From Candidatus Aenigmatarchaeota archaeon (GTDB taxonomy: Archaea > Aenigmatarchaeota > Aenigmatarchaeia > Aenigmatarchaeales > JACQIB01): a DNA stretch of 31,062 nucleotides. The stretch is from NCBI GenBank assembly GCA_046760225.1, contig JBHIDR010000005.1, positions 1 through 31,062 of the forward strand. The letters are read 5' to 3'. Of the stretch, positions 1-31,062 are shown piece by piece (within the stretch, counting starts at the first letter, position 1; the number at the start of each line of letters is the position of its first letter). The notes beneath the pieces are model-generated. The model saw only the letters and a program-made list of their open reading frames with translations. It did not search any database and had not been told where the DNA came from. Position numbers and translations under genes: made by a program.

Positions 1-309
1 AGATGTCCATGTGACGCTGCTATTTGCCAACTTTATGCTGTCCCAGCCGTCTGTAAATTCTGTTCCTGTAGGTGCATAGCAGCTTATGTTGCTGTTGTAA
101 ACGTCTCCAGCGCCATTGGCATCATTTACTATAGCTGAAACCCAGAAGCTTGTAGCTGGATTTACTGTTGAACTCTGGAAGCTTATTGATTCAACTGTAG
201 GTGCAACATTGCTAGGTGTTCCTTGAGTTGTTACATCCGTTGCTATGGCTATACCTGATATCAGGAGAAGGCCTGATATTATTGTTACTATTATTCTTTT
301 ATTCATCAT
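1..309 (-). CDS. Secreted/cell-surface protein, N-terminal part only (runs off the left edge)
   Basis: Manual translation MMNKRIIVTIISGLLLISGIAIATDVTTQGTPSNVAPTVESISFQSSTVNPATSFWVSAIVNDANGAGDV...; Sec-type signal peptide, S/T/N-rich, NIS and NSS sequons, strong SD GAGGAAGGAGG; absent from the ORF track. Confidence 0.8.
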   Translation of the reverse strand, partial: MMNKRIIVTIISGLLLISGIAIATDVTTQGTPSNVAPTVESISFQSSTVNPATSFWVSAIVNDANGAGDVYNSNISCYAPTGTEFTDGWDSIKLANSSVTWTS

Positions 310-323
310 CCTCCTTCCTCTTT

Positions 324-366
324 TTGTAATATTTTGGGTTACATTTTGTAATAGAAATTACTACAA
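324..366. promoter_or_regulatory. Two tandem candidate operator sites (TTGTAATA-N5-TATTACAA family)
   Basis: ttgtaata-ttttg-ggttacat at 324-344 and ttgtaata-gaaat-tactacaa at 346-366, 22 bp apart, between the TATA box and start of the 1..309 gene. Confidence 0.7.
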
Positions 367-370
367 GGTT

Positions 371-408
371 CCATATAAATGTTTGGGTCGGCACCGAAAG
401 CTTTATAA
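371..408. promoter_or_regulatory. Divergent BRE-TATA promoters
   Basis: Plus strand accgaaagCTTTATAA at 393-408; minus strand cccaaacATTTATAT at about 373-387. Confidence 0.7.
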
Positions 409-421
409 TGCGCTAATTTAA

Positions 422-442
422 TTGTAATATAGAGTCATACAA
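422..442. promoter_or_regulatory. Candidate operator site (TTGTAATA-N5-TATTACAA family)
   Basis: ttgtaata-tagag-tcatacaa, starting 20 bp after the TATA start, upstream of the V4R gene. Confidence 0.65.
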
Positions 443-459
443 TTAGGGGTTGTCCAAGG

Positions 460-933
460 ATGAGAGTGATTGAAAGGGATGTGAAGGAACTCGTGAATGG
501 TACGAGATTCTACAACGGCAATCTAGATAATGTGGTCGATGTGAGGGTTTTAAGGTCATTGAGCAACTCAATACTGGGGACACAGACCAGGGGCGAAGAA
601 ACACTGTATTTCTGCGGCAAGCTCATAGGAAGCGAGTTTGGCAGGAATTTTAAAGCAAAGAATGTTGATGATGCTATAACGTCAGTCAATGAACTAATGA
701 AAAGGCTCAATCTGGGCCATGTCAAACGTGCTGTCAGAAAAGGCAGAAGGCTGCTGATTGATGTGAAGGACTGCCCGTTGTGCGATCCAGGGAAAGACAG
801 GAGATGCTATTTTTCTGCTGGTATTCTGGCTGGTATGCTTTCCCGGACTCTAAAAAGGAATGTTGTTGGAAAGGAAACAGACTGCAAGAACAAGAAAAGA
901 GATATCTGTACCTTTGAATTGAAGTTTATATAA
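460..933 (+). CDS. V4R (4-vinyl reductase) domain protein
   Basis: LYFCGKLIG helix, DCPLC, CYFSAGILAG, ETDCx7CTFEL C-terminal Zn motif. Confidence 0.85.
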   Translation: MRVIERDVKELVNGTRFYNGNLDNVVDVRVLRSLSNSILGTQTRGEETLYFCGKLIGSEFGRNFKAKNVDDAITSVNELMKRLNLGHVKRAVRKGRRLLIDVKDCPLCDPGKDRRCYFSAGILAGMLSRTLKRNVVGKETDCKNKKRDICTFELKFI

Positions 934-1018
934 AATTACCACTTTATTATCCTTAATTTGCCCAAAAATCAGATTTATATATTATTGTATAGATATTTGT
1001 TTAAAAGGACGATTTGGT

Positions 1019-1339
1019 ATGAAAAGGGTACACAAGGGTCTGAGGGTTCTTGGCCTGACTGACCTTGAGGCAAGAGTCTATCTGAAACTCCTGGAGATGA
1101 AAAGGGCAAGGGTTACAAGGCTCGCAAAGGAGGTCAAGGTCACGCGTACGCAGCTTTATCCTCTTCTTGAAAAGATGGTAGAGAAAGGTTATGTGAAAAG
1201 GGTAGAAAAGAGCCCTGCAGTATATGCTGTTGTGGAGCCTGAAAAAATGGAAAGGATGTTGCAGAAATGGCTTAAGGAGCAGACCAAGCTCGTGAAGGAA
1301 GTGCAGAATTTCCTTAAGAAGTCAAAGAAAGGTAAATGA
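1019..1339 (+). CDS. TrmB-family wHTH transcriptional regulator, short form (DNA-binding domain plus coiled helix)
   Basis: LGLTDLEARVYLKLL, RTQLYPLLEKMVEKGYV, PAVYAVVEPE. Confidence 0.9.
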   Translation: MKRVHKGLRVLGLTDLEARVYLKLLEMKRARVTRLAKEVKVTRTQLYPLLEKMVEKGYVKRVEKSPAVYAVVEPEKMERMLQKWLKEQTKLVKEVQNFLKKSKKGK

Positions 1340-1389
1340 TTACTTCTTTTACGGCCCATCGTTACGTATTTATTCTTTTCTGTTCATGT

Positions 1390-1414
1390 TATTGTAATAT
1401 AATGTATTACAATA
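1390..1414. promoter_or_regulatory. Perfect inverted repeat, candidate operator upstream of the second TrmB gene
   Basis: tattgtaata-taatg-tattacaata (10-bp arms, 5-bp spacer) directly before a TTTAAG TATA-like box. Confidence 0.75.
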
Positions 1415-1461
1415 TTTAAGAATGTTGAATGTTATATTATAAGATATCAGGGGGTAAAGAC

Positions 1462-1785
1462 ATGAAAAAGCAAAGGCGTGTTAAAAGGGTCTTACGGGTG
1501 GTAGGACTAACGAATCTTGAAGCAGATGTATGTGTCAAGCTTCTTGAGATGAAACAGACCAGAGTAACGAAACTTGCCCGAAAAACAGGTGTCACAAGAA
1601 CCCAGCTCTATCCTCTTCTGGAGAAATTACTTGAGAAGGGCTTTGTAAAACGGATAGAAGATAGACCAACGATATATTCTGTTGTAGAACCTGAGAAGAT
1701 AGCAGCAATTCTGGAAAGGTGGATAAAAGAGCAAACCGCGCTAATCAGGGAAGCACAAAAGGTACTCAAAAAGATAAAGAGGTGA
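1462..1785 (+). CDS. TrmB-family wHTH regulator, short form, paralog of 1019..1339
   Basis: VGLTNLEADVCVKLL, VTRTQLYPLLEKLLEKGFV, PTIYSVVEPE; start placed at ATG 1462 (SD GGGGGT) rather than 1429. Confidence 0.9.
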   Translation: MKKQRRVKRVLRVVGLTNLEADVCVKLLEMKQTRVTKLARKTGVTRTQLYPLLEKLLEKGFVKRIEDRPTIYSVVEPEKIAAILERWIKEQTALIREAQKVLKKIKR

Positions 1786-2247
1786 TTATTTCCTTCTCAC
1801 AGCAAATACGCACGTATTCCTTTTGCTGTTTTTGAATCTCACGAACTTGCCAAAATAGTTCTTCCCACTTATTTCAGTAGCCATTCCTGCTATTATACCA
1901 AGCATAAAATAACAGTTTTTACTATTTCTTCTTTTCTTGTAGAAAACACAGTCATCAATATCAAGCGTTATCATGTCCTTTTTGACCCTTATTCCAGCTA
2001 TGTTACCTATGTTCAACTTTCTAAGAGTATATTTTAGTATGTCTATAATATTGTTCTTGGGATGTTTCTTGATATGGTTACTTACTATTCTTTCTCCTAT
2101 GAACTTTCCTGAGAAATATATTATCTCATGGCCATTGGCCTGTGTTTCGAGTATTGAGTCATTGAGCATATGGAGCAGGGATATGTCTATCTTTTTGTAA
2201 CCTTTGCTGAAAAGAGACCTTATGCTGTCATCTATATCGTAGGCCAT
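1786..2247 (-). CDS. V4R domain protein, paralog of 460..933
   Basis: NDSILETQANGHEIIYFSGKFIG aligns with SNSILGTQTRGEETLYFCGKLIG; CYFMLGIIAG; C-terminal CVF. Confidence 0.8.
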   Translation of the reverse strand: MAYDIDDSIRSLFSKGYKKIDISLLHMLNDSILETQANGHEIIYFSGKFIGERIVSNHIKKHPKNNIIDILKYTLRKLNIGNIAGIRVKKDMITLDIDDCVFYKKRRNSKNCYFMLGIIAGMATEISGKNYFGKFVRFKNSKRNTCVFAVRRK

Positions 2248-2318
2248 GTCAACACTATTTTTTTATTGAATGGGGGCGTATAAAATACTATATGGACATT
2301 TTTTCTGCTTATTTACCC

Positions 2319-2349
2319 TAAAAAAAGAAAAAGGGTGACAAAGTCACCC
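2319..2349 (-). terminator. Hairpin plus T-tract terminator of the beta-propeller gene
   Basis: gggtgac-aaa-gtcaccc at 2333-2349 overlapping the stop codon, followed on the minus strand by TTTTTCTTTTTTTT. Confidence 0.65.
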
Positions 2350-3831
2350 AATTACATTAACTATATCACTGCCTTCGAATGGTGTTTCTCCAACCATCCC
2401 TGTTATTGTTATTTCCACTGCTTCTCCTGTGTCCAGTATGCCTATGACCTCTTTTCTGTCGAATTTCACCATCAGGTCCTTGATTCCATCGCCATCATGG
2501 TCTCCTATGTTCGTAGGACCACTTGAGGGAACTGTGCCTTCCAGCAAAAGGGACGATGTGTCTAACCAGGAAGGATCATAGCCATCAACTTCTATGTATG
2601 CTGTAATCCATTTCCCTTTGCTCTTCTTGTTTATTGTATCCGGGTCTATATCTATTGTTATGTCTGTTACATTGTCCACATGCCCGAATACAAATACGCT
2701 AGTATTTGTTCCTACAAACAGCCTGTCATTTTCCACCATTGGGGACGATTCACTCGTATAGCCTGTCTCGTAGTCCCAGATAAGGGATCCTGTGCTTTCG
2801 CTCAGCACATAGACATGGCCGTCAACTGAGTTCACTATCACTTTTCCATCTGATATGGCTGGTGATGACTTCACATCATCTGCTGTTATATAACTCCATA
2901 ACAAATCGCCTGTTGTTGAATTAAATGCATAGACTTTGTTGTCATTGGAGCCTATATAGAGTACTCCTGTATTCCTGTTGACAGCAGGTGAGGATATAAC
3001 TACGTCACCTGTTGTATAGTTCCATAGCAGGTTACCATTGTTTCTGTTCAATGCATATAGCTGCCCATCTAATGAGCCAACAAATACCGTTTCGATATTT
3101 TCTCTGACCATGGGAGTTGATATTATATCTCCGTTTGTTTCAAAGTCCCACAAAGGCGCTCCTGTTGATGAATTGAGTGCATAGAGCTTCCTGTCTGAAG
3201 AGCCGACAAATACCATTCCGCTTTCATGTATAACTGGGGATGATATCACAGCCCCGCCTGTTGTAAAGCTCCATTCAAGTGTGCCGCTTGAACTCAAGGC
3301 GTATACATTTCCGTCACCAGATCCGAAATATACCATACCGCTTCCTGGTATTGTTGCTGGTGATGACTCAACATCGCCTCCTGTAGTATAGCTCCATAGT
3401 ATGTTCCCATCGAGTTTGTTTAATGCGTACAGCTTGTTTCCAGAACCTACGTACAGATGCCCTGTGCTGTTGTCCAAGAGTGGTGTAGACTTTGTACCAA
3501 TTCCAAGGTATTGCGCCCATAGCAAATCCCGTGTTATGTCGTCGAACGCATATATGTAGCCGTCATTCGAAGCCACGAACAGGGTCCCGTATGTGTGCTC
3601 GATATCTGTGTCATATATGGGAGCTGAAAAGTCCACTCCAACGTCATACTCCCACATGAGCTGCGCAGTCTCTGGTATATCGCACGTTGCGAATCCGCTA
3701 CGATGCCAGTTGTGCTGGAACATAGCCCATGTTCCACCCCCCTCACACGCAAATACTATCCCTGAACCGACTAAAACGAAAGAAATTGTCAGTACAGAGA
3801 ATATAGCCAGTAGATATTTGTTTTTTAACAT
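2344..3831 (-). CDS. Secreted PQQ-like (BamB-type) beta-propeller repeat protein
   Basis: Signal peptide, WAMFQHNWHRSG, about 8 repeats of SSP...VYxGSxDGxVYAL...GxLLW; C-terminal domain with a DHDGDG Ca-binding-like motif. Confidence 0.9.
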   Translation of the reverse strand: MLKNKYLLAIFSVLTISFVLVGSGIVFACEGGGTWAMFQHNWHRSGFATCDIPETAQLMWEYDVGVDFSAPIYDTDIEHTYGTLFVASNDGYIYAFDDITRDLLWAQYLGIGTKSTPLLDNSTGHLYVGSGNKLYALNKLDGNILWSYTTGGDVESSPATIPGSGMVYFGSGDGNVYALSSSGTLEWSFTTGGAVISSPVIHESGMVFVGSSDRKLYALNSSTGAPLWDFETNGDIISTPMVRENIETVFVGSLDGQLYALNRNNGNLLWNYTTGDVVISSPAVNRNTGVLYIGSNDNKVYAFNSTTGDLLWSYITADDVKSSPAISDGKVIVNSVDGHVYVLSESTGSLIWDYETGYTSESSPMVENDRLFVGTNTSVFVFGHVDNVTDITIDIDPDTINKKSKGKWITAYIEVDGYDPSWLDTSSLLLEGTVPSSGPTNIGDHDGDGIKDLMVKFDRKEVIGILDTGEAVEITITGMVGETPFEGSDIVNVIG

Positions 3832-3928
3832 AAACAATAGATGGTCGATATCAATCCTTAAACATGTTTGGAAGCTTTTATTTAGAAAATGTCCAAACTT
3901 TTAAATTGATATTTTCATAATTTATAAT

Positions 3929-5149
3929 ATGGTTCTTAACAGATATGATAATAAGCTCTTGGAATTCATGTACCTCTTAACGAAGAAGCAGAAACACATG
4001 AATTCAATAGAAATAGCGAGATACCTCTCCTCTCACGGCAAGAAGATAACTGACAGAACCATCAGAAGGTGGTTTCATTATCTCCATAAGTATCATTTCG
4101 ATTATTTTCCGTATCCGAAATATGGGACACTGGGCTTAGTTCCTATATTTACATTGGTGGAATTCAATGAAAAATTGTTAGAAGTATTGCCTTATAGGCT
4201 ATCAATTATATACGGTATTAACTTTCAAGACTTTGAAAGGTGCTTAATCAATACCCACTTAATACCGACTAACCATCTGAATGATTTTAAAGCATTATGC
4301 TCAGAGGCCTCGGAATATGGAATTTTTAAGAAATATTTTATTTTCGATTCAGCTGTCGCCTTTTTTTCACCGTTTCATAAGATATTCAAAAGGGATGGTC
4401 TTGTTGAATTTCCAGAAAATTATGACATCGACAATTCTTATTTTACAGGACTGTTAAGAAATTGTCTTCAAAGTGATAAAAGTAATAGGTTAGAGAAAGA
4501 AGTAAAAGAGAATCCTCTAATAATTCCTATAATCCTTGAATATTTCAGGGAACATAGGTCATCACACGGGGTCTGGAACTCATTTAGAAGAAAATTAGGA
4601 GACGGGGTCTGGGGATATGTGAAGGATCCTAAGATCAGGAGATTAAAGAAAAAAGGTAGTGGAATAAGACTAATACAAAAAACCATGAAGGAGCTTCATG
4701 ACAATTTCCATGAATTCTTCCAACAAATAAGAGTAGTATATTATCCCTTCTATGCTCATGAAAACAACATATTTTACATGTTCTTGAAATTAAAAAGAAA
4801 AAACGACATAATACCGCTTTCAGAAGCTCTTTCGAAGCATTCTGTTTCAATTGTGGTATATCCTCCCATGAATCCAAAAAGTAAAGAGATAGCTTATTAT
4901 ATTCTCACCAATAAGAAAGAGACCTTGAACATAATAAGCAACTTAATCCACCCATATATTGACAAATCATATGATAACAAGATAATTTACGAGGATTTCG
5001 AAGCTTCAATGAAGTATAGGGGCCCAAAATCATATCATTGGCGCAAATACTATCTTAGGTCTAATTATCACAGGCTATTTAATCCGAAAACTGTGACATG
5101 GAAATTTGATATAGAAAAATACAAGAAGAGATTGTACAAGCTGAAATAG
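3929..5149 (+). CDS. Putative transcriptional regulator with N-terminal wHTH (Lrp-like tandem architecture), AT-rich
   Basis: SIEIARYL...ITDRTIRRWFHYL HTH followed by PKYGTLGLVPIF; divergent from the propeller gene. Confidence 0.6.
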   Translation: MVLNRYDNKLLEFMYLLTKKQKHMNSIEIARYLSSHGKKITDRTIRRWFHYLHKYHFDYFPYPKYGTLGLVPIFTLVEFNEKLLEVLPYRLSIIYGINFQDFERCLINTHLIPTNHLNDFKALCSEASEYGIFKKYFIFDSAVAFFSPFHKIFKRDGLVEFPENYDIDNSYFTGLLRNCLQSDKSNRLEKEVKENPLIIPIILEYFREHRSSHGVWNSFRRKLGDGVWGYVKDPKIRRLKKKGSGIRLIQKTMKELHDNFHEFFQQIRVVYYPFYAHENNIFYMFLKLKRKNDIIPLSEALSKHSVSIVVYPPMNPKSKEIAYYILTNKKETLNIISNLIHPYIDKSYDNKIIYEDFEASMKYRGPKSYHWRKYYLRSNYHRLFNPKTVTWKFDIEKYKKRLYKLK

Positions 5150-5154
5150 CATGC

Positions 5155-5424
5155 TTATTCTTTCTTGGCAAACTTCTTCATGTAGATTATGACCACAAGG
5201 AGTATGATCATGAGTATGAGAAGTATCCATGATGTCATCAGGGGGACCTCACCAGGCTCTATTTCTTCAAGGCGGTGCACTTCTTCCATGGTAGGTCCTG
5301 AGAGGAGGTAGCCTGTGATTCCTGGTGCTACAAGTGTCACTAGAATACCATACACTAGGACAGCCACCAGGCATGCTTCAAGGAATATTGTTAAGGTTTC
5401 TGCGCTCCTTTTAAATTGTAACAT
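5155..5424 (-). CDS. Small two-TM membrane protein
   Basis: Two hydrophobic segments flanking an acidic loop; basic C-tail KKFAKKE. Confidence 0.7.
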   Translation of the reverse strand: MLQFKRSAETLTIFLEACLVAVLVYGILVTLVAPGITGYLLSGPTMEEVHRLEEIEPGEVPLMTSWILLILMIILLVVIIYMKKFAKKE

Positions 5425-5436
5425 ACAATATTACAA
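5416..5436. promoter_or_regulatory. Candidate operator site (TTGTAATA-N5-TATTACAA family)
   Basis: ttgtaaca-tacaa-tattacaa overlapping the start codon of 5155..5424, 20 bp downstream of the minus-strand TTTAAGTA start. Confidence 0.7.
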
Positions 5437-5463
5437 TATTCATTTTATTACTTAAATCTTTGC

Positions 5464-6876
5464 CTATGAGAGAAAGTTGAGGTTCTTCTCGAAGTAGTTG
5501 CGGAAGAATATCATGAAGTCAGGAGGAAGGGTGCTTATCATCTTTATTGCATCTGCACCGCTTGCTATTTTTGCGCTTGCTATCTCTGGTGCCAGCTTGC
5601 TGGGTATTCCCTTTGCCTTGAGGTCCTTTGACTTCTGGGAAAAGAAATCGTTGAGGAAAAGAAGTGCTGCTGTGTGTTTCCTTTGTGTTTCCACAAACCA
5701 GTTGTTTCCTTCAACAAATACCTTCTTGTCCTTGTAGTGCTTGAGGAAGGCATTGCTCTGCTTTGCAGAAAAGATTGTGGGTCCCATGTGCTTTACTGTT
5801 CTTGGGACCTTCCAGACATCTAATTCCAGTACCAGCAGGCATTCCTTGTTATCTGCAAATGCCTGTGAGCGCATTACCCTGAACCCGCCTTCTGCTAAAA
5901 GCCCTGTTAGTCTTACAAGTGTGCGCCTCATCTGGGGCCAGAGCACGTCATCCAGAACATCTGGCCGCTTGAAGTGGATGAGGTAGAACCTGCTGCCCCT
6001 TTTCTTTATTTCCCTGAATATTTCATTTGTGGAATAGGGCCTGCCTTTTTCAACTATGAACTTCTTAGAGTGTGGGTGTTTGAGGAACTCGTTGCAGGCA
6101 AGGACAAATTTATAGAAGCTCTCAGGTGATACGGCTGCTGCAACATTCCTGTTCGGGTCAACAGGATCAATGACAATCAGGGGGGAACGGAACTTCTCAA
6201 CCAGCTTTTGCCTGTCTGGTTTTCTCTTCAGGTCAATTGCAACTCCTGCATGCCACTTGCTTGCCTGCTTCAGGAGATTGAGGAATGATTTGTGCTTTAT
6301 GATCAGGAGCTCGCACAGGTATCCTGAAAAGCCCTGTGTCTTGACATCTGCACCATAGCAGCCTGCTGCCTTGCAGAACTGCTTCAATAACCTTACATCA
6401 TCTGTCTTCTTTCCTATGTTCCTGTTGACAAAGCGCACATGATGGGGCGTGCGGTCAACTGCTGACTTTATCTTTGCAGGGTTCTTGATGTTGTAGCAGG
6501 GCACTATGTCAACATCGAATGTCTTTCTCTTGAACTTTACCTTGCCCCTGAGGTAAGGGTGCTCGGCATAGGCAATCCTGTACTTGCCCTTGAGGTCCTT
6601 TATTATCTTCTTTGCAGCATCCAATCCTTTCTTCTGAAGCTGCTTCCTCTTGAGATGAGGAGAGAAAAGAAGGAAAAGGTCTATCTCATTCCTTCCAGCA
6701 AGCCATGTTCCCTTCACAACAGAGCCGCAGAGCATGGGCTTTGCATGCTTCTTGGAGACAGCTATTATCCTCCTTGTGAATTCGCCCATCTCCCTTTCTT
6801 CTTTTTTACCTGGCTTGATTTTTTTCAGTGCTGCTGCCAGTGTTTTTTCAATTTTCCCTTTAGCCAACTTTACCAC
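5464..6876 (-). CDS. cca: CCA-adding enzyme (archaeal class I tRNA nucleotidyltransferase)
   Basis: GSVVKGTWLxGxxEIDLF, AYAEHPY, VDIVPCY, SAVDRTPHH, GFSGYLCELL, DPVDPNRNVAAA. Confidence 0.97.
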   Translation of the reverse strand: MVKLAKGKIEKTLAAALKKIKPGKKEEREMGEFTRRIIAVSKKHAKPMLCGSVVKGTWLAGRNEIDLFLLFSPHLKRKQLQKKGLDAAKKIIKDLKGKYRIAYAEHPYLRGKVKFKRKTFDVDIVPCYNIKNPAKIKSAVDRTPHHVRFVNRNIGKKTDDVRLLKQFCKAAGCYGADVKTQGFSGYLCELLIIKHKSFLNLLKQASKWHAGVAIDLKRKPDRQKLVEKFRSPLIVIDPVDPNRNVAAAVSPESFYKFVLACNEFLKHPHSKKFIVEKGRPYSTNEIFREIKKRGSRFYLIHFKRPDVLDDVLWPQMRRTLVRLTGLLAEGGFRVMRSQAFADNKECLLVLELDVWKVPRTVKHMGPTIFSAKQSNAFLKHYKDKKVFVEGNNWFVETQRKHTAALLFLNDFFSQKSKDLKAKGIPSKLAPEIASAKIASGADAIKMISTLPPDFMIFFRNYFEKNLNFLS

Positions 6877-6922
6877 ATAACTTTATATGGAGGCTTAATA
6901 AATAAAGATTAGGTGAAAACAA

Positions 6923-7570
6923 ATGGTGCTGAACGAGGTCTTTGCACAAGTGTTCATCAATCTTTGGAACGGCTTCCTACTGGCATTGCCAGGTATAGTG
7001 GCAGCAGTCATCACACTGTTTATAGGTTTCATTATAGGAAAGCTTGCAGGGATGGTTGTCAGGGAGATAATAGTGAGGCTGAAGATAGACGAGTGGATAG
7101 CTGAGGAAGGTGTCACGTTCAAGTTTTCCAGCGTGTTCGATGTAATAACCAGATGGATAATATACCTTGTCTTCATCCAGCAGGCAGCGATATTCCTGAA
7201 TGTGCAGGCAATAACAATATTCGTGAACAATGTGATATCCATCATACCGCCACTGATTCAGGCTGGGTTGCTGGTGATAGTGGGTTATTCTCTTGCAATC
7301 TACATGAAGGAGAGGATAATAAGCTCAAAGACGCTTTATGCGGACGTGGTCGGTAAGACAGTGTTCTTCCTTATCCTTTATCTCTCAATTGCAATGGCCC
7401 TGTCACAGATGAGAATCGACACAACCCTGGTGAACAACATACTTCTGCTCATAGTGGCTGGAGCAAGCCTGGGGGTGGCAATAGCCCTTGGTCTTGGACT
7501 AAAGGACGTTGTTGCTGTATCTGCAAAAGACTATGCACGGAAGTTCAAGAAAGGAAGACGAAGAAGGTAA
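6923..7570 (+). CDS. MscS-family TM-helix repeat membrane protein (CmpX-like)
   Basis: LPGIVAAVITLFIGFIIGK and IPPLIQAGLLVIVG repeats; C-terminal AIALGLGLKD. Confidence 0.8.
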   Translation: MVLNEVFAQVFINLWNGFLLALPGIVAAVITLFIGFIIGKLAGMVVREIIVRLKIDEWIAEEGVTFKFSSVFDVITRWIIYLVFIQQAAIFLNVQAITIFVNNVISIIPPLIQAGLLVIVGYSLAIYMKERIISSKTLYADVVGKTVFFLILYLSIAMALSQMRIDTTLVNNILLLIVAGASLGVAIALGLGLKDVVAVSAKDYARKFKKGRRRR

Positions 7571-7596
7571 TTTTTCTTTTTTTCTTTTTATTTTAT
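7571..7596 (+). terminator. Oligo-T archaeal terminator
   Basis: tttttctttttttctttttatttt immediately after the stop codon at 7570. Confidence 0.55.
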
Positions 7597-7842
7597 TCAG
7601 CCCAGTCTTTTCAGTATCAGCACAGCCAATAAGAAAATAACGGCAAGAACTCCCATTGACAGTGATATATAGGAAGGGTCTTCCTCTGGTTCAGTATCAA
7701 TATCAATGCCTTCCATTTCCATTGAGGCCATTGTTGTCGGTCCCATGGCGACAAAATCGTTCAGTAAAAAATAGGCCATAAAGGAAACGCTGAGCAGGGC
7801 CAGCGCGATTATCAAAAACAGCTTCTTTATCCTTTTTATCAT
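7597..7842 (-). CDS. Small two-TM membrane protein
   Basis: TM, acidic loop, TM, then KRLG; resembles 5155..5424. Confidence 0.75.
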   Translation of the reverse strand: MIKRIKKLFLIIALALLSVSFMAYFLLNDFVAMGPTTMASMEMEGIDIDTEPEEDPSYISLSMGVLAVIFLLAVLILKRLG

Positions 7843-7892
7843 AAAATAAGATAGACTTGTACTTATAAAGTTTTTGTTAACTTTATAAAGGA

Positions 7893-8603
7893 CTAGCTTC
7901 TCTGCTTTATTGTGAATTCGGGATAGACCACTATTCCCTTGTTAGTGATCCTGTACTCCACAAGCGATTTCCTGTGGGATGCCCCCCTCATCTTCCTTAT
8001 GGAAATCGCGTTCTTGTAGTACTTGTCAAAGGAGATGTTGTTCGTGAGTGTTATCACGCCGTCCACAACGAACTCCTCAAAGCCATACCAGCTAATGTCA
8101 GAGGAGCCTTCCCTGACCTCTGTTGTAAGAACAGATGTGCATCCAAGGTTGCTCAGCATGTCCGTGAGCGTAAGGAGCGCCCTCCTCCTTTGCTCCTCGT
8201 TCTTGAAGAGCATCAGGAAGAGGTTTATGGAATCTATGGCAACCCTCTTGATTCTCTTCTGCCTTATCACTTCCCCTATCTCATCAAGGAAGTCCCTGGG
8301 CTTTGCCTTTACCTTGTCCTGGAACCTCATTATGTCTGCCATGGAGCCGCCTATCAATGTGAGCCTTTTGTTCCTCTTGATGTCCATGCCCACGGAAAGC
8401 ATGTCATTTGTCATTTTTTTCTTGTTCTGCTCCAGGGTTATGAAAAGGCCGTTCTCCCCTTTCTGTGTGCCAGCATGAACGAACTGCATGGCCAGGGTGG
8501 TCTTGCCTGTACCAGTTACACCTGATACAAGTATTACCTTTCCTGGCAAAAACCCGCCATTAAGCAGCTTGTTAAGGCCCCTTATTCCCGTGTCAACCTT
8601 CAT
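7893..8603 (-). CDS. Single-domain KaiC/RAD55-like RecA-superfamily ATPase
   Basis: TGIRGLNKLLNGGF, Walker A GVTGTGKT, FITLEQ, Walker B VAIDS, EEFVVDGVI, RKMRG. Confidence 0.92.
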   Translation of the reverse strand: MKVDTGIRGLNKLLNGGFLPGKVILVSGVTGTGKTTLAMQFVHAGTQKGENGLFITLEQNKKKMTNDMLSVGMDIKRNKRLTLIGGSMADIMRFQDKVKAKPRDFLDEIGEVIRQKRIKRVAIDSINLFLMLFKNEEQRRRALLTLTDMLSNLGCTSVLTTEVREGSSDISWYGFEEFVVDGVITLTNNISFDKYYKNAISIRKMRGASHRKSLVEYRITNKGIVVYPEFTIKQRS

Positions 8604-8604
8604 G

Positions 8605-9153
8605 TCATCCCCTCAGTATCCTTTTCACCCTCCTCCTTTGCAGCCTGGCAACAGTACCGCTGGCAAATCCTGAAAAATGAAAAATGTCTGTCTTCAATAC
8701 ATTATTTAAGGCAACTCCACCCATAAAAAAGTTTGCTATGGACAGGGAAAATATGAAGACCGTGAATAGCGGCAGTGTTATTTTCTGTGAAATGAAGTTC
8801 CTTGCCTTGGAAAGTGTTGCTGCCAGGACCCCGTATATGCCTGTTGAGTTCCCGGCAATCACTGCACCAGGGAAAAATGAAAGCACAGGCACTGCTATGA
8901 AGACCGCCAAGAGATATACCATGAGGAAGCTCTCGAACTTCATGTCCAGCTCAACTGCTATGCCAGCAACAAAGGCAAGGCCTATGATGTTCTCAACAAG
9001 GTGAAGGAGGCTGAAATGCATGAACTGGAAGGAGAGCAGCTGGTAGACCTGGAAATCAGTGAAGCTCAGGGCAAAAACATCAGCTGACAGGGTGAAGAAG
9101 CATGCTATGTTTATGAGGACAACTGCAAGCGTGAATATCACTATCTTGTTCAT
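8605..9153 (-). CDS. Rhomboid family intramembrane serine protease
   Basis: FMHFSLLHLVEN (HxxxxHxxxN), AGNSTGIYG (catalytic Ser), HFSGFASG (catalytic His). Confidence 0.8.
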   Translation of the reverse strand: MNKIVIFTLAVVLINIACFFTLSADVFALSFTDFQVYQLLSFQFMHFSLLHLVENIIGLAFVAGIAVELDMKFESFLMVYLLAVFIAVPVLSFFPGAVIAGNSTGIYGVLAATLSKARNFISQKITLPLFTVFIFSLSIANFFMGGVALNNVLKTDIFHFSGFASGTVARLQRRRVKRILRG

Positions 9154-9157
9154 GGTA

Positions 9158-9313
9158 TCACTCTTTACTGTTGTTTTCCATCTTCTTCTTTATCTTTTCA
9201 TATCTCAGCACTGATTTCTTCAGTTTTTTCTTCTCCCTTCTTATGTACAAGAAGAAGGTTGCCAGTGCAGCAATGCTGCCTACGCCGAGTGCAAGCAGTG
9301 CAATATCAGTCAT
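9158..9313 (-). CDS. Small single-TM protein (51 aa)
   Basis: Manual translation MTDIALLALGVGSIAALATFFLYIRREKKKLKKSVLRYEKIKKKMENNSKE; ATGA overlap with the upstream gene, ends 4 nt before the rhomboid start. Confidence 0.75.
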   Translation of the reverse strand: MTDIALLALGVGSIAALATFFLYIRREKKKLKKSVLRYEKIKKKMENNSKE

Positions 9314-9540
9314 TTTCTAGCACCCACCTTGGCATTCCTTACCTTCACGATTATGTAAAGAAACATTGACAGTGCCAGTATTATGAAAAGGCCTGATGAA
9401 AGGCCCACTGAATTCAGCGAAGAGCCGATTGGCAGCGCAAAGTTGCTGAATGCAAGGGAGATTATAAGGAACACTGCCACTATTGAAGAGAAATACATCA
9501 AAAAGCTCTCAATTACGGTTTCCCGTCTTTTCTTTTTCAT
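9310..9540 (-). CDS. Small two-TM membrane protein
   Basis: Basic N-terminus, two hydrophobic helices, basic C-terminus; first gene of the minus-strand operon. Confidence 0.75.
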   Translation of the reverse strand: MKKKRRETVIESFLMYFSSIVAVFLIISLAFSNFALPIGSSLNSVGLSSGLFIILALSMFLYIIVKVRNAKVGARK

Positions 9541-9665
9541 GAATATAATTTCGTGAATAACTTATTTAAATATATCAATTACTGTGCTGGTCCTGCACAA
9601 GCACAGCAAAAGTCCTTCCCTTACTTAATGATGGCTTTAAATCCTTATTTTTTCAATTTTTTATT

Positions 9666-10058
9666 ATGAATACTCTTTATAAAATGCTTGTAATAGTCAT
9701 TGCAGGCGCCATGTTCATACTTGCCCATGAAGGAGGGCATTACCTGGCAGCTGCGAGCTTTGGCCTGGACCCCCAGGTCGCGCTTGAAGGCCCTAGCACA
9801 GCACTGGCAGGATTCTCAGTGGGGGTCACGCATATGCCCACCACTGCCCTGCAGGACACCATCATAGTCATGGGTGCATACGTGCTTCCGCTCTCCCTTG
9901 CGCTTGGCTTTATTCTGCTGTACAGCTGGAAAAAAAGGGAAGAATTCTGGCTTCTGGCTGCAATACTGATCATCCTGGTGGCGGTCACGCTCATGCCAAT
10001 ACCAGGAGCCTATCAGGTGGATGCAAACAGGATATTTTCAATACTTCTGGGCTTCTAA
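9666..10058 (+). CDS. Small M50/site-2-protease-like membrane zinc metallopeptidase
   Basis: HEGGH in TM1, GVT strand, IVMGAY, TLMPIPGAYQVDA resembling the NxxP...DG third-ligand motif. Confidence 0.65.
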   Translation: MNTLYKMLVIVIAGAMFILAHEGGHYLAAASFGLDPQVALEGPSTALAGFSVGVTHMPTTALQDTIIVMGAYVLPLSLALGFILLYSWKKREEFWLLAAILIILVAVTLMPIPGAYQVDANRIFSILLGF

Positions 10059-10285
10059 AGTATATTGACCACAATGAAAGCAACTGTTGATCTAAAGAAC
10101 TTCACGGCTTCTGAGAACACCTGTTGCGCAAGGGAATTCATGTCATCACTGGTCTTAAGGAAAAAGCCAGTGACGCCCTCAGGATAGGAGACGTTCAGCG
10201 TTACTTTTGTGGCAGATGTCATATTGTATGCAGCTGCTGCTGCCACTATTACAGCCAAAACAAGCAAAAACACAGACAACCGCAT
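10055..10285 (-). CDS. Small exported/membrane protein
   Basis: MRLSVFLLVLAVIVAAAAA signal-like N-terminus (start at ATG 10285), NMT and NVS sequons, GVTGFF. Confidence 0.6.
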   Translation of the reverse strand: MRLSVFLLVLAVIVAAAAAYNMTSATKVTLNVSYPEGVTGFFLKTSDDMNSLAQQVFSEAVKFFRSTVAFIVVNIL

Positions 10286-10309
10286 AATAATTATTTGGCT
10301 TTGAAGCAC

Positions 10310-10699
10310 TTATTTCTTACCTATGAGAAGCTTCCTTCCCATTATGACCCAGTAGGCCACTTCGCCGCCCTGCTCGATATCGCCCCTGAGCTCCTCAGGG
10401 ATTGCTATGTCAAAGGTCTCGTAGGTCTGAAGGTCCATTATCTGGGCTGTCTCGCCTATTATTGCAACAACCTGGCCTGTCTTCTTCTCAATTATGGGCA
10501 CGTCTATTTCCGTGCTCGCGGGCTTGACTATGCTGCGCTTCCTGTTGTCAAAAATGCCTATTGCCTCGAGCCTTGCCTTTGCACCGCCATGCTTGCCAGG
10601 CGCAGAGGTGGTGAGAGAAAGCACCTTGCATGGCTCGCCGTCAATAACGCAGTATTTGCCTGGCTTGAGCGTCTTGATCGCCACCCTTGTGGTTGCCAT
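10310..10699 (-). CDS. eif5a: Translation factor aIF5A (eIF5A)
   Basis: Hypusine loop APGKHGGAKARLEAIGIFD; QIMDLQTYETF. Confidence 0.97.
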   Translation of the reverse strand: MATTRVAIKTLKPGKYCVIDGEPCKVLSLTTSAPGKHGGAKARLEAIGIFDNRKRSIVKPASTEIDVPIIEKKTGQVVAIIGETAQIMDLQTYETFDIAIPEELRGDIEQGGEVAYWVIMGRKLLIGKK

Positions 10700-10734
10700 G
10701 GCTCTTTATTTAGAAGGCTGAAATATAAAGTTTT

Positions 10735-10935
10735 TCAAGCTTTGCCAGATGCCTTTAAAATGTCTTCAGCAGAAATAGTCTTTCTTTTTGCTGCCTTTGC
10801 CTGGCCTGCAGCCTCTTTTGCGAGCTCTGTGCCTATCTGCTCGAGCGCCTTCTGCAGCTCCTTCAGGCCGTCCCTTGATATTTTGTCAACTCCAGCGCTC
10901 CTGACCACTTTTTCTATTTCCTTGAGGGCTATCAT
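10735..10935 (-). CDS. Archaeal histone (HMf-type fold, 66 aa)
   Basis: MIALKEIEKVVRSAGVDKISRDG...AKRKTISAEDI; RKTIxxxD and AG motifs; start at ATG 10935, apparently leaderless. Confidence 0.9.
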   Translation of the reverse strand: MIALKEIEKVVRSAGVDKISRDGLKELQKALEQIGTELAKEAAGQAKAAKRKTISAEDILKASGKA

Positions 10936-10968
10936 GCTTATATATTGAGAGCTGACAAATAAAAGGGT

Positions 10969-11265
10969 ATGGTAGACAAGACAAAGAAACTGAGGGACCA
11001 GCTGAAGAAGCAGCTGCATTCCATACTTGATGAGGGCTACAGGAAGAGGAAGAAGGCAAGTACAGCTGAAGACAGGCAGAAGATACTGCTCTGGGAGATG
11101 AACAGGATAAGGCATGCATATGACGGCTACAGGAAGGAAATAAGCATGCTTATTGAAGAGGAGCAGGTAGAGCCCGAGAAGAGGAAGCTGAAAAAGGCAA
11201 AGAAGCCGAAAAAGGAGCCCACCTGGACCGACAAGAAGCCCAGCGAGAAGACAAAGAAGTTCTAA
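10969..11265 (+). CDS. Hypothetical basic helical protein
   Basis: 98-aa ORF with codon usage like neighbouring genes, Lys-rich tail, TATA-like TTATATA about 30 nt upstream. Confidence 0.7.
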   Translation: MVDKTKKLRDQLKKQLHSILDEGYRKRKKASTAEDRQKILLWEMNRIRHAYDGYRKEISMLIEEEQVEPEKRKLKKAKKPKKEPTWTDKKPSEKTKKF

Positions 11266-11282
11266 ACTGGTTTACGGTTAAA

Positions 11283-11322
11283 AACCGAAAGATTTATAAA
11301 GCTTAACCGAAAGCTTTATATA
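11283..11322 (+). promoter_or_regulatory. Tandem duplicated BRE-TATA promoter of tfb
   Basis: aaccgaaagATTTATAAA at 11283-11300 and aaccgaaagCTTTATATA at 11305-11322, 22-bp period. Confidence 0.75.
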
Positions 11323-11398
11323 CTACTTCGATACAATAAGTTATTACAGAGGTTGGGGTGTTTACTACAGATAAGTAATGATTCTACATGGTGATGTG

Positions 11399-12448
11399 AT
11401 GGCTAAAAAGAGGGCTAAAAGGAAGATAAAAAAGAAGGCAAGAAGGAAGGTCAAGAGGGCCAAGGCAAAGAAGCCTGTGAAGGCTATACGAAGGCGTGTT
11501 CTCAAGCCTGTTAAGAGGGCAGCCAAGGGCAAAAAAATAAAGAAATGCCCTGAATGCGGTTGCGGTCATTTTTTTGAGGACGAATCAAGAGGAGAAAAGG
11601 TATGCGCCAAGTGCGGGCTTGTTCTTGAGGAGTCAATTGTTGATGCTTCTCCTGAATGGAGGGCCTTTGACAGTAATCAGAGGACAAAGAGGACCAGGGC
11701 AGGAGCTCCGCTGACCTTTACAAAGCATGACAAAGGACTGACCACAGAGATCGGCCGTGGAAAAGGAGAGCTCTTCAGGGTAGCACCCTCAAAGAGGGCA
11801 CAGTACCACAGGCTGAAAATATGGCAGAAAAGGCTCGTGGAATCAAAGGACAGGAACCTTTCCTTTGCACTGAGCGAGCTGCAGAGGCTTGTTTCCTTTC
11901 TAGGACTTCCCAAGAAAGTACATGAGGAGGTTGCAAAGAAGTATGAGCAGGCTGTTGACCGCGGACTCGTAAGAGGCAGGTCAATGGAGTCTGTTATTGC
12001 ATCACTGCTCTATGCAGTGTGCAGGGAAATGGGAACACCCAGGACACTCGAGGAAATAGCTGAGGCATCCGGTGTCGAGAGAAGGGAGATAGGAAGGACC
12101 TACAGGTACATTGCAAGGGAGCTGAAGATAAGGATACTGCCTGCGCCTCCGCAGGACTATGTTCCGAGGTTCGCCTCAATGCTCGGTCTTTCTGACAAGG
12201 TCCAGGCAAGGGCAATACAGTACCTCAGGGAAGCCAAGAAGAACGAGGTTACTTCTGGTAAAGGACCTACCGGTGTGGCAGCTGCTGCACTTTACATCGC
12301 TGCTGTTCTTGAAGGCGAGAAGAGGACCCAGAGGGAGATAGCAGATGCAATAGGGGTAACAGAGGTCACAATCAGGAACAGGTTCAAGGAGCTTGTAGAG
12401 AAGCTCGGCATTGAAGAGGAAGTCGAGAAGAGGGTCAAGGAGGATTAA
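11399..12448 (+). CDS. tfb: Transcription initiation factor B with K/R-rich N-terminal extension
   Basis: Zn ribbon CPECG...CAKCG, B-reader PEWRAF, cyclin repeats RGRSMESV and GKGPTGVAAAALY, TEVTIRNR; SD GGTGA before ATG 11399. Confidence 0.97.
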   Translation: MAKKRAKRKIKKKARRKVKRAKAKKPVKAIRRRVLKPVKRAAKGKKIKKCPECGCGHFFEDESRGEKVCAKCGLVLEESIVDASPEWRAFDSNQRTKRTRAGAPLTFTKHDKGLTTEIGRGKGELFRVAPSKRAQYHRLKIWQKRLVESKDRNLSFALSELQRLVSFLGLPKKVHEEVAKKYEQAVDRGLVRGRSMESVIASLLYAVCREMGTPRTLEEIAEASGVERREIGRTYRYIARELKIRILPAPPQDYVPRFASMLGLSDKVQARAIQYLREAKKNEVTSGKGPTGVAAAALYIAAVLEGEKRTQREIADAIGVTEVTIRNRFKELVEKLGIEEEVEKRVKED

Positions 12449-12449
12449 C

Positions 12450-12557
12450 ATGACAGAGAAACCTAAGCAAAACCGCCAAAGACATGAACATCAGTATAAA
12501 CCTCTACCAGAAGGATCAGGAAAGATTGATATAGAAAAAAAAGCGAAAGAAGAGTGA
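12450..12557 (+). CDS. Possible small protein (35 aa)
   Basis: MTEKPKQNRQRHEHQYKPLPEGSGKIDIEKKAKEE; starts 1 nt after the tfb stop with GGAGGA SD. Confidence 0.4.
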   Translation: MTEKPKQNRQRHEHQYKPLPEGSGKIDIEKKAKEE

Positions 12558-12561
12558 TTCT

Positions 12562-12699
12562 ATGTACAAAGAAGTTGAGAATTTTGAACATGCACCTAGG
12601 TATGAATTGCCTAAGGGTATGAACCCAGTTTACATGCCAAATCCACATTATATGACACCAGAAGAAATGCGAGAACTCGGCATAAAGAGAATAAGATAA
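12562..12699 (+). CDS. Possible small protein (45 aa)
   Basis: MYKEVENFEHAPRYELPKGMNPVYMPNPHYMTPEEMRELGIKRIR; GAGTGA SD-like element, tight packing. Confidence 0.5.
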   Translation: MYKEVENFEHAPRYELPKGMNPVYMPNPHYMTPEEMRELGIKRIR

Positions 12700-12712
12700 T
12701 TTCAGTGATTAA

Positions 12713-12982
12713 ATGATAGACGTTATTAAAAAACTGCCAGAGCATTTTGAATTGGATCCAATAGGCATGACTTTGACAGTGAAGAAAGCTGGAAGATATT
12801 CTTATGATGCACAGGGGGCAGGATGGACTTATTTTAAAGAAGAGCCTTCAGAACGTAAGTTTGCAAATTATTTTGAAATCGACCCATTAACTTTGACCTT
12901 TAGAGTGGACAAGCCTGGAAAATATGAGTATGATGCGCAGTCAGGGGCTTGGATGTATAAGGGACAAAAGAGTAACATTTAA
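12713..12982 (+). CDS. Small protein made of two internal repeats
   Basis: FELDPIGMTLTVKKAGRYSYDAQGAGWTY and FEIDPLTLTFRVDKPGKYEYDAQSGAWMY. Confidence 0.75.
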   Translation: MIDVIKKLPEHFELDPIGMTLTVKKAGRYSYDAQGAGWTYFKEEPSERKFANYFEIDPLTLTFRVDKPGKYEYDAQSGAWMYKGQKSNI

Positions 12983-13054
12983 AAATACAAAAATACTAAT
13001 ATTATTGCCTGTGCCAGTGACTCAGGGTGCAAGTGATAAAGAAAGTGATTGACA

Positions 13055-13300
13055 ATGGGAGTAGAGGTTCCAGATCCGGAAGAATGCGGAAAATGCTTCA
13101 AATGCAAAGATGAAAAGCTCTGCGGCTGGCCATTTCCTTCTGAGCCTAATAAATGTATTTATTATGATTCTGGTGGCGAAGTAGTCCATGTGAGGTACAG
13201 GAGCGGCGAAAATATAATGTACAGGCGCTGCAGCAGACCAAACGGCCAACCTGATGAGATAGAAGGAATCGTCACATACGACGTAAAGCAGCTTGTCTGA
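13055..13300 (+). CDS. Small Cys-rich hypothetical protein
   Basis: CGKCFKCKDEKLC plus two more Cys; GTGA SD-like element. Confidence 0.6.
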   Translation: MGVEVPDPEECGKCFKCKDEKLCGWPFPSEPNKCIYYDSGGEVVHVRYRSGENIMYRRCSRPNGQPDEIEGIVTYDVKQLV

Positions 13301-13304
13301 ATTC

Positions 13305-13634
13305 TTATCTTAGCTTCTCTTCTATAATCTTGAGCCTTGCCTCGATTATGTCTAGCTTGCTGAGGATTACACCTATTCTGTCCTCCTCCTTTCTTTCCGG
13401 CCTTGAAGGAAACCTTTCTTCTGCGAATTCAGGAGGCACATATGGCCTGGCAGGCGGTGCTTCTCGTGTAGGTGCAGCCGGCCCGCGTGCAGGAGGTGCT
13501 GGCCTGAACTCGCGTGGTGGTTCTGTGGGTGGTGCTGTTGGTGGCGCGGCCCTGAACGGCGGTCCAGTTAGCTTGAGCTCTTCTGGGATTTCTTCTTCCT
13601 TTTTCTTTTTTCTTCTCAGTACTTCGAAAACCAT
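13305..13634 (-). CDS. Pro-rich disordered protein with C-terminal coiled coil
   Basis: APPTAPPTEPP... then ILSKLDIIEARLKIIEEKL heptads; TAATG coupling to the upstream gene. Confidence 0.75.
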   Translation of the reverse strand: MVFEVLRRKKKKEEEIPEELKLTGPPFRAAPPTAPPTEPPREFRPAPPARGPAAPTREAPPARPYVPPEFAEERFPSRPERKEEDRIGVILSKLDIIEARLKIIEEKLR

Positions 13635-14131
13635 TAAACCTCCTCCACGAGCTCTGCCTCGAACATTTCCCTTATTTCCCTGTCAAAGTTTTCAGTCTGC
13701 CTCTTTGCTTCCTCTACATAACTTCTTATCTGCTTTAAATAAAAAGTTTTCATGTTGGCGACCTTGAGGGTCTTGTCAAGCGCTGTTGAATAGGGTATCT
13801 TTGTCTCGAGCCATGGCTTTATCTTTACCTTGACATATCCGCTCTTGTCCTTGATGTTCTGCCTTCCCTGTATGACAACCTTTATCCAGAATGTTGTCAG
13901 GCTGTCCTTGCCTGCCTTGCCTCTCCACTGGCCGAAGAACTCGATCGGGTCCCCGAGCTTGTCCCATTTGACCTTGTCCTCGAAAAAGTTCGCAGCCCCG
14001 ACCTTGAATATCATCCTTATCTTTTCGTTCATCACGCCAAAAAGCCTGGTGGGATGGTGGCCCTCGAACTCCCTTGATATGTCCTCTTCTGGAGCAAGCA
14101 CATCTGTTTTCAAAATATAGTCAGGCATCAA
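13634..14131 (-). CDS. Hypothetical alpha/beta protein, paralog of 14137..14643
   Basis: Aligns along its length with the neighbour; GGGGA SD; real start may be ATG 14128. Confidence 0.8.
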   Translation of the reverse strand: MMPDYILKTDVLAPEEDISREFEGHHPTRLFGVMNEKIRMIFKVGAANFFEDKVKWDKLGDPIEFFGQWRGKAGKDSLTTFWIKVVIQGRQNIKDKSGYVKVKIKPWLETKIPYSTALDKTLKVANMKTFYLKQIRSYVEEAKRQTENFDREIREMFEAELVEEV

Positions 14132-14136
14132 ATCCC

Positions 14137-14643
14137 CTATTCTGTATGAGTAAGCCTTTTGAGGTCCTCAAGAAATATGCCTATGAGCTTCCTGCCGTCC
14201 CTTAGCATCTGCTCCCTTTTTGAAGCATAGAACAGCCTGTGCCATGTCATGCGCAGAAACTCATAGAGCAAGGAGCGCTCCCATACAGTGTCCTGAGGAT
14301 ACTCTGTTCTCAGCGCGCCTTCAACAACTATGTCAGCGCTTCCCTGTCCCTTGCTTGTCTGGCCACTCAGGCTAACATCAATCTTGTAGTAGGAGTTCCT
14401 GTCCAGGTCCTTGTCAAGCTCCCATTTGACCTTGAACTTTTCAGGCTCTCCCTTGACCCATGAGAACTTCTTTTCCTGTATCTCGCCAGGGTGGACCCTG
14501 AAGACAGTCTGAAGCAGCTGCGGTATTTCCTTGTAGAACCTCTCTGGCTTGGAGCCTGTGAAATGTACCTTTGCCTTTGGCCATGGCTTGAGAAGGTCGT
14601 CCTGGATCATCATCTTTGTCCTTGCTATTACCATACCAATCAT
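14137..14643 (-). CDS. Hypothetical alpha/beta protein, paralog of 13634..14131
   Basis: DLLKPWPKAKVHFTGSKPERFY vs DVLAPEEDISREFEGHHPTRLF; LRTEYPQDTVWERSL vs LETKIPYSTALDKTL. Confidence 0.8.
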   Translation of the reverse strand: MIGMVIARTKMMIQDDLLKPWPKAKVHFTGSKPERFYKEIPQLLQTVFRVHPGEIQEKKFSWVKGEPEKFKVKWELDKDLDRNSYYKIDVSLSGQTSKGQGSADIVVEGALRTEYPQDTVWERSLLYEFLRMTWHRLFYASKREQMLRDGRKLIGIFLEDLKRLTHTE

Positions 14644-14703
14644 TTAGTATCTTGTCTATTTTAAGATATAAAGTTTTATATTGCATGTGCTTGAATTATT
14701 ATT

Positions 14704-14955
14704 ATGAGCCGAATGGCTGAAATGGTACAGACAGTGGTTGTTGTACTGCTGTTCATATTCATAGGCGCGGTTGCGTATGTTCTGTGGTCAATCTCTTCCA
14801 AGCTCTTTGGTGTGTTGCTCATGATACTGGGCGTGCTCATACTGGTTTATTTCCCAGACATCAGGCAATACCAGCCTGCTTCCTTTGCTATAATGGGAAG
14901 GGTGATAGGCGCGGTTCTGCTCTTACTGGGCATACTGATTTTTGTGCTTACATGA
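14704..14955 (+). CDS. Small 3-TM membrane protein
   Basis: Three hydrophobic helices; first gene of the plus-strand operon. Confidence 0.75.
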   Translation: MSRMAEMVQTVVVVLLFIFIGAVAYVLWSISSKLFGVLLMILGVLILVYFPDIRQYQPASFAIMGRVIGAVLLLLGILIFVLT

Positions 14956-14965
14956 GGCTGGTAAA

Positions 14966-16645
14966 ATGGTAGACAAACCAATATTCGATATAATACCTCC
15001 TGAAAAAAGGTCAGGAATACCATCAAAGAAAGGACTGCCTGTAACTGGCCCAGACTCACCCTATCTCGGAACCTATGTGCTGGTAGGCCCTATAAACTCT
15101 CCTGGTAAGGAGGAATCTGCAAACCAGTGCGTGATGCTGAACATGACAGCAGCACCAGGGGTTGCATCAGCACTCTACTATTCCCTTGTTTTCCAGCTCG
15201 GCAAATGGGGATACAGTGTGATGAAGGCTGACGACTGGATAGAGGTATCGCCTGCGCATGCTGAAATGTATCAGAGGATAATGGCACAGAAGGGGGAGCT
15301 GGAGCGCATAATAAAGGGCGGGCTTGTATCAGCTGCAGAAGCTGTTTCCCATTATGAGCTTGTAAAGCATGACCTTAGGAAATACAAGGAGATAATGGAT
15401 TATTTTGCAGCAAAGGACGAGCATACCTTGAGGGCAATGTTCATTGACAATGTTGATGTGCACACAGATGTGCAGGGACAGGCACCTGTTGCACTCAGGT
15501 CAATAGCACCAAGATGGCCCACAATAATCTCTGACTTCATGAAGCTCGGTGATGAGGACATAGATCCTGACAAGATTGCAAAAAAGCTCGATGTGAGCAA
15601 GGCAGAGGGTGTTGTGCTTGCAACAAAGAACAGGCTGTATATTGAGTGGAAGAAGCTGTTCAGTGAGACCGTGAAGGAGAGGTATGCAAGCCTGAAGTCC
15701 ATGGCCGAGGCAAGAAAGAAGACTGTTACAGAGTACAAGCAATGGCTCAAGCCGTATATTACCAAGTACAAGATAATGAAAACAGCGCATGAATCACCTG
15801 CAGGAAGAAGCGGCTCCCTGTCCTCTTATGCAGACATAACAGGGCAGAGGACATTTGCCAATGGCATAAGGATATGGGCATGGAAGAGCTTCAAGGCAAT
15901 AGAGGCGCGCAAGCCTGCCCTGGAAAGGGTCGGGGAATTCGTATATGATCCGTATGACGACTATGTGAGGAGGAACCTCGTACTTAACAACAAAACAGGG
16001 CTTGCAAGCATCTATCCCTGGCTGCTGAACAAGGTGCCAGAGGAGCATTTCAAGCCGGGTGTTGTTGAATGCGAGGCAGACCACATAGTCCAGAATGAAA
16101 TCAAGAAGCACTGGATAGCTGGTAAGCACGGCCTGGACCCGAACATGCTCTATTACATGTTCTTTGACTTTGAAATAGACAGGGTGGGCTCAGTGCTCCC
16201 AATCGGAGAGCTGGAGGACATAACCTTCACAATCAAGACCTATCTGATGTCACAGAACATAATGCTTGTAAAGCTCCTGGAAATGAAGTGCAGGGAAAGG
16301 GAACTGGAGCACTACCTGGACGAGATAGTTGGCCTCACAGTTGAGAAAAGGCCTGTTGAAGAAGTGATAAAAAAGGAATATCCTGAGCTCTTTGGAATAA
16401 AAAGGGAGCTCACGCCCCTGCAGAAAATAGGAGAGGAATGGAAGGCACTGGGCAGGGAATTCAAGGGATTCTTTGCCCCGCTTGGGAAGATCTCACCAAC
16501 CCCTGAGAAGAGGGGCTTTTTTGTCAAGCCAGGACCATATGAAAGGGAATTCAGGCAGAGGCTGTCAAAGCAGTACCTCACTCCAATGGGCGAGAAGTTC
16601 GCAACAGTTGCAGGCTTTTTGAAGGACAAGATGGGTGTTGGATAA
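14966..16645 (+). CDS. Large hypothetical helical/coiled-coil protein
   Basis: Long ORF with codon usage like neighbouring genes; start at ATG 14966 (GAGG SD); TAATG coupling to the next gene. Confidence 0.8.
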   Translation: MVDKPIFDIIPPEKRSGIPSKKGLPVTGPDSPYLGTYVLVGPINSPGKEESANQCVMLNMTAAPGVASALYYSLVFQLGKWGYSVMKADDWIEVSPAHAEMYQRIMAQKGELERIIKGGLVSAAEAVSHYELVKHDLRKYKEIMDYFAAKDEHTLRAMFIDNVDVHTDVQGQAPVALRSIAPRWPTIISDFMKLGDEDIDPDKIAKKLDVSKAEGVVLATKNRLYIEWKKLFSETVKERYASLKSMAEARKKTVTEYKQWLKPYITKYKIMKTAHESPAGRSGSLSSYADITGQRTFANGIRIWAWKSFKAIEARKPALERVGEFVYDPYDDYVRRNLVLNNKTGLASIYPWLLNKVPEEHFKPGVVECEADHIVQNEIKKHWIAGKHGLDPNMLYYMFFDFEIDRVGSVLPIGELEDITFTIKTYLMSQNIMLVKLLEMKCRERELEHYLDEIVGLTVEKRPVEEVIKKEYPELFGIKRELTPLQKIGEEWKALGREFKGFFAPLGKISPTPEKRGFFVKPGPYEREFRQRLSKQYLTPMGEKFATVAGFLKDKMGVG

Positions 16646-18192
16646 TGCCAAAGGACTATGTAATAGGTGTTTCAAGTGGAATCTGGGGCGTTATAAAGAA
16701 AGAGGAAGTCCTTGGAATAAACAAGAAACTGCAATGGATTGCAACTTCAGGAACTAATCATGTGCAGGTTGACCTGGAAACAATAAATGAGTTCAAGGAG
16801 CCTGACCTGAAGGAGAAAATAGAAAGATCTAAAAAAAGCCTTAATATTAATTTCGGCATACATGGTGAAGCAAGACCAATAGTTGGTATGGACACCTTGC
16901 CCCTGGACTCTGCACTCATGGCAGACTACATAAGGGCACATGACAGGTTGATGATACATGTGAAGGAATGTTCAAAGCTAGGTGCAGAGTACTGCACAAT
17001 CCATTCTTCTGAATCAAAGCCATTCATAGTTCTGTGGCATGAGCTTCAGTCTACAAACCTCTGTGATTTCTGGGGAAGACCACTCCGTGAGTTCCTAGAG
17101 GAAAACAAAAGGATAGCAGAATGGCTCCTGAGCATTAAGGACAAGCCTCAATTAGGGGACATTCTAAGGCACATACCTTCTGCAGATTACATATTGAGAG
17201 AGTATCTAATACCTCATTACAAAAGTGAACATGAGGGCAAGATGCCTGATGAAAAGGAACTAAAGAAATTAAAGGAAGAAGCACACGGGGAGGCTGTAAA
17301 AAGATTGATTAATTTTGTGAATTCAGGTGAATCCCATTATGGAGGCGAGAGAATAGCGTACCTAGCTGTTGCCAAGTGGATGCAGAGCGAGAGGGACTAT
17401 CTCTGGGACAAGATAGTGGGAAGAATACTGGATGACAAGACTATGCTTACAAAAACAGAGAAATGGGTGCCTGCTGTTGCTGCAAAATATATATGGGGAC
17501 ATTTCTGCCCGAGAAAAGGAGGATATCCTGATCCAAAGCCAATATTGAAAGATAAGAGAATGTACTTCTGCTTTGAGGCTCCTATGGCTGAAAGAGGATA
17601 TGAGGGGTATATGCGGCTTGTAACGCTTACTGATATCTATTATATGTGCGAGGCAATAGGTTCTCCCTGGGTGGGCATGACAATGGACATGGAGCACATG
17701 ATGAGCTGCAACATAGACCCCAAAAAGGACATAGAGAACCTTCCACCAAAAGGAGGCCAGAGGCTGAAAGTTGTGCACGTAACAGTTCCAACACCAATGA
17801 ATCCCTCACACCTTCCTGTGCCACTTGGTTCAGAGGCCCAGCTCTACATCTATGAAAGGCTCTATGACCTCAGGAAAAAAGGCTTCAAAACAGGCTGGTG
17901 GATATTTGAGAGAGGCGGTGAGGAAGGACTGATAAAGGACACAGTAACAGTGATGAGGATGATCAAGAAATATCTTGAGAAGGGCGTTGACCCGAAAAAG
18001 CTTCCGCCTGAGTTCTTTGGCATGGACATGGAAGCAGCTGACTGGAAGACCCAGGTGCTCAAGGTAAAGGACCATGCTTTTGACCCGCTGAAGGGGCTGC
18101 TCGTCACGCCAGAGGAACAGATGGGTGTATTTGGTGAAGCAGCCAAGGAAAAGGGCAAGATAGCTGAATGGCTAAAGGAGAAGTACAGGTAA
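16645..18192 (+). CDS. Xylose isomerase/endonuclease IV-like TIM-barrel metalloenzyme with large helical insertion
   Basis: IHGE, IHSS, CFEAP, TMDMEH, VVHVT, SHLP, WIFERGG in AP_endonuc_2 order. Confidence 0.75.
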   Translation: MPKDYVIGVSSGIWGVIKKEEVLGINKKLQWIATSGTNHVQVDLETINEFKEPDLKEKIERSKKSLNINFGIHGEARPIVGMDTLPLDSALMADYIRAHDRLMIHVKECSKLGAEYCTIHSSESKPFIVLWHELQSTNLCDFWGRPLREFLEENKRIAEWLLSIKDKPQLGDILRHIPSADYILREYLIPHYKSEHEGKMPDEKELKKLKEEAHGEAVKRLINFVNSGESHYGGERIAYLAVAKWMQSERDYLWDKIVGRILDDKTMLTKTEKWVPAVAAKYIWGHFCPRKGGYPDPKPILKDKRMYFCFEAPMAERGYEGYMRLVTLTDIYYMCEAIGSPWVGMTMDMEHMMSCNIDPKKDIENLPPKGGQRLKVVHVTVPTPMNPSHLPVPLGSEAQLYIYERLYDLRKKGFKTGWWIFERGGEEGLIKDTVTVMRMIKKYLEKGVDPKKLPPEFFGMDMEAADWKTQVLKVKDHAFDPLKGLLVTPEEQMGVFGEAAKEKGKIAEWLKEKYR

Positions 18193-18224
18193 GCTTTAAA
18201 TACACTACTTTCTAGTAATTAATT

Positions 18225-18998
18225 ATGGAAAAGCAACTTGCTATTCTGGGTCTAGGGCATGCCCTTTACGCAGAAGATGTCAAATATTTGCCTGAAGAGC
18301 AATATGTACAAGAAGCCTTCAAGAGGTATGGTGAAGCCAACTTGGAGGAGATTGAGTTTGACAAGGAGCTAGGGTCATTATCAATACACGGAAAATACAG
18401 GGGCAGGAAGTTGGGGTTTCATTACATCCCGTTCGGCCTTTCTTACGCAACAGCCATGAATATTATATTCGAAGAAAATAAGCTGGAAGCTGCAGCAGGT
18501 GTGGGTTTCTGCGGTTCATTGCATCCAGACATTGAAAAGGATACAGTAATAATTGCAAGGAAGGCTGCAATGTCGCCTTTTGCTGCATATGACAAGGAAT
18601 GGAAGGACAAGCTGGCATGGGGAAAGGCAGATGAAAGGCTTGCAGAATCCATGCTCAGGAAAGCAGAAGAACATGGTTATGAAGCCAGATTAGGAACAAT
18701 ATTCACAGTGATAAACACGAGGTGCGAAACCCCTGGTTTCATTGCTGAACTAAGGGAAGCAGGCTTTGATGGGGTTGAAATGGAAACAGCAGCACTATAC
18801 CAGATTGCCAATGCGGCTGAAGTGCCTATAGCCACAATGCTTTATGTTTCAGACAGTCAGGCGCTTAACCCTGGTTGTGACGTACCCAAACTCGTGCAAG
18901 AGCTGGAAAAGCAGGGAAAGCACATAGAGATGACTGAGATAGCCAGGGATGTGCTACTGGAACATTTAAATGCTGAGGAGGATAAGTTTCAAGGGTGA
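18225..18998 (+). CDS. Nucleoside phosphorylase (PNP/UDP family 1)
   Basis: GVGFCGSLH, GVEMETAALY, YVSDS. Confidence 0.85.
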   Translation: MEKQLAILGLGHALYAEDVKYLPEEQYVQEAFKRYGEANLEEIEFDKELGSLSIHGKYRGRKLGFHYIPFGLSYATAMNIIFEENKLEAAAGVGFCGSLHPDIEKDTVIIARKAAMSPFAAYDKEWKDKLAWGKADERLAESMLRKAEEHGYEARLGTIFTVINTRCETPGFIAELREAGFDGVEMETAALYQIANAAEVPIATMLYVSDSQALNPGCDVPKLVQELEKQGKHIEMTEIARDVLLEHLNAEEDKFQG

Positions 18999-19003
18999 GC
19001 TGA

Positions 19004-20317
19004 ATGGCCAAGAAAGCAGCAAAGAAAGTGAACAAGAAGAAGGAAGTTAAGAAGGGAAAAAAGATAGGCGAGAAGCTCAGGAAGTTCTCGCTCAGCACAA
19101 GGCTGAAGAGCTCGGAGAGCTTCAAGAGCAAGATACTCGGGGTTTTCAAGGACTACATAAAGGCGGTTGTGGTCTGGGGAAGCATAACAAGGGGCGACTA
19201 CACTGGCAAGAGCGATGTTGATATTTACATAATCTTTGATGACACCAAGATGCCTATCAAGAAGTTCGATGAGATGAGGGACAAGATAGACAGGGACATC
19301 GGAAAGCTGGCAAAGGAGATCGATCCAAGGCTGCATCCCCAGCCCGTGCTTGCGCTGACAGAGTTCTGGGACGGCATAAGGAAGCAGCACCCGCTGTTCT
19401 ACAATATCGTGAGGGAAGGCTATGCAATACATGATACTGGCTTCTTCATTCCAATGAGGAAGCTGCTCGAGTGGGGCAAGTTCCCTGCCACGCAGGAAGC
19501 AGCAGAGCTAAGAATAGGGGGAGTGCCCAAAAGGCTGAGAAGGGTGGAGAATGTCAAGCTCTACATGATTGCCGAGGACCTCTACTATGCGATCACAGAT
19601 GCTTCCCAGGCAGTGCTCATGTACATCGGTGTTGGCCCGCCTGCACCAAAAGTGCTTGCCAGGGAGGTAAGACTACATCTTGTTGAGCCCGGACTGCTTG
19701 AGGAGGAATGGGCACAGCTTGTTGAGGAGGTTTTCAAGTTCAGGAAATCAGTTGAGCACAAGGAAATGAGGAAGATAAAGGGAGAGGAGGTTGACAGGTG
19801 GATAGAGAGGACAGATGAGTTCGTCAAAAGGATGTTCAGGCTGCTCCAGGAGCTGCAGCTCAGCAAGAAGGCAAGCGACATAAAGAAGAGCTATGAGGTA
19901 ATGATAAAGGCTTCTGTGGCTGCACTCAAGGCACTGGACAGGCTGCCTGAGGAGCCTGAAAAGCTGCCACAGGCATTCAAGAAATACCTTATTGAGCCTG
20001 GCCTGGTGAGCCCCTGGTATGCTGATGTGTTCGGCAAGGTAATTGAGATGAGGAAGATGCTTGAGGACAAGAAACTGGACGAGATAACTGACAGGGACGT
20101 GTACATGACTAAGGAATACGTCAGGAGGTTTATACTGGATGTCAGGGGGGTGATAGAGAAGAAGAGGCGCGAGGCACCTCCTGAAACCGAGCAGGAGGAC
20201 ATCCAGAAGTCCAAGAAAGCAGAGAAAAGGCTCAAGGCAGTCAAGGAGATAGTTGAGACTGCAAAGGAGATAGAGAAACTGCCCGCAGGCAGGAAAGCAA
20301 GGAAAAAGAAGAAATAA
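19004..20317 (+). CDS. Minimal nucleotidyltransferase (MNT) fused to two HEPN-like domains
   Basis: WGSITRGDYTGKSDVDIY; duplicated helical domains LVEPGLL...RKSVEH and LIEPGLV...RKMLED. Confidence 0.8.
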   Translation: MAKKAAKKVNKKKEVKKGKKIGEKLRKFSLSTRLKSSESFKSKILGVFKDYIKAVVVWGSITRGDYTGKSDVDIYIIFDDTKMPIKKFDEMRDKIDRDIGKLAKEIDPRLHPQPVLALTEFWDGIRKQHPLFYNIVREGYAIHDTGFFIPMRKLLEWGKFPATQEAAELRIGGVPKRLRRVENVKLYMIAEDLYYAITDASQAVLMYIGVGPPAPKVLAREVRLHLVEPGLLEEEWAQLVEEVFKFRKSVEHKEMRKIKGEEVDRWIERTDEFVKRMFRLLQELQLSKKASDIKKSYEVMIKASVAALKALDRLPEEPEKLPQAFKKYLIEPGLVSPWYADVFGKVIEMRKMLEDKKLDEITDRDVYMTKEYVRRFILDVRGVIEKKRREAPPETEQEDIQKSKKAEKRLKAVKEIVETAKEIEKLPAGRKARKKKK

Positions 20318-20409
20318 TTCTGACAGTTAAAGATAAATTTGAGTTAGACCATTCTATTTTGCACCGTTGTTTTAAATAGCGGGTGATTTACATATATAAT
20401 ATAGGTGTG

Positions 20410-20670
20410 ATGGAGATGGACCCAAAAGGCATAATCGTGACATACCACATAGCATATACAAAGGAAGTGCTAGTCAGGGTGCCGGGCATCAAGTCCAGGA
20501 GGGACGCTGGCAAGCTGATTGGCAAGAAGGCTGTTTGGACAGATGAAAAGGGCAGGAAGTACATAGGAAGGGTGTCCGGGGTCCATGGCACAGGCGGTAC
20601 AGTGAAGGTCAGGTTCAAGAAACCGCTGCCGCCAAAAGCTCTTGCAAAACCTATAAACATTGCAGAATAA
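20410..20670 (+). CDS. rpl35ae: 50S ribosomal protein L35Ae
   Basis: SRRDAGKLIGKKAVW, GRVSGVHGTGGTVKVRFKKPLPPKAL; AGGTG SD before ATG 20410. Confidence 0.9.
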   Translation: MEMDPKGIIVTYHIAYTKEVLVRVPGIKSRRDAGKLIGKKAVWTDEKGRKYIGRVSGVHGTGGTVKVRFKKPLPPKALAKPINIAE

Positions 20671-20672
20671 GC

Positions 20673-21113
20673 TCATTCTTCGATAAAAATCAGTTCTCCC
20701 TCATTTCTTGGGCATACTTTCCTGACATCCCCGTTCTTATAGCTTATCTCCTTCTCTATGCACCATTGTTTGTAGCATTTTCTGCTAATTGGGCATAAAT
20801 CAGAGGTGCCGTAATATGGGGACTTTAATGACCTGTGTATCTTCTTTATGCCTCTCTCCAGCCCCTTTTTGCTAAATGTTGACTGCAGACGCTGCTGAAC
20901 AGAGCGGTGCATTTTTTCTGGAAAATCCAGCCTGTTAAAGATTGCATTAGTTGTATAGAAATGGTCCTTGTTCTTGTCAAGGAGCTCTCTCTTGATAAAG
21001 CTTATTGCCTCTTCTATGTCATCATCACTGTACCACGTCTTGTCATCTATGATAAATTTCTTCTTTGTGCGCTCAACAGCTTCCTTTATTTTATTTCCCA
21101 AGCTTTCTTGCAT
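20673..21113 (-). CDS. Hypothetical protein with C-terminal Cys cluster
   Basis: CPISRKCYKQWC...VCP; fills the gap between L35Ae and the KaiC-like gene. Confidence 0.6.
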   Translation of the reverse strand: MQESLGNKIKEAVERTKKKFIIDDKTWYSDDDIEEAISFIKRELLDKNKDHFYTTNAIFNRLDFPEKMHRSVQQRLQSTFSKKGLERGIKKIHRSLKSPYYGTSDLCPISRKCYKQWCIEKEISYKNGDVRKVCPRNEGELIFIEE

Positions 21114-21163
21114 GCAAAAACATTACGCATAAACTTTTAAATATTCAAAGGTTAATTGTGCTT

Positions 21164-21916
21164 ATGGCAAGGAAAATGAAAAAGAAAGTTGCAAAAAGGG
21201 GGGTAAAAAAGAAGACCAGAAAGAAACGTTCTGTTGAAAGAATTCCTACTGGAATAAAGGGCCTTGACAGGTTCATGAAGGGCGGTTTGATAAAGGGCAC
21301 AACAACGCTCCTTACTGGTTCCACAGGAACAGGCAAGACCATATTCTGCACCCAGTTCATTCTCGAGGGGCTCAGGAAAAAGGAGAAGTGCCTTTTCATC
21401 ACAATGGAAGAAAGAGTGGAAGACATAATAAATGATGTCAAGGAGTTCAAATGGGACCTCCGGAAGCATATGGACTCTGGACTGCTCATACTGGAGTACA
21501 GGGACCCCTTCCAGCTTGCAAACCTTGCTGAAAAGCTAGCAGAGAGGATAAAGAAGAACAAGATACAGAGGGTGGTGATTGATTCCACTTCTCTCTTCGG
21601 CCTGTATTTCAAGGACCCGTTTGATGTGAGGAAACAGCTCTTCAACCTGATGGCAAAGCTCAAGTCATCAGGAGCAACAACCATTCTCACATCTGAGATG
21701 CCTGAAGCAGACCACATGCTATCGCGCTTCGGCGTAGAGGAATACATCACTGACAACGTAATAATACTGAACTACCTGGGAGTCGGAGGAGTCTATGGAA
21801 GGTCGTTGTCAATAAGGAAGATGAGAAGGACTGACCATGGAAAGGATGTCTATCCGCTGAAGATAGGAAAGAGGGGAATAGAGATCAGGGGAGCTGAAAG
21901 AGGCATCAAGCTTTAG
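21164..21916 (+). CDS. Single-domain KaiC/RAD55-like ATPase with Lys-rich N-tail
   Basis: RIPTGIKGLD, GSTGTGKT, FITMEE, VVIDS, SRFGVEEYITD, RKMRRTDH; start at ATG 21164. Confidence 0.92.
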   Translation: MARKMKKKVAKRGVKKKTRKKRSVERIPTGIKGLDRFMKGGLIKGTTTLLTGSTGTGKTIFCTQFILEGLRKKEKCLFITMEERVEDIINDVKEFKWDLRKHMDSGLLILEYRDPFQLANLAEKLAERIKKNKIQRVVIDSTSLFGLYFKDPFDVRKQLFNLMAKLKSSGATTILTSEMPEADHMLSRFGVEEYITDNVIILNYLGVGGVYGRSLSIRKMRRTDHGKDVYPLKIGKRGIEIRGAERGIKL

Positions 21917-22448
21917 AAACATCAAAAGCACAATACTTGTCCCCACAGGCAATGCACTTGCTTTCTACGACCTTGACCTTGGAGCCGAAAATAACAGTGA
22001 AGTGCTCCTTTATTAGGCCTTTCAACCAGAAATCTATTGGCTTCTTGCTGTTGTTCTTGTGGAGCATCAGCCATTTGGTTGGTAAGGTGCTTTCCCTTAC
22101 AATGACCTGCGCTGACCTGTTTTTCATGCTCATCCTGCTCACCTCTATCATGCCCCATCCTGTACTGTTGAGTATCTTTGTTGTGAAGTCCATTATCTTG
22201 CTCTTGGACAATTCAGAAAAGTTGTAGCGCTTGAGGTATCTTTTTGCTGCAGCCTCAACCTGGTACCTGCCCATCTCCTCCAACAATTTCCCTGTCTTTT
22301 TTCTGCCGAGCTTCTTAAGAAGCACATCATACATATGGACAACTACGCCCGACGGAAAGAGCAGCACGTATTCTCCAAGCATCCTGATGTGCCCTTCCTC
22401 AAAGGTGAACTGGCCTGTCTGCATCAGTTTTGTCAAAAACCTGCTCAT
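21906..22448 (-). CDS. V4R (XylR_N/4VR) domain protein
   Basis: EEGHIRMLGE, TGWGMIE, ESKCIACGDKYCAFDV. Confidence 0.85.
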   Translation of the reverse strand: MSRFLTKLMQTGQFTFEEGHIRMLGEYVLLFPSGVVVHMYDVLLKKLGRKKTGKLLEEMGRYQVEAAAKRYLKRYNFSELSKSKIMDFTTKILNSTGWGMIEVSRMSMKNRSAQVIVRESTLPTKWLMLHKNNSKKPIDFWLKGLIKEHFTVIFGSKVKVVESKCIACGDKYCAFDVSKA

Positions 22449-22450
22449 TA

Positions 22451-23815
22451 TCAGAACTTGTTTTTCTTAGTAATTATTCTTTTCGGTTTGCCCTTTTGCT
22501 TGTAAATATCGAGCCTGCCTTCGGGCACTGTCTCAACATAGATGTCAGCCACCCTGCTGGGCCCTGTTGCAACTATGTTAAGTGTGAAATGGTTGTGAAC
22601 AGAGTCGCATATCCACTTAACAAGGTCCTTGTGGGTCTTTCCGCGAGTCTCTACCCTGAGTTTTATCTTGTGCAGGCTCTCGCTGGAATCATATTCCTTT
22701 ATTACCTCGTATTCCCCTGTGAGATAATCAGTAAACTCGGGTCTGAGCATCACAGCCTCAAGCTCATCAAGCCCTATGCGCGTGTAACCTACTTCAAGCT
22801 CTCCAAGCTCTCCTGCGCGAATTGGCGGAGATATTTTGTGCAATATGCTCCCGCACCCACACTCGTCCCCGAGCATCTTGAACTTGTCGCCATGTTGGTA
22901 ATTAATCAGAACCATTCCACAGTATGTTCCTTCAGGAACAAGCGTTGTTATCACATCCCATCCGGTCTCTCCTTCGTCCTTTAGCTCCTTTGTTTCAGGG
23001 TCAATCGCCCTTAACCACAGATAATCCTCTTTAACATGGTGAAGCCCTTCCTGCATATCACATTCAGTTGCCATGAGGTCACCTTCTGTGCTTGCATAAT
23101 TGTTGCGCACTTCAGCGTTCCATCTCTTGCTTATGAATTCCTTCATTTCCTTGCTCAGGGGTTCGCTAACAGTCAGTATTCGTTCTATTGATGTCTCAGT
23201 CGGATCAGTTCCAGCCAGCTCAAACCTCCGGGCAAGACGCGCGACACTGGATGGGGATCCGAAGAGAACAGTTGGCTTATGGTACTCCACTAGCTCGGTC
23301 TTTGGAGGATTGTCGCCAATTCCGGCAGTCAGTACATGAGCAAGCTTCTCAAAACCGCGCGTTGCGGCAACCCCTGATGTGCCCATGCCATAAGGCAGTA
23401 CTATCAATACGGTGTCATCCTCTTTCACTCCTGCAATTTCGTACGCTCTTCTGAGCTCTATTTTTGAAATATCAATGTCATCATGTGACCTCAAGAAAAC
23501 CTTGGAAGTGCCCTGCGTTCCAGAAGTGTAATTCGAAATTGCCCACTGGTCCTTGGGTGCTGAAAAAAATCTGTAGTCATCAGAATTAGGAGGTTGGTTG
23601 TCAACTATATCCTTCTTTGTCACTATGGGCAACTTCTTCAGCAAATCTTCAGGAGAGTCTATATCCTTTGGGTGCACATTGTGCTCACGAAAAAGATCAT
23701 GGTAGAAGGGTGAATTTTCAAATGCATACTGTGCTGTATAGCGTGCGCGCCTGCCTACAAGATGATCTAAGTCACAGCGTTCTGCATGACGTGTACTCGC
23801 TACGTACATGAACAC
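22451..23815 (-). CDS. Phenylacetate-CoA ligase (PaaK)-like adenylate-forming enzyme
   Basis: NSPFY, LKKLPIVTKKD, YTSGTQG P-loop, NYASTEG, YQHGD, C-terminal KGKPKRI. Confidence 0.85.
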   Translation of the reverse strand: MFMYVASTRHAERCDLDHLVGRRARYTAQYAFENSPFYHDLFREHNVHPKDIDSPEDLLKKLPIVTKKDIVDNQPPNSDDYRFFSAPKDQWAISNYTSGTQGTSKVFLRSHDDIDISKIELRRAYEIAGVKEDDTVLIVLPYGMGTSGVAATRGFEKLAHVLTAGIGDNPPKTELVEYHKPTVLFGSPSSVARLARRFELAGTDPTETSIERILTVSEPLSKEMKEFISKRWNAEVRNNYASTEGDLMATECDMQEGLHHVKEDYLWLRAIDPETKELKDEGETGWDVITTLVPEGTYCGMVLINYQHGDKFKMLGDECGCGSILHKISPPIRAGELGELEVGYTRIGLDELEAVMLRPEFTDYLTGEYEVIKEYDSSESLHKIKLRVETRGKTHKDLVKWICDSVHNHFTLNIVATGPSRVADIYVETVPEGRLDIYKQKGKPKRIITKKNKF

Positions 23816-23886
23816 TACCCTAGGAAGATAATACTATAGGTGGAATTTATGTTTATGTATTTATTCTAGGAAGAGAAAACTATGGT

Positions 23887-24588
23887 ATGAGAGTTTTCAT
23901 AGCATGTAATAACGAAGGGCGCTGGGACTTTCCTGAAGCAGAACTTCTTATATTGAACGGAGACCTTGTAAACGTTTTTCCCAAGCCACCCAAGCCCATC
24001 CATGACAGCATAGCCTATAGGGTTGCAGCAGACGAAACAGCGTCCGCACTGAACGATTTCGGGCTGTACAAGAGCGGAAGAACCGAGGGCAAGATGTTCA
24101 AGGAATTTATGGATGGTTTATTTAGAGGAGAATATTCCTTGGAAGCTAAAGGACTCTACAGGGAGGAACTGAAATCTGGCCTGGAAAAATTACAGATGCC
24201 AACTATTCTCGTGCACGGCAATCTTGACTTCCCGGACATTGTAAAGAGCGAGGCAGAAAAACATGATGTGAAATATCTTGACTGTGAAGTTCATGATGGC
24301 ATATGCGGGATAGGCGGGATACCTTCATCGTGCAACCCGGTTTACGGAAGGTTCAAGGTCTTTGAAGCAGAGCGTACTGATGACGAATATATTGGAATTC
24401 TGAAGGGCATGGAAGAAAGGTGCAGGCTGCTTGTCACGCACATGCCCTTTGATTATTACAGAGAGTTCGAAGGTCTGCTAGAATGCAGGACAGTTGTAAG
24501 CGCTGAAACAAGGGGGGAAACTAACGAAAAGGTCATAGTGCCGCCTGACTATTCTGTCACTGGTCAGGGTGCTTGGGCAGACGTGTGA
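23887..24588 (+). CDS. Degenerate calcineurin-like metallophosphoesterase
   Basis: LNGDLV, HGNLD, GIGG, LVTHMP present; motif I reads CNNEG and the GHxH motif is missing. Confidence 0.6.
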   Translation: MRVFIACNNEGRWDFPEAELLILNGDLVNVFPKPPKPIHDSIAYRVAADETASALNDFGLYKSGRTEGKMFKEFMDGLFRGEYSLEAKGLYREELKSGLEKLQMPTILVHGNLDFPDIVKSEAEKHDVKYLDCEVHDGICGIGGIPSSCNPVYGRFKVFEAERTDDEYIGILKGMEERCRLLVTHMPFDYYREFEGLLECRTVVSAETRGETNEKVIVPPDYSVTGQGAWADV

Positions 24589-25588
24589 CATTCTTCACAC
24601 CGTCCCATTTTAGGGGACTAAGGGGCTCCATTCTCTCGGCTTCATCACCGATTCTGCGATTTGGTATGAAAATATCCGGGCCAAGCCTGTGCGTTATCAC
24701 TTCTCCACGCTCGCCATACCCCATATTCTTGCCTATGTCATCAAGGTCCCTCACTTCCCAAACCACATAGGGAAAAAAGGGCTGATAAATTATTCCTGAT
24801 GGATTTATTGCTCTTATCATTCCTGTACCGTTCATGAAGTCGCCATACCAACCGCCAATTTCAGCGTTTGGAAACTTTTCCCGGAACAGCTCTATCTTTT
24901 CAATGGTGGTCTCAACACCGCCAAGCAAAAGACCCCTTATCTTGTTCCTCTTATCTTCGGACAGACGGTCAGCAGACTCTGACATCAGTGGTGCTATGTC
25001 CTCATAGACTCCTATATCATGTTCCTGCGCAATCTTCTCTACTTCTCCTGATACGCTGTCAAAGAACTGCTTTATTGCAGCAGGGTCCTTGCTCAGGAAC
25101 GCTTTCTTTGCAGCAGCTGCATCAACCTCAAGGTACTTGAAGTCGCCATCAAATCGCCCTGCCAAATCATTCAGGAATATCTTGAAAATGTCGTTCCCTG
25201 GCCCGGTGCAGACCCAGAGCTCATTGTAAGGAAAGTCCCTCTCCCTAAGGACCCATTCAGCATAATTTACCATATGGTTAATTATGTTCCGTGACCAGTA
25301 GACATGCTTCTGCTCGCCGGTTGTGCCTGATGAGGTGCTCAAGACCCTTTGGGATTTGGGAAGATTGGTTGGCACAAAATCTTCAGGTGGCCTGGACCTT
25401 ATGTCGTCATCCGTGAAATAAGGAAGCTTGCGGAGGTCCTCAAGACCTTGAATCTCATTTATCAAATCAAACTTTTTATTTTCCTGGTATTCTGTCCAGA
25501 AGGGCGTGGCCTGCGCGTGAATTTCTACAACGTCCTGAATATAATCGTCCATGTCAAGTTTATAGTCTTCATACACCAGCTCTATCAT
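24557..25588 (-). CDS. Short adenylate-forming enzyme (LuxE/EhpF-like ANL N-terminal domain)
   Basis: TPFW, DLRKLP, TSSGTTGEQK, GWYGDFMNG, YGERGEV, FIPNRRIGDEAER; no C-terminal subdomain. Confidence 0.7.
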   Translation of the reverse strand: MIELVYEDYKLDMDDYIQDVVEIHAQATPFWTEYQENKKFDLINEIQGLEDLRKLPYFTDDDIRSRPPEDFVPTNLPKSQRVLSTSSGTTGEQKHVYWSRNIINHMVNYAEWVLRERDFPYNELWVCTGPGNDIFKIFLNDLAGRFDGDFKYLEVDAAAAKKAFLSKDPAAIKQFFDSVSGEVEKIAQEHDIGVYEDIAPLMSESADRLSEDKRNKIRGLLLGGVETTIEKIELFREKFPNAEIGGWYGDFMNGTGMIRAINPSGIIYQPFFPYVVWEVRDLDDIGKNMGYGERGEVITHRLGPDIFIPNRRIGDEAERMEPLSPLKWDGVKNVTRLPKHPDQ

Positions 25589-25639
25589 GAAACAAATTAG
25601 TCCAAAAAAGATATAAAGGGTATACGATAATCATAATCC

Positions 25640-26185
25640 ATGAAATACCTGGAGCCCAGCGTGTTTTGCGAGAGCAACTCGCCTGAGATAAGGAGGCTTG
25701 CAAGAAGGATAGTGGGAAAGAAAAAGGGAAGGGCTGCTGCAGTTTCTATTTTCAACTGGGTGCAGAAGAACGTGGACTACAGGATAGTGCCGCTCGTTGG
25801 CGCATCCAGGATACTCAAGCGCAGGCCCAGGAAGGCAATGTGCCTTGACAAGATCAACCTTTTTGTTGCTCTCTGCCGCGCAGCCGGGATCCCGGCAAGG
25901 TATGTCATTATGAAATGTGATTTGAAGGTCAAGCGCAAGGACCTCCCTAAAAAAGCAATGCATGCTGCAGCTGAAGTGAAAATCAAAAACAGATGGGTGC
26001 TTGCTGACCCCTCTTTCAGCCCGCGGATCTCCAAGCTCATCCATGTCCCGGGGTTCGGCGGACGCAGCTGGTCAAAGGTCCATTCAGTCAAGCGCTCGCA
26101 TTCGCTTGGAAGAGGCATGGGACTCATGATAAACCTCTTCATAAGACTGGACGCCAAGGTACTCAAGAAGGAAATCGGGCAATAA
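25640..26185 (+). CDS. Transglutaminase-like cysteine protease family protein
   Basis: AMCLDKINLFVALCRAAGIPAR, HAAAEV, WVLADPS (Cys-His-Asp triad). Confidence 0.9.
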   Translation: MKYLEPSVFCESNSPEIRRLARRIVGKKKGRAAAVSIFNWVQKNVDYRIVPLVGASRILKRRPRKAMCLDKINLFVALCRAAGIPARYVIMKCDLKVKRKDLPKKAMHAAAEVKIKNRWVLADPSFSPRISKLIHVPGFGGRSWSKVHSVKRSHSLGRGMGLMINLFIRLDAKVLKKEIGQ

Positions 26186-26221
26186 ACTTTTTTTATAAAC
26201 TAAGGAACAAGAATAGATAGT

Positions 26222-27850
26222 ATGTCGAACCCATGGTTTGAGCTGAAAAGCAAAATTGCAAAGGAAATCAGAACAGATATTTCTAAGATAGAGGAGCCAA
26301 CACAGAAAGGTTTCGGTGATTTTGCATATCAGTGCTTTGAGGCTGCAAAAGGGCTAAAGGAAAAGCCAAATGAGACAGCAGAAAGAATAGCAAAAGCAGT
26401 GAAACTGAAGGGGGTGAAGGCAAAGGCCATTGGGCCCTATGTGAACTTCTATATTGACTGGAATGTATTTGGCCAGAAGCTGCTTGAAGGCATTGATATC
26501 AACTATGGAAGGGGTGAGAAAAAGAAAAAGGCCCTTATAGAGCACACCAGCATAAATCCGAATGCAAGCCCACATGTGGGAAGGGCAAGGAACGCAATAA
26601 TAGGAGACAGCATAGTGAGGATCCTCAAGTTCCTGGGATATGATACAGAGGTGCATTACTGGGTGAATGACATGGGAAAGCAGATAGCGCTTCTTGTCTG
26701 GGGATGCAGGCTAAGGAAGTTCCGTTTTTCTGACCTGCTCAAGATATATGTATGGGCTAACAAGAAAATGGAAAAGGATCCGAAAGTGGAAAGGGAAGTA
26801 TTCAATCTGCTCTCTGACTTTGAGAAGGGTGACAAGAAGGTCAGGAAAAGGTTCAAGGAAGTTGTTGATATATGCGTCAAGGGCCAGAAGGAGATACTGA
26901 AGGACCTGAACGTGCACTATGATTATTTTGACTATGGCAGCGAAGTCTTTGGAAAGACAGGGAAAATACTTGAAAAGCTCGAGGCAACAGGCAAGCTGGT
27001 CACTGATGAGCACGGAAGAAAGGTGCTTCCATACAAGGACACGTTCTTTGTTCTTGCCCGTGGCGACGGCACAAGCCTTTATGGACTCAGGGACATAGCC
27101 TATACACTTGACAAACTGAAAAAAGCAAAGGACATGAACATAATAGTTCTTGGTGAGGACCAGAAGCTTTATTTTGAACAGCTAAGCCATGCATTAGGAC
27201 TCCTGGGCTATAAGCCGCCAAGGGTTGTGCACTATTCCTTTGTGCTGCTTCCAACAGGAAAGATGAGCACAAGAAAGGGAGAAGTGGTTCTTCTGGAAGA
27301 TTTCCTTTTTGAGGCGTACGGGAAGGCACTTGAGGAGGTAAAGAGGAGGTATCCTGAGCTCAGGCCAAAGGAGATGAACAAGAGGGCCAAGGCAATAGCT
27401 GCTGCAGCTGTGAGATATACCATAGTGAAGGTAAGCCCTGACAAGAATGTTGTATTCAAGCTGGACGATGCGCTGAGGTTTGAAGGTGATACTGGCCCAT
27501 ACCTGCAGTATACGCATGCGCGTGCTGGCTCCATACTGAAAAAGGCAAAGAAGGTGCCGAAGAAGTTTGATGCAAGGCTGCTGGAGGACAAAAGAGAGAT
27601 GGAAGTCATGAAAAAGCTCTCGCAGTTCCCAGGCATTCTGGAGAAGTCAGTAGCAGAGCTCAAGCCGCACCTGCTTGCAGTTTACCTGCATGAGCTTGCT
27701 GACCTCTTCAATGAGTTCTACCAGAACGTTAATGTGCTCAGGGCAGAGACAAAACTCAGGAATGCAAGACTTCAGCTCGTCAAGACAACAAAAACTGTTC
27801 TTAAGAACGGGCTCGGGCTGTTAGGCATAGAAGCACCAGAGAAGATGTAA
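26222..27850 (+). CDS. argS: Arginine--tRNA ligase
   Basis: EHTSINPNASPHVGRARN, VNDMGKQ, RGDGTSLY, KMSTRKG, GPYLQYTHAR, GIEAPEKM. Confidence 0.98.
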   Translation: MSNPWFELKSKIAKEIRTDISKIEEPTQKGFGDFAYQCFEAAKGLKEKPNETAERIAKAVKLKGVKAKAIGPYVNFYIDWNVFGQKLLEGIDINYGRGEKKKKALIEHTSINPNASPHVGRARNAIIGDSIVRILKFLGYDTEVHYWVNDMGKQIALLVWGCRLRKFRFSDLLKIYVWANKKMEKDPKVEREVFNLLSDFEKGDKKVRKRFKEVVDICVKGQKEILKDLNVHYDYFDYGSEVFGKTGKILEKLEATGKLVTDEHGRKVLPYKDTFFVLARGDGTSLYGLRDIAYTLDKLKKAKDMNIIVLGEDQKLYFEQLSHALGLLGYKPPRVVHYSFVLLPTGKMSTRKGEVVLLEDFLFEAYGKALEEVKRRYPELRPKEMNKRAKAIAAAAVRYTIVKVSPDKNVVFKLDDALRFEGDTGPYLQYTHARAGSILKKAKKVPKKFDARLLEDKREMEVMKKLSQFPGILEKSVAELKPHLLAVYLHELADLFNEFYQNVNVLRAETKLRNARLQLVKTTKTVLKNGLGLLGIEAPEKM

Positions 27851-27851
27851 A

Positions 27852-28100
27852 TCAGGTCAGGTGCATTTCAAGAATCTTTTTCTGGTCCTCCCTTTCTTCC
27901 TCAGGCAGGAGCTCTATAAGCTCCTTATAGAAATCCAGGTTTGCTGAGCATCCGTACTTTTCTATGTTTTCTCCGGCTTTCTCAAGCTCCCTATGTATTG
28001 CCTCATATTCAGGTGTGTTCCTCTCAACCTTAATCCCTCTTCTCTTTATGTAGGAAATCAGTTCTTGTCCGCTGAGCTCTTCACATTGCAATACTGACAC
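27852..28100 (-). CDS. Hypothetical small protein
   Basis: Likely GTG start at 28100 with GGTGA SD just after the DUF523 stop; the track ORF's extension overlaps the upstream gene. Confidence 0.55.
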   Translation of the reverse strand: MSVLQCEELSGQELISYIKRRGIKVERNTPEYEAIHRELEKAGENIEKYGCSANLDFYKELIELLPEEEREDQKKILEMHLT

Positions 28101-28110
28101 TTCATTCACC

Positions 28111-28617
28111 TTATGAGCACTCCAAAAGAGACTGGAGCTTTTCAACAGTTGAGAACATGTTGTTGAGATTGACACCAATTACAGGCACCTGGAACCTCTT
28201 TTTCCTCATTTCATTGTCAAATTCCTCGAAGAATATGCCCTTTCCAGGCACATGTCTTGAGCCATTGGATATCTGATGCACACCGCAGGAAGGGGAGAAC
28301 TCAACACCAAGAACACCGACAACACGATAGTTCTTCCCAAGATAGGATTCTATTTGCTTGAGAATATGAGAGGACAGTTTCTTGCATGAGTCCCTATATT
28401 TCTTGGTATCAAGGGTGTTCTTTTCCCTTGCCTTCCTGCCAATTGCCCTGTTTCCGAACTCCATCTGTGGACAGGGAATCTGCACTATGCCTACCCCGGC
28501 CTCAGAAAGCAGCTCAACCAGTTCTCTAATTGCACCTGCAGCCTTTTCCCTACCTATGGCTCTTGCATTCTGATTCAGGATACAGTGCGACACGAATATT
28601 ACTTTCTTGCTCCTCAT
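28111..28617 (-). CDS. DUF523/TudS-related (2-thiouracil desulfidase-like) protein
   Basis: SHCILNQNAR, IVQIPCPQ, SPSCGV, GKGIF. Confidence 0.8.
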   Translation of the reverse strand: MRSKKVIFVSHCILNQNARAIGREKAAGAIRELVELLSEAGVGIVQIPCPQMEFGNRAIGRKAREKNTLDTKKYRDSCKKLSSHILKQIESYLGKNYRVVGVLGVEFSPSCGVHQISNGSRHVPGKGIFFEEFDNEMRKKRFQVPVIGVNLNNMFSTVEKLQSLLECS

Positions 28618-28785
28618 ATGACCATCTCGCTAGCTCGGTCTTTACTTGAAAAGCAAAAACCGGCAGTTTTCCTAGTAATTAATAGGACATAATAATATTT
28701 AAAACTTTACTCGCCGAAAGTAGTAAAGGTGTAGAAACGTTCGATATATGTCGAGCTTATATGAGATCTGGGGCCAGATATGCCT

Positions 28786-29598
28786 TTATCTGCGCCTTTT
28801 CTTAGAAATCATCTTCTCAAGTGGTATTGCATGCTTCCATACAGAGAAGAAGTATCTCTTGAAAACATCAGCAATGATTTTGTTGCTGATTATCATACTT
28901 GAGATATCATACTCGCGATCCCCTCTTTTGCCGTATTTCTGTACAACATACACCTTTTTACTGTCAGTTATTATGGCCCTGAGGGTTATTCCTGGGCTGA
29001 AGCGCAGTTCAGCGCCCAATTTAAGTGCTTTTTTCGCACGCTGCAGAACATCAGCTTCCTTCTTGCTGAAGATTATCCTGTATTTTATTCCCCTCTTAAT
29101 CATGCGCTTGATTTCAGCTGCCTTCTTGTCAACCCATGAAAGATCGCCTGCAAAGGAGAGGAACTCCTCCTTTGTGGTGGACTCAAATTCCTTCCACACG
29201 GTATCAATGTTTACCTTCTGTTTCACCTGCGCCAGAACCTCCTCCCTTTCCTCAGCAACTGACTTTGGCATATGTTCAACTGCCTTCATAAACTGCGGCA
29301 CAATTTCCTGCAGGGATTTTATTCTTGCCTCCATCCTTTTCTTTTCGTCCTCCCTGAGTATGTCAAATATCTTTTTGGGATCAACCACCCTGAATGTCTG
29401 GGGCCTTGTTTTTGAAACAAATATGAGGCCTTTCGAAGCAAGAGATGACATTGTATCATAAACCCTTGGAAGCGGTATCCTTCCGAGGGATGATATCTTG
29501 TCCGCTGTTAGTGTCCCTCTCTTTATGAGAGTGACATAAGCCTTTGCTTCGTACTCTGTCAAGCCAAGATGCTTGAGCAATGCTTCAGCCTCTTCCAT
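28786..29598 (-). CDS. Full-length TrmB-family regulator (wHTH plus C-terminal effector domain)
   Basis: LGLTEYEAKAYVTL, IPLPRVYDTMSSLASKGL, RPQTFRVVDP, IITDSKKV. Confidence 0.93.
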   Translation of the reverse strand: MEEAEALLKHLGLTEYEAKAYVTLIKRGTLTADKISSLGRIPLPRVYDTMSSLASKGLIFVSKTRPQTFRVVDPKKIFDILREDEKKRMEARIKSLQEIVPQFMKAVEHMPKSVAEEREEVLAQVKQKVNIDTVWKEFESTTKEEFLSFAGDLSWVDKKAAEIKRMIKRGIKYRIIFSKKEADVLQRAKKALKLGAELRFSPGITLRAIITDSKKVYVVQKYGKRGDREYDISSMIISNKIIADVFKRYFFSVWKHAIPLEKMISKKRRR

Positions 29599-29667
29599 GT
29601 TAAACCCTCTTTTAACTCATTTAACCGTAATGCAATTAATAGTAGATAATAAATGTATTTAAAGATA

Positions 29668-29691
29668 TATGCTCGTCATATGACGAGCATA
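29668..29691. promoter_or_regulatory. Perfect 24-bp palindrome, candidate operator
   Basis: TATGCTCGTCATATGACGAGCATA, adjacent to the minus-strand TTTAAATA box of the TrmB gene. Confidence 0.6.
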
Positions 29692-29802
29692 ATACAATAG
29701 CCATTAAGACTCGTACAAACGAATAACTATTAGCATTTAAATACTTGTGGATTTATATATTTATTACCAATAGAAAGTAAAATTAGGGTGAAATGGGTGT
29801 TA

Positions 29803-30771
29803 ATGTCAGCCAAAAAAATAAATGGAAATGATGATAAAGGTTATAAAAATAACAAGAGGGATGATAGAGAAAATAATAAGAAAGGTGCCCCTCTTATTGA
29901 AAAAGAAAGGGAAAAGGTTAAGGAAACAGCAAAAAGACAGCCCGGCTATAAAATTGGTAAGTTTTTTAAAGGAAAGGACATGAAGCAATTTTTTGACGAA
30001 GAAGCAAAAGAACGCGTAAAGAAAAAAATCGAAGAAAGGCTCAGGAAGCAAGCCAGAAGACTTCTCAGGGGACCCTGTTATATCAAAAAGCTGCTTGACG
30101 AAACATTCTTCACGTTTGGAGACATACTATATGCATTTGTTGTAGGAAGTTACGCTGACGAGGGAAATTATTATCATATCTCAAGAGAGTGGGAAATTGA
30201 GAAAGTAACAGAGAATGACATCAGTAAAATAAAAATACCGAGTGATATCGATATACTTATTGTATACGACAATGAAAGGGATGAAGAGGAGGAGACCAAA
30301 TATCTACGCAAATTGGTGGATAGCTCCCCAAAAATAGAGATTGAGGATGACAAGGACTTCAATTATGAATTTTATGGAATTTCAGTCGAAAAACTGCATA
30401 AAATCATAAAAGCCGATTATGACACCTTTAAAGACATGACAGAAAAAGAAATCAAGGAAATGTTGGAAAGGATACCACGAAAGCATGATTTACAGATTTC
30501 TGTAAATTCAATCAAAATATATGGAAAGGAAGCAATATATCAAAATTCACTTGATATTCTTTTCAAAGATAACGAAAAAATAAAGGCCGTTCAGAAGGAA
30601 ATTGATGAGAACATTCGCTATATTCGTGAATTAACGCATCATCCTAGGGAAATAGAAGAATATATGGGCTTCTGGAAAGATTATTTCAATTATGCAAAAG
30701 AAAAATTCCCAGAAGAAGTAGAAAGGATTTTAGAGGAGCTTCCTGAATGTAAAGACATTTATTTAGAATAA
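29803..30771 (+). CDS. Nucleotidyltransferase-superfamily protein (Pol beta/MNT-like), AT-rich
   Basis: AFVVGSYA...PSDIDILIVYD; start placed at ATG 29803 (track gives GTG 29788). Confidence 0.65.
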   Translation: MSAKKINGNDDKGYKNNKRDDRENNKKGAPLIEKEREKVKETAKRQPGYKIGKFFKGKDMKQFFDEEAKERVKKKIEERLRKQARRLLRGPCYIKKLLDETFFTFGDILYAFVVGSYADEGNYYHISREWEIEKVTENDISKIKIPSDIDILIVYDNERDEEEETKYLRKLVDSSPKIEIEDDKDFNYEFYGISVEKLHKIIKADYDTFKDMTEKEIKEMLERIPRKHDLQISVNSIKIYGKEAIYQNSLDILFKDNEKIKAVQKEIDENIRYIRELTHHPREIEEYMGFWKDYFNYAKEKFPEEVERILEELPECKDIYLE

Positions 30772-30784
30772 ATAAGGTGGTTAA

Positions 30785-31062
30785 GTGCACTATGTTGACC
30801 TTCACATCCACACCATGGCATCAGGGGATGGTAGGTGGGAGATAAGAGGTTTACTACAAGAGGCACAGAGCATGAATCTTGCTGCCATTGCCATAACTGA
30901 TCATGACACAGTAAAGGGTGCTGTCAAGGCTCTAAAAATTAAGGATGACTATAAAGTCGATGTTATATCTGGAATCGAATTTAATACATATTTTGAAAAT
31001 GAAAGCATCCACATTCTTGGTTATCTTATAGATGTGGAGAATTCTAAACTGCTCAGAGAGGC
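30785..31062 (+). CDS. PHP domain phosphoesterase (YciV/TrpH-like), N-terminal part only
   Basis: Manual translation from GTG 30785: MHYVDLHIHTMASGDG...IAITDHDTVKG...ISGIEF...IHILGY; AGGTGG SD. Confidence 0.9.
   Translation, partial: MHYVDLHIHTMASGDGRWEIRGLLQEAQSMNLAAIAITDHDTVKGAVKALKIKDDYKVDVISGIEFNTYFENESIHILGYLIDVENSKLLRE

Follow-up and report, generated by a model that had tools for sequence, protein, structure and literature searches.

A 21-bp dyad, TTGTAATA-N5-TATTACAA, occurs five times in the stretch of archaeal DNA analysed here (31,062 bp; the window), and on comparison of sequences we consider it probable that a minimal TrmB subfamily, composed of a winged helix and a coiled coil, uses this dyad as its operator, regulating its own genes and acting mostly as a repressor. 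As a gene switch this would be of a common type, acting in a protein subfamily that is unstudied, with the dyad itself most likely serving as the TrmB binding site. To our knowledge, operators are known for very few archaeal regulators, and for hardly any from uncultured lineages. The pairing proposed here is testable: it joins an invariant recognition helix to an invariant GTA half-site core, in a TrmB subfamily whose proteins are smaller than all members characterised so far, and the putative targets include surface or secreted proteins. The extent of the regulon was judged inside the 31-kb window, and a wider one may exist in the genome.

Occurrence of the dyad in the window

A scan of the window at up to three mismatches, counted over the 16 specified bases of the 21-bp dyad, returned copies starting at 324, 346, 422, 1392 and 5416, the same five that a first-pass annotation of this DNA had listed. 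All five are intergenic, in a window whose intergenic part comprises 2813 bp (9%) at 34% GC. The half-site reads tTGTAATA and the core GTAATA-N5-TATTAC. In the eight-site position weight matrix (PWM), all 16 half-sites contain GTA, with the T before it kept in 14 of them; the window sites score 21–31 with this matrix, and the next-best match in the window scores 11.2.

Dinucleotide shuffles of the whole window gave a mean of 0.13 dyad matches, with five matches reached in none of 100, while shuffles confined to the AT-rich intergenic DNA gave a mean of 0.114 and a maximum of 3, with five reached in none of 2000. The motif is thus beyond what shuffled AT-rich DNA produces. The post-hoc choice of motif was corrected for by ranking all 514 dyad families (8-mer halves, spacers of 0–12). 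The family ranked first with a score of 13, a value reached in none of 183 shuffled windows, in which no family scored above 9. By raw count alone, other families also have five to seven matches at up to three mismatches in the window; this dyad is therefore set apart by how good its copies are, not by how many there are.

Two of the sites have a few extra flanking bases in common (31 nt at 77%). Such a likeness would suit promoter modules that were copied without a dedicated binder, just as the low GC content of the intergenic DNA and the loose matches of other families would suit a chance likeness of AT-rich promoter DNA. We consider both highly improbable, as the observed values were reached in neither the 2000 intergenic nor the 183 family-wise shuffles, spacers and flanks vary among the copies, and the motif recurs independently at a related locus (L001, see below).

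Position of the copies relative to predicted promoters

The promoters described here were predicted from sequence. The leftmost gene (minus strand, 1–309) encodes the N-terminal 103 residues of a secreted protein truncated by the window edge, with a signal-peptide-like MMNKRIIVTIISGLLLISGIAIA and a strong Shine-Dalgarno sequence (GGAAGGAGG); these 103 residues matched no Pfam family. Its TATA-like box TTTATATGG (371–379, minus strand, preceded by CCAAACA) fits the AAAnCTTTATATA promoter pattern that is common in the window. Copy 2 (346–366, one mismatch, PWM score 21.0) begins 13 nt past the first T of this box (379) and spans the predicted start, while copy 1 (324–344, TTGTAATA ttttg GGTTACAT, three mismatches, 23.4) lies within the predicted 5′ leader. 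The starts of these two copies are 22 bp apart, in agreement with the first-pass annotation.

Copy 3 (422–442, two mismatches, 23.5) belongs to the plus-strand gene for V4R-1 (460–933). The predicted TATA box of this gene, TTTATAAT (402–409, preceded by GAAAGC), forms a BRE/TATA string identical to that of the TFB gene promoter, and the dyad spans the predicted start (~429–433). Copy 5 (5416–5436, one mismatch, 28.9) precedes a minus-strand gene (5155–5424) for an 89-residue predicted membrane protein with two helices, for which family searches returned no known family and 13 other loci held no relative. Here the predicted TATA box TTTAAGTA (5449–5456, preceded by CAAAGA) lies 32 nt before the ATG, implying a leaderless mRNA, and the dyad overlaps the predicted start and reaches 9 nt into the ORF. 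The spacing of exactly 20 bp from the first T of the TATA box to the dyad that had been claimed for these two genes is correct (402 to 422 and 5456 to 5436).

Copy 4 (1392–1412, 30.9) is perfect and, as also noted earlier, has arms of 10 bp (1390–1399 and 1405–1414). It stops 2 nt short of an ambiguous candidate TATA box for TrmB-2 (TTTAAGAA, 1415–1422, plus strand) and so covers the BRE position of that promoter, which points to autoregulation of uncertain sign. Were an alternative TATA candidate used instead (TTATATTA, at 1432), the transcript would be leaderless.

Since TATA boxes in the window lie ~27–32 nt before leaderless ATGs, the predicted starts fall inside the dyads, and for four of the five copies the predicted transcription start lies within the dyad or just upstream of it. 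The earlier view that every copy sits at a promoter therefore holds in that all are intergenic and beside TATA-like boxes, with the qualifications that the promoters are predicted and that copy 5 reaches into an ORF. PMC4158304 describes TrmB-family regulators as binding palindromes at BRE/TATA or at +1, repressing from downstream of TATA and regulating themselves. By analogy, a TrmB dimer would place one recognition helix (VTRTQLYPLLEK) in each half-site and, at the secreted-protein gene, V4R-1 (with TrmB-1 probably following in the same transcript) and the 89-residue gene, would block RNA polymerase recruitment from over or just after the start. The repression proposed in the first-pass annotation accordingly suits the positions of four copies; the copy before TrmB-2, which abuts BRE/TATA from upstream, may repress or activate. 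The proposed target list likewise stands for the secreted-protein gene, V4R-1, TrmB-2 and the 89-residue gene, all of which have dyads. It does not extend to a promoter of TrmB-1, whose own upstream gap (934–1018, 85 bp) holds no dyad by the eight-site PWM, so TrmB-1 would come under dyad control only if co-transcribed with V4R-1, as it probably is.

Folded as RNA, the dyads are slightly more stable than shuffles (−4.6 to −8 kcal/mol, z −1.5 to −3.1), and three of them would be at least partly transcribed. That they act as RNA hairpins of leaders or 3′ ends rather than as DNA sites nevertheless has very little probability in our view. The stems are weak and AT-rich, copy 4 lies upstream of its own TATA box, and a search against Rfam gave no family match. 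Copies 1–3 hold one to three uncompensated arm mismatches and still keep the half-site sequence, and this retention where pairing is lost, together with the GTA kept throughout, argues for read-out of sequence and not of structure.

The short TrmB proteins and their known relatives

TrmB-1 (1019–1339, plus strand, 106 aa; Pfam TrmB 1.4e-18) and TrmB-2 (1462–1785, plus strand, 107 aa) are 62% identical and carry the same recognition helix. Both belong to the TrmB family, scoring 67.0 and 61.4 bits against Pfam PF01978 (cut-off 25.6). The helix TRTQLYPLLEK is unchanged in 27 of 27 subfamily members, that is, the two of the window, one on L001 and 24 other metagenomic homologues. An AlphaFold model of TrmB-1 (pLDDT 89) shows a winged helix followed by one long C-terminal helix (74–104); this helix is predicted to form a coiled coil and aligns to the coiled-coil region of 3qph, the Pyrococcus furiosus TrmB structure, with residues 7–104 of which TrmB-1 can be aligned. 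Ending at 106 and 107 residues, the short TrmBs lack a C-terminal effector (sugar) binding domain. That domain is a mark of the sugar-sensing members (TrmB, TrmBL1, VNG1451C) and not of the Pfam family.

The best sequence match of the short TrmBs is the N-terminus of TrmBL1 (6e-11). The TrmB-1 model superposes on the N-terminus of TrmBL2 with a TM score of 0.69, and its best structural match is ST1889 (99 residues, TM 0.66–0.70), which we take to be Lrs14-like. Weak profile matches to Lrs14 and Sta1 were also seen; those to Lrs14 (NCBIfam NF040939, 26.5 and 28.3 bits) are far under the 90-bit cut-off. Like Lrs14-type regulators and MreA, the short TrmBs are small and consist of a DNA-binding domain only. 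The MreA model matched neither of them at E up to 0.01. MreA, a Methanosarcina protein of 139 aa for which no motif is known, was in 2014 described as the smallest member of the TrmB family (PMC4158304).

The P. furiosus protein dimerises through the coiled-coil helix after its winged helix, contacts DNA through Y50/D51 and, at malE, blocks polymerase recruitment from the palindrome TACT-N3-AGTA at BRE/TATA (PMC4158304). The short TrmBs would share the coiled-coil helix but have no effector domain, and motif and spacing also differ; in the profile alignment to 3qph, Tyr47 stands opposite Tyr50, whereas the next residue is Pro48 and not Asp51. TrmBL1 and Tgr are alike to them in the TrmB-family winged helix. 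The operator of TrmBL1 is given there as the Thermococcales glycolytic motif (TGM), TATCAC-N5-GTGATA, whose position relative to TATA sets repression or activation, and TrmBL1/Tgr control themselves (PMC4158304). The first-pass annotation had seen no resemblance between the dyad and the TGM; this is right for the sequence (half-site GTAATA against TATCAC) but not for the layout, as both are inverted hexamers with a 5-nt spacer. The systems further differ in protein size (341 aa in TrmBL1, with a sugar-binding domain that the short TrmBs lack), in targets (sugar metabolism, as opposed to genes for secreted and membrane proteins, V4R and TrmB) and in lineage (Thermococcales, as opposed to an uncultured archaeon). 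A geometry retained while the bases read have changed would be useful for working out a recognition code of TrmB helices.

Recurrence of the dyad at related loci

One related locus, L001, is a MAG contig of 3.8 kb on which a short TrmB (52% identical, same recognition helix) adjoins a V4R gene. The gene order is that of the window, namely secreted gene, dyads, short TrmB and V4R, with the TrmB divergent from the secreted gene and the V4R convergent with the TrmB, as V4R-2 is with TrmB-2. Two strong dyads, for which a PWM made from window sites only gives 18.3 and a score of 12 or more, lie in the 159-bp intergenic region common to the short TrmB and the secreted gene, and two core matches arose in only 1 of 20,000 shuffles of that region. 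One of these dyads lies between a TATA box and a start codon, over a predicted start. Both are 55–110 bp upstream of the TATA box closest to the TrmB start, so autoregulation by occlusion is not evident in L001.

L002 encodes a differently built TrmB of 385 aa with the same TRTQLYPLL helix and has a weaker dyad, CGTAATA-N5-TGTTACA, at the predicted start of that gene; it spans positions −22 to −4 relative to the GTG and begins 29 nt past the first T of the TATA box. A match arose in 71 of 20,000 shuffles. With the window-only PWM the site scores 4.7, a value that the highest-scoring upstream sites of unrelated loci (up to 5.0) equal or exceed, so it is distinct only by the core-mismatch test. 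By that test, ten loci with other TrmB helices showed no comparable site within 300 bp upstream; they held two core matches in 156,722 bp, neither adjoining a TrmB gene. In a further locus, L003, no dyad was found in the 370 bp between the TrmB gene and the next gene, and the sequence upstream of that TrmB gene is missing. Together with the invariant helix, L001, L002 and the ten other-helix loci support the earlier proposal that the dyad would be the operator of the short TrmBs, with independent replication of this link coming mainly from one locus, L001.

Many regulators sit amid their own targets, so the proximity of the TrmB genes to the dyads is suggestive only, and the dyads could be true operators of another regulator for which the short TrmB genes are merely targets. 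The window encodes a third TrmB protein (270 aa, TrmBL2-like, 28786–29598) and a 406-aa ORF (3929–5149) with a weak N-terminal HTH (marginal match, 0.014), and a factor encoded outside the window is a further candidate. We judge this alternative improbable, if far from negligible. The third TrmB has another recognition helix (IPLPRVYDTMSS), the L001 contig carries the dyads alongside a short TrmB with no relative of either the 406-aa protein or the third TrmB, and a dyad is again found beside the TRTQLYPLL helix in the differently built protein of L002.

If the short TrmBs do bind these sites, their main effect might instead be activation, from upstream activating sites such as those of TrmB-2 and the L001 TrmB. 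Copy 4 abuts its TATA box from upstream (or lies ~20 nt upstream if the candidate at 1432 is used), the distance of the L001 dyads from the TATA box nearest the TrmB start would also fit, and TrmBL1 and Tgr are described in PMC4158304 as activating with the TGM upstream of BRE/TATA. This nonetheless seems quite unlikely, as the stretch between TATA and start codon, the repressive position of the family, is where four of the window's five sites are found, along with one of the L001 sites and that of L002, over the predicted start.

The V4R proteins as possible sensors

Because the short TrmBs lack an effector domain, their signal would have to be supplied by another component, for which the neighbouring V4R proteins are the most plausible candidates. 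V4R-1 is a stand-alone V4R protein of 157 aa (Pfam V4R 2.4e-09) with five cysteines (CPLC, RCYF, DCK, ICTF), and it matches MJ1460 in the PDB (3.9e-13). Its match to the NCBIfam model of MsvR, the redox-sensitive HTH-V4R repressor of methanogens, covers the C-terminal (V4R) half only (1.1e-13; 51.5 bits against a cut-off of 220), and V4R-2 matches the same half at 2.6e-05.

MsvR couples a V4R sensor with conserved cysteines to a winged-helix DNA binder, and the V4R and TrmB proteins of the window might be linked in a similar way. In MsvR, however, an N-terminal HTH of ArsR type and the C-terminal V4R domain form one polypeptide, whereas the window has separate genes and an HTH of TrmB type. 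According to PMC3729527, MsvR binds an inverted repeat that lies in the promoter of its own gene or in a divergent one, with the operator TTCGN7-9CGAA, from which the window motif differs. Of 16 longer V4R-1 relatives scanned, four were fusions of an ArsR HTH with V4R; for TrmB-1, the search gave only a single longer homologue, which had no V4R annotation.

It is conceivable, though on balance we doubt it, that the minimal TrmBs and stand-alone V4Rs constitute a split MsvR-like sensor-regulator, in which V4R would respond to a small ligand or to redox state, dock on TrmB homo- or heterodimers, switch their binding to GTAATA-N5-TATTAC and so control cell-surface proteins. Cysteine-rich V4R-1 would then be the sensor, perhaps tuned by cysteine-poor V4R-2. 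The literature searched contained no description of an archaeal winged-helix repressor served by sensor subunits that act in trans, and V4Rs acting as detachable sensor subunits would represent a new way of feeding signals into archaeal transcription.

V4R-2 (1786–2247, minus strand, 153 aa), whose promoter holds no dyad, is convergent with TrmB-2 and is a diverged paralogue of V4R-1. It matches Pfam V4R at merely 0.055, while a search with V4R-1 as the query finds it (as P0037) at 1.4e-15. An inverted similarity between the two genes can be seen even at the DNA level, between 566–630 in V4R-1 and 2095–2159 in V4R-2.

Results

A mismatch search of the window with TTGTAATA-N5-TATTACAA, allowing up to three mismatches, returned five matches, at 324–344, 346–366, 422–442, 1392–1412 and 5416–5436 (sites 1–5, with 3, 1, 2, 0 and 1 mismatches, respectively), in exact agreement with the five copies of this 21-bp dyad described in the first-pass annotation. 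A tighter 19-nt version recovered the same five sites and no others. Dinucleotide shuffles of the whole window gave a mean of 0.13 matches, and five were reached in 0 of 100. Since the sites sit in AT-rich spacers, a separate run was confined to intergenic DNA (2813 bp, 34% GC, every segment lengthened by 10 nt); the mean was then 0.114 and the maximum 3, with five reached in none of 2000 shuffles. This outcome speaks against the possibility, raised when the dyad was first proposed, that it is no commoner than in shuffled AT-rich DNA.

As the motif had been defined only after looking at the sequence, we also ranked it family-wise. All dyads with 8-mer halves and spacers of 0–12, seeded by a near-perfect palindrome, were scored as the sum over copies of (4 minus mismatches). 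The dyad family ranked first of 514 with a score of 13, and the best family per shuffled window reached at most 9 (183 shuffled windows). Unrelated families also reach five to seven copies by bare count at up to three mismatches; what is exceptional is the quality and placement of the dyad copies, not the number five. Intergenic DNA makes up 9% of the window and holds all five copies. Flanks and spacers differ among them, sites 4 and 5 (alike over 31 nt, 77%) being the exception in their flanks, and the dyads are therefore not copies of a longer repeat. Fourth in the ranking was a palindromic pair, CTTTATAT-N11-ATATAAAG, at 6881–6907, 10704–10730 and 29751–29777; its copy at 6881, between divergent CCA-enzyme and MscS-like genes, resembles a bidirectional promoter with two TATA boxes set back to back.

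The window begins with 7 kb that code for the N-terminal part of a secreted protein (1–309, minus strand), the stand-alone V4R protein V4R-1 (460–933), the short TrmB-family proteins TrmB-1 (106 aa, 1019–1339) and TrmB-2 (107 aa, 1462–1785; 62% identity to TrmB-1), a divergent V4R paralogue, V4R-2 (1786–2247, minus), a secreted PQQ-type beta-propeller protein, a 406-aa ORF (3929–5149, plus), an 89-aa membrane protein (5155–5424, minus) and the CCA-adding enzyme. Gene content beyond this point (TFB, a histone, aIF5A, L35Ae and ArgRS) is plainly archaeal. The 406-aa ORF lies in a stretch of 33% GC, against a window mean of ~44%, and has no Pfam or NCBIfam family, with an N-terminal winged-helix match that is marginal only; placed between genes under putative dyad control, it may be a foreign insertion.

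At many window genes AAAnCTTTATATA lies ~27–32 nt ahead of the ATG (distances counted by eye). Archaeal transcripts begin ~27–30 nt past the first T of TATA, and the window promoters would fit leaderless or short-leader transcripts. At V4R-1, whose TATA has its first T at 402, site 3 (422–442) starts 20 nt further on and spans the predicted start. Site 5 (5436–5416, minus) starts 20 nt past the TATA at 5456 and spans the predicted start together with the opening 9 nt of the 89-aa ORF, so that the 20-nt distance claimed at 422 and 5436 is found at both. Site 2 begins 13 nt past the secreted-protein TATA (379, minus), again over the predicted start, and site 1 lies 22 bp further into the same leader, ahead of a strong Shine-Dalgarno sequence; the 22-bp step between the two left copies was likewise as described. 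The perfect copy, site 4, stops 2 nt short of a TTTAAG box (1415) and so occupies the BRE position of TrmB-2; an alternative TrmB-2 TATA candidate at 1432, if real, would place it upstream of the promoter. Relative to predicted starts, four of the five sites would thus take the classical repressive position, and the repression earlier suggested from placement holds by position for these four and is ambiguous at site 4.

Both short TrmB proteins pass the Pfam TrmB model, have TrmBL1 as their best NCBIfam match and align to residues 7–104 of P. furiosus TrmB (the DNA-binding domain and coiled-coil helix), with Tyr47 opposite its DNA-contacting Tyr50. The structure model of TrmB-1 (pLDDT 89) comprises a winged helix followed by a single long helix (74–104), and comparison with known structures matched it to the 99-residue ST1889, MarR-type dimers and the N-terminus of TrmBL2. 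The effector domain is absent. Among 5.8 billion proteins searched, 27 fall in this subfamily, including the window's two, all others being metagenomic. The sequence TRTQLYPLLEK is invariant in 27 of 27, which bears out the identical recognition helix claimed for TrmB-1 and TrmB-2 and predicts a conserved operator.

This prediction was examined in related loci, of which at least 13 from a genome scan were compared and three share the TrmB-1/-2 recognition helix. The first, L001, is 3.8 kb of an uncultured archaeon with a layout like the window's: a secreted-protein gene (minus), a 159-bp spacer, a 102-aa TrmB (52% identity) and a convergent V4R gene (Pfam 4.5e-11). Its spacer carries two dyads, tcGTAATAttaatTATTACaa and aTGTAATAtatgtTATTACAc, either side of a palindromic TATA, one of them covering the start predicted for the secreted-protein gene. 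With a PWM that uses only the window sites they score 18.3 and at least 12, the sole positions of the contig to reach 12, and two core hits arose in 1 of 20000 shuffles of the spacer. The proposed operator recurs in a relative, as two strong copies adjacent to a same-helix TrmB.

At the second locus, L002, the TrmB is a 385-aa protein whose helix reads ITRTQLYPLL and whose C-terminus has only a marginal DUF2378 match. The L002 dyad, CGTAATA-N5-TGTTACA, begins 29 nt past the first T of TATA and ends 4 nt ahead of the GTG start; a hit of this type arose in 71 of 20000 shuffles. Because the window-only PWM gives this site just 4.7, within the range of the top upstream scores at unrelated loci (up to 5.0), L002 is suggestive only as evidence for the operator. 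The contig of the third locus, L003, begins inside its TrmB gene, so that the upstream DNA is missing, and no dyad lies downstream of the gene. Ten further loci among the matches listed, whose TrmB homologues have other helices, hold two core hits in 156722 bp, neither adjoining a TrmB gene. A tblastn comparison of 12 window proteins with the 13 loci listed found only TrmB and KaiC relatives and no other conserved targets.

In L003 (520–6480; 1986 aa) and L001 (2–1396; >465 aa) the gene adjoining the short TrmB encodes a very large secreted protein with abundant N-X-S/T sequons. These proteins echo the secreted-protein target of the window, though without detectable homology: the window's secreted N-terminus has no significant likeness to the L001 secreted protein (E 0.072). 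One of the ten other-helix loci (L004) has TTGTAAC-N7-GTGACAA at 9951–9971, ~50 bp ahead of a TrmB homologue from Methanocellales whose helix is VPRTRVYDIL. This dyad keeps the outer TTGT...ACAA, differs in core and spacing and scores only 4.2; it could be a distant relative of the operator or a chance match.

Together with three sites from related loci, the five in the window provide 16 half-sites. GTA is present in all 16 and is preceded by T in 14; the A, T and A that follow are found in 14, 12 and 15, respectively, and the five central bases are free. With the resulting 8-site PWM the window sites score 21–31 and the highest score elsewhere in the 31 kb is 11.2, a gap that sets the dyad sites apart as a discrete class. 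The same scan gave no further site above 11.2 in the window and no dyad at the TrmB-1, V4R-2, PQQ propeller or 406-aa gene promoters. The gap upstream of TrmB-1 does contain a good TATA, so the dyad would control TrmB-1 only if it is read through from V4R-1. Half-site bases are preserved even where the arms of a copy cannot pair, which points to bases read by a protein rather than to an RNA or DNA hairpin. An RNA element was also considered and rejected, there being no Rfam match in the window and only weak folds (-4.6 to -8 kcal/mol).

Discussion

We propose that TrmB-1/TrmB-2 dimers (homo- or hetero-) bind the dyad. Bound dimers would keep polymerase from being recruited to the secreted-protein, V4R-1(-TrmB-1) and 89-aa genes, and would autoregulate TrmB-2. 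This mode of action is the one known for TrmB, TrmBL1/Tgr and other family members, which according to a 2014 review bind palindromes at the BRE/TATA or +1, with sites downstream of TATA leading to repression and those upstream to activation; the same review gives MreA (139 aa) as the smallest known TrmB member, without a motif (PMC4158304). The first-pass annotation held the dyad to be unlike the Thermococcales glycolytic motif (TATCAC-N5-GTGATA). This is correct for the bases read, GTAATA-N5-TATTAC in the core of the dyad, but not for the layout, which in both is two inverted hexamers 5 nt apart. EnfR was dropped as a comparison, as it proved to belong to the Tfx family (PMC10570040).

As the short TrmB proteins have no effector domain, input must come from elsewhere, with the neighbouring V4R proteins as obvious candidates. 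Both V4R-1 and V4R-2 match MsvR over its sensor half. MsvR is a fused HTH-V4R repressor that binds an inverted repeat in its own promoter and whose V4R cysteines give redox-sensitive DNA binding (PMC3729527; general V4R background: PMC2253512, PMC5847659). An exhaustive search for V4R-1 relatives yielded 57 representatives, compared with only two from a word search. Among 16 longer relatives scanned from these, four are ArsR-HTH + V4R fusions and others carry GGDEF or SpoIIE output domains, indicating that the V4R module is used as an input domain. TrmB-V4R adjacency was seen again in L001; a search for longer TrmB homologues found no TrmB-V4R fusion, returning one 384-aa protein with a TrmB annotation only. 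A 65-nt inverted DNA similarity (75%; 566–630 vs 2095–2159) marks V4R-1 and V4R-2 as duplicated genes in opposite orientation, and most cysteines kept by V4R-1 are lost from V4R-2.

A full-text literature search found nothing on the dyad motif, on ~105-aa TrmB proteins or on TrmB-V4R pairing. The system is of a well-known kind, and what is added is a clean, testable candidate operator; the idea of a split sensor is the furthest new extension possible for it.

Other features of the window deserve mention. A GC-rich hairpin (GGGTGAC-AAA-GTCACCC, 2331–2349) overlaps the stop codon of the PQQ propeller gene, at its 3' end, and looks like a terminator; within the gene (2858–3398) 43–48-nt DNA repeats spaced ~123–126 nt apart reflect the blade repeats of the propeller. 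A third V4R protein, with XylR_N (21906–22448), abuts a KaiC-like ATPase gene (21065–21916), and a further KaiC-like gene lies at 7893–8603; in L002, the long TrmB has a KaiC-like gene on each side (7938–9800 and 11446–12177), and there may be an association among KaiC, V4R and TrmB. The window's third TrmB-family protein (270 aa; 28786–29598, minus) gives a full-length match to the TrmBL2 model (3.2e-18, far below the cut-off), has a recognition helix that differs from that of the short TrmB proteins, and may be a chromatin-type TrmB.

Follow-up and report, generated by a model that had tools for sequence, protein, structure and literature searches.

How does a pair of single-domain TrmB regulators encoded between two stand-alone V4R genes receive a signal, and which genes does it control? 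The question is raised by a locus near the start of contig JBHIDR010000005.1 of Candidatus Aenigmatarchaeota archaeon (GCA_046760225.1), of which positions 1-31,062 were analysed (the window, 31,062 nucleotides). The genome (G000) comprises 851 kb on 83 contigs and is 83% complete. The initial annotation had described the four genes as a mirror-arranged module and had proposed that the V4R proteins sense in trans for TrmB proteins without an effector domain, and that TrmB homo- and heterodimers could form a two-state switch that controls a surface protein.

Gene content of the locus

All four open reading frames are present as annotated and fall into two paralogous pairs. V1 (460..933, plus strand, 157 aa) is a stand-alone V4R protein (Pfam V4R, 37.6 against a cut-off of 31), and its Atlas neighbours, by feature and by structure, are V4R. 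It keeps the three V4R cysteines (C116, C142 and C150) and has a CxxC motif in the column alignment. The best PDB match of the V4R family profile is the MJ1460 structure (2OSO/2OSD, E 2.9e-8). V2 (1786..2247, minus strand, 153 aa) is a divergent stand-alone V4R protein. It retrieves nothing from Pfam at E<=0.01 and is assigned by its homology to V1 (30-33% identity, tblastn E 4e-19) and by alignment with the V4R half of the NCBIfam MsvR model (E 2.6e-5); it lacks a cysteine equivalent to V1 position 142. XylR_N has no Pfam match in V1 or V2, and is carried by one Atlas structure neighbour.

T1 (1019..1339, plus strand, 106 aa) and T2 (1462..1785, plus strand, 107 aa) are single-domain TrmB-type winged-helix proteins, scoring 67 and 61.4 bits against the curated cut-off of 25.6 for PF01978 (TrmB). 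They are 61% identical, have the helix VTRTQLYPLLEK in common, and comprise a DNA-binding domain and a coiled coil comparable to 3QPH. The longest reading frame of T2 begins at 1429 (118 aa), and the likely start is 1462, which gives the 107-aa database protein P0020. Pfam finds no match to the TrmB effector domain PF11495 in either protein, as had been proposed, although this is unremarkable by itself because 8 of 13 TrmB proteins of Haloferax volcanii are described as single-domain (PMC9426492). T2 and V2 converge with abutting stop codons (TGA|TTA, 1785/1786). The mirror arrangement holds for gene order and fails for orientation, three genes reading rightward and one leftward (V1> T1> T2> <V2). 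A complex prediction with two copies each of T1 and V1 scored 0.00 in a run unlike the jobs for which the tool is calibrated, and counts neither for nor against binding.

Palindromic sites at the promoters

A repeat search of the window uncovered a 21-bp palindrome, TTGTAA-N9-TTACAA. At up to two mismatches there are six matches in the window, where 1.72 are expected, and none of 100 shuffles reached six. At most one mismatch leaves five sites (beginning at 324, 346, 422, 1392 and 5416), and the same scan of the whole genome gives nine among the matches listed, five of them on this contig. The palindromes had been overlooked in the initial annotation; three lie just left of the stretch it described.

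Two of the candidate operators (none of the five is assigned a strand) are in the promoter of a leftward surface-protein gene that faces away from V1 and has a TATA-like box at 373..379 (minus strand, 73 nt before the ATG). The site at 324..344 (18.8 bits) is between this box and the start codon, and that at 346..366 (14.4 bits) covers the transcription start predicted from the position of the box. The weakest of the five (422..442, 10.8 bits) is downstream of the TATA-like box TTTATAA of V1 (402..408, plus strand, 58 nt before the ATG). A site with perfect arms (1392..1412, 21.4 bits) occupies the BRE position of T2, ending 2-3 nt ahead of its TATA-like word, and is retained ahead of T2 at five other loci (L046, L047, L048, L050 and L051). 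No operator was found in the gap upstream of T1, and the conserved difference between the two TrmB genes is in their promoters, with a site at the BRE position for T2 and none for T1. V2 has no operator in the window; its orthologs in L047, L048 and L049 have a site just past the TATA box. The fifth site (5416..5436, 23.9 bits), with perfect arms and the top score of the genome, overlaps the 5' end of an ORF for a small membrane protein with two helices that belongs to no family (5155..5424, minus strand). The start codon of this ORF, a probable target, is uncertain, its first ATG lying inside the site. We set aside a histogram of TATA-to-operator distances (peaks at -16, -11, +3 and +10) as evidence of geometry; it is descriptive only, because the peaks at -16 and +10 may reflect a single AT-rich word seen from either strand.

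The palindrome accompanies a short TrmB clade

T1 and T2 belong to a clade of short TrmB proteins with a 'TRTQLYPLL' motif, and an alignment of 29 short TrmBs was used for scans and genome searches. Beyond the window, we gathered 28 short-TrmB loci, together with 3 of a longer relative and, as controls, 38 of full-length TrmB (counts omit L031 and L033, duplicates of L017 and L019; L105, which encodes the same protein as L032; and repeat retrievals of the window). The motif as defined from the window only, at up to one mismatch, has 47 matches in 23 of 28 short-TrmB loci (the window and 27 others), against 0-7 matches for each of eight other spacings in the same 28 loci. It is also present in 2 of the 3 long-relative loci, in 1 of 38 full-length TrmB loci and in none of 12 other V4R loci. 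Since the loci are related, they were grouped at about 80% TrmB identity, which gave 14 other lineages. When a single locus is counted for each, over a region of 800 nt upstream or 700 nt downstream, 12 lineages have a site, compared with 0.17 expected from local shuffles. In the two siteless lineages the contigs end after only 2 and 48 nt upstream.

The extended consensus is TTGTAAYAT-N3-ATRTTACAA. A matrix built from 34 sites outside G000 ranks the five window sites and one on another contig (C13:18441) as the six best of that genome, all intergenic. Across its 851 kb this matrix yields 5 sites of at least 14 bits, whereas 30 permuted matrices average 0.3 and never exceed 1.

The short clade is present in 6 of 301 genomes of the phylum. 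Among the matches listed, the exact pattern TGTAAYR-N5-YRTTACA, derived partly from sites of G000 and G035, is commonest in these two clade-positive genomes (3 and 7 matches, respectively), and clade-negative genomes have at most 2. Three other clade-positive genomes (G025, G027 and G178) have no exact extended match; the promoter DNA of G025 and G027 is cut at the contig edge. An exact match occurs in 30 of 295 clade-negative genomes, compared with 16 of 301 genomes for the reversed control, and 13 of the 17 clade-negative matches examined fall within long ORFs. Two clade-negative genomes contain true-looking sites with no clade TrmB detected, one before a KaiC gene (G029) and one as a tandem pair (G256). 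The recognition helix is almost invariant across the clade. The palindrome is very probably the binding site of the TrmB dimer.

Predicted targets are surface and secreted proteins

The surface-protein gene that faces away from V1 is represented in the window by its 5' third (1..306, minus strand) and continues on contig C53, which encodes residues 100-293 of a protein of about 293 aa. Residues 1-102 are 72% identical to the protein at L048, and in both genomes the gene comes first in a secreted-protein operon whose last gene encodes a KaiC-like ATPase. The full-length homolog has no Pfam or NCBIfam family. Its counterparts in the ESM Atlas are unnamed archaeal clusters, the nearest named family being WxL (0.77), a mere lead. 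The AlphaFold model of a homolog has a mean pLDDT of 37 and a faint beta-sandwich likeness, and a Foldseek search with it found nothing at E<=0.001; the target family is therefore left unnamed. The operator-like sites over its predicted start agree with the earlier proposal that the module controls the divergent surface-protein gene.

Site C13:18441 is 52 nt before the gene of a 2099-aa secreted protein with an MG2 domain, and in G035 distant sites lie ahead of KaiC-like operons and of a pilin with a class III signal peptide. At other loci the gene divergent from the module mostly encodes a signal-peptide protein, such as the beta-helix/LamG protein of L054, and sometimes a small HTH protein. 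V4R-TrmB pairs whose TrmBs are at least 95% identical precede three different divergent operons (L053; L055-L057; L058); the pair with its two sites therefore behaves as a portable cassette. Besides the V4R and T2 genes of the module itself, the predicted regulon takes in surface and secreted proteins, a pilin and operons with KaiC-like ATPases. That an operator-binding TrmB regulon for surface genes exists is, in our assessment, highly likely.

V4R genes are linked to short TrmB genes

A V4R gene is within 300 nt of the short TrmB gene in 21 of the 28 other loci and 11 of the 14 lineages. None of the 38 control loci has a V4R adjoining the full-length TrmB gene, and the profile did detect more distant V4Rs elsewhere. 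Pfam V4R matched all seven neighbours tested, three of them above the cut-off. These loci are arranged as V>T>, T><V, V>T><V or T>T><V, and none of the 28 shows the V>T>T><V order of the window. Thus of the conserved linkage expected earlier, the V4R-TrmB pairing is upheld and the four-gene unit is not. Two V4R subtypes that do not group together share the convergent position, with stops 0-15 nt from those of the TrmB genes, and the other neighbours vary freely around the pair. In 6 of 7 V4R pairs with finite dS, dN is below dS.

The three V4R cysteines are complete in 19 of 22 aligned V4Rs, V1 included; the V4R of L054 has none at all, and V2 and the V4R of L048 each lack one. The lineage of L060 and L104 has a short TrmB and no adjacent V4R, with no V4R-profile match in G295 (73% complete), and the short flanks of L061 (407 and 330 nt) also contain no V4R. 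A 340-aa neighbouring protein was considered as a V4R and dropped, since hhalign gave it only 3%. The module is real, conserved and rare.

Fused relatives

Longer proteins with the same helix were found among the 7999 candidates scored, and include at least ten of 376-391 aa and at least one of 306 aa. Those of 376-391 aa are the sister group of the short clade in the tree, have the palindrome at 2 of 3 loci, and carry a TrmB effector domain as well as a further domain at the C-terminus. This last domain gives a fold match to BcsD/YslB (E 0.002-0.008), and BcsD and YslB have a V4R-type fold. Aligned with the V4R profile in hhalign it scores 54% (E 1.3e-4), and P0189, the one fusion that keeps its cysteines, reaches Pfam V4R at E 0.018. 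A VIA search with the fusion model was filled by results for the HTH domain. The signals are weak for each method and agree with one another, tentatively suggesting a V4R-like fused domain. Ten of 11 fusion proteins lack the cysteine motif, and given the cysteine gaps in the L054 V4R, V2, the L048 V4R and the fusions, no single metal or thiol mechanism fits all. The 306-aa form (P0180) is fused to a MEDS/KaiC-like domain.

Comparison with known regulators

Among NCBIfam models, V1 and V2 both match MsvR best, at 51.5 and 24 bits against a cut-off of 220. MsvR couples a winged helix to a cysteine-bearing V4R domain (NF053755; PMC3729527), a combination that resembles the one proposed for the module. 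MsvR is reported to autoregulate through inverted-repeat boxes over the BRE/TATA region and the start of divergent promoters, the boxes over BRE/TATA blocking TBP and TFB (PMC3729527). As described there, it is one fused chain with an ArsR-type HTH that reads TTCGTA-N4-TACGAA and controls oxidative-stress genes, whereas here a TrmB-type HTH and the V4R are encoded by separate genes, the palindrome reads TTGTAA-N9-TTACAA, and surface and KaiC genes are the predicted targets.

With TrmB/TrmBL1 (Tgr) and the halobacterial TrmB proteins, T1 and T2 share the DNA-binding domain, a coiled-coil helix and, by prediction, palindromic operators and autoregulation (PMC4158304). In the account of TrmBL1/Tgr given there, sites downstream of the TATA box repress and upstream sites can activate. 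Unlike the Thermococcales and halobacterial proteins, T1 and T2 have no sugar-binding effector domain; the published operators (TACT-N3-AGTA, TATCAC-N5-GTGATA and TACT-N7-8-GAGTA; PMC4158304) differ from the site here; and no sugar-transport or glycolytic targets are seen, in contrast to TrmB/TrmBL1. Both proteins fall far below the NCBIfam cut-offs for TrmB and TrmBL1. With the Lrs14 model NF040939 (cut-off 90) they reach 26.5 and 28.3 bits. AbfR1, of the Lrs14/AbfR1 type, affects biofilm and surface structures.

OxsR, MreA and Lrs14/AbfR1 resemble T1 and T2 in being proteins of about 100-140 aa that consist of a winged helix only and are widespread in archaea (PMC9426492, PMC4158304). Lrs14 proteins have been described as nucleoid-associated, and for MreA the available account reports that no motif was found (PMC4158304). 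OxsR is described as sensing through its own conserved cysteine (PMC9426492), whereas T1 has no cysteine, and only 3 of 29 aligned clade members have a cysteine of any kind. A correspondence between T2 Cys24 and OxsR C24 was dropped, a cysteine occurring in that column in only 2 of 29 rows. OxsR also illustrates that single-domain TrmBs can themselves sense signals, a point against V4R input. The descriptions of OxsR, MreA and Lrs14 mention no partner V4R gene (PMC9426492, PMC4158304).

Stand-alone V4R proteins (COG1719, MJ1460, 2OSO/2OSD) share the fold and paired glycines with those of the module (PMC2253512). According to that paper, V4R domains presumably bind hydrophobic ligands and signal in cis or in trans, and its treatment of stand-alone forms names no partner regulator or operator (PMC2253512); here there are a candidate partner and a DNA site. 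KaiC-like ATPases are proposed archaeal signalling hubs (PMC5847659). Judged on its sequence features, the module is not MsvR, a sugar-sensing TrmB, Lrs14 or OxsR. That single-domain TrmBs are common (PMC9426492), the structure of a V4R protein, and the proposal of V4R signalling in trans (PMC2253512) were already known. We found no mention of the TrmB-V4R pair, the operator or the surface/KaiC regulon in the main-text literature searched.

A model of the module and its alternatives

We propose that dimers of T1 and T2 bind TTGTAA(Y)(R)-N5-(Y)(R)TTACAA. A site between the TATA box and the start codon, as in the surface gene, V1 and the V2 orthologs, would give repression; a site touching or preceding BRE/TATA, as for T2 and the giant secreted protein on C13, would block or recruit TFB. 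T1 and T2 would have one specificity in common, T1 being expressed independently of the operator and T2 under feedback control. The V4R would be a separately encoded input, made under TrmB control and feeding back on TrmB activity, and would provide in trans the part that the sister clade has in cis on the same chain and that MsvR joins to an ArsR-type HTH. Metal or thiol state is one candidate signal, and a small hydrophobic ligand another. With V4R as an inactivator of TrmB, the circuit would be a double-negative and possibly bistable loop, and with V4R as a co-repressor, a homeostatic one. Both the sign of regulation and the action of V4R on TrmB are inferred. We see the arguments for and against V4R as a separately encoded modulator of TrmB as evenly balanced, and likewise give an even chance to the explanation as a whole, an operator-binding TrmB with V4R input in trans that resembles a split MsvR.

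The main alternative, which we consider possible, if on the improbable side, accepts the regulon and makes V4R only a target or fellow traveller, with the KaiC-like ATPases of the regulon as its likeliest partner and TrmB set by its level or by modification. V4R genes bear operators as any target does, KaiC-like operons are often among the targets, a separate V4R-KaiC-V4R operon exists in relatives, P0180 of the clade is fused to a MEDS/KaiC-like domain instead, and the lineage of L060 and L104 does without an adjacent V4R. Yet V4R is directly beside TrmB in 11 of 14 lineages while other neighbours change freely, two unrelated V4R subtypes occupy one convergent position, and the sister clade has a V4R-like domain on the TrmB chain itself. 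It is very unlikely that the palindrome is instead bound by some other protein, such as the product of a 406-aa ORF (3929-5149) or of the small HTH genes, and that TrmB-V4R is merely one of its targets. Site 5416 is close to the 406-aa ORF, the module faces away from a small HTH gene in L058, L059, L060, L065 and L069, and G029 and G256 have their sites without a clade TrmB; but a homolog of the 406-aa protein occurs in only one other locus compared (L047), three small HTH queries have no match in G000 with its six sites, and the sole gene common to all site-bearing lineages is the short TrmB.

The two-state switch of the initial annotation, in which T1/T2 homo- and heterodimers are each tuned by their own V4R, now appears improbable. 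T1 and T2 are well-supported sister clades (support 97/93 and 99/93), both kept in the window and in two other lineages with dN below dS, and heterodimers of OxsR with a paralog were proposed and not shown in PMC9426492. Against this, T1 and T2 have an identical recognition helix and should therefore read the same site, most lineages have a single TrmB, the two of the 14 other lineages with two TrmBs have one V4R each, and the four-gene layout, not mirrored in orientation, is found at none of the 28 other loci. Returning to V4R as an input in trans, a more speculative and rather unlikely extension is a detachable anti-repressor: TrmB would repress the V4R gene, and signal-loaded V4R would inactivate TrmB and flip the portable cassette, which sits before several different adhesin, pilin and surface-protein operons, between surface-on and surface-off. 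This could time host attachment in small symbiotic archaea, and type-B neighbours (an HMGL-like synthase, a UbiA prenyltransferase and a methyltransferase or radical-SAM protein) could make the V4R ligand as a self-produced signal.

Significance

Next to nothing is known about the regulation of the surface proteins with which small-genome DPANN-type archaea reach a host. For one such case the locus offers a regulator with its 21-bp site and listed targets, plus a candidate sensor, all of a size suited to expression in E. coli and so testable without culturing the organism. If V4R acts on TrmB, stand-alone V4R proteins, for which signalling in trans has been suggested (PMC2253512), would gain a named partner, and one archaeal HTH clade would be seen to swap between a fused effector, a V4R-like domain, a MEDS/KaiC-like domain and a detached V4R as its inputs.

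Genes surrounding the module

The genes beside the V4R-TrmB module (2344-5149) encode a secreted protein of the PQQ-type beta-propeller class and a divergently oriented protein of 406 aa, and this gene order is kept next to the module in another locus (L047:6291-9087, 49% identical). The 406-aa protein has an HTH-like N-terminus; Pfam and NCBIfam searches returned no match for it. The surface-protein gene cut at the left end of the window continues on another contig of the same genome (G000:C53:1-3984, L101), which encodes amino acids 100-293 of the protein, followed by four further secreted or membrane genes and then a KaiC-like ATPase. An exact overlap of at least 10 nt between the two ends was not found.

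A KaiC-like ATPase gene (+) is also present at 21065-23815 of the window, convergent on a third V4R gene and an AMP-binding enzyme gene (both -). This V4R protein weakly matches XylR_N and does not group with the two V4R proteins of the module, and the candidate operator (TTGTAA-N9-TTACAA) is absent from the region. The full-length TrmB gene at 28786-29598 (270 aa) is of the ordinary type and falls outside the clade of short TrmBs.

Related genes and sites in other genomes

A separate conserved operon, its ORFs read in L003-L006, begins with two small membrane proteins and continues, in this order, with a stand-alone V4R, a KaiC-like ATPase and a longer protein that contains V4R (L003-L010 and L013; G037, G012, G008, G040, G030, G017, G010, G034 and G023). 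In one protein (P0180), the clade HTH is fused to a MEDS/KaiC-like domain. High-scoring candidate sites occur in G029 (L121:194) and G256 (L130:142 and 176), and searches of both genomes found no clade TrmB. The G029 site lies upstream of a KaiC-like gene resembling one behind a site in G035.

A near-identical V4R-TrmB pair, accompanied by two candidate operators, recurs in L053 and L055-L058 (~4400-5310 of each 10-kb locus). The divergent operons in front differ and the genes behind are unrelated; the pair thus looks portable.

In every locus with sufficient flank (L062:5882-10157, L063:5883-10209, L065:5794-9759, L069:3337-6934 and L017:2375-3306), the gene for the type-B V4R, one of two subtypes adjoining short TrmBs, and a gene for an HMGL-like protein (homocitrate/isopropylmalate synthase-like) are divergently oriented. 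At four loci a UbiA prenyltransferase gene comes next, accompanied by a methyltransferase, radical-SAM or carotenoid-synthesis-family gene. These four also encode a convergent 340-aa protein without a Pfam family, preceded at three loci by a weak candidate site (12.8-13.7 bits). The HMGL-like, UbiA and accompanying enzyme genes possibly constitute a small-molecule pathway.
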